Shown: in pieces, positions 1 to 64,000 of the stretch | Layout of the letters: the number at the start of each line of letters is the position of its first letter | Position numbering within the stretch: the stretch's first letter is position 1 | Source: Adineta vaga | Lineage: Eukaryota; Animalia; Rotifera | Assembly (NCBI GenBank): GCA_021613535.1 | Contig: CP075497.1 | Location: 4,774,001-4,838,000 of the forward strand | Direction of reading: 5' to 3' | DNA: 64,000 bases | Notes under the pieces: model-generated | Told to the model about the DNA's origin: nothing | Seen by the model: only the letters and a program-made list of their open reading frames with translations | Database searches by the model: none | Program-made: the position numbers and the translations under genes

Positions 1-486
1 AGCAGATGTAGCCGATGATGGTCCGTTGACACAGATTGTCTGTTCATCTCCGCTTGAAGATAGAAAGGCTACATCGTCACAGCTGACACTTTTTTGCTTA
101 AGCAAACAAGCTGCAACCATTGATCCAGTGATTTCTCTTGTATTGATAACATTTGGATCATCAGAGAGGCCATTTTTTCTTGTTCGTAATTGATGTTGAA
201 CTGGTAAAACATGTAAGTCTTCATTCGATGACGATCCAGGTGGAGAATCCACTTCAGTGAGAGCACAATTCCAAACAAATGTAAATGTTGATGAAGCCGA
301 ATTTGTTGTTGTTGTTGATGTTGGCGATGGCGAGGGTATATATGGTAAATGATCGCTACTATTTGAACAATAAGATTTTCGACGATATTTCAAAACATCG
401 GATAATTGACGACAGATTGATAAACGACGAAGAGGTGATACGAGAGGTGGATGAGAACCAGCTGATGCTACTCCTTCGTTAGACAT
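1..486 (-). CDS. Probable alternative first coding exon of the same gene (open to window edge)
   Basis: ATG at 486 opens 162 stop-free codons to position 1 (MSNEGVASAGSHPPLVSPLRRLSICRQLSDVLKYRRKS...KQKSVSCDDV...). It lies in the intron after the RBD exon and is missing from the ORF track because it has no stop in the window. Confidence 0.55.
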   Translation of the reverse strand, partial: MSNEGVASAGSHPPLVSPLRRLSICRQLSDVLKYRRKSYCSNSSDHLPYIPSPSPTSTTTTNSASSTFTFVWNCALTEVDSPPGSSSNEDLHVLPVQHQLRTRKNGLSDDPNVINTREITGSMVAACLLKQKSVSCDDVAFLSSSGDEQTICVNGPSSATSA

Positions 487-1187
487 CGGAATTTGAATGA
501 ATGAATAAATGTAACGATGAATATTGTCTTCTGTTTCTTCTTTTTTTTTGATAGACAATTCATTCACAATAGAGTTAAAGACAAAGAATAACGATGCAAT
601 TTCTTATTCTTTCTCTCCCGTCGATCTCTCTTGCTTAGATTTTTTTTGACAATAAGTAAGAGACTATGTATGCCGCAGGGTTGACAATCACTACTACTAT
701 ACTACTACTACTACTATTAGTAATAGTCGAAGAAGAGAAATTGTATATACATAGAGAAGTTCGATAGAAAGAAGAGAAAAAAGAAATTATATAACATCAT
801 CAACTAGAAAATGCGACAATAACAATAACAAGCGCGACAATAGTATTTCTAATCAAGGAGGAGTTTCTCTCATTGAGATTTGTCTGATTTTTTTTCTATA
901 CATCAATAGCATATTGTCTGGTATTCTGGTTTTTTCATTTTTTTTGTTCTTTAGAGATATACTAATTCAATTTACAGATATAGTTTAAGCTTCGATAAAC
1001 AACAGAAGCAATGATACATAAAGATTCTTCCAAATGTTGCATCATACATTGAATATGTATGGATATTTCGAGTGTATGTACCAAGTGATTTTGAAGAGAA
1101 AGAAAGAAAGAAAGAGACAAAAGAGTTTTGAGCTTTAATTAGAAGAGTAGAAGTTATGTCATGAATCATTTGAGTTTTTCTTAATAC

Positions 1188-4100
1188 CTGTAACGACTAG
1201 ATCATTCAACAGCAGATGTTTGACTGGTTGATCCAAGGACAATGGTAAAGTTGGTGCACTTCGTAGACAAATATTACATCTTTCGATATTCAATTGATAT
1301 TTTTCGAATAATTGTACTAAGATTTCTCTAGAAGAGAAATATTTATAACATTTTGATTTCTATTGATTGATTATTTATCATTTACCTTAATGTTGTATTT
1401 TCAGATAGATCCGAATATTTCAAAGATTCACGAAAATTTTGTCCATTTACATCAATAAAATAAATATAAGTTCCATCCTAACAACAAGACAATACAATAA
1501 GACATAAACATTACCAATTAATCTCAAGGTCAATATATTTTTCTCACATATTCACTATATTCAATTTGCATTAAGAATCACAACCACATCAATTGAAAAC
1601 CTCTCATTTCTTTCTATTAATTTTTTTTTGTCTACCCAAACAACACATACTTATAGCTGTAATTTGACCTTCCCAATAAACATCTATTATCAAATAAATA
1701 ACTCTCCCGAATAAAGGTAAATCAAAACGAAGGTTTTGAATATAAGTCACTCAAATCTCATTGATTTTCGTTTATTGGTACAAATACAAAAAACCTTGAT
1801 TTTGCGAATCAAACTTACTGTTGTTGTTGGTAAATTTTCTTCCGATAAAGCATGCTTTCGTTGATCAAGATGATTCACATGTGTCGAATCATTGCTCATA
1901 GATGAAGTCGAATGATTTCGATTTGAACCGGTTGATGTAGTTAGATTAATAACTGAAACACTAAATTGTTTACCAGCCATATTTGTCTATTTAAAAATGA
2001 AATTTGATAAAAACAAAAGATAAAATAAATTTGAGAAGATAATGATTTACTTCATTTGAACCCAATGTGACATTTGATCGACGTGTACGAAAAACGTTGA
2101 CTAATAGACTTCGCGTCTTTTCTCTACAGAAAACAAATTCAATGAAATACAATTTAGAAGAAGAAACGAAAAATAGAGAAAAATTATATGCAAACCTTCG
2201 TGTTTTTAGATCTATTATTAATTCATGACGGTTATTAAAGATAAACATTATCGGAGCTCGCATTAGATCTTACAAATTATATATTTATTCAATGTCAATA
2301 TTGAATTTTTAATACAGATTGAAAATCAGCTACTAGGATTATTCATACGTACAGGTACATATATATATATATATATATATGTATAAGTTGGGTCCCTCTC
2401 TCTTCCCCTCTTTCTTTTTTTTTTCTTTACGACTATGTTCTTAAAATAGGGTTTTTTTCTCATCGTCATCATCTAGTATGAAGTGTGAACAATCGTTATA
2501 CAAATAGTAAAGTTTATTTACTTAGTGTCAATGTGAATAGAATGAAGGGAAAAAGACAGTGAGATGTAAGATTAATTAAAATATGAATTCTTTCCATATT
2601 CGGATGTCGATAAGTAAACAATGATATTTACTTATTTCAAAGAGATTTCATTTGATAAAAGAAGATAATTGTTTAACTGATATTTTATTGTTGATTATCT
2701 TACCTAGTTGAAGGTCGTGTTAATAGAACTCGCCCATTGGATAGATCAGTATGACTACATGATCGTTTGGATGATGTTTTTGAATTCGTTTCAACAAATA
2801 GTTGATCAATCGAATCATATTTAATTAAATGAATTCTTTCTTTCGAATCAAATGGATTTGATTGAAATTGCCTTTTCACTTTTGTTATTGTATCCCGAAA
2901 CGACGAACGAACAAGCATAATCCTGACTATGCCATCGTCATCAAAATACTGCCTGATATTCAGTGCATATCGAATAACCTCGTCGTCCATTGTCTCTTTT
3001 CTCCTATATTTATGTCTCATATATTTCTTTTTTCGAGGAGAAAAAATGTCTCTCAGAGAACGAAAAGTCGGTATTCAAGAATGACACATATTCGAAGTGT
3101 GAAAAAAACGTCAATTTTGATATCAAGAGAAAAAAATTCGAACAGAATAACTTACTCAGGTGGATGTAAAAAGATTTGATTGGGATTATATTCATTTGTT
3201 GACTCGTCGGTATTCATATTATTTAAATCACTTGAAGAAATGTCTGAAAAAACAATATGCAAATTTCTTTGATCGACTTATTTTCTCTTAATTATCATTA
3301 TCTTACCTTTATCAAGAATAATTTCTTTATCATATTCATCTTTAATGCGACCGTTTTCTTCGGCATCAATTCGAATCTGGAAGTAATGAACAAAAAAGAA
3401 AACAGATATGTGAAAAACTTTCCAGGAAAATGACTTCTATTCATTTAATTATGTTGTGATCTCAAAAAGAAAACATTGCTTTGCCTCGATTAATTTCTTA
3501 GTTTATTTGGCTTTTCTGTTCGCATTATTTTCTCATCTTCAATTCAATGAAAGCAACTCTTGACATCACCTATATCATTCTTCAATTTCCTTTTTTTTCT
3601 ATAAGGATTCTATTTTGGTATCAAAGAAAACAGAAGTGTACAAACTGAATATTTATATATCATATTAAAAAGAAATAGGGAACTTACAAAGACAAGGTCA
3701 TGTAGATAAGAAAATTTTCTTTGCCTATGAAACTATAGACAGGTGACATAGGTGACATTCCTACTCTATTATCGAACTTTTTTCTCTTCCTCTTTCTACT
3801 ACTGTTGTTAGTGATTGAGACCATGTGTAATTCCATCTCCTGCGTGTGTGTCTTTTCTAGTCAAGAAATACGACTCGTATTTATATATATATATATAAAG
3901 AAAAGGTGGAAACCATATGATCCATGGATTTCAATTGAAGAAAAAAAACCTATTCAAATTCTTCTCATACCACACAAATTAATTTACAACAAAATAGTTG
4001 TTTTATTGATAAGTTTGTGTGAAAAGAGGAAGACTAATACTTACAAACTTTTAAGGTAAGGAAAAGAATAAATATATACGTATCTCTATGTTGAAAATCA

Positions 4101-6523
4101 ATATCTTTAACGGCTCCCCTGACAGAAGACTAACTGTTACTGCTCTACTGTCATCGATACGATTGAATTCAAGCGATTATATATTAGTAACAGACATAGC
4201 AAATGATGTTCTATATGTAAAATCAGTTATCGTCATATGGTAAGTCAATATACGAAGAAGAAGAAGAAAAACATCCGATCAATGGTACATGATAATGAAT
4301 TAAGTGTTTTGATGTTTTCTTTTTCACTAAGAAAAAATAGGCAAAAATTAGAATTGATCAAGTACATCTTAAATCGACGTTAAATTTGCATATCTTGATG
4401 ATGAATTCTTTTTTTTTCATCCGTATAAGTACTTAAAATAAAACAGCGATATGACAAGCACTTTTATATCGTCTCAATATGAAGAAACGGTCAAGTGATG
4501 TACCTTATTGTCTACAAGATTTATTTATCGAAAGAAAAACCTAATTTTATTGTTATGTTCAATTTGATCGTACACATTGTTGCTTATTTATGATACAGAG
4601 AGAGAGAAAGGAAAACAGTATTCAGATTTTGCTGGAAGAAAAAAAATGACAGAATCATGTTATAAAGACGAATCATCAGCCTGAATAGGCAGACAGTTCA
4701 TGCCAACAAACAATTGAATGGCAAGAGAAAAAGAAAAAGGTCAGCAAGGTATCAGTTTGATTCTCATCGATACTTGTATATGTAATACGATGCAATGTCT
4801 GACATGATCGTGTTACAAATACACTCATATGCACGTATTCATTCTTTTCAAAGTTGACCATCACTCTTTTGACTGTGTGTCAGCCATATGATAAAATCTT
4901 GCGAAAAATGTCACTGACATCATTGTTCTCATACTCACTACTATTCATAATTATAGACGCCACACATTATATTGTTAACAATAACAAATCGATAGTGTCG
5001 GCGCTGATCATCATCGTTGTCTCAAAAGACAGTACATACGTGTGTGTATCAGGGTCAAACAATAATAAACTTTTTTCTATTGAGACAAAGAGTATTAACA
5101 CTTGACCTTCGTTGTTCTCTGTATGCATATGTTTATGTTAAAAGCACGCGTGCCGCTTTGAGCAAACAATTTTTTCACTAATGATAAGCTCGTCTTAGCC
5201 GACTTACTTACTTACCTTTTCGGTTAGTTGAGATGAATCATCACAAGTTACAGATTTTCGTTGAAATGATTGATTATTATGATTTACTTCACTATCATCC
5301 GATTCAGACAGAGAAATCGATGAATATGATGTTGTTGATGTTTGTTTAATAATAGCTATTGATGTTGGTTGTTGTTGTTCATTAGTGACAGTATCAAACA
5401 ATGTATGAGTCAATATAGATGAAAATGATGGACGATGTTGAATTTGTTTATTATTTAAATGATGTTTCTCATGATGATCAAAATCGAATAGACTGTGAAA
5501 TAGAGATGGTAAACTTCGACGTCGTTTTGTACGTAATAATAATTGTCCATGATCATGAAGTAATTTTGATGATGTTAAAGATGTTGATGAAAAATTTTGT
5601 GTGGATGGTGATAATTGTTGTTTATCTTCATCGATATGATTTGTAATTGTACTGTAAAAAATTGACTTGGATAAACGACGTTTACAAACAGAACAACGAT
5701 TAGAATTATTTTCAGTTGTTGGTGTTGTTGCTATTGATGTACTTGTTGTTGTATTAAGTTTAGAAACGAGAACACCAAATATAGATGGACGTTTTTTATG
5801 TTTAGGAATTAAATCAAGATTTGGATGATTTTGACAAGCTAGACATGATGGTGATGATGGTTGTTGTGTTGAAGAATCCGTTGTTGACATTGCTATTTTT
5901 GATGATGAATGATTTCCCGAACGAAATGCAAGAGAATGAAGTAAACGTGAAAATGTCTCTTTCGACAGACTAGCTTTGATTGTTGCCGGTAATTTAGTCG
6001 ATTTCGATGATAATGGTAATATATGTACTGGTTCATTAATATTCTCTTCTTCATCTGGATGTTTTCCATCTAGATTTGTTGATGAACCAAGTGCAAATGA
6101 AAAACTTCGTTGTTGATTAGTTGGTATTTCTATTGCAGAATTCACTTCTTTTTGTTTCAATGAAGATGTACGTACAAGAGAATTACGTTTTAATTCATTA
6201 TCTAATACTTGATCGAATTCGTCAAGAATAGCAACATGTCCATAATCATCAATATCATCATCACTGGGTTTATTAGTATCAATAGGATCATCTTCATCAT
6301 CAATACAAATTTGTGGTATAGAAACAGTTGCTGCTGCTATTGCTGCTGTTGATGGTGAAAGTGGTGGTTGAGTTCGTGCACGAAATTTACGCATACTTGT
6401 ACTACTGGTTATTGTTGGATCAATAAATAATAAATCAGCAGCTGACTGATGATTATTCTGCGAATCAAGACATTGTTGCTTATGATGTTGTAGATAGCGG
6501 CGAACTTTGTTCGAACTCGTCAT
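1188..6523 (-). CDS. 5' portion of a multi-exon signalling protein with a Ras-binding (RBD, ubiquitin-like) domain; PLEKHG5-like RhoGEF or RGS12/14-like; continues beyond window start
   Basis: Eight phase-consistent GT-AG exons: 5216-6523, 3307-3376, 3156-3243, 2704-3003, 2051-2123, 1819-1986, 1386-1477, 1188-1327. The last two give ...TTLREILVQLFEKYQLNIERCNICLRSAPTLPLSLDQPVKHLLLNDLVVT, which resembles the RBD of PLEKHG5/RGS12-14. The N-terminus is Ser/Thr-rich and low-complexity. No DH/PH or RGS domain lies inside the window. Confidence 0.6.
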
Positions 6524-8968
6524 CGTTTGATTAAACGTTTTTCAACCTGCAATAATGATGAAAGATTATCGTCGATTTATTCTTTTTTTTTCTTCTCTGT
6601 CTCTCTCCCGCTATGTGTTCGATGTTGTAGACAAGAGTAGTATGTTCACTATCAGTAAAAGTAATAATAGAGACAGCGAAAGAATGAGAACCGAAATTGT
6701 CTCGTGTGTTCTGTTCTCTTTTCATATGATGTGGGAGTAACGACAAAATTGAATATAAAAGGATAAAATGAGAGCTCATTGGACATTGAAGACAAAGAGA
6801 AAAAAAAGGAATGATGACAGATTCGAAAATTCCATTATATCAAATTCAATGGAAATTTCAAGAATATATACTACAAAATATCTTTCAATATGTCCATCAT
6901 AATTTATATTAATTAACTCAACAAAAAGAATTTACACCCACACGAACAAAAGCTTTTCTCTATTAAGAACTTTTCGTACGATTTTATTCAGAATCTTTTT
7001 TTTACTAATCAGATTTACTTTTACATATATACATGCAAGATTTGTCATTTTTTGATCGGAAGTTAATATACAATACATTTGAACACGTTCATGAATCTAT
7101 ACTTTTTGCTCTGTAATTGATCTATTTACGATGATATTTAGCTTACCTGCTTTTTTAATTGTAATCTATTCGGATAGAATTCTAAGACATGATGTTAGCA
7201 CATATATTCTGGTATTTATCACTTTGTAACAAGTCGCATTCTTATTCTCTAGTAGACTTTTTCTCTCGTCTATCTTTTTCTCTATGTCTGTCTATAATTG
7301 TTTATTCGATATGCGACACAATATCAGTAGACCGAATATAAGAGACCACCCGTTGTATGTTAACAGAGTAAAATATCAACTGTAATAGTAGTAGTCATTT
7401 TAGTTCTATTGTCGTTCTCTTTTCAGTTGCGTTCAATTACACGAAAAAAAAGACTACGTAAAAGAAAAGAGAGTAGAAGAAATGACGAGAATAAGGCTAA
7501 CGTATACTCAGTAGGTGTATGTTAATAGTGGTACCGTTCGAATATAAAAGGTTTCATTCTCGTTCATTTACAACATCTTCTCATGTACAATGATAGTTTA
7601 GAGAATAAAAAGAGAGAAGGAGCGAGAGAAAAAAAACGAATGGACGAAAGCAAAATAGTTCATTTCATATCCAAGTGCTTGTGGCTTTGTCGGTTTTTTT
7701 CTTCTTTTAAGGTTTCAACAACAAATGTTACACGTTATTTATGAGCGTGTGTGAGAATATACCTTACTCATAGAACAATTGTATATATGTATGTTGGTAG
7801 GATCACACACAATCAAAAAAAAGAAGAAAAGAAAAGAGAAAAAGAAGTCCAAATTTGTTTGAATCATTCTTTTGCTCGTATGCACATTGATTTCTTATCA
7901 GCTTTACTTTTTATTTCGTTCGTCGGAAGAAATCATAGCAAATGCTGTTTAATCAAATAGAAGAAAATTTGTTCTTATCATTATCAGTCTTGAAATGATA
8001 TATGGATGAAAATTTGAATTATAAAATTTTAAATCATATATTCAATGTCTATATACAAAATAAGATAAACTTACAAATATTTAGATAATATTAACCAAAT
8101 AAAAAAAGAGTTGTTTTTTCTTTTGAATTGATTATATAATTTTACCAGATGAGATTTGATTTGACATTGAATTTTCTTATTACGATTGGCAATGTTACTA
8201 TTGTTTATTGTTGTTAGATCCTTGGATTTTATCAGATGAAATAACTAACATAGTAGTCGCTAATAGACGTGCATATTCAAGATATAGTCTGGCTTGATTA
8301 TCATTTAGTAATCAATTTCAAAAGACATGACTGCATATCAATTGACCTTCGGCAAGATCCTGGAGACGATCTTTACTCAAATTGTTCGTTCAGAAGAGAC
8401 TACAATTGACATTGATTGAAATTGAATATTATATAACAAGAAAAAAGGACGAATGGTGAATAATGGTCTTAAGTTTGATATATATATATATAGTACCATG
8501 ACTGAATTTGTCTAAATTTGAAATTCAGTTCTCGAACAATAAGACATGTCAATATTGACATTCTCAGTTTGTCACCTACGGCTCAGACCACTTTATTTCT
8601 ATACATTTGCATCAAAGCGATGCATGTATACATACATCTAAGTTAAGAGTATTTTTTGTCGATTATTATAATAATTTTTATTTCTTCAAATTATGAAGGA
8701 GAATATTGATTTTTCTCTAACAAAAATTACATATTTATTCTGAATAGAAGGTTCATTTCGTTAATTTTTATCTTTACAATATTTATACAACACAAAATAT
8801 ATCTTTTGTTTAAAGGAAGACACATTTTGATGGAAAATTCTAGAATACAATACACATCATATCATAGTTTACAAAATAATACTAATAGAAAAAGAAGAGA
8901 ATAATATGAAATGAAAATATACAATTGAATAATACAAAAGAGAACGTAAAGAAATCATTTGATTTGTT

Positions 8969-11791
8969 TTATTTATCTGAATTTGTATCTTGTGCTTCAG
9001 GAAAATGTTCATAATATCGATTAAGACGAATATATTTGACATTGATAGTTTGATCTGAAATATAACAAATGATTTTGACAATAAAGAACAAGGTTTTTAA
9101 CATCAAATATTACTTTGATAACGCCAATTATTAAGTAAATGATAGCCTTGTGCAGCTGCTTCTTTCGACGAGAATTTCAAATAAACAAAAACCTAAAGAA
9201 TTTATTAAATAACTACATTTACAACATTAACAAGTTTTCTATTTACCGAATGAATGCCAATATGTTCAACTCGTTTAACATTTGCACATCGATGTTGAAT
9301 ACTATCAACAACATGATCGATTTCTTCATCATCAGCAACACTAATATTGACACAAAAACGAATCAAAATATCGTTTTCAACAAATCAAAATAACATACTT
9401 ATCAGAATGAAAACAATTTCGTAGTTTTAAACATTCTGTAAGGCCAACATCAGCTGTTGGATGAGCATCACTTTCATCAACGGAATCCTTTGGTGACTAT
9501 AATAAATAAAAGAATGACAAGTTATTTGTTATTATCAGATGAAAAGAAAAACATACTGATGTCAATTTTTTCGGTGATGATGCAGTGGATTTAATCCATC
9601 GCCAAACATCCGATGCTTTGCCATCAATATCTTGTAATTCTCCTCGTATACGTGAATCTTGTTTTGTTATTTCCTTTTTAACACGTTCCCAAATATGTTT
9701 TAATCGTTCACTATTCAAATGAAAGCATATGGTATGAAAATGAGAGGAAACTAAAAAATACGAACTGATCTTCTTCTGGAATAAGTTTGTCTCGAATGAT
9801 TTATCGCAAGCCATGGTTGAGTATTTGGATCATTAATATGTTTTTCATATTGTTCTTTTAATAGATGACTCGTTTTTTTCAAATAGTTTTTAAATGTTGC
9901 TTCATTATTTTCATGTGTTTTCGATTGTTTTTGAAAAAGCCAAGCTAATGTGAACAAACCAGATGATCCTAAACAATCAATTGATTGTAAATACTAATCA
10001 GAAAGAAGAAAAAATCGCAAATATTTACCTAGGATGAGTAAAGCTAAGTTTCTCAAAGTCTTATTCACATCTTGACGAGCACGGCATGTTAATGAACGTA
10101 CAGCATCTTTAGTACTCAATTTTCGGACTAAAACTGTTTCGTTTGTTTGTTGATTATTTTCAGTCCATAATCTAAATGTTTACAGAGAAATTAAATAGAA
10201 TTTAAAGAGCAAACATGAAATTGATCATCTCCTAAACTTACAAAATATCTGAAATTGGTTTCTCTTTGATATATTTAAGTAATGAATTCCATCGTTCGTT
10301 TTGACCTAATTGAAATTTCAATCCCTAAAAACAAATTTCCATTTAGTTATATTATATAACTTCGATATGTTTCTTTACTTTTTCATCAAGATATTTTTCT
10401 ATTTCTGCTCGAGTAACTAGAGCATCTGTTTTAGCACGAAAACCACAATCAACTTCACCTATTGAAATCAAACAAAATATTCAATTTTCGTTTTCATTTA
10501 AGCATAAAGATAATACCAGTTCGGACTTGAAGTTGTTTTCGGACTGCTATAATGACAGGTTTCATATCTTCGCATTCAGTCTAAAATAGCGCAAAGTCAA
10601 CAAGAGAACTGAAACAAAAAATATATCTTACCGCATTTTTTATAGAACAAGTAATTACTACAAAGAAATATCGAGATTAAATTGAGAAAGAAATTCATAG
10701 TAAGCATTACCTTCAGAACGTGGAAAGAGATCATCACGTTTTTCATAAAGATATGTCAGCCCACCCACAAGTATAGAACTAACAATTAATAGTTTTAGAA
10801 GTTTCTTGATGAAACCGAAATATTTATTGCAACAAGATGATTTTGATTTACTACCGCGTTTAGGCGATGATGATTTTTTTCGATTTTCATCATCGGATTT
10901 TGATGATTTTTTTGTATCATCATCATCATCATCAGTGTCATGACCTGATTTCGATGATTGTCGATGTGTACGTGACTTGGAAGTTGGTGAAGGTGAATGA
11001 GGACGACCTGATATACCTGATGAGTCACGTTGTTGTCCAGAACGTAAAGAGGACACAGGTGTATTGCCAGTTGAATTTCGATCACGTGCTGAATCAAGTA
11101 ATTGCTTGATTTCACGACGATGACGCGCAACTGAAAATAGAACATATTCGGAATAGAAATGAAAATGAATCTGAAAACTACGAACTTGATTGTTCAACAT
11201 CATTGGTCATATTCGTGGATGAAGCAACACCACGTGTTGGTGATACAGATGTAGCTGATTTGTTTTGATGACGTACTGCAATGGAACGTGTTTGAACATT
11301 GGATGTTTTTGATCCAGTACGTCCCGTAAGTACATTTGCAGGTGAAGATTCATTGTCCGAATCACTCAATTCAATCAAATGTGGTGTCTGTTTTGATCGT
11401 GTTTTAGTAGCTGATGTTGATGTAGTAGTTGTTATTGTTGTTGATGCACTTGCTCGAGTACGTGATGGTGAACTAGTAGCAAGTGTTCGAGATGGTGATG
11501 CGGTTGCCCGTCTACTTGATGGCGAAGCAGCGGCAGCTCGTCTAGTTGATGGTGAATCAGCACTACTACGAGTTCGTGCTGGTGAAGCAACGGATCGTGT
11601 ACGTGATGGGGAAGAACTTGCTTGAGTTCGTGATGGTGAAGAAGCAGCAACAGCAGAACTACGTGTTCGTGTTTGTGATCGAAGAATTTCAAGTCGAGCA
11701 CGAAGTTGTTCACGATTACGTTGTGGATTGGTGGAACAGTTTCACCATGATTGATTAATTCTTGTCGTAATTGTTGATCAGAAAGAGTCAT
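8969..11791 (-). CDS. LEMD3: Inner nuclear membrane protein MAN1 (LEM, TM, MSC region, TM, C-terminal RRM/UHM); 1-nt frameshift near 11725 as given
   Basis: N-terminal LEM motif MTLSDQQLRQELINHGETVPPI[T]QRNREQLRARL and TM LLIVSSILVGGLTYLY. C-terminal exons give LTECLKLRNCF, VYLKFSSKEAAAQGYHLLNNW and INVKYIRLNRYYEHFPEA, matching the MAN1 UHM. About 12 exons; stop at 8969-8971. Confidence 0.9.
11450..11645 (-). repeat. Coding tandem repeat of ~7 SP(S/A)(R/S/T)-containing units of 9-10 aa
   Basis: Corrected frame reads SPSRTQASS SPSRTRSVA SPARTRSSAD SPSTRRAAAA SPSSRRATA SPSRTLATS SPSRTRASA. Confidence 0.8.
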
Positions 11792-14700
11792 TTTTTAACT
11801 TTCTGTCTGTATATCAATCTTTTCCTTCAATCTAAAAGAACTATTTAGAATAGAAGAAAACAAAATATCAGAAAAGATAAATAATCGACGAAGTCTTTGT
11901 TCAATATAACAATAAAAGAATGACTAGCTTTGATTATACACACACAAAATGATAGATGAAGATAGGTATGGTATTGAACAAACAATGTCGAGATTATCTA
12001 GCGTTATAATCTACGTGATTCGTATTTAGAATAACGATCATTCATAAACAGAAGAAATTCTATAGTCATCTTTTTCTTCATGAATATATTGACCGGCAAT
12101 GACAGTACAATGACAGAGAAGAATCTTTTATGTACTATTGGTTCATTGTATATAGCTAATGATCGAAAATTAGAATTTAAATTAAATTAAATGAAGATTT
12201 TTAAATTTTATTTGAAATAAAAACACAACATATAATTTAAAAGTGAGACGTCATTGTAGATGTCGCACATTGATGTTCTATCATCATTGTGTGCAATTAA
12301 TGTAGTATATATAAGTATATTCAATTATTGAAGATAATTTTGTTCTTTATGCTATGTAATTAAAGCTTTGATACTCTTTCAGATCTAAAACAAAAAAGTA
12401 ATCAAAAACTAATTTATTTCAAGTATTTAATCAACCTATCTTTTGATAAGAAAATACGATATTTTTTTTCATAAAAAACGCTATATATATTGTTCATTTT
12501 CAGTATGAGAAAAAACAGGTAATTTCTCATATGTCTTGAATGAAATAACTGATTTTAATTTGTTAGAAAAATTTTCTTTCTTTTTATATATAGTACTTTT
12601 AATCACAGTTAAAGTTAATTTTTATATGGATTTTTACAATAGAATTCATCAATCATTCGTCTATGAATACCATACTTTTTGAAACAATCGGTGAAAATCA
12701 ATGAATAATTTGATGAGATATTTATTAAAATTTACAATTTTCTTTTTGTTCTACTCTTTTTTCAAATGACAATATTTGCAAGAGAAATCTATTGTCAAAA
12801 GTATATATCTTACATATAATGCACACTCAATCAATCGATCGATCGAAAGTTTACATATGACTCGTTTGGTGAATATGCAAACAACATATTGCTACTTTCA
12901 CAATACTTGCATGTCACCGTCGTCATTCTTCTTCTTTTTCTTCTGATTAGACATACATATATATATACAAACTTTCTGAAAATGAAAAAAAAGTCATTGT
13001 CTTAAACAAACAATTCAAGTGAGAGAGAGAGACAGAGCGTTGCATAGAGAAAAAGAGCAGCCATTGAATGTTAAATAAACTTGCTTGCAACCATGTCCGA
13101 TATGTTGATCTATTCATTCTCAATCTTGAATATGTATATAAGAATAGAAATGATACTCGAGAGCGAGAGAATTATACTAACCGTAATAATGAATATTGTA
13201 CAAAATATCAGCTGATTCGATGCTTTAAAAGACTAGCATATGATTCTATCACATTTCTTCGTCTCTCCTTTCTCGTTTCTTTTTACAAACTTTCTTTCAC
13301 TCATTTTGTGTCAAACACACTCGTTTTTAATGGAATTTCAAAATGCATCATATTAGGTAGAAAAGAGAGAGAGAGCGAGACGACGCTGCGCCTGCACGCA
13401 CACACATTTTAACGAACATTTTCATAATTCTCTCTGGTTTTTTTCTTTTTTATTTTACTACTGCAACAGCTATTCTCTCTTTCATTCAGCACACAACGGT
13501 CGACTACCCGTCTTTCAAAATACACATATAAATCTATCGGCATAGACATAGAAGAAAAATATACTAGCTATTCATATAGCCCATCATTTTATTCAAGTGA
13601 GTTTAGTTCATTATTTGACAATTTATAAATACCATTTTCATTTGTAATTTGAAACGTTGTATAGAAGAAGAAAAATAAGAGAGACACATCAAATAAATAA
13701 CTAATTCCAATTCATTTTCTCTCTCAAGAGGATATTTCATCGTTTCGAAGACTATCGGAAGAGGTATTTTGTTTAGCTATTAGATCTTTTTCCTAATTGT
13801 TTTCTTTTTCATACAGATGAATAGAGAATGTATATTCACTAAATCTAATTGTCACTATAGAGAAAGAGAAGAGGAAAAAGAAAAGAATTGACAGAAAGAA
13901 CAACTAAGTCATTTCACACTCACTTACATCGCTTCCAGCTCATGTGCTGATGTCAATTTCCTTCATTTTTACCTACTTCTCTTTCATACCTGATAGATAA
14001 GTAGACGATGACGATACATAGTTTTTCTCTACAGCTTTTTGGCTCGATGTGTGATTATGATGGAGACGTAGCGGAAACGTATTGGCTTTTTTTTCTTCTC
14101 CTTATATACCTATATAATACGTATATACACACAAACACACGTTTCTTTCCCTTATTTCACATCTGTCATTTTAAATCATGAGCCGAAACGCTTGATGCCA
14201 TGCGTGTGTATAGAAAAAAAAGTGTATACTGCTGTAAGTAGTAGTTGCGAATGAATAAGAAAAGCAAAAGGAAGTTGTTACGGTGGAAATGAAAGAAAAC
14301 ACTTATCGATGAACTCGTACGAACATAAATCGGTGTGAGACACGATGGGCATTGCGCTTATAGAAAGTATAAGAACGTTATTTTCAATCTTTGGAAATGA
14401 AGAAAAAAAAGAGAGACAAAGACAAAGAAAAAGGCATTTTTTACTTTTAAAAGTCTTTAACTGTATGTGTTGTTCACTTAGTTGCATTTAATCACTTTGC
14501 TCGTCGTCACACTTGAGAGACAAGAGCTCTTACTTCATTCTTTTTCCTCCGCCTTCTCTTAGAGTAAGAAAGTAAAGAGAGAAGAAAAAAAAGGTATTCT
14601 TATAAACACATCTATATATCCACACTTGAACACTGATGAGATGGTAGTAGTAATGATGACAATTGAAATGAAAATACTCGATTGATCACGATTGAAACAA

Positions 14701-15247
14701 TACAATTTCATAAAGGTAAAGGAGCGTGACATTTTTCAATAATTTATATGTGTTTCTAAATGAGAGAACTTTAGAAAAAAAATCCATGATTATAGAACAG
14801 GTGGAAATCGATGGAAAAGACATAAGTTGCCTGTCTGCTGTTGAGTTAAGTTTACTTTTCTTTTATTTCGATTGACTATTTAGCTATCCGTAAATATGAC
14901 AAGTATGTCAACTCATTAGAAAAAGCAAAAGTCAGGTGGGCGAAAGTAACAGAGAGCGAAATGTCCAAATATCTTGTTATTGGAATCTGGAACATACAGA
15001 GAGAGAGAGAGAGAGAGAAAGGAAAGACACTCTTTTTCTCCCCCTATTTCTCTCTGTCTCTTATTCTATAAGTTTCTTTCTTTTCTTTCTTTTTTTATTC
15101 TCTCTTTAAATCAACATCTCATTTTGTTGCTACTACTTTTACTTCATTTTTTCTCACTCACATTTAACATTCATTCGTCCAAACTTACACACACACACAC
15201 ATACATACAATGAGACATACATACGTATGTATATACACATATATACA

Positions 15248-15334
15248 CCGTTCATTATTGAGATGTATCTTTACTGAGCGGTTGATTTCAAAGATTCCGC
15301 TTAGTATCGCTGCATCTTCAACAATCTGACTCGG
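15248..15334. ncRNA. Candidate pre-miRNA-like hairpin
   Basis: TACTGAGCGG (15272-81) pairs with CCGCTTAGTA (15297-306) and GATGTA (15262-67) with TGCATC (15311-16); pairing extends basally. 15-nt terminal loop. Lies in a region with no coding exon found. Confidence 0.4.
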
Positions 15335-16746
15335 TCTTATCATCTAATCTTTTCAAATAAGCAACAATTAACTCATATGATCTCTGGATCATGTAACATG
15401 AACATGATACTATTTATAGAAATACATTTGTATTAACAATGATTACAATTTGAAAGAAAAAATGTCAATATATTTATATCTCATCATGATTGTAAAGAAA
15501 AAGAATCTTTAAATTTTGTATCTCTCTTTAAAACACACACACACACACACACAATTCTAGTTCTACTTTGATTTTTTCACATTGTATGTGATCTGATGCT
15601 TATTTATCCTCTTTTGATGTCCAAGTGAGTGATTTGTTCTCTAAATAAACTTCTATTCTCCTACGGTTAAAATTGAATTATATACTAAGAATAAAGACAA
15701 AAAAGCCTCCGAAACTCTTTGCATTTTTTCATTATAAACTTGATGAAATAGAAATTCATCCTGTAAATTGATTGGCATCTTTCGTCAACATCATATATAA
15801 ATATCATTCTTTCTTTTGTTTCAAAAATGTCAATAGAAATAGAATGAAGAAAAATGCTATGGTTGCGTCCGATGTAAACAATGAAAAAAACCATTTTTTT
15901 AATATTTAATTGTCCTAAATAAAGATTGGAAATATCTCAAACTTTCTCAGGAACTAGTATATAGACAACGATATCATGTTAAATCATTCTTTGTTCAATC
16001 TCGATAACAAGTTACATCCTGTTAAAAACCATCGTTCTCAAACTAATAACACTTTAATAAATTTCAATTTAGATAATAAGAATTGACAATTGGTGATGAA
16101 GAATTATTCTGTGAAAAACTAAAAATTGATTTGAAACATTGTTCTATAGATAAATTTATGCATATGATATATATATATATAATTAAAAGATGAAGTTAGG
16201 TTTCTTCCATTCAATGATGAATATATTTACTTTACTTCATGTTTCAATCAACTAATTAAAAAGATGAAGATATTCATTTGAAATGATTTATTTAATTATT
16301 TATAAAGTAATCTGTATGAAACAAAGTTCAGTGAAGAAGAAAAATATTCTTTGTCTCGTTTTATGAACATGAAAAATAATGCACTAACACTAATTAGACG
16401 TGAATTTTTAATCAATATCAAAATAACTAACATAATACTGTTTCGATTTGAACACGTGTTGGATTCTTCTGCTGAGAAAAGTGAGAATTAAATTTGTTTA
16501 ACAAAAAGAACGAAGAGAGAGTAGAAAAGTAGAATCTACTGATCGTTCATAATTATAAATAAGTGATTTAATTCGTCGAATATTTTATTAGAATTTCTCT
16601 TATCAACTACGTAAATAATACATATCTATTTATACAATGATCTGATTAGATCAGTAGGAATATGGAAAATGTTTGATATTACAAGACTAAGTTCATTAGC
16701 AGGAAAATCTATGTTGAAGAAAAATTAAGTCAATTAAATGTTTCTT

Positions 16747-19043
16747 TTAAAAACCAAGTGGATGTATAGGTACAGTTGATTCTTTATCAACAAGTTCACG
16801 AGCTAATTCCGTCATTAATTTTGTTCTTGCTACAAATGCTGGATTTTGAATAAGATTAAGATTTTGATTAATACGATCATATGCTTCTTCACACCAGATT
16901 CGTACTAAATGTGATTCATGTACAGCTGTTGGTACCTGATTTTTAAATGATTGTGTACAACGTGATAAACCAGCAGCCATTGAATATATATCGATTACAA
17001 CATCACCAATACGGTGAACAATAAATTGTTCATCACGAATTGTTTTACCATATTTAATGAGAATCTGTTCGATTGTTGTACCGAATTGATCAATAGATTT
17101 TGATAAAAGTGTGCCCGATGGATGAAGTGAGGAATGAATATATTCATTAAGATTTGGACCTGCAGTCATTCCAATACCTCGACGTAATCGTTTTGAACCT
17201 TCACCAACAATTACATTGAAATTAAAACTTTTAACTGCTTGTTGTAATTCACGTAAATGTGCACCGACATATTGCAAACCAGTGAAAGCGACAAATAAAC
17301 GAAGAATATCATTAGCACCTTCGAAAATTCGAAAAATTCGTAGATCACGCATAACTCGTTCAAGTCCAGTAGCTTTCATAAAGCCCATTCCACCATGAAT
17401 TTGAATGGCTTCATCCAAAACAAACCATGCAGATTCTGATGCAAAGATTTTTCCAATTGCTGCTTCACCTGAAATAAAATCGATTCTTAACTTAAAGAAC
17501 AAAATTCTCTGGGGAAAATCAATTAATTACATTGATATTCAGGTATTCCTCGATCCATATTTTGTGCCAGAAGATATGCCAAACTTTCAGTCATATATTG
17601 TCTCATTTCCATACGAGCAAGTTTTTCTTGAACATTACCATATGTATCAATCGTACGACCGAATTGACGACGATTTTTAGCGAAATCCTATTGTAATAAT
17701 TTCAATCATTTTCAACAGTGCTTTGTTTGAATGAGAGAACTTACAATCGATTTTCGAATCGCCATTTTCATCGTTCCTGATAGACCTGCTACCATACTAA
17801 ATCGACCATTGTTTAAAATCTTCACTGCAACCTATGATATATGAAATGAAAACTTTCTTTCCGTACTATTCATCTGCTTTTACTTTAAATCCATTGCCAA
17901 CACCTCCAAGTACATTTTCAACTGGGACTTTACAATCTTCAAAATAAACTTCAGTTGTATTTGAACCTTTGATACCCAATTTTTTCTCCGGTTGGCCATT
18001 TGTGAGACCACCAAATTTTCTTTCGACAATAAATGCAGTCATTTTATTTTGTGTTTGACCAGTTTTATCATCGACAGTGGGTACTTGAGCAAAGACCGTA
18101 AATATATCAGCAATGCCACCATTTGATATCCAAATTTTTGAACCATTTAAAATATAATGTTTACCATCGGATGACAATTGAGCCTTGGTTTTTATGGAAG
18201 CTACATCGCTACCAGCTAAAAGAAATCAAATGAAATGTTATTTAGTTAACAATTTGAAATTTCATACCTGACGGTTCAGTTAAAGCAAATGCAGCAATAT
18301 GTTCACCTGAAGCAAGTTTAGTAAGATATTTCTGTTTTTGTGCTTCAGTACCAAAGAGAATAATTCCTTTGAAACCAATAGATTGATGTGCACCCATACA
18401 AACAGAGATACCTAGATCATGACCACTAGCTATTTCAAAAAGACGTGCTGCTTGAGTATTCGTCAAACCAAGACCACCATAGTCAATAGGGACTTGAATA
18501 CCAAATGCACCTTGTTCTTTCAAACCATTCATAACATCATCAGGAATCTGAGAAAGTTTAAAAAGAAACTTTAAATTTCTTAACAAAGAAAACAAGCAAT
18601 TCATTTACTTTTCCTTGTTCATCATTTTTTGCAGCATCATTTTTTTCTTCGAAAAATTTCCATAATGGATCAATAAACATTTTAACATTTTCTCGTTGTT
18701 CTTCGTTGAGAACATTTGGATATGGAAAGATTTCATTTGGATAAAATTGTCCACGAAATAAATTCATTACAAACGATGTTGATGTTTGCAATTCTTTCTT
18801 TGATTTCACCGCTTTTTCATTTGAAGAAGATTTTGTTGGTGAAAGATGTTGTTGTTTTGTCTTTTCATGGTCTTTACTTTCCTTCGATTGTGATCCTTGT
18901 TCATTAATCAATGATTCTGGTGTTACCGGTGATTGAGCTAATGGCGCTGCTGTCGCTGCAGTTCGACATGATACTACTCGATTAAGTAACGAAACACACG
19001 ATGGTGCACGTCGATAAGCAGTATTAACAAATGAAGAATTCAT
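16747..19043 (-). CDS. ACADVL: Very-long-chain acyl-CoA dehydrogenase, mitochondrial
   Basis: [27 protein letters not shown]...[66 protein letters not shown]-terminal HPLGF. Arg-rich presequence; 6 exons. Confidence 0.93.
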
Positions 19044-19281
19044 TATCTAAAAATCGTTCATGAATAAATGAGCTTTTAAGAATATATATGATTGAGGTTA
19101 CAAAAGTATGAAGAAAAACATATCGATCGTCATTACTATGATATGTAAAGAACGTGTAAAGAAACGAAGAAAAAACTACAACATACCATACATACACACC
19201 CCCCGATAAAGAACGAAAGTATCAAAGTCCATTTTCTATAGCGGGCGTATACGTAACAGAACTTTATGTGTACTAAACAAT

Positions 19282-20695
19282 TCAAAGTGTCTCGTCATAT
19301 TGATACGATACTCGTCTTTTTCTTTGCTGTTCTTCAACTGCCTCTTCTAATTTATGTTTAGAAGTCAAACTTTTAGTAGAATTATTTAAATTTTCACCTA
19401 ATTGATTATATACAATATTATCTGATTCGAAATTTTCATGATTACAACTTATAGAATGGAATTCATTGCTAGCTAATAAAGTATTAATTTCTTGAATATG
19501 TTTATCAGTTTGTGCAAATAATTCTGATTGATGCGTAGAAAGTATGGAGAGAATATCAACTTTAAGTAATACATTACTATCAAATAGAACATATAGATAA
19601 CACTTTTTATCAGCGACATGATCATTGAATCGAATCTCTTTTGAAGGAAAACAATAATCAACAATAGTACCATAAGTTGAATCAAATGTTAATTTACGTT
19701 GAGTATTTGTAAAGTCTTTTATATTCAATAGATTTGTTAAATAAATCGAATGAAATCGTTGTGAATAAATAGAAAGAGCAATGTAAACATTCGCATCAAA
19801 TAAGCCAAATGAAGTAACGTCCATTTTCCAAATCGAATAATTTATTACAGGATCTCCATTTTCCTGTAATTGTATATTGATTTGATAGTTATCTCTTGAT
19901 GTTCCATAGTTGCAATCATATAATTCTGTATAAAAGATTTCTTTTGTTGATAAAATAAATGCTTTGCAATGTATGAAAGCAAGTGGTATGCAACTGGGTA
20001 AATACCATAAACGAAGTGTACCTATGAAATAAATCCTAATAGAAATTTGAAAGATGAAGGAAAAGAAGAGATTCACCATCGGTTGATGCTGAAAGAAGAT
20101 GATGATGATGATCGATGAATTTCACTTGAGAAATAATATCTTGATGACCAAGACAATAGTTTACTTGATGAGAAATATCTGGATAAGATTTTAAGCAAAT
20201 TCTATTTTCTTGATCAACAGTTAATATCATTGATATGTTTTTATTTAAATGAATAAAAGCAATATCAAGTAACATTGATGAATGTTTCATCAGACATGAT
20301 TCTTCTGAAAAAATTAATTGTTTATTTCCATTGTCAGATAATAAATCAATCTTATAAACATGTCCGTTTTGATCAGCCAAAAGTAAAAATTCATCAGTTA
20401 GATCTAAAGTAATAATCATTGTTTGTATTAAAATGATTCGTTTGAATTGCCAGCAACTATCAATTTGAACATACAAATTCAATTGTTGATTTCGTTCAGT
20501 AAAAACTAAAATATGTCCATTTGGACTAAATTTCATCGAATGACGATTTTCATTCTTATTTTCTAATTGATTATCCATCGATTCAGATTGAAGATATTTC
20601 CAAGATAGTCCATTATTTAAATCAAATACACCGACATTACCATTTGGAAAAGCGATTGCCAAACAACCGGTAGAACTGATTTTAATCGAAGACAT
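19282..20695 (-). CDS. WDR4: WD40 protein, tRNA m7G46 methyltransferase non-catalytic subunit (WDR4/Trm82)-like, diverged
   Basis: Exons 20077-20695 and 19282-20021. HSSMLLDIAF...ILTVDQENRICLKSYP...YCLGHQDIISQV...LLSASTDG|TLRLW follows the WDR4 motif series. Confidence 0.75.
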
Positions 20696-20737
20696 TATCT
20701 AGAAAAGAAGACGAGAAAAAAACGCGCCTGAAAACAA

Positions 20738-21067
20738 ATGTTCATAGTATTAATTCAAACAGTAAATACATGGTCAATTCAGAAAAGTCATGAAGAACAT
20801 CGATGGATTATCATCGGACTTCTTATTAGTAGTATAGTCTGTTGTTATATATCTCTTCAATGTTTTTTACCATGGTTAATCAAGAAATTAGGAAGAAATA
20901 AGAATAAAATTTTGTTTTTCATGAGATTCGATAAGTTTCTTTGTTTGTTTTTTTTCTATAGTTTCGACGCACTACAATCAATGTTTCATCAAACGGAAAC
21001 AACAAATCGCAAAAGAAGAAACGACATCGATTACGAATCGACAATGATCATAGAAGAAATAAGATAA
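20738..21067 (+). CDS. Possible small single-pass membrane protein (~80 aa spliced)
   Basis: ATG 20738 and hydrophobic WIIIGLLISSIVCCYISL. Putative in-frame 87-nt intron 20875-20961 with a strong pyrimidine tract and TAG, followed by a charged tail. No recognisable homolog. Confidence 0.35.
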   Translation: MFIVLIQTVNTWSIQKSHEEHRWIIIGLLISSIVCCYISLQCFLPWLIKKLGRNKNKILFFMRFDKFLCLFFFYSFDALQSMFHQTETTNRKRRNDIDYESTMIIEEIR

Positions 21068-21236
21068 ATAAAAAGAAGAATAGGATATTAGAAACTGAAA
21101 TCGAACAAATATAAGGAAAGAGACAAAGAAAGAAAAATAAACAATAAAAATTCATCTGAGTCCTGTTTTCTTTTTTGTTGCTAATAGATGCAATAACAAA
21201 AACAAATAGAGACTAAAGTGTATGACGGCTTTTTTT

Positions 21237-22737
21237 TCACATAACAGGAAAATCAATTAATTTTAAATCATCAAAATGTTGATGATGTCCTCCTGAACTA
21301 CAAGTTCTTAATTCATTGTCCGATAGAACAAAAGGATTGTTTTTAACAAATGTTTCAATATCATTAACACTTAATTCATTTAATAATTGATAATTACTAA
21401 CTGGTTCATCACATGTTTCATCGACGAGTGATAATTTTCGTGTTTGACCTTCATCCGTATTGATCATTGTTTCAAAAAATGTTGAATTTGGTTCATCACA
21501 TGTCGGTAAACTTTCAAGTGATGGTAATAATTCTTTGGTTTGTTCGTTTGAATTAACAAATGTTATTTCATATTCTGTACCAGATTCTAATACATCTTTT
21601 TTTCGTATTGTTACATCAGTATCATGTTTTTCTTTTAAATGCATACGTAATTTTGATGCATGAAAAAATGGTTTCGTACATATCCAACAAACAAATGGCT
21701 AAAAACAAACGAATACGATTTGATAAGTATTCGAATCAAATATGAAAGAGAAAAAAGATACACTCACTTTATAATCAGCATGAATAATCAAATGTTTTCG
21801 TAGATCATCATTACATCGAAATGTTGCTTGACATCGATCACAAACATAAGGTCGTTCATCAAGATGACCACGAATGTGTACTTCGAGTTTGCATGGTGCA
21901 ATAAATGTCTTCTTACAATATGGACAGGCATAGGGACTAATACCTAAATGTCGTTGAATATGATGTCGAAGATTTCCCCATTGAGAAAATTTTGATCCAC
22001 AAAAATCACATGAAAATGGTTTATCTAGAGAACAAACGAATTTCTTTTTTAAAAAGAAAAAAAAAGAATTGATTGAACATACCTCGTGTATGTACACGCT
22101 GATGTTTTCTTAAAGCATATGCAGATGAAAATGTCGCTTTACATTTTTCACAGACTAGGGATGAAACTTTTCGTTCAGGTTTATATGTTTCTAATCGAAG
22201 TTTTTGTCCATGTTGATTCACATGTCGTTGTAAACGTTCCATTGATACTGTAATTAAACCACATATTGGACAAGTAAATCGAGTTGATTTTGGTCCACGT
22301 ACACGGGGCATTTCATCAAGATTTAAAGACAAAGATGGAGATGTGATTGAAATTTTATTGCGAGTTGTATTATTATTATTATTATTAGCAAGATTGAAAA
22401 GATCTTCAGTACTTGTACGTTCAATTTGAACAACAGAATTTTTAATTACTGAATAAGCAAGTTCCAAATCATTCGGATTTGTCATGTCGAAATGAGTTGG
22501 TATTGATGATTGAAGTAATACATCTAAATATCGAAATATAATTCAAGATTAGAAAGGAAATCATTTATATATACCCTGAGGTATACTTGGTAAACAATCA
22601 ATTTCCGAATTAAGCGTTCCAATTGGCGAATAACTTGATAGCAACTCCGAAGAAACAAATGTTGATGATGATGATGAATTTGATGTAAATTCATTTTTTA
22701 AACTTAATAGAAAGGCTTCATCCAGATTCGATATCAT
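21237..22737 (-). CDS. C2H2 zinc-finger protein (six fingers)
   Basis: Phase-consistent exons 22575-22737, 22083-22523, 21768-22024, 21237-21698. Fingers CPIC, CEKC, CDFC, CPYC, CDRC, CWIC with HTRDKPF/HLDERPY-type linkers. Confidence 0.9.
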
Positions 22738-23586
22738 TTTATGAATAATCTAGAACAGATATAAACATCAATCAATTATATATATTCTTAAATAAGTTCA
22801 TCTTTATCATCTTTCGTATTGCTATAAACTAACGAACAAACAGCTGTTCTGTTATTTTCTATTTTGCACACTTTTCATTGGATACATATCTATATCCAGC
22901 CAGCCAAATGCATTCTTTTCGATAGATGCCATTCTGAACAATGATCTTTGAATTTTATAGTCATTTATTAATGAATCGTTGATTCTATTTAAAATCAATC
23001 TCATATGGAAATAAATGAATAGTTTGCAGTTATTTTTGTGTTCAATAACAGATCATACTCTATTTTGTTTTCGTGAAAATGATGCTATAAACATTTGTTG
23101 TTTTCCCTAAAAAGATTATCTCAAACTTCATTAATATTCAATGACAAAAAAGATGAATATTCATGTACGAAACTTTCATTTCATATAGATTTTTATATCA
23201 CTGATTTGTTTAGAATTTTCACTACAAAGATAACTCTCCAGAATTTATTTCATAGACAAGATCTAAACACTAAAAATCACGAATATTAATCACGAGATAA
23301 AACACTTTTCTTACAAGGTTTATATTCTAAAATATTGCAACTAATACTAAATCTTATTTTCTCATAATTATTCATTAATAATGAACAAATCATTTAAATG
23401 TTAATTAGCTTATTTCAAAACCAATGTCATAGACGATCTCGAGCGTCCTCTATTATTTTATATTTCTATTGAGGATCATACTGAGTATATATACTAACCA
23501 ATAACTAAAACCGATGCTTTTTTTTTATTAAACAAACTGAACTGATACTGATCATTGGAATAGAAGATTACAATTAGATTTTACAT

Positions 23587-24674
23587 ATGACTAAAACTGC
23601 TGCTAAAACAACTGCGGATGATGCAGTTCATCGTCATCCAGAAATCGAACATTTTTTAAATTTAAATACCGTTCTTCATTCCTTAGTTGATTTTGTTCGA
23701 CCAGAAACATATGTTGCTCCAGATGAATTACAAACATATACTGAATTAAAAGAAAAATTTCTTCATGAAGCAATAACAAAACGTAATAAAGGACAAACAT
23801 CGAAATCACCATTAGAAATCGCTGGTGTAGAATCGATTCGATCAACATCTGGAATCTATCGATTTCTTGCACATCATCAAAGTACAAAAACAAATTCATC
23901 AACAGTTAATAAAAAACAAAAAGCAACAGGATCATTAAGTCGTGAAGAATTATTAAAAAAACTTCATAGTAAAATGCCACATCGTCAACAACAACAACAA
24001 GCAGGTCATTATTTCTTACTACTCTATTCTTCTCTATATTATTTTTTTTTCTTCTATTTTTAGAAAATGGAACTGATCATACTGCTAAACGTAAACGTGC
24101 AAAAGAAGAAAATAAAGATCATCAGAAAAAACCACGAATAATAACAAAAGAATGGTCAGCAACTCCATCCGAACCTTCTGATACGAAACCATCGATTCCA
24201 AAAACTCCAACTGTTCCAACTCAAATAACATTTGGTCGTTTTGATTTCAATACTGAAGATTCTATTTCAACCAATTCAAAAAAGAAGAAGCCGAAGAAAT
24301 TTGAAAACAAACAAAAAAAATTAATTCATACATTAAAACAAGTTGAATCGGAACAGAATGAATTAACTCGTTTACAGGAAGAAAATCCTGAAGAAGGAAA
24401 AGAACTTCTTCGTTCAAAACATTGGAAAACAGCATTAGCAAAAGCAAAAGGTGAAAAGATTCGTGATAATGTTCATTTAATACGAAAATCGATTAAAAAA
24501 CAAAGCAAACTTCGTGTACGATCAGCGAAAAAATGGCAACAGAAGAAATCCGAAACGGATAAACGAATAAAAGAAAAACAAGATAAACGTCAAACCAACT
24601 TACAAAAGAGAAAAGATGATAAAAAAGCGAAAATTAAAAAACGACTTATAAAAAAAGGTCGTTTAATTAGTTAA
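23587..24674 (+). CDS. SURF6: Surfeit locus protein 6 / Rrp14 family nucleolar ribosome-biogenesis factor
   Basis: Exons 23587-24004 and 24064-24674. ITFGRFDF and HWKTALAKAKGEKIRDNVHLIRKSIKK...SAKKW...KQDKRQTNLQKR...KKGR form the SURF6 C-terminal signature. Confidence 0.9.
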
Positions 24675-24746
24675 AGAATAAAATTTGTTTTGTTTTGTTT
24701 TGTTTTTTTCAGATTTCTTGTCTTTTGTTTTTGTTTTTCTTTCATT

Positions 24747-25005
24747 ATGTCGACAAGACAACTAGAAGTACTTCGTCTCTATCGAGATTTACTTCGATAT
24801 AGTCAAACATTAAAATATACGGATGTTAATTTTTATTTAACAAGAATTAAACAAGAATTTGCAAAAGGAAAAACATTAGAAAATGAAGATGATATCGTTC
24901 GACAATTAGCGGTACATATATTCAATCATTCATGATCATAAGTCACTCGTTATTTTCTTTATTTAGAAAGGACGAGAATTTTTGAAAAATAAACGTCTAA
25001 TCTAA
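24747..25005 (+). CDS. 67-aa LYR-motif microprotein, homolog of the MIEF1 upstream-ORF protein (AltMiD51 / L0R8F8; mitoribosome large-subunit assembly)
   Basis: Exons 24747-24911 and 24967-25005: MSTRQLEVLRLYRDLLRYSQTLKYTDVNFYLTRIKQEFAKGKTLENEDDIVRQLAKGREFLKNKRLI. LYR..LR....L.YTD..FY...I..EF and RQL.KG..FL match this LYRM subfamily as recalled. Confidence 0.8.
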
Positions 25006-25362
25006 TGATATGATTGATCGATAACGATGGATTTTCACCACTATTAGGAAGATATAAACTCGAATGGTGCTTGTATTTTTCTATTGAAAAAAGAATATTA
25101 AACCTTGCTACTCTTTCTTAAGAATTGTTGATAAATCTTTTGAATCATTGTTCAGTCAGAATGATCGTATCTTTCAAAGTAATATTGGTGGAAATTTCAA
25201 ACGAAGAAAATTAATATTTTGTATAAATAAACAGTAATGATCTTGTAGAATGTTCATAGATCGTCTCCTTTTCTTCCGAACATTCAATGATGATTGGTGA
25301 CAGATAAAAATTAATAATTGTTAGGCGCACTTTATTTTCTGTATCTTTCCAACAACATAAAT

Positions 25363-26130
25363 ATGTCTATAAAACATTCCGAATTACTTCAGTCACATGT
25401 AAGATTATTATTGATTTGCTATCAAATCTTTCTTTCTATAATGAATTTCGAAAAATGACTTTCTTTGAACTAATAGACTCCTCTCAACAATTCATATCAC
25501 ATTATTTCTGTTCCACTACCGAATGTTCCACTAATTGATTTACCTTACTTTTATGCATCAAATCCATGGTCATTGAACAGAGATTATAAACTATCGAAAT
25601 ACTTCGCTTCAAAATCTTATTTAATCGATGCACTGAACGTATCATTACAAAATCCAAGAACAGCAATAACTTACCGTCATGTTCCATGTACACTTGATCG
25701 CAACTCATACGATCAACAAATCAATTTCAAACGTATGAATCAACTCATTTTTAATGCTCATTTCAAACTCTCTCAAAATAATCAAGACTGTACAAAACAG
25801 AATATTCATTCATATCATCAATCAAAGAAACCAAAATTAATACCAATTAAAAAACATTCTAATATGTCTCCTAAACGTTCTCTTTCAAAAAAACATCCGT
25901 CTACAGTCATTTATTCTTCACTGTCATCACCATCTGTCCCTGAAGCAGTGACTTCTGTGAAAAGTCAGATACATTCATCTTTAAACATTACAAGTCATAC
26001 TCGTTTTGGTAAAAGTATGTTAGTATTATATTTTCAAAAGCATCGTTTTATCTCTCCAATTCAAAATAATAAACAAGATCAATTTCTTCGTTTACTCACA
26101 ACATCAATTATTCGTCGAATAAATCCATAA
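25363..26130 (+). CDS. Hypothetical basic protein (229 aa), no recognised domain
   Basis: Exon 25363-25398 (MSIKHSELLQSH|gtaag) splices in phase 0 to 25477-26130, in frame with the 185-aa ORF of the track. Confidence 0.6.
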
Positions 26131-26341
26131 ATTGAAACAGAAAATGTCTGTAGGAATTGAATAATTCATTATTCATATAATTTCTATCGAAAGACAATTC
26201 ACCGTATACAGAGAAAAAAACAGACTACTAGTACTAATAATAATAATAATAACATTATATCTGATTTCCAATGTCTTATATACATCGAATGATTTCATAA
26301 TAGCTTATCACAAACTATCGATGGAATGTTTATTTGTTGTC

Positions 26342-29300
26342 CTATTTGTTACTTGTTAGTTGACGTTTATTCTTCTTCGGTGTTGGAGTCCGAGAAAGAA
26401 GTTTTAATTCTCGATATTGTAACTGAAAAACAAAGTAAAACACCCTCAATTCTTCACCGAAAGAAAGCTTTGCAAATACGAACTAGTTCAGGATCGGATG
26501 GTAATCGTGAAAGAAAATCCACTAATTCATTATTATCAATATAACCTTTGGGTTTACGAAATCGTTTAGTAAATTTGTTTGTAATAAATCCAAGAGCTAA
26601 ATAACGAAATGGGATATAATAGAGTATAATGGAAACAAGAGTAAGAATAATAAAAGCCAGAATAGATAACCATGGAACTGTAAAATTAAAAACACTGAAA
26701 AACAAAACAAAATTTGTTTCATTGGAGATCAAATGAAAATTTCAATCTTACTTTTTAATACGTTCTAATGTTGAAGCAACTTCATCAATATAACCTTGAA
26801 TTTCTAAAACAGTATCTTGAATACCATGAATGACACCTAGTAACGATTTCTTTTGTTCCTAATCGAATGAGAAAAGAATTTTAATGAGATATCCAACAGG
26901 AAAATCCATTCATCTTCTTACTTTGGTATTCATGTCAGTATCAAGTGCATCATCATCCATAGCAATTGGTTGTATTACTGATGATACTGTCTATAGAACA
27001 AACAATCGATACATTGATTTCTAATGAAAATAACATACTTCATCTCTCAATGTCGAAAAAGGTTTTCCTAACGTTCCTTGTCGATATTCTACTATTGCAT
27101 TCCATGCAAATATCAATAACAATACACAAGGTAACATATACAATTCAAAATTCCAAACAATCACTAATGATATCTAAATGAATATAGTTTCTTGCATTTT
27201 CTTCATGTTTCTTATTCGAAGAAGTCTACTTACAATAAAAGTACAGAAACTTAATACTGGACTTTCCCATTGGAAACAATAATTAATAAATTTCGCTGCA
27301 TTAACAACAGTTTTTAATAAATTTCTTACACGATTAATATGTTGTTTAAAAACCTGCAAGTATTTTCTTTCAATTACATACAAAGAAGTAGAAGATCTTA
27401 CAGCAACACGAAATTTTCCATCTTGTTGATAATATCGAACTTGTCTTGGATTGAATGTTCGAATAACTGCTCGTAACTAAAATATTCATATATAAAAGAA
27501 AAACAATCGAATATCAATAATTCAAATATACTTTACATTGGAATAGATTAATGTCGCTTCAATTTCTATAATACCCTTTACAGGTAAAATACATTTTCGA
27601 TCTTTCAATGTCATCCATTTCTTTTCTCCATTTTGAATCTAAAAACTTATAGATTAACATAAAATAACGATACATTATTCATATCTATCCTACCGCTAAT
27701 AATGGAATAGCTACTTTACCAATAAATTCCGTACTCTTATTCATATCTTCATCATAAATAGTTAATTCAAGTATTGAATGAATATCTTGTACAGGAATGA
27801 TAAAAGATTTATTCCAAACAGGATCAAGTGTTTTATATATTGTATGTGTACGTAAACGAGTGGAATCGAGTTCAATTACACAGAATGGATCTGATTTACC
27901 ATTGATATCTTTCGCACTTAAATCTCGTGCTTGATAAACTAAACAAATTCAAAAATAAGATCTTGATTTTCTCTAAAAACGAACATTTGTTGAATTTACT
28001 TTTTATTTCTACCATTCCAACATCAATTAATGGCTTTATTGATCGTAATATTGAGAAAAAATTCTATTCGAATTAAGAACAACTTATTCAATTAACTCTT
28101 TGTTTTTGTTTGTTAATACTTACATAATATTGTATATCATCATCTGTCATTTTTGATGGTATAATATCCATCGAAGTATTAGATAATGTTTCACTATCAT
28201 TAGTTAATTCTTGTGCTGGTGTTATACCAGTAATTGTTACAAATAAATCGATTACACCAGCATTATCATCAAGATCAACTGATACGCGATGCGTTCGTTC
28301 TTCATCCAAAGATGTTAAATTACAAATTCCTCTAAAACAGATTCCTTTCTAAATATATATTTATTTACAATTGATCTGTATTTTTACCTTCCAATGAAAT
28401 CTCCTGAGCCACTTGTATCATCGATGACAGTTAATTCTAATGGTGGAAGTTCATTAATAACAATTTCATAAATAAATGATTGATGCCATTTTGGATTGAC
28501 AGTTGATTTGATTGTCTAAAGATAAATCTGTTCGAGAAAAACAACAAAAAGGATTTATTTTACTTGAGTTCGATATTTTTTATTGGCACCAAATTTTAAT
28601 CGAACATATGGATTTAAAACTTTAGTTGTACTACCATTCATCGTTAAATTTCTTCCTTCAATAATAAATACATCAATTGTACGTCGAGTTAAAATCAGAG
28701 AATTCATTCCTCCTGTACGACTACTTAAAGATCCTTTTCGATTGGATTGTTTTGATAATGTCCGCAATACCTAAATGAATATTTGTATATCAAATTGAAA
28801 ACACAATCTATTTAAATTTTACTTCTTCACGAAATTCAGATGTTCTTGCTGTAAGTGTGATATTGATGATTAAAAATCCTGTTTTTCCATCCGCTCTCTT
28901 TTCATTCTTTAACTCTAACATAACACTCGATTTTTCTCCAATTGTAAATTTATTTAAATCAATTTTTGTTGTTCCCATAGATTCATCTCGTCCAATTCGA
29001 TCATAATCAAATAAATAAAAATAGATTGGAATACTTAAATCATGTACAAAGAATGATAATTTTTCATTCCATATTGGATTTAAATTTTTATATACAGTAT
29101 TAGTAACATATTTTTCTTCTGATCCATAGAAAACTTTCACATATGGATCACTTGTTCCATTCAAATCTTTAATCGACAAATCTTTTCCACGATCGATATA
29201 TAATTCAACAAAATAAATTGATTCAGATTGAATATTTGGTAACGAAATATTCGTTGCAATGGATGTTAATGAAGGAGATTTTGTTAGCGTTGATCGTGTT

Positions 29301-31814
29301 TGTTGAATTTTTATTTTATTATTATTTAGTCGATTGAAATTTAACGATCGAAATCCTTCATTAGTTGATTGAAATAAATCTCGTACAACATCATCATCGT
29401 CCGAGGTTATCATATCAACAGAATTCTGTCGAATATTTACTTGTTGATCACGGTTTTGTAACATTGTGTTAATCAAAGGTTCAGATGGTTGTAAATTATT
29501 ATCATTCAAATTTTGATTTCCAACGAACGTATTTGTTGATTTTGATTCCTTAATAAATAGTAGAACATTTTAATTTATATTTAAACAGCTGAAAGATCAC
29601 CTTAATGCAAGTACAAATATACTTCATAATCGTATTTCTATTGTGTCTATTAGAGAGACTCATTTGAAAAGGAAATTAGTTCTTTCTTTTTTTTAAGAGC
29701 CAATGTCATCATTTGATTAAATACTTACAGTGTTTCTTGTCTTTCTTTAATTTTTTTTTATGTTATTTTCTTTTTCCCAACTGACAGACGATTACATGGA
29801 AGACTAGGCGGATGTCGAAAATGCAACAGATGATCAACGACAACAAAAAAAAACTTATCTTGATCGAGTGTCTAAGGCAACAGCGAGTCAAGAGGAAAAA
29901 AACCAAGCGCTTCTAAGATAGACGAGAGAATATATGCTTGTCGTTTTTTTTCCTTGTTGTCTCACAGATTCTTTTCTATTCAACTATTTTGTTCTCTTTA
30001 TACATTTCTGTCACTTTCGCTTCCGAATAAATAAAGATATGTGTTTGCTGAAGAAGGGCACAATCTATTTTATTGCATCTCATTAACCTTATAGTTTAAC
30101 GATTAATATACGAATAATCGTTTAAAGCAAACGAAGAGTTATTCTATAGATTTCTAATTAAACTGATGATGGAGAAAATTCTTTTTTTTAGATAACAAAC
30201 GAAATTTATCTCGGAAATGATATTTAATTATTGACAAAAGAACATGTATCAAAAATAGCTAGAGTGAAATGATGATATGACTTAACACGTTCTTCTTTTA
30301 CTAACTAATTGAATAGGATAAATTCAAATATTTCTATTCCCTTACAAAAAGGTCATATCTCGCATTAAATTATCTATATTTTTGTTCAACTATAACAAGA
30401 ACGATCACAATAAGACTTAACATTTCCGTCCATCACAAAAAAAAGAAATTTCCTAACTTCAAGTACGTCTTCACACAAAAACATCAATTCATCAAAAGAA
30501 AACATATCTGATTGCTTCAATGTTGGTTTTGTGTTAATCATCTCGCACATGTTGGTATCACTGACTTATGATACGCGTTTTTAATTATTTTCTCACCAAA
30601 GGCATTCATTTCGCATTTAGCGCATCATTTAAAATGACATTTAAACTGTTCTTTGTTTCTTTCTCTAAAGAATCCTAATAGATAAAACTGGTGTTATGTT
30701 AAAATTAATCATATAGAATCGACCAAGTACGAAAAAAAAGGAATCGATGTATAACATATGTATAAAAACAATATTCCGATCGACTAACAATATGAGTAGG
30801 ACGATAAACAACACGTCTTACCAACGTGACACAATTATCTATACATATATAATTTACATATTTGTCATAGAAACCTTTGAAAGGACAATTTAGCTTATAT
30901 TTTGATGATATGTCATTCATTCTTCTGTCCAAAAAAACAATATATGTATATACATATATGTTGATGTTCGAAATTTAGAATTGAATGATACGTATCGACA
31001 TCGAACTGTGATGTTCTACAATTTGTTTTATTCTTGACAATGTAAAAAAAGAACATTCTATTGTAATTGTCATTGGAATGATGTTAACTCATTTAGAAAG
31101 AAATATTGAAATTTTTTTTTCTTTCCATATGGTTACCTCGGATACACTATTCTAGAATATAATGTATGCTTTGTTTATCATCAATAAATAGACGAGAAGG
31201 ATAATTAGTTGTGTAAGTTTACAATTCTATTTTAAACGAAGAAAATGTGTTTATTTTCATCTTATTGACTATGATTAGGGACAAAGCCATAAATCCTACG
31301 AGAAAATGTCATTCGATGAAGCGAGATTGGTTAAAAAATAAAACGCTTTTCGTTTAAATAATATTATTCTTTCTATTAAAACATAAAAAAACTCACTCCC
31401 ACATGTGTACTTATTCAAGTATAACAGTTTTCTCCGTTGAAGAAAACAACAACAACAACTTACTGAAGATGAAATGACAGATGGTAACGATAAATGTGTA
31501 CAATCTTCATTATCTGATGAGATTTGTGATTTTCGATTTTTGTTAAAACGTGATTTAACTTGATTTAATAGAGATAAATGATGTGTAAATGAGTTTGGCG
31601 TAGATTTTTTTGAATGAGATTTAGTTGAAGAATTGACGACATCAATATCATCAACAGATGTATGTTTATCATTTACTAGTGCTAATACAGGTGATTCAGT
31701 TCGTGCTTTAATATGTTGACGTTGTCGATTTATTCCAGTAAATGTTTCACGTACCTGACGAAATAGTGAACGAGATCGTTGATGATTATCTGAATAAATA
31801 TCGTCATCAGACAT
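26342..31814 (-). CDS. MCTP: Multiple C2 and transmembrane domain-containing protein
   Basis: Three C2 domains ([11 protein letters not shown]...NLNPIWNE; [10 protein letters not shown]; [14 protein letters not shown]...TLDPVW). C-terminal [18 protein letters not shown]...[23 protein letters not shown]. About 15 exons; first exon 31464-31814; stop 26342-26344. Confidence 0.92.
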
Positions 31815-33439
31815 GATATTTCTACTAAAATAAAAATTGAATTCAATAAATTTTTAATGAATATAGTCTTCTATGCGAATAGAAATATCTGTCAAGAATT
31901 GCGATTGCTACTGTAAATAAATATTAATAACGAAATTCAAAGCTATCGGCTATTTTTTCCATTCGTTAATAGTTTATAAACATCCTTCACAATTTTGCAA
32001 TGTTGATTTAAAAAAAAAAGAAGGGAGGACAAAGCGGTATACTCGTGCACATATGGCATCGTGTAGAAAAAAGTAAAGGAAAAAAGAACGTATCGTCGAG
32101 AAATATTTACTAGTTGATGACTTTAAAATGTACTAAATATTAAAAGAGTTCATTTGACGGATGTTCCGTTTAATTTTCATATTACACAATGTCTACTATA
32201 GACATTCAAAAAATCTTCTAACTATGACAAAAATCTTTACGTAAACTTGAAGTCATCGGGTAGAATTCGACATAATGATACAATGAAATTTAGGAAGCTT
32301 GAACTATTGATTTTTATCGGTTCTATCAATAATAGATATGAAGTATCGTTGATATAAGTCAATATTGACATGTCAAAAGGAAAAACGAAATATCAATGTC
32401 GAGTATTTTTTTTTTCATATTGAAATACTAGTTTGAGACAATGTTTGGCTATTGAAGAAAGAAAAAGAGAGAAAAAAAAGCAAAATAATTGCAAAGATCA
32501 ACTCGATTAATAACGATTGTGCCTAGAGGGAATGTTCGATTTTTTTCTGAATCTCTATGCAATGAAGAAAAATTAGGTTATCTATTTCTCATAATCATGT
32601 TTTTCTTTCTTGATTTTTTCATTGATGACTAAATGTCATATACTCACATCTATACGAATCATCATTAATCAGATTTTGTTTTCTAAACCATCAAAAGAAG
32701 AAGAAAAATAAAACAAATGAATAAAATCCAGTCATTGAGAAGAACATGCAAATCAACTGTTTGCATCAGAATAAAGCACAGCTGAAGCAACTGTCATGAA
32801 AGAAATGTATATAAATAAGTATGTGTCACAAAACATTGAAATATCCTATCAATCATTCGATTAAAACTGGTTCTTTCTTTTTTTTTTGAATAATTGATGA
32901 TGACGACAAAATCGAGTTGGATCGTTGCAAATTTCCTTCTTTTATTTTCTCGAATTGAGTATGCAATATAAAACGAATATATAACAAGTAGTAACTATCT
33001 GGTGACATGTAAAGAATCGACGAGAGAATTGCTTTTAAGAAAATTGTAGAGATAATTCACTTTTCTTTCTAGAATCTATATGGGATTTCATGCCGAATAA
33101 ACTTATCGACGAACGAAAAAAAAGAATAAAAGAAAAAAATCATCGACCGACATTATTCCAAAACAAAATCAAGTTTGCAATATATTAACATCGGCTAGCG
33201 ATTCGTTCATAGTTAGATAAACAAACAGTGTTATTAGAAAAGAAGGGGAATACACAAAATCATAATGAATTGAAAAAAAAATTTGTTTTATTTCTTTTTG
33301 ATCTAGTTATTTGAGTGCTGTATTTCACACACTTATTCTTATCATGATCGTGCTCTATGTGACAAATAACAACAAGTATAATAGTAATAATAACAAGAAC
33401 AAATAGGAAGACACAGTGAACATATATATGATTATAGAA

Positions 33440-35468
<2,029 letters not shown>

Positions 35469-36240
35469 TGTAGTTGAGTTCAAAAGAATGTTATTACTAT
35501 AATGAATCGACTGAAAAAGAGAAGAAAAAGAGTAACGTTGCCTAGGACGGACCCTTTCTTTGTTTCAAAGTGAAGCTTACCTGATAGGTTGTTAATACAG
35601 CAATCACTATAGTATGTGCGTGAAGGAATGAACAAATCACAAGAGAAGAAAAGAGGTCACTGGTCGTGTTCTCTGCTACGTGGGTGATTCTTGACTTCTT
35701 ATCAGTTGTTCTAAAGTTTAAATGAGTAATATAGTTTTCGTATCAAAATACTATCTCAGTCAGAGACAAACATCAATGTATTAATAGGATTTCTTGCAAT
35801 GAATCTTATTTGTTTAGAATATAGTTTGAAAATCAAGAGACATTTTAGAATAATAATTGTATCGGATAATCTTGATCCATCCCATAATTATGAATTTTAT
35901 GATCGTCATCGACTTTTCTCATTTAGAATATTGAAATTTCATTTGATTCTCTGATCGATCTATGCGATCTAGTCTAGTTTAATATATTCAAACAAGATTT
36001 TATGGCTATTCTTATCTAAATGTTCCGACTTTGTTAGAATGAAATGGTTTGAAGATGAAAATATAGTTCATTCATCGAATGTGTCATATTCACTAGAGTT
36101 TTGTATCAAATCAATGTCAATAGTACACGTAGCAACACATACACTAATTGATGAATGTCACAAGACAGAAAGATTAGAAAAATAGTTACATCATTTTCTT
36201 AATTCTACCATTTGTTTTCACAATTTATTCTCGAACAAGC

Positions 36241-36703
36241 TAGAATGTTCGACTTGCACAATCAAAATGAAATTATTTCTATTTGATTGTGCAATACAAT
36301 GCACAGGGATGGAGGGTATAAAAGCTCGTGTAAAACAACACATCGTTATGTATTCTAAAGACAGTACGGTCGAGTGTCAATACTTGTTCGTCTTGGAACT
36401 TTCGTTTATTATCAATAATCCTTCGTAGTCTGGAGGCTTTTCTAAGTCTCCTGATACACTTTCCGGTCTTCGGGTGGTACGTTCCAACACGTGTTAAAAT
36501 GTGGGGAAGCCCGGCTGTCTTCTATCGCAAGATGAAGCTAACGGGCCCTACGAGTCATATCACTGGAGGCCCTTTCTTCAAGTAATTACATCAATTATCA
36601 CGATTATTAAAAATGTGTATGATTGATGTATTACTTTGTAGCTAGGGCACTAGTATCATCGTCGAATGTTTACAAGACACGATTTAAAATTCATTTCTAT
36701 TTT
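36241..36703 (+). ncRNA. Candidate structured non-coding RNA of unassigned class (partial RNase P/MRP-like motifs)
   Basis: GC-enriched ORF-less island with nested helices, cUUCGg (36468-73) and GCAA (36527-30) tetraloops, TATAAAA at 36317-23 and T4 at 36700-03. Details in findings. Confidence 0.5.
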
Positions 36704-37838
36704 AGCCTACTATCAATTAGAAAGATGTTACTAATATGTGTATAATATTTTTTTAAAAACCAACAAATTTATTTTTTTTCAGCAACTATATATCACATGA
36801 TATTTACTTTCTTTTCTTCTTCCTCGCAATACGATAACCAACAAAAATTGTAATTTCATCATAACTTTGTATTTCTACGAAAGTTAAAGAATTGATTAAG
36901 TTTTTATTAACAGCTGCAAAGAATGTCAAATAATTATAAGACTGTATCTCAAAACATTCAGTAACATACGACCAACATTTCCTCTCTATATACACTATAC
37001 ATCTGACATAGCATTTTGTTCGAATGTAATGAAGTTATAATTGAATTTGAATTTTTACTTCAAGATAATTGTATCCAATGACATGCTTTTCTTTCGATTT
37101 GTATTCAAAATTTAATCTTTTAATTTCTATCATCCAGTTTCGTTCGATCTCATAGTCGATTGTTTTTATAAATTATTAATCATTTTGAAATAAAGAAAGA
37201 TTCTTATATCTCGTGATAAATCATTTCAGAGATCGATATCATTTTATTTCCTCGTAGAAATTAAGTCAATTGTTCCTAATCATATTTGTCTATCTCTTTG
37301 GTTGAACTAAATTGATTGCGAGATAAAAATCTCAGAGCAAAAGGAATCAATCAATAGTAAAGCACTTTTTTCTCTCTATTCATACACATTTTCCAACAAA
37401 TTCACACATATGGCACTACTACAAATGGGCAAATTCGATTGCTTGCGGCATTAACTGACACATAGACATAGCGAACAGTTTTCTTTCTTTTTTTATGCAT
37501 GTACGCTACTTGATCCACTCGTTGAAGAGCAGAGATATATAGATTGTTTTTCTGGTCGTGTGCGTAAGTACGTTCACTCGTTCTTGTTGCCGCAAAGAAA
37601 AAGTTTGATTAGCTCGCTTGGTTGCACACATTTCTGATAGGAGAAAATTAAGATTACAAGACGAACAAGAATAAGACAAAAAGAAAAGTGGCACCTGGCA
37701 CGTTCATTCAATCGAATATGTTTATATCTTATATGTATGTATGTATGTATGTATTTGTCAAAAGAGCAGAAGAAAAAAAAATACAATAGGCGAAAAAAGA
37801 AAAGAAGAAAACGGCAAACTTATAATAACAAAATGGAG

Positions 37839-40800
37839 TTAATCAATGCCACCATTTCCATTCTTCATCGATGATGAATTAGATGTTGTTGCAATGAACA
37901 TTGGATAGTTTTTTTCGTAATATTTTAGCATTTCAGTTAAATATTGATGAAAGACATCGACAGCAGCAGACAAAGCCGGTGAACCGAATCCATGTGTAAT
38001 AAGAGAGAAATTGGTTAATGCATCTTGAACATGAGTATCAAGCGCTGTAGGAATAGTGAGTAGATGTCGATGTGCAATTAATGATGAAGATGTTGATGAT
38101 GAACCAGGACCATGTCGAGAATTAGAGATACCATTGGATACATTCCCTGGTGATGCGACATTTACAGGTGAACGATCTTGTTTAAGTAAATCACTGAATT
38201 CTTTCGTCAATTGTCTAAATAATAGAAACAATAAAAGTTCCATGATCTGTAATTATTTTTCTCTATTTAAAAAATATATTTGCGTGACGTTTATTGGATC
38301 TCGTATATCTTATTATTTTTCTCTTTTATTCTTTCTTTTCCCGAAATAAACAGATGAATAATATAAAAAAACTCTTTTCTAACAGAGTTCATAGAAGTTC
38401 TATACAATCTACACTTATTCCAGGAAGTTCCGCAATCCATTGAGGAAGTTCAAACGGAACCGGAACATTTTCGAAAAAATGATAGATTACCAAAAAAAAT
38501 AATACTAATCTTCTGTATTTTCTCGATTATTCCTAATTGTTTCATTAAATAGATCGATCATTGTCAAGGATAACTTACTTAGCAGCTAAAACCATATTTC
38601 TTCGTGTACTAATTTCATTTGGATCTGAATGATGTCTTGCTACATAATCTGCTGTTACTTTGCTTGGAAAATCATTTTCACAAACAGTACGAAAATCGAT
38701 TGCCAATTGATTTGCTTCGCCTAGAAGAATTAAACAACAAAAGGAAATTTTTGCTTGAAATCATTGAAGATGATCATCGCCTCAAGGATTTTCTCTATTT
38801 GACCACTATAAATATACACATCTATGTATATTTGTATGTTGTGGACAGCTGATGCGTGCAACACGCATCTAGAGAGGTCAAATGATAATGAAATTTGTCT
38901 CACATTACCATTTGAAGAAAGAGAAAGATCATGATCATGATCATATTTGTCATCGTGAATTTTGATTGCTTACCTTCAACAAGAGATGTGAGTAATGTCG
39001 TTGTAGCTGCTTTACGACGACCAGCTGGTAGATTGACACCGATTTTTTCGAGTTTATTACGAAGATCTCGGCCACCATTTTTCGATTTAGCTCTAATAGA
39101 TGCGAACAAAAAAAAGAAAACAAAATTAACCCATAAGTCTTATAATTCAATCAACACCATCAAGAATGAAGAAAAGAAAAAATGCCTTAGGCTTTTTCTT
39201 TGTCGAAATAAACTACAGTGAGAGTGCCTCGTACTAATTGAGTTGACATCTCGACAGCCTGCCAAACCCATCATTTTGCTACTGCTACTACTGCTGTCGA
39301 TGTCTATTGAGGATTAGATTCTCAATAGATTTAATTTAGACAGTGTTTCTCTTCGTCTCTTACCGTCTTAAAACACCACCAAGTAAGGATGCATTGAGAC
39401 ATTCTGGTGTAGAAAGTCGTCGTTGAACTTCACTGATCGTTACTTTATATTTTGATGTTGAACTTAGAAGTGCTAGTCGGCCAGGTACTGAAAAAAAACG
39501 AAGAATAATATTTTGATGAAAGAAATAAGAGAAAAAATATTCATACCTGAACAGAAATAATCTGTGGGAGACGTTGAACCACCGCTGCCAATACCACTTC
39601 CAGAGCACATTGATGAAAAGGAACTAGAGTCTCTTGGTGGATCAGAACGGCGACCGTCTGGTAAACGAATAAATAAATAAACAAATATTAGATTAGAAAA
39701 AAAAAGTAAAATATGATTATGTCAACTTTACCTCTACTCGCCGATGATCTGTGATAAGTTGAATCACCCATTTGTAAATCATCTCCGCCGGCATTACCAT
39801 TTGAAACCGCTCCATTGAGAATCTATAGAAAGATTTTTCCATGTCAATGAACACATACATACTCAAAGTCAATCACAATATTCGTCACTCATTCTTTCTT
39901 TCTCTCTCTCTCACTCTCCTCTCTATTTCTGCTAGTATCAAGTGTTTAATGTACATGATGAAGCTGCCTGCCCACTATTGTATTTGGTTGAATGCACGAC
40001 ATCAAGGCTCTTATCAGATAGAGTGGAACAAAACTTTCTAACTTACACGAGCTGTATGATCGACAAGCGAAGTGGCCGATGTCTGATGATGTTGTGAATG
40101 ACGAGAATAAAGTTCGACCGCATGATGATGATGATGATGATGTGCATCAAGAATTGAATGATGATGACGTGCTGCAGCAGCGGTTGCTGCATAAGCTGAT
40201 GCATATGGATCGTACGATGATGTATTAAATGTATTACTACTTGGACTTGCATGTTGATGATGCATTGCTGTCGTAGTTCCGTAAGGCGATGATGATGCTG
40301 ATGAACCATTCGGTGTAGCATAGTTAAATGTTGGATAATGTTCAATAGCACTTGCTGCTGCTGCGGCATGTACATCGAATTGAGCAGCAAAAGCTGGATT
40401 AAATGGAGGTGGAAAATACGGAAATGATGGATCAGTTATGGCACCACCACGAGAACTAAGTGATGTATTGAATGGACCACCGCCAACAGATGATGACGAT
40501 GATGATGTTGGTGACGAACCATATTTGGTATCCTGTAAGGAATGAGACAAATCCATTGATATAGAAAAAATGTTGAATGAAACAAGGAAAAAAAGTAATA
40601 AGACATTGAGATAAAAAAGGACAGAAGAAAAAAGAACGAGCTAGTTAACTTAATGAATTGTTTTCTTTACTTACCAATGAAAATAATTGACATGGTCTTA
40701 TGCTATTCTATGTGTAGGTATATACATATATGTATATTTTTCTACTATGGTAGTCGACAAAAAAAAAGTTTATTCTCTTTTTAATCTTATTCTTCCTTAT

Positions 40801-40933
40801 TTTTATACTACTTTCTTTAGCTTACTCTGCCTAAGGGCCATCCGGTGCAAGAAAATAGCAGAAAACTTACGTCAGTCTGTGCACCACTACCGTTCCCACC
40901 GCCTGAATCAATTAGATCAAATGCGGATGGCAT
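37839..40933 (-). CDS. TFAP2: Transcription factor AP-2
   Basis: [53 protein letters not shown]...[22 protein letters not shown] motif PYFPPPF and [15 protein letters not shown]. Probable first exon 40871-40933 ([21 protein letters not shown]|gtaagt) joins in phase 0 to 40532. Confidence 0.95.
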
Positions 40934-41543
40934 ACGATGATGTTGTTGAAGTTTTTTTCTTATTCTTCTTCGTTCTCAGGAGTGCTATGTTCGCGCTCTC
41001 CTGCGGCAGTTCGACGATCGATGATGAGATGACAACAATAAACACCCGAAGCAAAAAATGCACGACGATGGAATTATACGTGTATGTGTATGTCTTTGTC
41101 GTGATGCACGCAAATACACAGTGAAGAAAAAAAACGAGAGAGAAAGAGAAACAGAGAAGGAGAAAAAAAGTTAGCGAGAGAAAAGAATTGACAAACACAA
41201 ATGATGACGATCGATATGATGACAACGATGATGTCCGATTTCCTTCGCGTTTATTTTTACTCTTATTGCTAGCGGCCAAATTTTATAACAATATGAGTGA
41301 GAGAGAAAGAAGTCAACCTGTATTGATAGAAAAAGAAAATAAATAAATAAATATTTTACATCATACACAAAATAAACGTACGAATTCTGTTCTTCCTTCT
41401 TCTTCCTTTTTTTTGTTCGACAAGCAGAACTTGATGTATGTGCACTGAGCCGAGCGGATTTCTTTTCTCCTACATTTGTTCGTTCTCTGTTTTCGACCAA
41501 TCGTGCCCTAAGGCATGATACAAGCTCGCATAAGCCAATCGGC
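39184..41543. promoter_or_regulatory. Cluster of AP-2 consensus sites GCC(N3-4)GGC within and upstream of TFAP2
   Basis: GCCTTAGGC 39184-92; GCCTAAGGGC 40829-38; GCCCTAAGGC 41505-14; GCCAATCGGC 41534-43. Confidence 0.5.
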
Positions 41544-44500
41544 AAAATTCGCTGCGTCCTCGGGCATCAGCGATTGGGTGAACGATTTTTTTTTCTTCTC
41601 CTTCTCTTCCACTCTCTCTCCTTGTCTTCTTACATCCGTTTTCCTTTTCCTTCTTATACGTTCGATCCAAAATACGAGCGAACGAGAAAAGAAAAATAGC
41701 TGCTACTAATAAACTCATCCTATGATCGATGTGCAAAGATGTTCGTAGTGTGCTGGGTCGTTTCTCTTCTACTTCTTCTTCTTCTTTTTCTTTTCCAAAC
41801 GTTCTGTTGCTATTGCTACCACCACCATCATCATCATCATCATTGATTCCGGCTATTAGTAATAGTAAAGGAAAGAGAAAAAAAGAAGATGCTCGCAACT
41901 AAACCAATATCCGGTGTAGCGGTCAGCATTTGCAAACATGCTTACACGCATAAAACAAAGAATATAGCACCGGAAGCGTGAAACAGAGAGATCTTTCAAT
42001 GACAACAACGTCTACATTTAGACACATACATAGATGGACACAGAAAAATGTCCAAGAGTGTCTCAAGTGTTGTTGTGCGCGATGAAGGGATCAAGAAGAA
42101 AAAAAAGGAAGAAATGAGTAGAATTGATGTTAGTTGTACACGGAAGCATAAACTTAGAAAGAGATATACAACGAGTTTTGAGTTGATTAAATCGTCAGAT
42201 AAGCCGACAAACGACCGAACAGGTGATGGTGATGCATCAAGGTGTATTCAATCTTAAAATCGTAAGCTTCTTTTCAGACAGGTGATGTGATGAGATGCAG
42301 AAAATATCTTCTTCCACAAGAAAAGCATAGAATCTTTTCTTGTTTAAAAATAGAAGAATATTCATCATCATCAGTCTATTGAGAAAATGATAAATTGTTT
42401 TGTTGGATTATAAAAAATCTTAATTGTGATATTCGATCTTCCTCCATGCAATGCTGACTAACTATACAAAAGTATTAAATTTAACTCCATGGATGTGTAT
42501 ACTGATGCAACATTTCTCATATTTTAGATCAATTTAAAAACAATGTTAATCATTCATTTGAGTAGACATCTTGAAATACGATCGGACTAACTTGTCATCT
42601 AATTTTAAATGCTGAAAAATATGTTTCTAAACTTATAAACCATCAAACTTAGAGAAAAAAAGACATTTTTTAAATAAGAAACATATTTCTTTTAATTATT
42701 CTTTAACAAATTTTGCATGTAATCTTCTTTCTTAAATATGAGGAGTTTTTTTTTGACACTCGCTAAGAATGATTATTAGTTTTTGTTAAATAACCATGTT
42801 TCACTTTCTATATTGCTGTTCTGAATAGATAATTTTGAAAACACATACACGCACATATTGCATTCTCTCTCATGGGGAGGCGGCCGAATCACGTAATGCA
42901 TTGACAATCTTCGCATATTCGATTGCGATTTTATTGATTGTGCCTAACGAAGCTTGACGTGGTGTCACGCGCGGTGACATCTTCATAAATTTTCTTCTTC
43001 TTCTTCTATTTCATTTTGTATGTTAATAGATATATACAACGCATTAAGGAAAATGATTTTCACGCCTTGGAAAAACACATTAACTTCTTCTTCGTCGTTG
43101 TCAGACAGATAGTTTTATTGTCGAAAAAAAGAAGATGCTCATTGGCGTTACCGAATTGCTATGTAGTTTATCGACTTTATATCTAAATACCCTCTAGCGA
43201 CAGATATAGTAAAGAATTGATTCAAAGAACGTGTGGCAGATTTTATCTTTTTAACGATGCAAGTCAGTCTAAGAAGGTGCGATATTTTCAATTGACAAGT
43301 CTAGTTAGCTTTATTTTATAATATACATAGACGAAAAGATGCTTTATTTATTATACAAATTTTTCTCATTAGAATCGGAAGAAATATGACACACACGTTC
43401 AAGTAGTTACTGTTTGTTCATTAGAAGATAATAGAAGCATGAAAATGCGGCAGTATATCTTCTCGTTTTGTAATCTGAGCGAAGTGAATCTCATCTATCT
43501 TCAGAAGAAGAAGAAGAAATGATTGTATATATATTTAAAGAAGTCGGGTTCCGCTTTTTTGCAATTCATAATAAATAATCAAACTCACCTGATGGTATGG
43601 CAAAAGCACCATATTAAATTTGTTGTTGTTCGTTTATATGAATAATTTTTATGATATGGCCTTAAGACAAGTTTACAAATAGGAAATCGTTTCTTTTTCT
43701 TCGTATCAATACAGTCATTGGTCAATATATTTAGAGTTTATATTAATGATTTTTCTTCGTTCTCTCTCTCCCTCTCTCTCTCTCTTCTCCCTTTCTTCTT
43801 CCTATTGGAGGTATCAATCGAACAAGAAGTTTCTTCTCTTTTTTTATGTTGTAGAAATACAGTTAGCTTTAATATTTGAAGTTCATCTTATGAATTTGAT
43901 TCTGTTTTATTGAGAAAAATAAGGCTGGGAAAAGATTATCAATCATTACCTCCTCCCGATCAATAAGCACTCCTTGCACTTTTTGAGTACGTCATTGAAC
44001 TAGTTGTTACTGGTGTATATATGCCGACTTTGCTTCTATACACTTTTCACATCATACATTTAAAGCTACTGATCATTGTTGTCGAGAATAAGTGGCTCTC
44101 TTTTCTGATAGTGCGCTTAGATTTGATATTGATAATAACAATTTAACATTGAAAGTAAAAGGAAAGTCGTTCCACTTAATGGCGACAAGACTTTTTTTTC
44201 TTAATCATGTCGCATTGAATGATTGAATTGAATCTATATTAAAATGAAAAACTAAAGCTTTCAATTTTTATTTTCAATACATTGACAAGAAAAATCAATC
44301 ATCGTTCATATAATGATGTGTGAAATGTAATCATGAATATGTATTGATAGTGCTGAATTTTATATTGTTATTCAAGCTAAAACACCTTTCACTATCTAAA
44401 CAAAAGCTCGTGTCTGAGAAAAAACACAAAATGACGAGAATAATGTTTTAAAATAACAATCAATAGTGAGTGATTTTTTCAAGATATTTTTGTTTTCAAA

Positions 44501-45983
44501 TAATCACAGACATATACATCGACATTTTCTCTTTCACTAGTTAGTGGCGTCAGTGAAAAACATCCGGAAATGGATATATATATATGTGCCTCGTCGAAAT
44601 ATTCAATGCAGGAAATAGATTCAAAACAGAAAAACTAATAATAACAACGACATACTCCGTCAATTTAGCTCAAAAACATTCTTTTAAACGAACTAATTAG
44701 AGAGATAGATATAAATAATGTCTATCCTGCTGTGCACATGCCAGCTCACATTCTTTTCCTACGTTTGATCTCCATGTAATATGACATCATACATACACAT
44801 ATATGATTATGTCGTCGTTCAAGATGACTCGTTTTGCTTTTGGTGCCTTTTAATCAAATCAAATTGGTCGTATGTATCTATCTATTGAGTTCTCGATCAA
44901 CAAGTCTCTTGCTGAGATACATCAATGCCGCATATTCGTTTGATAGTTCATATATAAATACAATTTTCTTCATCGAGTATTTTGACTCTTATGATGAATT
45001 GTAAGAAAATAGAATGAGTGAATAGGGGAGTCCATTGATGGTCAATTGACGAACGAAGAAAATGACACTTAACACAAATATGTGAAGATGATATCAACAA
45101 AAAAGTATCTTATTGAAAAATCTTAATTGAAATGTGCCCAGCTTGTTATATAGGATATCAGATCGAATAAAATCATCGACCTTACGAAGTGAATGATGGC
45201 TGAAAACTCGTATATGAAAGGTAAGCATGCAAGAATAAAACAAGGACGTCAATGATATAATAAACACGATTCATTTTATTCATAATATCTATAAATTAAG
45301 ATCTATATCAATCTAATAAATTCTTTTCTTTTTTCAGTTATTACTATTTACAATACGAAATGAAAACTCACTAGTTAGTCCAGCTGTCGTTTGTGTTAAC
45401 TGAATTCTCGACTAACAATTGTCTAGTCATTCGTTCTCTATTATTTTATATTGATGATCATCGAGTGTTTGCTTCTTCTATGTATATTTGTACGGGTTAG
45501 TTCAAGCACGAAATTGCACATGTGTATATGTATGGTTGTATAGAAAAGATACAAGCAAAAGGAGATGAAACCTGTAATAGCTTATATTAGACATTAGTAT
45601 ACGGACGAATGCATTTCTTTGGATGATTGTTCGTTTTTATATATAGATCTATAATCTCTTTTCATGATTCTGATAAAAAAAAGAGAGACATACACATACA
45701 TCTGGATATGTCTTATCAGTAGAAAGATTTCCGTTATGCTCTGATATGAATACAAGAAAGTATTATTATCAACATCATCATCATCATCATCAGAAGAAGA
45801 AGAATTTAGAAGAGAAAATGAAAAAGATATAAAGATTGTTTACGAGTTACTGATCAATGAATTGATTAAAAATTTTTTTTTTACTTTCACCGATCTTCGT
45901 AGAATATTTGATTCTATATTGTAAGAGAAATATGAAAAATATCTCAAAAGATTAAAAAAAACTGAAATAATAACAATTGTAAT

Positions 45984-46955
45984 TTAAAAATAATCACCTT
46001 GCCAAAACGTCGCATGTCCACTTAGATAAGCATCTTTTATTTTGTCTAAAATTTGTTGTGATAATCGAATATTTCGAATCATGGTATGATCATTTTTACT
46101 GACAGTTACAACACCAGCCCATTGATCTAATTCTTCTAAACTCATATATTGTGGTACAGTATGAAAACGAATGGTTTTGATCTGTGGATGTCGTCGATGA
46201 ATTTCATTTGCTGCTAATTTTAACAATTTCTTTTCCATATCAGCATTTGATGCTCGCCATTCTGATACATAGATATTTTCTACATTGTCTGGATGAGTAA
46301 TAACAACATAACTTTGTTCTGATAATAAGTATATAATTGTATTTTCTTTTCGCCAATTCCAACCAACCCAATGTTCAAACATGTTTACTGGCGATCGATT
46401 AAATTGATAAGTTCGAGGTTTAGTTGAATGAATATCGAGTAGAAGTTGACAATTCGATGAGAGTAGATTATTTATTGAACACCAATGTTGATGATTATCT
46501 CCTGATGAACTAAAATGATTCCATTGAACACTAATCGGTGATGGTAAAGAGATTGGTTCCCAACCAAGAACTGCATAATGTTTCGGTCGTCCAGTACCTA
46601 ATACTGATATATCAAATTGTTTACTTTGTTCCATCTTTTCAATAGCCATTCGTAATAATTCACGTGAATAGCCATGTCTTCGATGTTCTTCTAAAGTTGC
46701 AACATTTGCTATTGCACCACATAGATATTCTGTATTATCATCACGAGATCGAATATATAGACGTCGAATATGTACTGCACTAACAAGTTTCTCATCGAAC
46801 CAAGCACCTAAAGTGTCACCTTGTTGATAGAAAGGTGATGCTTCTTCAGTGAAATAACGTTCGAAATATCCTGGTTGAGTTTTAAATACGGCATACCATA
46901 AATCGATCGCTTGTTGTTGTTCATGTTTTTCAACAGGACGATAAATAACTGACAT
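45984..46955 (-). CDS. GNAT-family N-acetyltransferase (Eis/Acetyltransf_9-like N-terminal domain), intronless, probably non-metazoan in origin
   Basis: 323-aa single ORF. LVSAVHI...GAIANVATLEEHRRHGYSRELL (acetyl-CoA motif A) and HYAVLGWE (motif B). Confidence 0.85.
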   Translation of the reverse strand: MSVIYRPVEKHEQQQAIDLWYAVFKTQPGYFERYFTEEASPFYQQGDTLGAWFDEKLVSAVHIRRLYIRSRDDNTEYLCGAIANVATLEEHRRHGYSRELLRMAIEKMEQSKQFDISVLGTGRPKHYAVLGWEPISLPSPISVQWNHFSSSGDNHQHWCSINNLLSSNCQLLLDIHSTKPRTYQFNRSPVNMFEHWVGWNWRKENTIIYLLSEQSYVVITHPDNVENIYVSEWRASNADMEKKLLKLAANEIHRRHPQIKTIRFHTVPQYMSLEELDQWAGVVTVSKNDHTMIRNIRLSQQILDKIKDAYLSGHATFWQGDYF

Positions 46956-47665
46956 GTTAATTTTCTCTACTTAAATGAATACTATCTAAGAAAGATAAAT
47001 TACTAATAAGAGAAAAGAGAATAGTATATCAAATCTATTGAATATCAGTCTGAATGACAACGAATTATTTAATCGTCGTTACATTTATAAAGTAAACTTT
47101 GCATCTATACTCTATGTTATGACTAAATTCTTTCTCGTGTACAAAGTCTGCTTTTCACCTATATATGCTCTACCGTTAGAGTAGATATTTAGTCTTTATC
47201 ATAAAATAGAAAAAAAGCGTTATTTACGTATAACAAAGATACGGTTGTTTTGTGTTTGTAAGTGTACTTTGTACTTCTACTTTGGAGTCATAGACTCGCG
47301 TATATTGCCCTTTTGAGTGAAAGTTATTATTCTATATATAGACAAATATTTCGAAAGTAAAGATGGAAAAGTTCCAAGAATATGAGGTGTCGCTGACTCT
47401 ATTGAAGGAGATATTAAAGGATAAAAAGTTTACTATTTGTCCTACAACGGATAATGTTGTAAACTTATACTTTTTTTTTACATATTTCAATGATTCATAA
47501 CGGGATATTTTGATGTCACTCCCTTTTCTAGAATGGAAACTTCTGAAATAAAAGACAATAAAAATTTTGAGTATTTTCTTTCAAACCCATGCTTGAATAT
47601 ATATAAAAAAAACTTCAAATATCTGTCAAAATCATATAGAAAATCAGTTTAAAATACAATTCATC

Positions 47666-50600
47666 TTATCCTGTATTTCTAAGACCTGCTGCAATTCCTG
47701 CCATAGTAGTCATCATTGCTCTGGAAATATCTGCTGGTATATCATTCTTATTCTTATTAAGATTTCGTTGCATTAATTCAGCTTGTAAGCCATGCAATGG
47801 TTCAATGTAAAGATTACGTAATGAAATAATATGTGCAAGTTGTGGTGCTCGTTCTAATATCTCTTTCTGATCCGTAATATGAAGAACAAGTTCACGTATA
47901 TGATGAAGTCTTTCACGTAAAGATTCACTTAATTTTTGCATGGACGAATTTGGTTCAATGAGTCGTTGTTCATAGTAGGCAGTAATATCTGTATCTGCTT
48001 TAGCAAGAACCATTTCAAGCATATTTATATACATTCGAAAGAAAGGCCATGATTTAGTCATTTCACGTAAACGTTCAATACCATCTTGATTTGTTTTGAG
48101 ATATTCATCGAATGCATCGTCTGTACCTAACCATGCAGGTAACATGAGTCGAATTTGTCTATAAAAAATCGATATGAATAAAGTAGAATCGAACTTTATG
48201 GATAGTTATACGTACGTCCATGCAAATATCCAAGGAATAGCTCGTAATGTTTCAACACCACCATCTTGTTTACGTTTAGCTGGTCGAGAACCAAGTGGAA
48301 GTTGTGAAAGTGCATTCAATGGAGTAATTCTTCGGAAATATGGAACAAAATCTGGATTCTTACGAATAATTGAATTGTAAGTTTGATGTGCTCGACTTGC
48401 TAATTTGTTCATTTCTTCACGCCAAGTCTCTTTTAATGTTGGCATTGGTAGTAAAGTTGCCTCTAAAACAGCACTGGCATAGATTTCCATGGATAGAACA
48501 GCTAAACCAGGTAAACCGAATTTAAATCGAATCATTTCACCTTGTTCTGTTACACGAATACTATTGTTAACTGAACCGGGTGGTTGTGATAAAATAGCTA
48601 AGAGATAAACGATCAAAATCCTCTGTTTATCTATATTTCTTCAATATACCTGCACGTGCTGGACCACCACCTCTACCAACGGTACCACCACGACCATGAA
48701 ATAATGTTAATGCAACACTATGCTTTTGACATACTTCTAATAAACGTTCTTGAGCTCGATATTGTGCCCAAGCAGCTGCTAATTGACTAAAATAGAAAAA
48801 AACACAAGAAGATTTCTTTTGACTACAGAAATCTTTATCTTTATCTTTACCCTGCATCTTTCGCTGAATCAGAATATCCAATCATAACTTCTTGTTTATT
48901 ATTAATAAGTTCTCGATAACCTTCAATAGATAACAATCGATCAATAACAACACTTGAACGATCCAAATCATCCAATGTTTCAAATAATGGTGCAATCTTT
49001 GATAGAATACTCGGATAAGAAATGAACAACATCACAAAGAATTCTTACGGGTAATGTTTTTCCATTGGCCATTTCTTTCATAAATAATGCAACTATTAAG
49101 ACATCTGATGGTTGTCCTGCCATTGATATGACATAAGTTCCTAGTGCTTCTTTACTATGTTTTCTTCCAATAATTTGAAACGTATCTAAAACTTCTTGAG
49201 TATCTGCTGTCCATTTTTGTCGATACGGTATCAATGGTCGTTTAGAAACAAGTTCTTGAAGTAAAAAAGTTTGTTTTTTCTCTTCATTCCATTCCGAATA
49301 TTTCTCTTCATTAGGAAGAATAAGTGATAAAATTTCTTCTAAAGCTTCCGTATGTCGTGTAGATTCTTGTCGTAAATCAAGTTTTGTTAGAGTAACACCA
49401 AAACAAGCTAAACGACGTAGTGTATCCAATAAGATACCATTAGCAATCAGATTCAGTTTATTTTCACATAATGATCGATAACAAATTTCTAAAGGTTCTT
49501 GTAATTGTTTATATGAATGAATTAAATTAGTATTTTCAGGAATTTCAAACGTTTTTGCATCTAATTGAGCTTTTAACCAATCACGTGTTGTTCGAGTTTG
49601 ATGTATTAATCGTTTTAAAAGAACTCGATAAGGTTCCTTTGCATTTTTATCATCGATTAAATTCAATAACTCATCTCTATAAATTAAAAAAGAAAAAGAG
49701 TTGTGAAATCCATTCTTTCTTTCTAGAAATGTTGTGTAACATACGAAGCTTTAGTCATGGATAATTGATCTTTAAGATTTTCCAAATCAGAAATATAAAG
49801 TTCAGCTGCTTGCCAACGTGCAAGTAATAAAACTTCTGTAGTTACAGTAGCAGTTACATTTGGATTACCCTAAATAATGTTAACAATCATCACGAATGAA
49901 TACTAGTTATGCGAGTAAAGACTTACATCTCGATCACCACCCATCCATGATGCAAATCGAATTGGTGAGGCATACAATGGTAAACGTTTACCAGTTGTTT
50001 CAAGAAGTAAATGATCGAGATTTCGTGAAAAAGTTGGAAGTGCTTTCCAAAGAGATGTTTCAATAACAGCAAAGCCCCATTTTGCTTCTACGAAATCAAA
50101 AGATATGAATGAATATCAATCGTTTTCATACAAAAGCACAGATTTTACCATCAACAGGTGATGGTTTTTCGGTTCGAAATTCATTCGTATGCCATGCTTG
50201 ACTAATTAATTCTTCTAAACGTTCCTTGGTACGTTGAACCGTTCTAGAAATAGATCTGGTATCATTTTCAATATTTAACATTTCAAGTACTCCTAAACAT
50301 TCTTCAATCAAATCATATTTTCGAATTAATGTTCGTCGTATTGTTTCTGTTGGATGTGCAGTTAAAACTAAGTCAATCCTCATTTTCGAAAATGTTTCAT
50401 ATAGTAATTCTTTTGCATTGTTCTTTTCTTTTTCAACATGTTTAAATACATCGATAAGTGATATACCATTAGCTCCACTACGATTGTAATCATCGATTCT
50501 TTTCGAATGAACTCGATGATGTTGTTCAGCAATATTAGTTAATTGAAGAAATTGATTAAATGCACGTGCTACCGGTAAGAAATGTTTCTCGGGAAGATTG

Positions 50601-50982
50601 CGTAAATAATTATGCAGTTGTGCTCCATTATCTTGTCGTTTTGCATAAGTACGAATTGTTTCGATTTTTCTAAGAAAATCTTCACCTAAATCATGAACAA
50701 TCGTTCTTCCAAGACTATCACCAAGTAATCGAATGTTAGCACGAAGTGATTCATCAACGAGATTATTTTCATTTTTGGGAGCTGGTGAATCTTTGGACGA
50801 TGCAAAAATATCCCATTGATCAACTACAATCGAAAAGAATTTTAGTTATTTCGGTATAAACAGAAGTAGATGAAAATCAATGTCTAGTATAACTTACTAT
50901 TATTATTATTATTATTCAAAAATCTGAATTGATCTTTCACATTTGTCGATGATAATAAAAGACACCGGGAAGTACGAAGCAT
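47666..50982 (-). CDS. ppc: Phosphoenolpyruvate carboxylase, bacterial (gammaproteobacterial-like) type, 9 exons
   Basis: Phase-consistent exons 50898-50982, 50149-50823, 49927-50087, 49745-49869, 49049-49676, 48851-48996, 48650-48786, 48216-48597, 47666-48158. Motifs [78 protein letters not shown]. Confidence 0.96.
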
Positions 50983-51482
50983 CCTATCCTGTTATCCACA
51001 GTCACTGTATATTATTGATATCAGATAAATTCTACTCTCTCACTCACTCTTAATTCAGTTTATAGTCACCACTTCTATTGTGTAGTATTTTTTCTAAGAC
51101 ATTCCTATCGTTCAGACAAAAACCAATCGTTTTTTCTCTCTTTTGAAAGAAAAAAAAAGAATAAATAAATAGTAGCATATATACATTTTGCTAAAGAGGT
51201 CACTATTTACGTCTCATAGTTGAAATCGATTCATATATGTTTATAAATTTTCAAAACATCCATTTTTTAAAGTTATAGAAACTTATGTAAAAATCTCTTT
51301 ATATAATTATTCATATATATGTATATAATTAAGAATAAAAAACGAATCGTATGAAAAGAAATACATGACACATGAGCACACAATTTGCTGAGTAAAACAT
51401 AAGACACTGTTTCAAAATGCATATCAAAATGACAAAGAATACCCGATAGAAAGGAAATAAGAATGAATAGAAAAGAATCTTT

Positions 51483-54400
51483 TCAAATACTGTATTCTCG
51501 TGATGTTGAACTCATTGCTGAGGACGATATTATCGATGAATGTTTAGGATAATTTACAGTTGTTGGTGGAGGAGGTGGTGGTGTATCAATTGAATCGTAA
51601 GTTAAATAAGTCGATTGTAAATCTGCGACAGGTCTCCTCGTTAATGATTGTACAGTTTTTCTAAAATTCGAATGAGTTGATGACGTCGACGATGTTGCAG
51701 GTGAATGAAATGTTTTTAAATGATGTGGTTGTTGTTGAATATTATCATCATTATGACCAGTTGATTGATGAATACCTACAGTAACAGCCGTAGATGATTT
51801 GTTATTAAAGGATGATTGATGTCGTTGAGCTGGTACAGCATAATCAACACTTGTTGAACTTAAACTTGATGAACGATGTTGAGCAGTAAGGAGAGGTCGT
51901 GCAACAGCGTGAGCACTTGAACTTGATCGAGATAAATCATTACTTCCATAACAACTATCTTCCGAACTTCCAGCACTACCACTACCAACACACGTTTTTA
52001 TATCATCATAAGGTTCAAGATGATGATGTCCAATTGCTTTCTAAAAGAAAACAAAACATTATATATATATGTCACTTTAAGTTAACTAGATGTGGCATAT
52101 ATCATGTCAATATATTTTACGGCTCATTTCATTGATGTTTCATAAACAAAACGGACTAACAAATATTAATAATTATGTAAACAGAAAATGTATATTCTTT
52201 TCCATATATGATCATTTGTTGTTCAAATGTTAAAGAGTATTCTAACCTTTTGATCGAATTTAACTATCGATATTCGGATTAAACTCTATCAATGTTCACA
52301 CAGTTAGATTAAGTGATATATAAAAAGGTAACCTTTAGATCAAATTAAAAGACATGATATAATCGAACATACTTTCGTTGCTGTTAGAAGTTTGTCAGCA
52401 TCCGTTGATTGAAGTAATTCACATGGTTTTGTTAATGATGCTCGATGTAAATGTCGACAACGTTTTTGTTTACAAAAAAAAGCGATTAAAATTCCCATTG
52501 TAATACTAAAGATTAATGTTAATATTGTCGATATGATTACAACAAGAATCATTTCACGTGTAAAAATCGTATCTTGTTCGTGTGAATATTCTTTTCGTTG
52601 AATATCATCTTTTGATAATTGTTCAGATGTTAATGAAGCTGTATAAAATAATTTCTCACTATATTCACCAATTTTTATATTAACGTTTGTTGTTGAACAT
52701 TTAGAAATTGATTCACCTTGATCACATACTTTTATTGTTAAACGATGATGTCCTTGTGGTAAATTATTAGATTGACCATAGATTGTTCCATTATATTCAT
52801 TGATATGAAAGTATTCATTTTGATTGCCATCAATTATAGTATAAGTTAAGTTTCCATTCATTCCATCATCACGATCGTGTGCATTGATTGTTGTAATCAT
52901 AATGATTTTTGTTACATTTGTTGGTACTAATTCACTTGGAATATAGATTGCCGATGGCGAATCAATAATTGGTGCATTATCATTGATATCAATTAATTCA
53001 ATTGTAACTGTAATACGATCCGAATGACGAGAATCATTATCTTTAGCAGTTATATATAATCGATGTATAGGATGATTTTCATAATCAAGTAAAGCTTTCG
53101 TACGTAATTGTCCATTTAATAGATTGATTTCAAAAACATCTTGATCATCAATACATGTTAATTCATAATGAATTGTTGTATTCATATCACGATCAATTGC
53201 TTTAACTTGACCAATTAATGTTCCAATAGGAATATTTTCTTGAACATGATAGGAATAAGATTCTTGTTCAAATTTTGGTCGATTATCATTCGTATCATTT
53301 ATATAGACAATGAATGAATGAAGAGTTTCAAGACGTTGAGGATGTGTACCATGATCACTAATATTTAATATTAAATCATATTTCGATTGAGATTCATAAT
53401 CAAATGAAATATTATTTCCAACAGAAAGAATTCCAGTACGAGAATCGATTTGAAATAATTGAGAATTATTTGATAGAATAAGAGAATATGTTAACAGACT
53501 ATTTGATGTATTCGGTGCATCAAGATCTTGTGCATGAAATTGAACGAGTTGAGTATTTGGAAGATTATTTTCATTAATACTTATCGGTGTAGGATATGGA
53601 TCAAGTATTGGTGGAGAATCATTAATATCAATAAGAAGAATCGTAATATCTTTTTGCGTAGTTAATGATGGTCCAGTACCTGGATAAGAGACAAAAAATG
53701 ATGGTCTTTTTTGTTTCGAAAAAAAAACGAGCAAAATTTTCTTACCTTGATCTCTTGCTTCAAATGTCAAACGATATTGTTCTTGTTGTTCTCTATCAAG
53801 TCTTCCAATGATCGATAAACTATATAGATCATTAAATTGTTCATTTAATTGAAATAGATTATTATATGTTAATAATTTCAAGATGATTTTATCATTGATA
53901 GAATCTTTATCACTAACACTTAAATGGAATAAACGTGTATTTACAGGTTGTTCTTCTTCAATATAGAAAATATGTTTTCGTGGATCAATTTTACTGGGAT
54001 CAGCGTCCGGTAAAATAAAATCAATATCTGGTGGACAATCGTTAACATCAAGAATATCAATTTGAATTTGTGTATAAACATTTATTGCATCCGGTCCATT
54101 ATCTCGTGCGCGTATATTGAATCGATAGCTTGTTTCATGTTCATAATCTAGCATTTGACGAACTTTAATAACACCTGTTGTTACATTGATTTCAAATGGA
54201 AATGATGACGATGGTGTATCGGTAATAATTGTATAATTTATTAACGAATTCAATCCTTCATCATTATCATAAGCATGTATATGAAGAATATCTGTTCCAA
54301 TTAGTGTATCTTCACGCAATTTTATATGATATTGTTCATGTTCAAATTTTGGAACATTATCATTTGAATCAAGAACTTGAATGTCAAGTGATAGTGTACC

Positions 54401-55063
54401 AGACAATTCACCATCAGTAGCTAAAATTTTCATTTTATAAAAATTTCGTGTTTCACGATCAAGAGATTTTAATAGACGTAGTCCAAGTTGGTTTTCTGTA
54501 TGTAAACTAACGATTGCAAATGTTTGTAAAAGATCTTCATCAATTGTTTCATCAGATGGTAGAATTCGATATTCGAGACGATCTTGATAATCAAGGTCAG
54601 TTGCTGATGGAAATGATGATACATGACCAATATCGGTATTTTCGGATAGACGTATCTGAAATGTTGAGACAGGAAATTTTGGTTGATTATCATTGATATT
54701 TTCAATAGTAACATCTAATGATAATATATCAATAGTTTTTGATGATGCGATAATTTCTAAGGTTAATACACATCGTTCACAATTGCATATATGTGTTTGA
54801 CATAGTTCTTCACGATCAATCATACGTTTAACAGAAATACGTCCCGTTAAAGAATCAATCATGAAGAATGAATTATGTGGACTGGAATCGGATATAAATG
54901 AAAATTTATATAAATTTGATGAAGATGAATAAACACGACTTAGATCGTAGATAGATGTTCCAATGGAACTCTGTTCTTTCAATGAAATTGGTGATAAACG
55001 TTGAATTGCCGTAGAAATGGATTGAAGAATAAGGAGAAATAGGAAAAATTGAATCACATACAT
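51483..55063 (-). CDS. Delta-type protocadherin (7 cadherin repeats, TM, Ser-rich tail)
   Basis: Signal peptide, EC1 with DREELC...C, six DxNDxxP-type linkers separating seven EC repeats, TM ILVVIISTILTLIFSITMGILIAFF. Exons 53746-55063, 52373-53679, 51483-52040. Confidence 0.9.
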
Positions 55064-56358
55064 TGTTATACTAAATCTAAATCAAGAGACAGAAGAAAAA
55101 CGTAAGTAAGTAAATGAAATGAATGATGAACAGTAGATTCACATGATTAATCCCTGTTCTAATGAGTTAAGACTTGAACAAAGATCAAGTTATACCTTTC
55201 TCTTTCTCTCGACTTAACGCTAAAAAAGAAAAGCTGATTGTGCTCAAGAGAAGAGAATAACTCAATTGTATGTGTTGTTTTTCCTGCATGTTAAAAGAAG
55301 AAGAACAAAAAAAAGAACGAAAGAAAGAAAGAAAGAGAAAAGAAGATAACATAAATAAATGTATAAGCACAGATTCACTGAAAGTGTGTTTATGATTGAA
55401 GATTTTAATGAACAACTTGGTCACGCACCAATTTTCTTTTCTTCTCTGTACTCGTTACTGATGCTGCTCAGCGAGATTGTATCGATTCGATATGTAGATG
55501 TATGAATATATATACATATAAATCGGTCGTTGAACGCTCCACCCAATTTTCGAATTAATGACCGAGAGCTTACAAGTGTGAATGGTCATCAACGACGGTG
55601 ATGTCTTTCTTTTTCTCATTTAGCGTTTGTAAACAAGTAAAAAGAACAAAGAAGAAGATGAATCAAAATGATGAATGTGTATGTATATACAAACTTGTAT
55701 ATGACTACAAAGTGACTTCCTTTCCGGAAGACTGAATACATGCACATCTGAATCTTCCTGTGAATGTTTGTATATTCGGTAGTTAAGAAGACAAGACAAG
55801 GATTACTTCGTTGATGATAATGATGACGACGATAGAGTCATGATTGATTTTTATGTAGCCGACGAACGTTAATGGTGACAAATGAAACGTCAAACAGTGT
55901 TAAACTCATCACACCACATTAACATCAACAAATTTAGAATAGGATCGAATTATGGACGGCGTTAGTCTAACGAAATCTAAGCTCTGATAGAGAGATGAGT
56001 AGACAGTCTCAATTCGTTTGTATATATATACATATATATATATATATATTTACGCCTGTCGTCGAGTGATTATGCAAAAGATGAATCCAGAGATCTATTT
56101 ATTAGAAAAGAAAGGAAGACGATGCCGTAATTGTATACTTAAAAGAGAAGGCATACAATGATCAAGGCTACCACACGCACTGCTCTAATTACCAGAAGAA
56201 GTCAATGCCAATACAATGAAGCCTGTCTGTTCAATGATGTCACCGTCGTCTCTTTTTCCTTCAACTACTTTATGTTTAACATGAAGAAGATTTATACATT
56301 CACACGAACAATACAAACTATTATCGCTTGATTAAGAATATGTAATGTGGTGATGTAG

Positions 56359-56384
56359 ACACACACACACACACACACACACAC
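56359..56384. repeat. (AC)13 microsatellite, one of many simple repeats (e.g. (AT)n 2359-2380, (CA)n ~15533-15552, (GA)n ~57207-57228, (GAA)n ~60834-60859)
   Basis: Read directly from sequence. Confidence 0.95.
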
Positions 56385-59300
56385 GTGCACACGCAAATTC
56401 GATACATGTATAAAATGTCTAGGCAGAATGGTGACGTTCGAATTAATAATTTCGAATTTTACACATGAGCTCAATACACACATGCTCCCCTAGGTCGAAT
56501 TAAAGTTCAGGGACAATATGACACACATAGATATAGATATATACATTTATATATGTATACATATACAATAGGGATGAATTATTTCATTTTCACACGAGAT
56601 ACATCTTTCACGCCTAATTTACGCCTACGTGTACGTAGACTAACACGCGATTACTAACCTAAAACTGACCTTGTGTATACATCTACATATATGTAGATAT
56701 CGATATGTGGTGGCAGAGAGAGAGAGAGAGAGAGGGAGAGGCAGACAGTCACTCATATGTTTAACTGAGCCCTTATTGAATAGTTCGCTGTAAAAAAAAA
56801 AGAAAGCAGAAAATGAATATCGATGATGATAATGATGATGATGGGTGTGTGAATATGTTTACCGAAAAAAACACGTCCTATAAATCGATCAAAGGCCGAT
56901 TTGATTCCAATTAGACGGCTGCTAGTCAGTTGGTCAGTCATGCTGTCCTTCTCTTCCAAATGTTCTTTACAAAGATGGATCATTATTTTCGACTTGACTA
57001 ATGCTTGCACGCGTGCACTTTCGGATGACAAAATCCGTATGTGCACATACCAATGAATACAATAATAATGATGATGAGCAATGGCAATTGTTGAGTCGAG
57101 GTTCATATAAGCAGAAGAAGACGAGACGAGTGCGTAAGTGAGACTTCCGGTTGAACGGTCCAACTATATCCGATAACACACGTCTACTTGGACATGGAAA
57201 AAAGGAAGAGAGAGAGAGAGAGAGAGAGAAAGACAAAAAGGGAAAAGATCTTGCTGGACCATATCTATGTATACATATACGTATATAGACATGTATATTG
57301 ATGTCTATTTTGGCCTAAGGACACAGTTTGATCTTGGTCTAACTATCCGACTATCTCATCTCATATTTTCTTTTGTTTCTTTACCTCTAAGTCAAACAAA
57401 CAAACTAAATTGATTTAAAAAGTATACTATCCACTTAAATTATGCTGTTTCATCTTACCATTAAATTGAAATAGTCAAAAATCATTATCAATATGAGAAG
57501 AAAAATAAATGCATATATGAATGGATAGACATTGATTAAAAAAGAAAATTTCTAAGTTGTGTTCAAGGTTATTTTCTTAATAGAAAAGTTAATAACTACA
57601 CAATAGATGATTATAAGTCAATTTAAAAAGAACTATAAGAGATAAAAAAGAAAATCTTACTTACATACTATCATTACATCATATAAATGGTTTCTGACGG
57701 AAACATCTCAGCTTTCTAGCTCGGTTGCTTTTCCCTGGACTATTATTTCTTTTTTCTTATGAGATTATGCAGTGAGTTTGAAACAAATGCAGCTGCTGGT
57801 GACGGATGTTAAAGAAAAGACAAGAACAAGTGAGAATACGAGAAATATGAAGAAAAAAGTGGCTGGTTCTGACTCGTTTATTAATTTGACATTGAATTAT
57901 CTACTACATTTCACTTGTGTGTGTGTGGGTATGGTGTATGTCTTCAATGGAAAACAGACAACGTGCGGAAAAGACAATGCAATGACAAGGACAATAAAGA
58001 CGATCGGCTAATCTCGTTGTGTGAACGAGCGACAATTATTCTTTCTCCTCTTCTTCATAGAATTTGAATGACGTGTGTTTCATTTCAAAATTTCTCTTCT
58101 TTTTTTTTTCGTTGACAATTATTCTCATATGCAGTATAGTCGAACAGGTACTAGCATATTGAAAGTGTTCGAATTAAACATCAGTTATGAAGGTCAAGTG
58201 AATAGGACACAGCAGGAATATAACAGTTTGGGTCAGCGCTCCGCTGTCAATTTATATACATATACATGTTGTATATATATATATTGACTTTGAATCACTG
58301 TATGATGAGAAGTACAAATTAGAATGGCGGAGACGAAGAATAGAGAGACGAGAAGAGAAGAGACAAAAGTGGACGAATGAATGAAAAACAAATTTGATGA
58401 AGCTGGTGATTCATTTCGTTATTATCTGAAGCTCACTCATACACAAACAAGGTCATTGAAATGAAAAAAATAAAACGTGACATTGAAGCCTCATAGCTGT
58501 GTCTTTCATCAAGGCTAAAAACTTAAAATCCTCTCGGAAATGAGAAATCATATATGATACAATGAAAAAACATAATCATTAGTTATATGAGAGAATATAT
58601 GGTTACGATAATTTAGATCTTTCTGATTGTCTTCTTGTTTGTCTATGGCTATCTGTCTATCTGATGGTACCCCATCAATATACATATACATATGCAGGTG
58701 ACGCACACTCGACAAATGCTCAATTTAGAACATACATTATTAAATACATGAGCAGATTGTCGTTTAGCGGGTTTTTTTTCTAGGTTTTTTTTCAACAAAT
58801 TGATAATACAACTAGTTGGCTAGTAAGTCCGAGTGGCTTGTTCCGGTTCGATGAGAGGCTCGATGAATACAGAGGTATGATTAGTAAAAAGGAAGAACTA
58901 ATGCAGTAGTTGATGTCTGATGTATTGTTCTTTTCTTTGTAAAGAGAAATGATGATGAAGCGAATAGGAAATGAGTAGCTAACACTGACTTAGTCGTATG
59001 TTCCATATCCGTTATGCTTGTCGATTGACAATAGTGATTGGACTAGTTACTACTATAGTCGTCGTAGTGAGTGACATGACATGTTTCTATATAAGCAAAT
59101 GTTCGCAGACGCATAATTTATTAATGATGATGGGTGTTCGTTATACAAAATACAATGAGAAATAGTAAACGTCGACCGAAATTACGGACATATGACCTCG
59201 AAAGAAAGAACGGACAGATACACGAAGATAATAAGTCATCTTATAAAGAAATTTCCGGAGTTTGCTTTATGATGACTATCGTATATACTCAATATTTCTT

Positions 59301-62300
59301 ATCTTCTCAATTCAGTTCCGCTCAATGAACTCAATTAGGAACGTGCATAGCGCATCTCTAATGGTCATCATTTTCTTTTCGAGAGTCTCTTGTTTACTAC
59401 TCGACTGTGTCGGCTATCAGTCAAGCAAGGCTAAGTGGTCAATATTCACTTCTTTCCTTCTCTTTCTCTCTCTGTCTCTTTTCTCTGACTACCTCGTAAT
59501 TTCCTTCTTTATTCTCAATCACCAGTAGCACTTGTCATTTGTGCACTCACTTCGATCACACATGTAACCTTCGACATTGAATTGAATTAAGATTTCTTTT
59601 TTGAACTAAGTTCACTTTGTTCTTATCAAAACATATCAAGATATATTTATATACGCCTTTTCACTTTCTTACTCCTGTATGTGATTTTTATTGAGTTTTG
59701 TCTATCATCAAACACTCATACATATGTGCAATTCTCTTCCTAGTGATTGATGCTTTTAAATCAAATATATATGTGTATGTGTAATGTTCATGCGACTTAA
59801 TCAATGTCAACTTCCTACTATTCAATCGATCTCATGAGAAAAAGAAGTAACAATCACACGTGTCTCACCTTTGTTATTTCTTTTTTTTTATATTGAAAAC
59901 GGTGGAATAATTCAAGAAACAATGATGATGATCAGATACACCGCCCAAAGTGGCATAGTTCATCCATCGTTACTTCTAGTACATTTGTCCAGATATCCAT
60001 TGCTCTTCCTTTTCTCTCAACCATCGTATGCTCACTATCATAACTCTGACATTCCTCTGTTCTTTCTTTCCTTCTTTCTTTCTTCTTTTCTTCTCACACC
60101 GACTATACTACATCCTGTAAGGGTATATGAAAAGAGAAGCACGATTTTAATGAATTCTTCTTTTCTCGCTTTCTCTCCTCTGTCCAGTAGCAGTAGCACA
60201 TAGAATACACACAAATTCTCATTTCCTCCTAAGTGTGTGAGAGAAAGAAAAGAGACTTCTTCAACGTTCTATCTTATAATACAGATATAATGAAAAAATA
60301 TGAGCAACAAGAAGAAGAAGACGACGACGACGAGAAAAAAAGAGAGACTAAGACAAGCGTCATCAATAGAGACGATGATGAGTGAAGAGCATCATAATCT
60401 AATAAGGAATAAAAGAGCGAGGAAAGAGAAAACATGGTAACGTCAAAGTGATTACCGTTAATCGATCAAAGTTAGAAAGATGTCGACAACACGAATCGAA
60501 CTCATGTCTAGGTTAATAACATCACGTCGTCCAGATATCTTTCTCATACATAATGACGCAATGACTGGATGTATATAGTTGTCGATCTCCTGTGGTGTCC
60601 TTATGTCTCAGTCAGAAAAAATTGACACGGTAACCGAAGATATTCATAAGCTACTATGCTGCTTTTCTTTTTTTAACTTCAAAAAACTAGTATCGCATCA
60701 TGATATAAAAGTATTCGATACTTTCAAAGAGTTCTTGTGTATATATTACACTAATCTGATTATTTTCGCAATTGATATTAATAATCAAACTACAGACGAT
60801 GAATACAACAAAGAAAATCGCCTGACATAAAAAAAGAAGAAGAAGAAGAAGAAGAAGAAAACTAATATTATTCTCCACAAAATAACAACATCGTTTAAGT
60901 GAGAAAATAAGCACTGATTCATGATATTTATCATCTTCATTTTTTTGCGTAACATACATACGAACGAATGATTATTGACCAACAGTGACCTTTAGGCATA
61001 GTGATTTGTTGCCTATGATGTTATTATTGAGATAGGAAAGAAAAACTAATTGTGTCCAAAACGATCAAATAATAATAATGATAGAAGAATTTACAATATT
61101 TAATATTAGCTTTGACAAGAAAAAGAAAGATACATATACATAATGAAATTGGTAAAAATAGTAATTGACTGACCAACGAGCAGCATCACAGCGTGTCAAT
61201 GTAATCAGTAAGATGAGTGTAATACAACAAAGAGAAAATGATGAACATTCTTATGCTGTTAAAAACTAAATTATTGATAGATGTTGACCAGTCTAGAAAG
61301 TGCTTTCTCAAAAGACATGACAGCAAATAATTTCTTAATATGATGATCGAGTGTTCTCTCGAGAATCGTCAAAGAGTATTGATGTTGATTGAGTAAGAAG
61401 AAAATATATGAACTATCTAGGTGTAATATTGAAATTCTCTTGTGGGTTTTCGTTCATTTCAATGAAGGATAAAATGTTGTTGATATCATATTTAGCCTCA
61501 AGTGTGTGAGTGAATTACTCTCGAAGTTTTTTCTTATCTTTCCTCTAAGAAACCTGTCAAATAACATCCATCAATGTATATTGTATACGTAAACACAACA
61601 AATCTAAGAAGTTCTATACATATCAAGGTTTTCATTTCATATAAATCTTCTTAAACTTCCTGCTGTTGCTGATGTAAATAGACCATCACATTAAGTGTAA
61701 AAAAAAAGTGTTTATACTTTTCTTACCGTTGAAGAAGTCTGATCTAATATGAGTTGACTGTGATCAAACAGAATCAGCCGACTGACAACGCGATCTTTTG
61801 CATAATAATATCTCGCGATGTAACAGCTTATCCACTAATTGGCGGTTATCTATAACGGTTAAGATCATATTCAGTCATTTGCGCTTCACTACATCTCGAT
61901 CACATGCTGAATTAGATTCGAATATAAATCTATATGACTGATTATTACACATTTTACAAGTATTACATCATTTTTGTTTTTTATTGTTCAATCATCATCA
62001 TCATCATCATCATCATCGACTCGGATTCAGTGGCAGTAACCACTTCGCTGCACATGCATGAAAAGAAAGAAAGAAGAAGAGAAAAAAAGGGAATACTTTC
62101 TATTTCTAATAATTAAACAGATTAACACTTACTTTTTTTTCTGCTACAGAAAATAGAATATGATCAGATGAATATTTATACATATCGTACAGACAGCTTA
62201 TTTTCAATTCCTAGTATTCAAGATAATAAGGATACTATTGAGAAGAATGCAACTATGAATACTAAATTTAGCAATCTCGATCATTTCTGATCTATTCGCT

Positions 62301-63643
62301 CGATGTTATAGAGGAAAAAATGACTTTGACGTGTCTCAAGAACGTTCTTTTGTTTAGTACCTTTGAAAATTCTCATATGTGTTCGGCAGTAGAAGGTGGA
62401 GTAGAAGAGAATATGGGTGTAATAAAGATAAGAATTGAAATCAATTGATTTTCTAACGGACAATGTCTACATACACTATTTATGACGTCGGGCATCGGAC
62501 GAACAACGATCACATCAAGGGTACTCGTTGACAATAAGACATGAGGTAGGTGTGACAGAAGAAAAAATAAATATATGATTGATCTCCTTGAGGGCATCTG
62601 TGTCATTGATTAATTTTGTGAACAGAGTAGGAAGAGAAAAGAAAAGGTAACATCAAGTGTGGCAACAATCATTAGTTTTTTTTTTGTTCAAAGATTTATT
62701 AAACTAACCTTCAAGTGTACTTTGTCTTCATATAATGGTTTCAACTATCTACATATTCAATCTATACATGAACAAGATTGTTACTCATTTGTATGTTATA
62801 AATCAAAAAAGATTTTCAAACATAAAATAGTTTTAATTATAACATGAAAAAAAACAAGTTTTGGTCATTTTCTATGATTGACAAATGATGTGTATCATCA
62901 TCATCATCATCAAATTTAATCATATCTCTCATCGGATAGATAATGTCCATAATAAAAGCTATAATCTCTTGGGGATGTATGTTGTAGACAGATCGATCAT
63001 TGAACACCACATATATACATAGAGAGTAAGACAGAAGAAGAAAAGTTCTTTTTAAATAAGCAAATGACAAGATGGTTGGTATTAATAATCCTCAACAATA
63101 TGTTCGATTCGGATTCTAATAATCACACAATCCACATCTGCATATAAGCTTTCATATAAAGATTCTTTACAATAATCCATCTTGATATAGACTACTTTTC
63201 ACTTGGCACATACATTGTCTATGTCAAAGTGAGTTACAGAAGAATGATTTATTGTCAAAGACCATGAAGAACGAAACATGGTGACAAAGTACTACTTTTC
63301 ATCAAATTGATCAATGTTACTTACAATGAACATTCTATATAACTAATTATACACAGCTGATACACTTGAACTATAGAACCTTGGGTAAAGATGATCCAAC
63401 TAACTATCTATTTGTGAATCAGAACATATTAAACTTGAAATTTGATCATTAAATATAGATTTTTTCTCATGCATATGAAATTGATGTCAAGTAATATGAT
63501 GCTTATCAACGGATGTCTTTCGTTTGATTGTTTTAATTCAACAAACATTACATAGAAATTATAAATAGGATGAATGCTAAACATCTATGAAGATTTATTT
63601 ATCAAAACTTATTTTAATTTCTGTGCTGCTAATTCACACGGTG

Positions 63644-64000
63644 TTAGTCCTTGTTGTCGTGTTTTTTCTTCTTCTTCTTCTTCATGATGTGCTTTTTCAT
63701 CATCTTCACATTCACGAATCAGACGTGTATTATCGAATAACATATATGGTTTGACAACTAAACCTAATAATAGATTAAAAAATTAAAAACAAAAAATGAA
63801 ATCAATAATACTACATACGATAAGTATTTTCATCTGTTTGTATCGTTTGTAATACTTCTCGACGAAGAAAACTATCTGTTTCTTTTGCTGCACGAATTAA
63901 CTAATAGAAAATATGGATATGAATTGATTTTCTTCATTCGATGAATAACTTACTTCTTTGATCGTTTTTTCATCGGTAACATTTTTATAATGTGCAAAAT
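63644..64000 (-). CDS. LYRM7: 3' part of complex III assembly factor LYRM7/MZM1
   Basis: Three exons give ...FAHYKNVTDEKTIKE|LIRAAKETDSFLRREVLQTIQTDENTYR|LVVKPYMLFDN...KD*, collinear with the LYRM7 C-terminal half; stop 63644-63646. Absent from the ORF track. Confidence 0.75.

Follow-up and report, generated by a model that had tools for sequence, protein, structure and literature searches.

A spliced, strongly folded and highly conserved RNA gene with two copies in the genome of the bdelloid rotifer Adineta vaga

Introduction

The hsr-omega (93D) gene of Drosophila is transcribed by RNA polymerase II (Pol II) from a promoter with heat-shock elements and a TATA box, and it contains a single intron. 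Its spliced and unspliced RNAs coexist, and they carry a tiny reading frame without a conserved product and encode no protein of normal size. These RNAs measure from 1.2 to more than 10 kb, include tandem repeats, and show little sequence conservation. Bdelloid rotifers are studied for their extreme tolerance of stress and DNA damage, and literature searches on bdelloid non-coding RNA and lncRNA returned no description of such RNAs or of the RNA treated here.

The locus considered here lies in a 64,000-nt stretch of the Adineta vaga genome (G000:C6:4774001-4838000; hereafter, the window). By analogy, it appears to resemble hsr-omega in combining a heat-shock-like site and TATA box with one intron, coexisting spliced and unspliced forms, and a tiny reading frame. 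In contrast, the rotifer RNA is only a few hundred nucleotides long, has no repeats, is built around a tight and nearly invariant core, and shares no sequence similarity with hsr-omega. RNase P and MRP RNAs (RF00009, RF00030) are comparable in size and likewise adopt a multi-helix fold with a GNRA-capped helix, but their genes lie elsewhere in this genome under Pol III promoters, and the rotifer RNA lacks a conserved P4 pseudoknot, CR-I, and CR-V. The 7SK RNA, at about 330 nt, is also strongly conserved and, like the present RNA, a plausible protein scaffold; the latter differs in having no GAUC hairpin and no Pol III promoter, in its internal T runs, and in being spliced.

Genomic Location and Copies

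The gene occupies an island whose flanks, as translated from the window, contain RUVBL2-type and TFAP2-type peptides, both on the minus strand, in agreement with the original prediction that drew attention to the site. The GC enrichment noted there is also real (0.39-0.45 over 36300-36700 vs. 0.25-0.30 around it). The island is a real gene: it is expressed, its RNA is strongly folded and very conserved, and it is present in two copies in the genome. The general expectation of an unannotated, transcribed, structured RNA gene on the plus strand, driven by the TATA box at 36317, was therefore sound. The coordinates of its features are collected in Table 1.

Table 1. Features of the RNA gene and its promoter, in window positions.
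Feature	Position	Strand	Remarks
Heat-shock-element-like site	36227-36251		Five in-phase nGAAn/nTTCn units, 4/5 perfect
bZIP (C/EBP)-like site 1, TTGCACAAT	36254-36262		Inverted relative to site 2; retained in L026 and L027
Spacer motif, AATGAAAT	36266-36273	+	Conserved between the two inverted sites (alignment A2, L035)
bZIP-like site 2, GATTGTGCAATA	36285-36296		Ends ~20 nt upstream of the TATA box
TATA box	36317-36323	+	Conserved in 5/5 copies that include the promoter
Variable 5′ domain, ~75 nt	36345-36421	+	40-50% identity; short conserved GUGUCA-type motif
Nearly invariant core, ~160 nt, 3′ part of exon 1	36422-36581	+	Covered by X1, X5, and X7 contigs
Hairpin H1	36432-36451	+	G-C to A-U compensatory change in two copies; G-U/A-U changes
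Fold B helix, 5′ strand	36465-36484	+	Pairs with 36552-36571; 18 pairs, 99% of cells paired
Hairpin H3	36488-36503	+	3′ strand holds the AUG of the short frame; loop length varies by 4-8 nt
Short reading frame, 27 codons in exon 1	36499-36581	+	Continuation differs in each copy
Helix H4	36504-36549	+	GGG/CCC and GCCCG/CGGGC, bulged hairpin inside, GNRA loop 36527-30
Fold B helix, 3′ strand	36552-36571	+	36562-36575 pairs with exon 2 in fold A
Intron, 60 nt, GT..AG	36582-36641	+	Joint in X1 and X5; partly retained; forms the distal ~22 bp of the long hairpin
Conserved start of exon 2	36642-36667	+	Partner of 36562-36575 in fold A; CGAA within it pairs with UUCG 36422-25
3′ tail, non-conserved	36668-36803	+	Contigs to 36773 (X7), 36803 (X5), 37080 (X1)

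The copy number follows from a BLAST comparison of 36300-36710 with the whole genome (a 100.8-Mb assembly of six contigs), a check that the original prediction had named. It returned one further copy, L002, which is 81% identical and lies at about G000:C6:3936100-3936700, 870 kb from the window copy on the same contig. The same two copies, and no third, were recovered in the genome with a covariance model built from the core (R1), which brings the count to exactly two.

Four further distinct copies (L024, L026, L027, and L035) were found on AT-rich metagenome contigs. The first three came from scanning metagenome contigs for exact matches to two invariant blocks, which also gave two GC-rich bacterial chance matches; L024 is cut off at its 5′ end, and L027 matches L028 and L030 without a difference over the 624 bases that were compared around the gene. 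A word search with translated conserved DNA led to the sixth copy, L035, through a spurious annotation as a 'hypothetical protein'. A second search of this type, with the reading frame of L024 as query, yielded no further relatives. Pattern scans of viral and prokaryotic genome collections found no copy, and thus no sign of a bacterial or viral origin.

RUVBL2, TFAP2, and every other gene of the window are absent from all metagenome contigs that bear copies, and the RNA gene is not syntenic between the window and these contigs. L027 adjoins a large reading frame of the sacsin type whose best match in this genome reaches only 44-60% identity, so the source of that contig is probably a fairly distant relative. 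Set against this protein, the RNA gene is conserved at the level of snRNAs.

Transcription and Splicing

RNA contigs from three independent studies (X1, X5, and X7) jointly span 36376-36803. The individual spans are 36376-36773 in X7, 36407-36803 in X5, and 36407-36698 and beyond in X1, where lower-depth contigs continue to 37080. These contigs represent RNA because they skip introns of RUVBL2 (all three in X1 and X7, the first in X5). Coverage in the three runs is zero between 35572 and 36327, and the transcript extends from just 3′ of the conserved TATA box to at least 36773-36803. The contigs that begin at 36407 do so at variant sites (36397 and 36406), and this position is therefore not an RNA end; since the contigs are strandless, the X1 extension to 37080 may come from another transcript. 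A run of four T residues at 36700 had been proposed as the transcript end, but contigs read through it to 36773, 36803, and perhaps 37080.

A joint between 36581 and 36642, with GT..AG ends on the plus strand, is found in X1 and X5 beside unspliced contigs of the same runs, and the orientation of these ends sets transcription on the plus strand. The size of the intron is in line with the 54-59-nt introns of the adjoining RUVBL2. What had been described as a '20-bp stem' is, in its distal part, this 60-nt intron, removed by the spliceosome from some molecules. Run X9 behaves as DNA, with RUVBL2 unspliced, and is continuous through the hairpin, which shows that the joint is not a deletion allele in X9. 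The spliced fraction, as judged from the X1, X5, and X7 contigs, is partial and varies between runs. The GT..AG ends are kept in five of the six copies, and L024 lacks the GT yet retains the hairpin.

Contig depths hint at abundant RNA in X1 and X5 and scarce RNA in X7, contig depth being no measure of expression. The covered share of the stretch ranges from 0 to 0.6 across runs, which is suggestive at most as to induction.

Promoter and Polymerase

Conservation of the promoter, in the copies that include it, extends over some 120 nt ahead of the start, which probably lies near 36345-36350. The TATA box at 36317, predicted from the window copy, is retained in all of these copies (five of five), and its distance to the core is constant at 105-108 nt. 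The heat-shock-element-like site begins 90 nt upstream of the TATA box and is the sole site of its kind in the 64-kb window. Four contiguous units, all perfect (4/4), stand at the same position and distance in L026, and the site is degenerate in L035 and weak in L002 and L027. Comparable sites start 36-73 nt upstream of the TATA box at three small heat-shock protein (HSP) loci of this genome (L042, L046, and L050), and the site-plus-TATA layout of the RNA gene resembles theirs at the motif level only. A genome-wide scan for a perfect four-unit heat-shock element with a TATA box returned just two sites, neither with an obvious known heat-shock protein gene downstream, and was too strict to calibrate the motif.

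Between the heat-shock-like site and the TATA box lie the paired bZIP-like sites. Matches to ATTGTGCAA occur only twice in the window, in inverted orientation at 36254-62 and 36286-94, and presumably agree with the C/EBP-type consensus; site 1 carries one change each in L002 and L035.

The GATTGTGCAAT box of bZIP-like site 2, together with a TATA box, is also present upstream of apparently ordinary protein-coding genes (L012, L013, and L015). Small-RNA promoters of this genome are built differently. The Pol III type-3 genes for MRP, RNase P, and U6 have a ATTCACCGTT box followed, after about 25 nt, by CAATATATAAG, the box being found, exact or with one mismatch, at most of the loci examined for these three RNAs. 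The U2 genes have a proximal element in common (GTGAAATGTG..CAGAC-like) and no TATA box. The ATTCACCGTT box and the CAATATATAAG-type TATA context are absent from the window copy and L002, and the U2-type proximal element is missing from the RNA gene, which is therefore not of the Pol II snRNA type. Because the promoter is unlike those of Pol III type-3 and U2 genes and shares a box and a TATA box with mRNA genes, we infer transcription by Pol II. The motifs, on which this assignment rests, point to a promoter that is probably of the mRNA type and probably stress-inducible: Pol II would transcribe the gene from it, and the heat-shock-element-like site and the paired bZIP-like sites may confer the inducibility.

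Conservation and Folding of the RNA

The core, which runs from UUCGUAG (36422) to the splice donor (36581) and folds into a junction of several helices, shows 85-92% pairwise identity and 93% mean column identity in the alignment of all six copies (A6). The intron hairpin is 58-90% identical among copies, and no conservation extends beyond 36667. The strong folding that had been predicted is borne out by comparison with shuffles, a check likewise named in advance: the plus strand of 36345-36703 folds at -105.8 kcal/mol with a z-score of -5.2 (minus strand, -4.1), the plus strand of 36345-36675 reaches -5.5, and z-scores overall range from -1.6 to -5.5.

The consensus fold of the six-sequence alignment comprises 82 pairs, with 96-98% of cells paired vs. 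about 40% when partners are slid. Five pairs are changed on both sides, a level of compensation reached by none of 500 shuffles; this covariation is thin, coming from six sequences with a nearly invariant core, and both folds discussed below are derived from these same alignments. The folded elements are H1, a short hairpin on the UUCG segment, H3, H4, a rod of about 32 bp that combines the intron with the adjoining ends of both exons, and a closing UUCG/CGAA helix (36422-25/36664-67). The loop of H1 is a T run, with four residues in the window copy (T4, 36438-41) and six in L002 and L024. The loop of H3 changes length in steps that are not of three, and the H4 loop, always of the GNRA type, reads GCAA in the window copy, as opposed to GAAA in the remaining five.

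Several of the helices first proposed from the window copy withstand comparison with the other copies. The hairpin at 36432-51 is kept with compensatory changes, GCCCG/CGGGC (36509-13/36542-46) and the hairpin capping it consist of invariant pairs, and the long stem with its GCCCU/AGGGC base is preserved in all six copies. The helix 36482-92/36499-508 is present in all copies over the portion 36488-92/36499-503. The proposed closing helix (36390-404/36663-78) and TGATAC/GTATCA (36452-57/36653-58) are not conserved in the other copies, and the TCGTAG/CTACGA pseudoknot can pair fully in the window copy only, an A.C mismatch interrupting it elsewhere.

Folding the core alone revealed a further long helix between 36465-84 and 36552-71, which defines fold B. 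Among the few variable columns of the core, two of its pairs change partners together: L026 has C-G in place of U-A, and L035 and L024 have G-C in place of G-U. Folds A and B are mutually exclusive over 36562-71. In the full-length unspliced RNA, fold A is better than fold B by 4-8 kcal/mol in five copies and worse by 1 kcal/mol in L002. Two partners are thus open to the segment 36562-36571: 36465-36473 in the core (fold B), with which pairing can come first as the RNA is transcribed, and exon 2 (fold A), with which pairing would lengthen the intron hairpin to the rod of about 32 bp. The two folds, combined with splicing, would produce RNAs of different form, some bearing the long arm and others lacking it. 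A functional role for a switch between folds A and B is conjecture.

Taken together, these features are best explained by an independent gene whose product is a structured long non-coding RNA, new and lineage-specific, that works in the manner of hsr-omega and is unrelated to it, an explanation to which we give about an even chance of being correct. Such an RNA would act in trans, through its invariant core, as a protein-binding scaffold or sensor.

The Short Reading Frame

The island had been called ORF-less, and this is not strictly true, since a frame of 27-28 codons beginning at AUG 36499 is open in all six copies. Both the AUG and the frame are kept up to the donor, with no indels over 84 nt. 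The gene might therefore give rise to an mRNA that encodes a conserved micropeptide (about 28 residues) behind a structured, translation-controlling leader, or to a dual-function RNA of the ENOD40 type, a reading that we consider rather unlikely. Along with the preserved frame, the mRNA-type promoter and the intron speak for it, as does the finding that four of the five variable sites within the first 19 codons are synonymous third positions. Over the whole frame, however, variable columns are distributed 4:4:6 by codon position. Third positions are nearly as invariant as the others, which indicates that the constraint acts on the RNA, and each variable site is also compatible with the RNA model, as a loop position or a G-C/G-U change.

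The surroundings of the frame also argue against a peptide. The 150 nt upstream of the AUG are equally conserved and contain indels that are not multiples of three, and out-of-frame AUGs precede the frame by 4-8 nt in three of the six copies (L002, L024, and L026). Past the junction the continuations, as read by eye, are wholly different: the window copy stops at once, and at the other extreme more than 45 codons are added. A Pfam search with the short frame and the long open frame of the window copy gave no match, and a word search found no protein relatives of the short frame. Plant ENOD40 is similar in being a highly structured, conserved RNA with a conserved short reading frame, but it belongs to an unrelated lineage and has an unrelated sequence, and the upstream AUGs of the rotifer RNA speak against translation.

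Possible Sensing and Control of Splicing

A more specific version of the non-coding RNA gene would have the core itself act as a sensor of temperature, a metabolite, or a protein, with the switch at 36562-36571 deciding whether the long arm is kept or spliced off. This is unlikely. If true, the gene would be a self-regulating, stress-induced RNA switch, specific to bdelloids and possibly tied to tolerance of desiccation or radiation.

A related proposal is that the three-way-junction core is a riboswitch-like aptamer, sensing a ligand or temperature, that controls removal of the intron through competing pairings. The existence of two exclusive helices for 36562-36571, both compatible with the observed variation, is consistent with such a device, as are the invariance of the core, which is at the level of aptamers and ends 10 nt before the 5′ splice site, and the partial splicing that differs between runs. 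Eukaryotic TPP riboswitches that control splicing (RF00059) provide the nearest likeness, with a conserved junction-type core near a splice site and competing pairings; here, by contrast, there is neither a sequence or model match, nor a ligand, nor a regulated enzyme gene. No known riboswitch class is matched, no regulated downstream coding gene is visible, and nothing in the locus offers a clue to a ligand. Moreover, the 5′ splice site is paired within the intron hairpin in both folds. The aptamer proposal is quite improbable.

The Intron Hairpin

Another reading places the emphasis on the intron, with the exons as a mere carrier. On this account the locus is mainly a host gene for a small RNA, and its 60-nt hairpin intron is a mirtron, possibly 3′-tailed, or another Dicer substrate. 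A hairpin of about 22 bp in an intron of mirtron-like size with GT..AG ends fits this description, as does the likeness to 3′-tailed mirtrons, whose hairpin introns are also of about 60 nt. The hairpin arms are more conserved than the loop, and three weak Rfam matches to miRNA precursors fall on the long hairpin (E 0.3-9). Yet the exons are the conserved part here, the core being far more conserved than the intron (85-92% vs. 58-90%), and the arms are not conserved in the fashion of a miRNA: the candidate seed regions of both arms vary among copies, and the 3′ arm of L027 contains an insertion. The helix also extends into both exons, seven bases are left 3′ of the duplex, and L024 keeps its hairpin without the GT. 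A mirtron host is accordingly doubtful, with only a small chance of being the right description.

Known RNA Classes

The Rfam search suggested by the original prediction recovered no known family in the window. No match was obtained at the gathering score over the whole 64 kb, and at E<=10 the interval 36100-36900, L035, and L002 gave only chance-level miRNA and sRNA matches. In the same interval and at the same threshold, the RNase P and MRP families gave no match. Metazoan SRP RNA (RF00017), also considered, has no match at the locus, and its real genes score 220 and 207 bits on C6 and C3.

It is very unlikely that the RNA is a highly divergent member of an essential class that was not found in this genome, namely 7SK or telomerase RNA. 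Its conservation at the snRNA level would suit such a role, the 7SK models match nowhere in the genome, and a literature search found no report of a bdelloid telomerase RNA. Against 7SK, reading of the transcribed part of the window copy showed no GAUC, the 5′ domain varies, T runs are internal, the promoter is not of the Pol III type, and neither model (RF00100, RF01052) matches 36100-36900 at E<=10. The telomere repeat of the rotifer is (TGTGGG)n (PMC8494291). Reading of the alignments showed no CCCACA-type template on the plus strand of any copy, and the conserved UGUGGGG has the sense of the G strand, both of which count against telomerase RNA. No telomere repeats were seen at four contig starts.

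The first of the two classes named by the original prediction, a small RNA of the Pol III type-3 class, driven by the TATA box and terminated at the T4 at 36700, can claim the presence of both these elements. It is already contradicted, and highly improbable, in view of the missing ATTCACCGTT box and CAATATATAAG context of the MRP, RNase P, and U6 genes, the T runs (T4 in the window copy to T6 in L002 and L024) that occur about 90 nt into the RNA, the contigs that continue past 36700, and the spliced intron.

The second, a divergent RNase P or MRP RNA, and with it the SINE or MITE that the original prediction had named as its own counter-case, had nothing in its favor beyond motif likeness in the single window copy and is refuted to the point of near certainty: the real RNase P RNA gene (G000:C3:9934531-9934851, 139 bits with RF00009) and the real RNase MRP RNA gene (C6:11929900-11930224, 88 bits with RF00030) lie elsewhere, the 5′ strand put forward for P4 (36321-30) falls upstream of the transcript, where it overlaps the TATA box, and is not the same in the paralog L002, the proposed CR-IV and CR-V are not conserved in L002, and a SINE or MITE is at odds with two genomic copies and the lack of a conserved duplication at the ends. 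The supposed target-site duplication consists of an upstream repeat that lies in the conserved promoter spacer and a downstream repeat that is not conserved. The original prediction had found a real and interesting RNA gene and assigned it to the wrong classes; the RNA constitutes a new family.

Implications

The gene pairs a promoter that looks stress-responsive with a long arm that is spliced off some molecules. If induction by stress holds true, it would offer a compact and tractable stress RNA, since both copies could be deleted and the core is small enough for structure determination. The two folds present a directly testable hypothesis. As by-products, the analysis yielded the Pol III and U2 promoter consensus of this genome, as well as a covariance model (R1) for searches for the family.

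Promoter Elements

Across the MRP, RNase P and U6 loci of the A. vaga assembly (L003, L005 and L006-L011), a comparison of promoters shows that ATTCACCGTT, or a version of it with one mismatch, is followed after ~25 nt by CAATATATAAG in most Pol III type-3 genes examined, with AGATGTCGC-like boxes farther upstream in several of them. This arrangement provides a promoter consensus that can be used to find other Pol III RNAs in the assembly. The U2 snRNA genes (L019-L023) have no TATA box and share a GTGAAATGTG..CAGAC-like element ~50 nt upstream.

At a locus on contig C2 (L041), densely clustered heat-shock-element units (nGAAn/nTTCn) are followed by GGGTATAAAAG, a TATA context identical to that of the candidate RNA gene. 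The longest reading frame beginning within the next 300 nt spans only 35 codons. L041 may be another heat-shock-type non-coding transcript.

Features at the candidate gene, at other loci of the assembly and on the metagenome contig L035
Feature	Location	Detail
Variant sites in contigs	window 36397, 36406, 36499, 36557	three more within 36642-36671
Heat-shock-element cluster (L041)	C2:15985921-15989009	pattern match at C2:15987421-15987509
U2 snRNA gene clusters (L019-L023)	C5:10.91-10.93 Mb; C6:4.52-4.53 Mb	both strands
Palindromic repeat, ATAGCCACTTGGCTAT-like units	L035:19-133	upstream of the candidate's ortholog
SRP RNA gene L036	C6:6409298-6409598
SRP RNA gene L037	C3:9626384-9626684

Transcripts and Variant Sites of the Candidate

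The variant sites at the candidate are probably allelic. The RNA run X1 contains two versions of window 36642-36698 at similar depth, and thus both haplotypes may be transcribed. The non-conserved stretch at 36669-37080 is covered by an X1 contig that has a depth of 16.5 and departs from the window in seven places, and RNA cover is absent from 37084-37400. This unstranded contig is either the candidate RNA extended far in the 3′ direction or a separate transcript.

Surroundings of the Candidate Copies

In the metagenome contig carrying the candidate's ortholog (L035), the upstream repeat matched several miRNA precursor models on each strand; the best of these matches has E 4e-5 and stays under the gathering score. 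This element is probably an inverted repeat of the MITE-like kind. Of the two SRP RNA genes, one lies on C6 and the other on C3, whereas both copies of the candidate lie on C6, 870 kb apart.

Follow-up and report, generated by a model that had tools for sequence, protein, structure and literature searches.

In Adineta vaga, within a 64,000-nt stretch of contig CP075497.1 (hereafter the window), we identified an ortholog of the bacterial Ppc-type PEP carboxylase (PEPC; EC 4.1.1.31), of gammaproteobacterial origin near the Halomonadaceae and acquired by the ancestor of the sampled bdelloids, a reading to which we assign a probability of roughly 0.9. The general view is that animals have no PEP carboxylase; no other animal group is as well known for its foreign genes as the bdelloid rotifers. 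A eubacterial PEPC transcript (transcript contig 60355, EC 4.1.1.31) was described in Adineta ricciae by Boschetti et al. in 2012, where it mapped to a genomic contig bearing metazoan genes as well and was paired with a "PEP synthase" (PMC3499245). The bdelloids, as the one well-supported exception to the absence of PEPC in animals, have been in print since 2012, and our core claim is therefore a confirmation of existing knowledge. In A. ricciae as in A. vaga, a eubacterial sequence is expressed and has metazoan genes linked to it, but the A. ricciae paper (PMC3499245) is silent on gene structure, donor lineage and the N-terminus, all of which are treated here for A. vaga. New here are the sister lineage of the donor, a fast-evolving first exon that resembles a presequence, an acetyltransferase-PEPC block missing from the ohnologous chromosome, and a second PEPC-like family. 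The A. vaga gene is a clean and fully documented case of domestication, and its details open experiments on the use of the enzyme and its site in the cell.

The locus occupies positions 47666-50982 of the window on the minus strand, where a script working from the window sequence built nine exons encoding 943 aa (Table 1). The coding sequence of 2832 nt has its sole stop codon at the end, and the eight introns, all GT..AG, measure 74, 61, 57, 68, 52, 64, 52 and 57 nt in order. The complete ORF over nine exons with eight GT-AG introns that the original prediction had described was recovered in this way, with start and stop agreeing to the base. The 5' UTR contains no upstream ATG, and translation upstream of the start meets an in-frame stop four codons ahead of it. 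Junction support had been proposed as a check of the model, and in assembled contigs from three runs belonging to three different studies (runs that are RNA by our guess) introns 2-8 are absent at exactly the predicted sites, while the introns are present in the assembled contigs of a DNA run. Such contigs show splicing and give no expression level. The junction of intron 1 lies in a masked AAT repeat, where the backing is contig arithmetic only.

Table 1. Features of the PEPC locus and its neighbours (window positions)
Feature	Position	Strand	Remarks
TF_AP-2 neighbour	about 37.8-38.2 kb		metazoan
GNAT (Acetyltransf_9) neighbour	45984..46955	-	intronless; same order seen in L009
3' UTR	47617..47665	-	~49 nt, to where transcript contigs stop
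Exon 9	47666..48158	-	C-terminal region; equivalents of aspartate-site K773, R832, N881; RNTG end; stop codon
Exon 8	48216..48597	-	equivalents of K620, R699, R713
Exon 7	48650..48786	-	glycine-rich loop; equivalents of H579, R581, R587
Exon 6	48851..48996	-	metal ligands, equivalents of E. coli E506, D543
Exon 5	49049..49676	-	central region; Arg equivalent to E. coli R396
Exon 4	49745..49869	-	gene model, profile match, transcript contigs
Exon 3	49927..50087	-	gene model, profile match, transcript contigs
Exon 2	50149..50823	-	last part of N-terminal extension, then start of Ppc homology; catalytic His (E. coli H138 = residue 185)
Exon 1	50898..50982	-	start codon + 28 codons, no bacterial Ppc counterpart; basic, hydrophobic
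5' UTR	50983..51077	-	at least 95 nt, collinear with genome; X10 contig extends to 51077
Cadherin neighbour	52340-55063		907-aa ORF, seven cadherin repeats

The exon matches, each above cut-off, together cover positions 1-919 of the Pfam family PF00311, and exon 5 alone scores 160 bits over 209 aa against the NCBIfam equivalog PRK00009, for which the whole-protein cut-off is 815 bits. Profile and database searches were made with individual exons, and the spliced model served for local alignment, trees and dN/dS. Local alignment of the protein with E. coli Ppc gives 49.5% identity across 876 aa, beginning at E. coli residue 7, and for each of the exons searched (2, 5, 8 and 9) E. coli Ppc is a higher-scoring match than the plant PEPCs. 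The functional residues were checked from a list in E. coli numbering, which we take to be that of the E. coli structure papers. When aligned with E. coli Ppc, A. vaga and its ortholog L009 retain all 14 of the catalytic, metal and aspartate-site residues checked, and the truncated ortholog L010 retains all ten that fall within its span. The 14 residues include the catalytic histidine of the TAHPTE motif, which lies in an identical seven-residue context and is present in L009 and L010 as well; H579, R581 and R587 of the glycine-rich loop; the PEP-binding arginines R396, R699 and R713; and the metal ligands E506 and D543, whose local context is identical. The claim that the catalytic motifs are intact is upheld by these residues, and the motifs quoted in support of it were found, among them the N-terminal helix motif and the RNTG at the C-terminus. 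E. coli Ppc (PDB 1FIY, 1JQN, 1QB4) has the same catalytic His, metal ligands, aspartate-site residues, glycine-rich loop and RNTG end, whereas the setting on an animal chromosome, the eight introns, the added first exon, the N-terminal extension of ~48 aa and the AT-rich host codons set the A. vaga gene apart from E. coli and gammaproteobacterial Ppc.

With the plant PEPCs (BTPC, PTPC) the A. vaga protein shares the Pfam family and the reaction. As had been noted at the outset, it has no plant N-terminal phospho-Ser motif, and an unrelated extension precedes the Ppc homology. Compared with the plant-type enzymes (PTPC), the protein has an unrelated N-terminus, ends in RNTG rather than QNTG, and falls outside the plant clade. 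From general knowledge, plant BTPCs also end in RNTG and lack the phospho-Ser motif, like the A. vaga protein; our trees include no identified plant BTPC.

It could be argued that the protein has been conserved for another purpose, as a regulatory or moonlighting pseudoenzyme that is no longer a PEP carboxylase, and the second, very divergent PEPC-like family does show that the fold can drift far in bdelloids. However, the residues checked in all three lineages are intact, and the maximum-likelihood dN/dS, a check suggested with the original prediction, is 0.05-0.06 over the whole length, values that indicate strong purifying selection and are rough because dS is saturated (above 2). We regard a pseudoenzyme as quite improbable. 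Strain variants within the gene comprise 22 synonymous and nine nonsynonymous changes. Since the transcripts of the gene are correctly spliced, purifying selection on it is strong and every checked residue is kept, the product most likely still catalyses, as judged from its sequence, the irreversible, biotin-independent conversion of PEP and bicarbonate to oxaloacetate and phosphate; its allosteric control is probably of the bacterial style.

The gene is located 4.8 Mb along a 13.9-Mb chromosome, with metazoan genes on either side. The A. vaga genome comprises six chromosomes and 100.8 Mb. The metazoan surroundings first described, TFAP2 and a protocadherin, are borne out by the TF_AP-2 gene and the cadherin-repeat ORF found nearby, and the order cadherin-PEPC-GNAT is kept in L009, an independent 273-kb contig from a distant bdelloid-like lineage. 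These observations bear on whether the sequence could be bacterial contamination or an assembly artefact, a concern raised by the fact that PEPC is otherwise unknown in animals and that earlier "animal" matches turned out to be a fragment or contamination (PMC3521007). Yet eight spliceosomal introns are removed in transcripts, the same neighbours recur on the contig of another lineage, and the GC3 of the coding sequence (14.5%) is host-like, close to that of the cadherin gene (11.7%) as against 46-70% in bacterial ppc genes. We consider the chance of contamination or artefact negligible.

In maximum-likelihood trees the rotifer clade is sister to Halomonadaceae-like Ppc with support of 100/100, and the two together are nested in the gammaproteobacterial Ppc type (E. 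coli, Haemophilus, Marinobacter, Pseudomonas). The A. vaga protein is 58-60% identical to the Halomonadaceae-like partial proteins, and because these closest sequences are partial metagenome proteins that carry depositor names, "Halomonadaceae-like" names the sister group and does not identify the donor. One might instead suppose that the gene came from another eukaryote (an alga, a protist or an oomycete), or that it descends vertically from an ancient eukaryotic PEPC, so that there was no direct bacterial donor. Some protists have bacterial-like PEPCs, the gene carries eukaryotic expression signals as well as introns, and eukaryotes could be concealed among the unnamed metagenome sequences of the trees. 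Against this, the named eukaryotic PEPCs in the trees (from grasses and a chytrid) form a separate, well-supported clade, and forcing the rotifers to group with the plant/chytrid-type PEPCs was rejected by the AU test on the 30-row tree (delta lnL 115.6, p 1e-40); the constraint group was set after the tree had been seen, though the hypothesis itself was that of the original prediction. Moreover, the nearest bacterial relatives sit on ordinary bacterial contigs with RelA, MazG, RlmD-like and KefB genes, and the length of the protein is bacterial once the added N-terminus is set aside. A eukaryotic source is, in our judgement, very improbable, and the likeness to proteobacterial Ppc noticed at first sight extends to the phylogeny.

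Horizontal transfer from a gammaproteobacterium is supported by the tree placement, the AU rejection, the shared introns and the host-like GC3. All eight intron positions are common to A. vaga and L009, as are the seven that lie within truncated L010; Didymodactylos carnosus has introns 5 and 6 in common with A. vaga, and partial gene models occur under the organism names A. steineri and Rotaria. The PEPC introns were gained before the sampled bdelloid families separated. The gene shows the features by which domesticated horizontally acquired genes are recognized in bdelloids, being nested in a non-metazoan clade, linked to metazoan genes, interrupted by introns, transcribed, and present as orthologs in other bdelloids. 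The old horizontal acquisition originally proposed is in agreement with the tree, the AU test, the introns, the host-like codons, the conserved synteny, the purifying selection and the spliced transcripts. In the history that we envision, a gammaproteobacterium related to the Halomonadaceae would have donated the gene to the ancestor of the sampled bdelloids, where it would have integrated into a block of ordinary metazoan genes, then gained eight short spliceosomal introns and a new first exon that supplied the only usable start codon along with the N-terminal extension, while its codon usage would have drifted toward that of the host.

The first exon raises the question of where in the cell the enzyme works. 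Over the first 28 residues the three lineages (A. vaga, L009 and L010) have 4-5 basic residues, 0-1 acidic ones and an amphipathic stretch with a maximum helical moment of 0.58-0.75, by a crude measure rather than a trained predictor, compared with about 13% acidic residues in the remainder of the protein. The N-terminus is rich in Arg and Lys and in hydroxylated and hydrophobic residues, has few acidic ones, and has the potential to form an amphipathic helix. By these properties the extension resembles a mitochondrial presequence and may target PEPC to mitochondria. A fast-changing sequence with conserved properties is typical of presequences. A simpler view is that the enzyme is cytosolic, like bacterial-type and plant PEPCs, and that the extension is a mere by-product of gaining a eukaryotic promoter and start codon. 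The poor conservation of exon 1 (29-44% identity) would fit this view; enolase produces PEP in the cytosol, and the eukaryotic PEPCs known to us are cytosolic. On the other hand, the basic, acid-poor and amphipathic character has been kept over three lineages while the sequence changes quickly, and exon 1 has the same place and phase in all of them. We give the cytosolic location an even chance. That exon 1 is a working mitochondrial presequence, such that animal mitochondria would host a bacterial PEP-to-oxaloacetate step alongside pyruvate carboxylase and PEPCK, is a tentative and rather doubtful proposal; if true, it would mean that an anaplerotic or anaerobic branch point has been rewired, possibly to advantage on entering or recovering from desiccation. 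Exon 1 does not appear to have been copied from another host gene, as the DNA of exon 1 and the 5' UTR matches nothing but itself in the genome.

As pyruvate carboxylase and four PEPCK loci are retained in the A. vaga genome, PEPC adds a route and replaces none. We infer that it provides an extra anaplerotic or PEP-branch-point route beside these enzymes, and a role in anaplerosis, hypoxia or desiccation metabolism is conceivable. The route from pyruvate through PEP to oxaloacetate, which follows from the PEP synthase partner proposed in 2012, is not relied on here. The only PPDK_N locus in the genome, a 920-aa intronless ORF on chromosome 5, falls below every NCBIfam cut-off, and a rifamycin phosphotransferase model is its second full-length match, behind two "PEP synthase" subfamily models.

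The GNAT gene and PEPC form a two-gene block, which the ohnologous region on chromosome 3 lacks. Searched by tblastn with the gene model, a 32-kb stretch of chromosome 3 that surrounds the cadherin ohnolog gave a best E of about 3 and hence no decayed PEPC copy, and the 3.6-kb gap in the ohnologous region contains no ORF of at least 100 aa. Co-transfer of the two genes found no support, as the contigs of the bacterial relatives (L017, L018, L025 and L026) have no Acetyltransf_9 gene beside ppc.

The second PEPC-like family, which matches PF00311, is found on A. vaga chromosomes 4 and 5 (L005, L006). It differs from the gene studied here, to which it is only about 20% identical, by altered catalytic motifs and the lack of an RNTG end, and its chromosome 4 copy is intronless. 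The A. ricciae transcript (PMC3499245) could match either the canonical A. vaga gene or this divergent family. The members of the family are conserved in Adineta, Rotaria and Didymodactylos, their nearest non-rotifer relatives are bacterial, and by its sequence the family looks like a separate acquisition.

The PEP carboxylase (PEPC) gene of Adineta vaga is a textbook case of bdelloid gene domestication: the gene is as first described, and the evidence supports its interpretation as a bacterial acquisition. For A. ricciae, Boschetti et al. 2012 (PMC3499245) had included EC 4.1.1.31 in their list of expressed foreign enzyme activities, described this PEPC as eubacterial, and mapped its transcript to a genomic contig shared with 32 metazoan transcripts. 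Apart from such cases, no animal PEPC was judged credible by Peng et al. 2012 (PMC3521007). Thus, the core finding, a foreign PEPC in a bdelloid, is already known. In the searchable literature we did not find the donor sister group, the conservation of introns and synteny, the presequence-like exon, the indel common to PEPC and its neighbouring acetyltransferase (GNAT) gene, or the second PEPC-like family.

Modelled from the window sequence, the gene has eight introns of 52-74 nt, all bounded by GT..AG, and a coding sequence of 2832 nt (943 aa) whose sole stop is terminal, so the complete nine-exon frame originally predicted stands with the same start and stop. Database searches were made with single exons, and the spliced model was used for local alignment, trees and dN/dS. 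Single exons matched the Pfam PEPcase profile (PF00311) with E-values of 1e-17 to 1e-54, and together the exons covered profile positions 1-919 when all six frames of the assembly were searched. In the gene's assembled contigs from three sequencing runs of three studies (X1, X5 and X10), introns 2-8 are precisely removed at the predicted sites; the intron 1 junction lies inside a masked AAT repeat and its row was dropped, and the coordinates of the X10 contig (153 + 27 letters before exon 2) are consistent with removal. The introns are present in contigs of a fourth run, X8, which behaves as DNA. The runs were taken as RNA by guess and their contigs carry no expression level; since the gene has a single locus, the intron-free contigs are best explained as mRNA. 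On the 5' side the transcript contigs reach 51077 or beyond, and on the 3' side they stop near 47617; the 5' UTR is therefore 95 nt or longer, free of upstream ATGs, and the 3' UTR measures ~49 nt. Between the window and the run contigs, the PEPC variants comprised 22 synonymous, 9 nonsynonymous and 9 non-coding differences. At window position 47667 the stop codon is TGA in several runs as against TAA, a silent strain or allele difference.

Coordinates of the PEPC gene, its neighbours, orthologs and related loci (window positions unless another locus is named)
Feature	Position	Strand	Description
PEPC gene	50982 down to 47666	minus	nine exons
GNAT (Acetyltransf_9) gene	45984-46955	minus	intronless, 323 aa; directly downstream of PEPC
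Cadherin gene	52340-55063		907-aa ORF, seven cadherin repeats and transmembrane tail; upstream of PEPC
TF_AP-2	~37.8-38.2 kb
PEPC ortholog L009	contig of 272,904 nt (273 kb)		ENA metagenome, 46% GC; cadherin-PEPC-GNAT order as in A. vaga
PEPC ortholog L010	contig of 4.8 kb		metagenome, 31% GC
Divergent PEPC-like family, chromosome 4	G000 C4:14417216-14418715 (L005:538-3303)	minus
Divergent PEPC-like family, chromosome 5	C5:16588350-16589252 (L006)
PPDK_N locus, chromosome 5	C5:10635166-10636083, L019:3376-6135	minus	920-aa intronless ORF

The affinity of the enzyme is bacterial. All four exons searched against structures (2, 5, 8 and 9) scored higher with E. coli Ppc (1FIY) than with any plant PEPC, and identity to E. 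coli Ppc is 49.5% across 876 aligned residues. When exon 5 was searched against the whole library, two rotifer fragments came first (82% and 72% identity), followed at 47% or less by PEPCs of bacterial length; named bacterial matches include Marinobacter, Pseudomonas, Haemophilus, a gammaproteobacterial MAG, Porphyromonadaceae and Spirochaetia, and the longer eukaryote-type matches include a grass and a chytrid PEPC. In trees of full-length sequences (a quick one of 67 rows and a careful one of 30), the rotifers form a clade (100/100) nested within a 13-row clade (99/97) with E. coli, Haemophilus, Marinobacter and Pseudomonas. Constraining them with the eight eukaryote-type rows cost 115.6 log-likelihood units (AU p 1e-40). 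A word search found closer relatives, partial proteins labelled Halomonadaceae and Halomonas that are encoded on ordinary bacterial contigs and share 58-60% identity with the rotifer PEPCs over ~550 aa. In a careful 36-row tree including partial sequences, this group is sister to the rotifers (100/100), which, Didymodactylos included, form a clade (98/96) with Didymodactylos branching first, in agreement with the expected species tree. The horizontal acquisition of a proteobacterial-type Ppc suggested in the original prediction is thereby supported; because the Halomonadaceae-like sequences are partial and metagenomic, the tree names them as the sister group of the rotifer PEPC and not as the donor itself. 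The 980-aa PEPC of the chytrid Thoreauomyces humboldtii (P0041) falls within the eukaryote-type clade; fungi reportedly lack PEPC, according to an older paper.

The surroundings of the gene are those of the host. The A. vaga assembly has 100.8 Mb in six contigs, with the window on chromosome 6 at 4,774,001-4,838,000, and the metazoan neighbours first noted, TFAP2 and a cadherin-type gene, are indeed present. Named database matches of neighbouring and paralogous genes belong to Adineta vaga, A. ricciae, A. steineri, Rotaria and Didymodactylos. Third-position GC is 14.5% in the PEPC coding sequence and 11.7% in the cadherin gene, as compared with 46-70% in bacterial ppc genes. The PEPC of L009, from a distant bdelloid-like lineage, has the full nine-exon structure, that of L010 ends within exon 8, both frames are intact, and all intron positions and phases present agree with A. 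vaga. On a Didymodactylos carnosus contig (GC 32-37%, without long ORF), exons 5-7 are present and the introns between them sit where A. vaga has introns 5 and 6, and partial gene models are named from A. steineri, Rotaria magnacalcarata and Rotaria sp. Since orthologs with common intron positions occur in other bdelloids, this comparison places the gene and at least some introns before the split of the sampled families. Pairwise protein identity is ~77% among A. vaga, L009 and L010, and maximum-likelihood dN/dS across these three lineages is 0.05-0.06, with dS saturated. The L009 lineage is very unlike A. vaga in base composition, with 46% GC at the locus and a PEPC GC3 of 49% versus 14.5%.

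The ohnologous chromosome pairs are revealed by paired loci of pyruvate carboxylase (chromosomes 2 and 5) and PEPCK (1/4 and 3/6). The cadherin gene has an ohnolog on chromosome 3 (69% identical), and by tblastx both window flanks are collinear with that region, in which the block of GNAT and PEPC (~45.6 to 51.4 kb) has no counterpart; in its place are 3.6 kb without ORFs of at least 100 aa. It follows that the two genes share one indel, and the block was either inserted there or jointly lost from chromosome 3. GNAT lies beside PEPC in L009 as well. Bdelloids have an expanded GNAT family: the A. vaga genome contains at least five further matching places, three of which are broken by stop codons. 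In the protein atlas, the clusters closest to this GNAT outside rotifers are all bacterial, which is only a lead. Between PEPC and the cadherin gene, window 51383-52058 is conserved with chromosome 3 at the protein level (tblastx up to 76% over 63 codons), which suggests a small gene or exon.

The Ppc-type gene is intact, conserved and spliced, and the catalytic motifs reported initially hold up: 14 of 14 checked residues are kept in near-identical local context (in E. coli numbering, catalytic H138; R396, H579, R581, R587, K620, R699 and R713; metal ligands E506 and D543; K546; and aspartate-site K773, R832 and N881). L009 likewise keeps 14/14 and the truncated L010 10/10 of those covered. 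Conservation was computed here, and the residues are ones we take to have these roles from E. coli structure papers.

The alignment with E. coli Ppc begins at about residue 50 of the rotifer protein, leaving an extension made of exon 1 (28 codons) and ~20 codons from the start of exon 2. The frame is closed by a stop four codons 5' of the ATG, and no further Met occurs until residue 176, so exon 1 holds the only predicted start for a complete enzyme. Across three lineages, residues 1-28 include 4-5 that are basic and 0-1 that are acidic, together with an amphipathic stretch, whereas the remaining protein is ~13% acidic; identity in this region is 29-44% versus 78% over the rest. No second copy of exon 1 was found in the A. 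vaga genome. In these features the extension behaves like a targeting peptide and resembles a mitochondrial presequence most closely; the chances that it is one are roughly even.

Enzymes of the Ppc family convert PEP and bicarbonate irreversibly to oxaloacetate without biotin or ATP, and by analogy the rotifer PEPC would do the same. Because pyruvate carboxylase and PEPCK are retained, it would add a route beside them. Its oxaloacetate could refill the TCA cycle; alternatively, the enzyme could commit PEP from glycolysis to the oxaloacetate-malate branch, which many invertebrates use when oxygen is low. The genome has a sole PPDK_N locus, which is presumably what the 2012 paper called "PEP synthase". 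PRK06241 and rifamycin-phosphotransferase-type models match its ORF, with every score under the curated cut-off; a rifamycin phosphotransferase model is the second full-length match, placed after two "PEP synthase" subfamily models. The product of this only candidate may thus not be a PEP producer, and the 2012 proposal of carbon fixation by PEP synthase and PEPC is weakened.

A second, divergent PEPC-like family is probably a separate bacterial acquisition encoding a putative enzyme. Its chromosome 4 member, a 922-aa ORF without introns, shares only ~20% identity with the main PEPC gene; its catalytic motifs are altered and the RNTG end is lacking. The family is kept in A. ricciae (84%), Rotaria (71%) and Didymodactylos (68%), and the closest relative outside rotifers (45%) is encoded on a contig of a Gram-negative bacterium.
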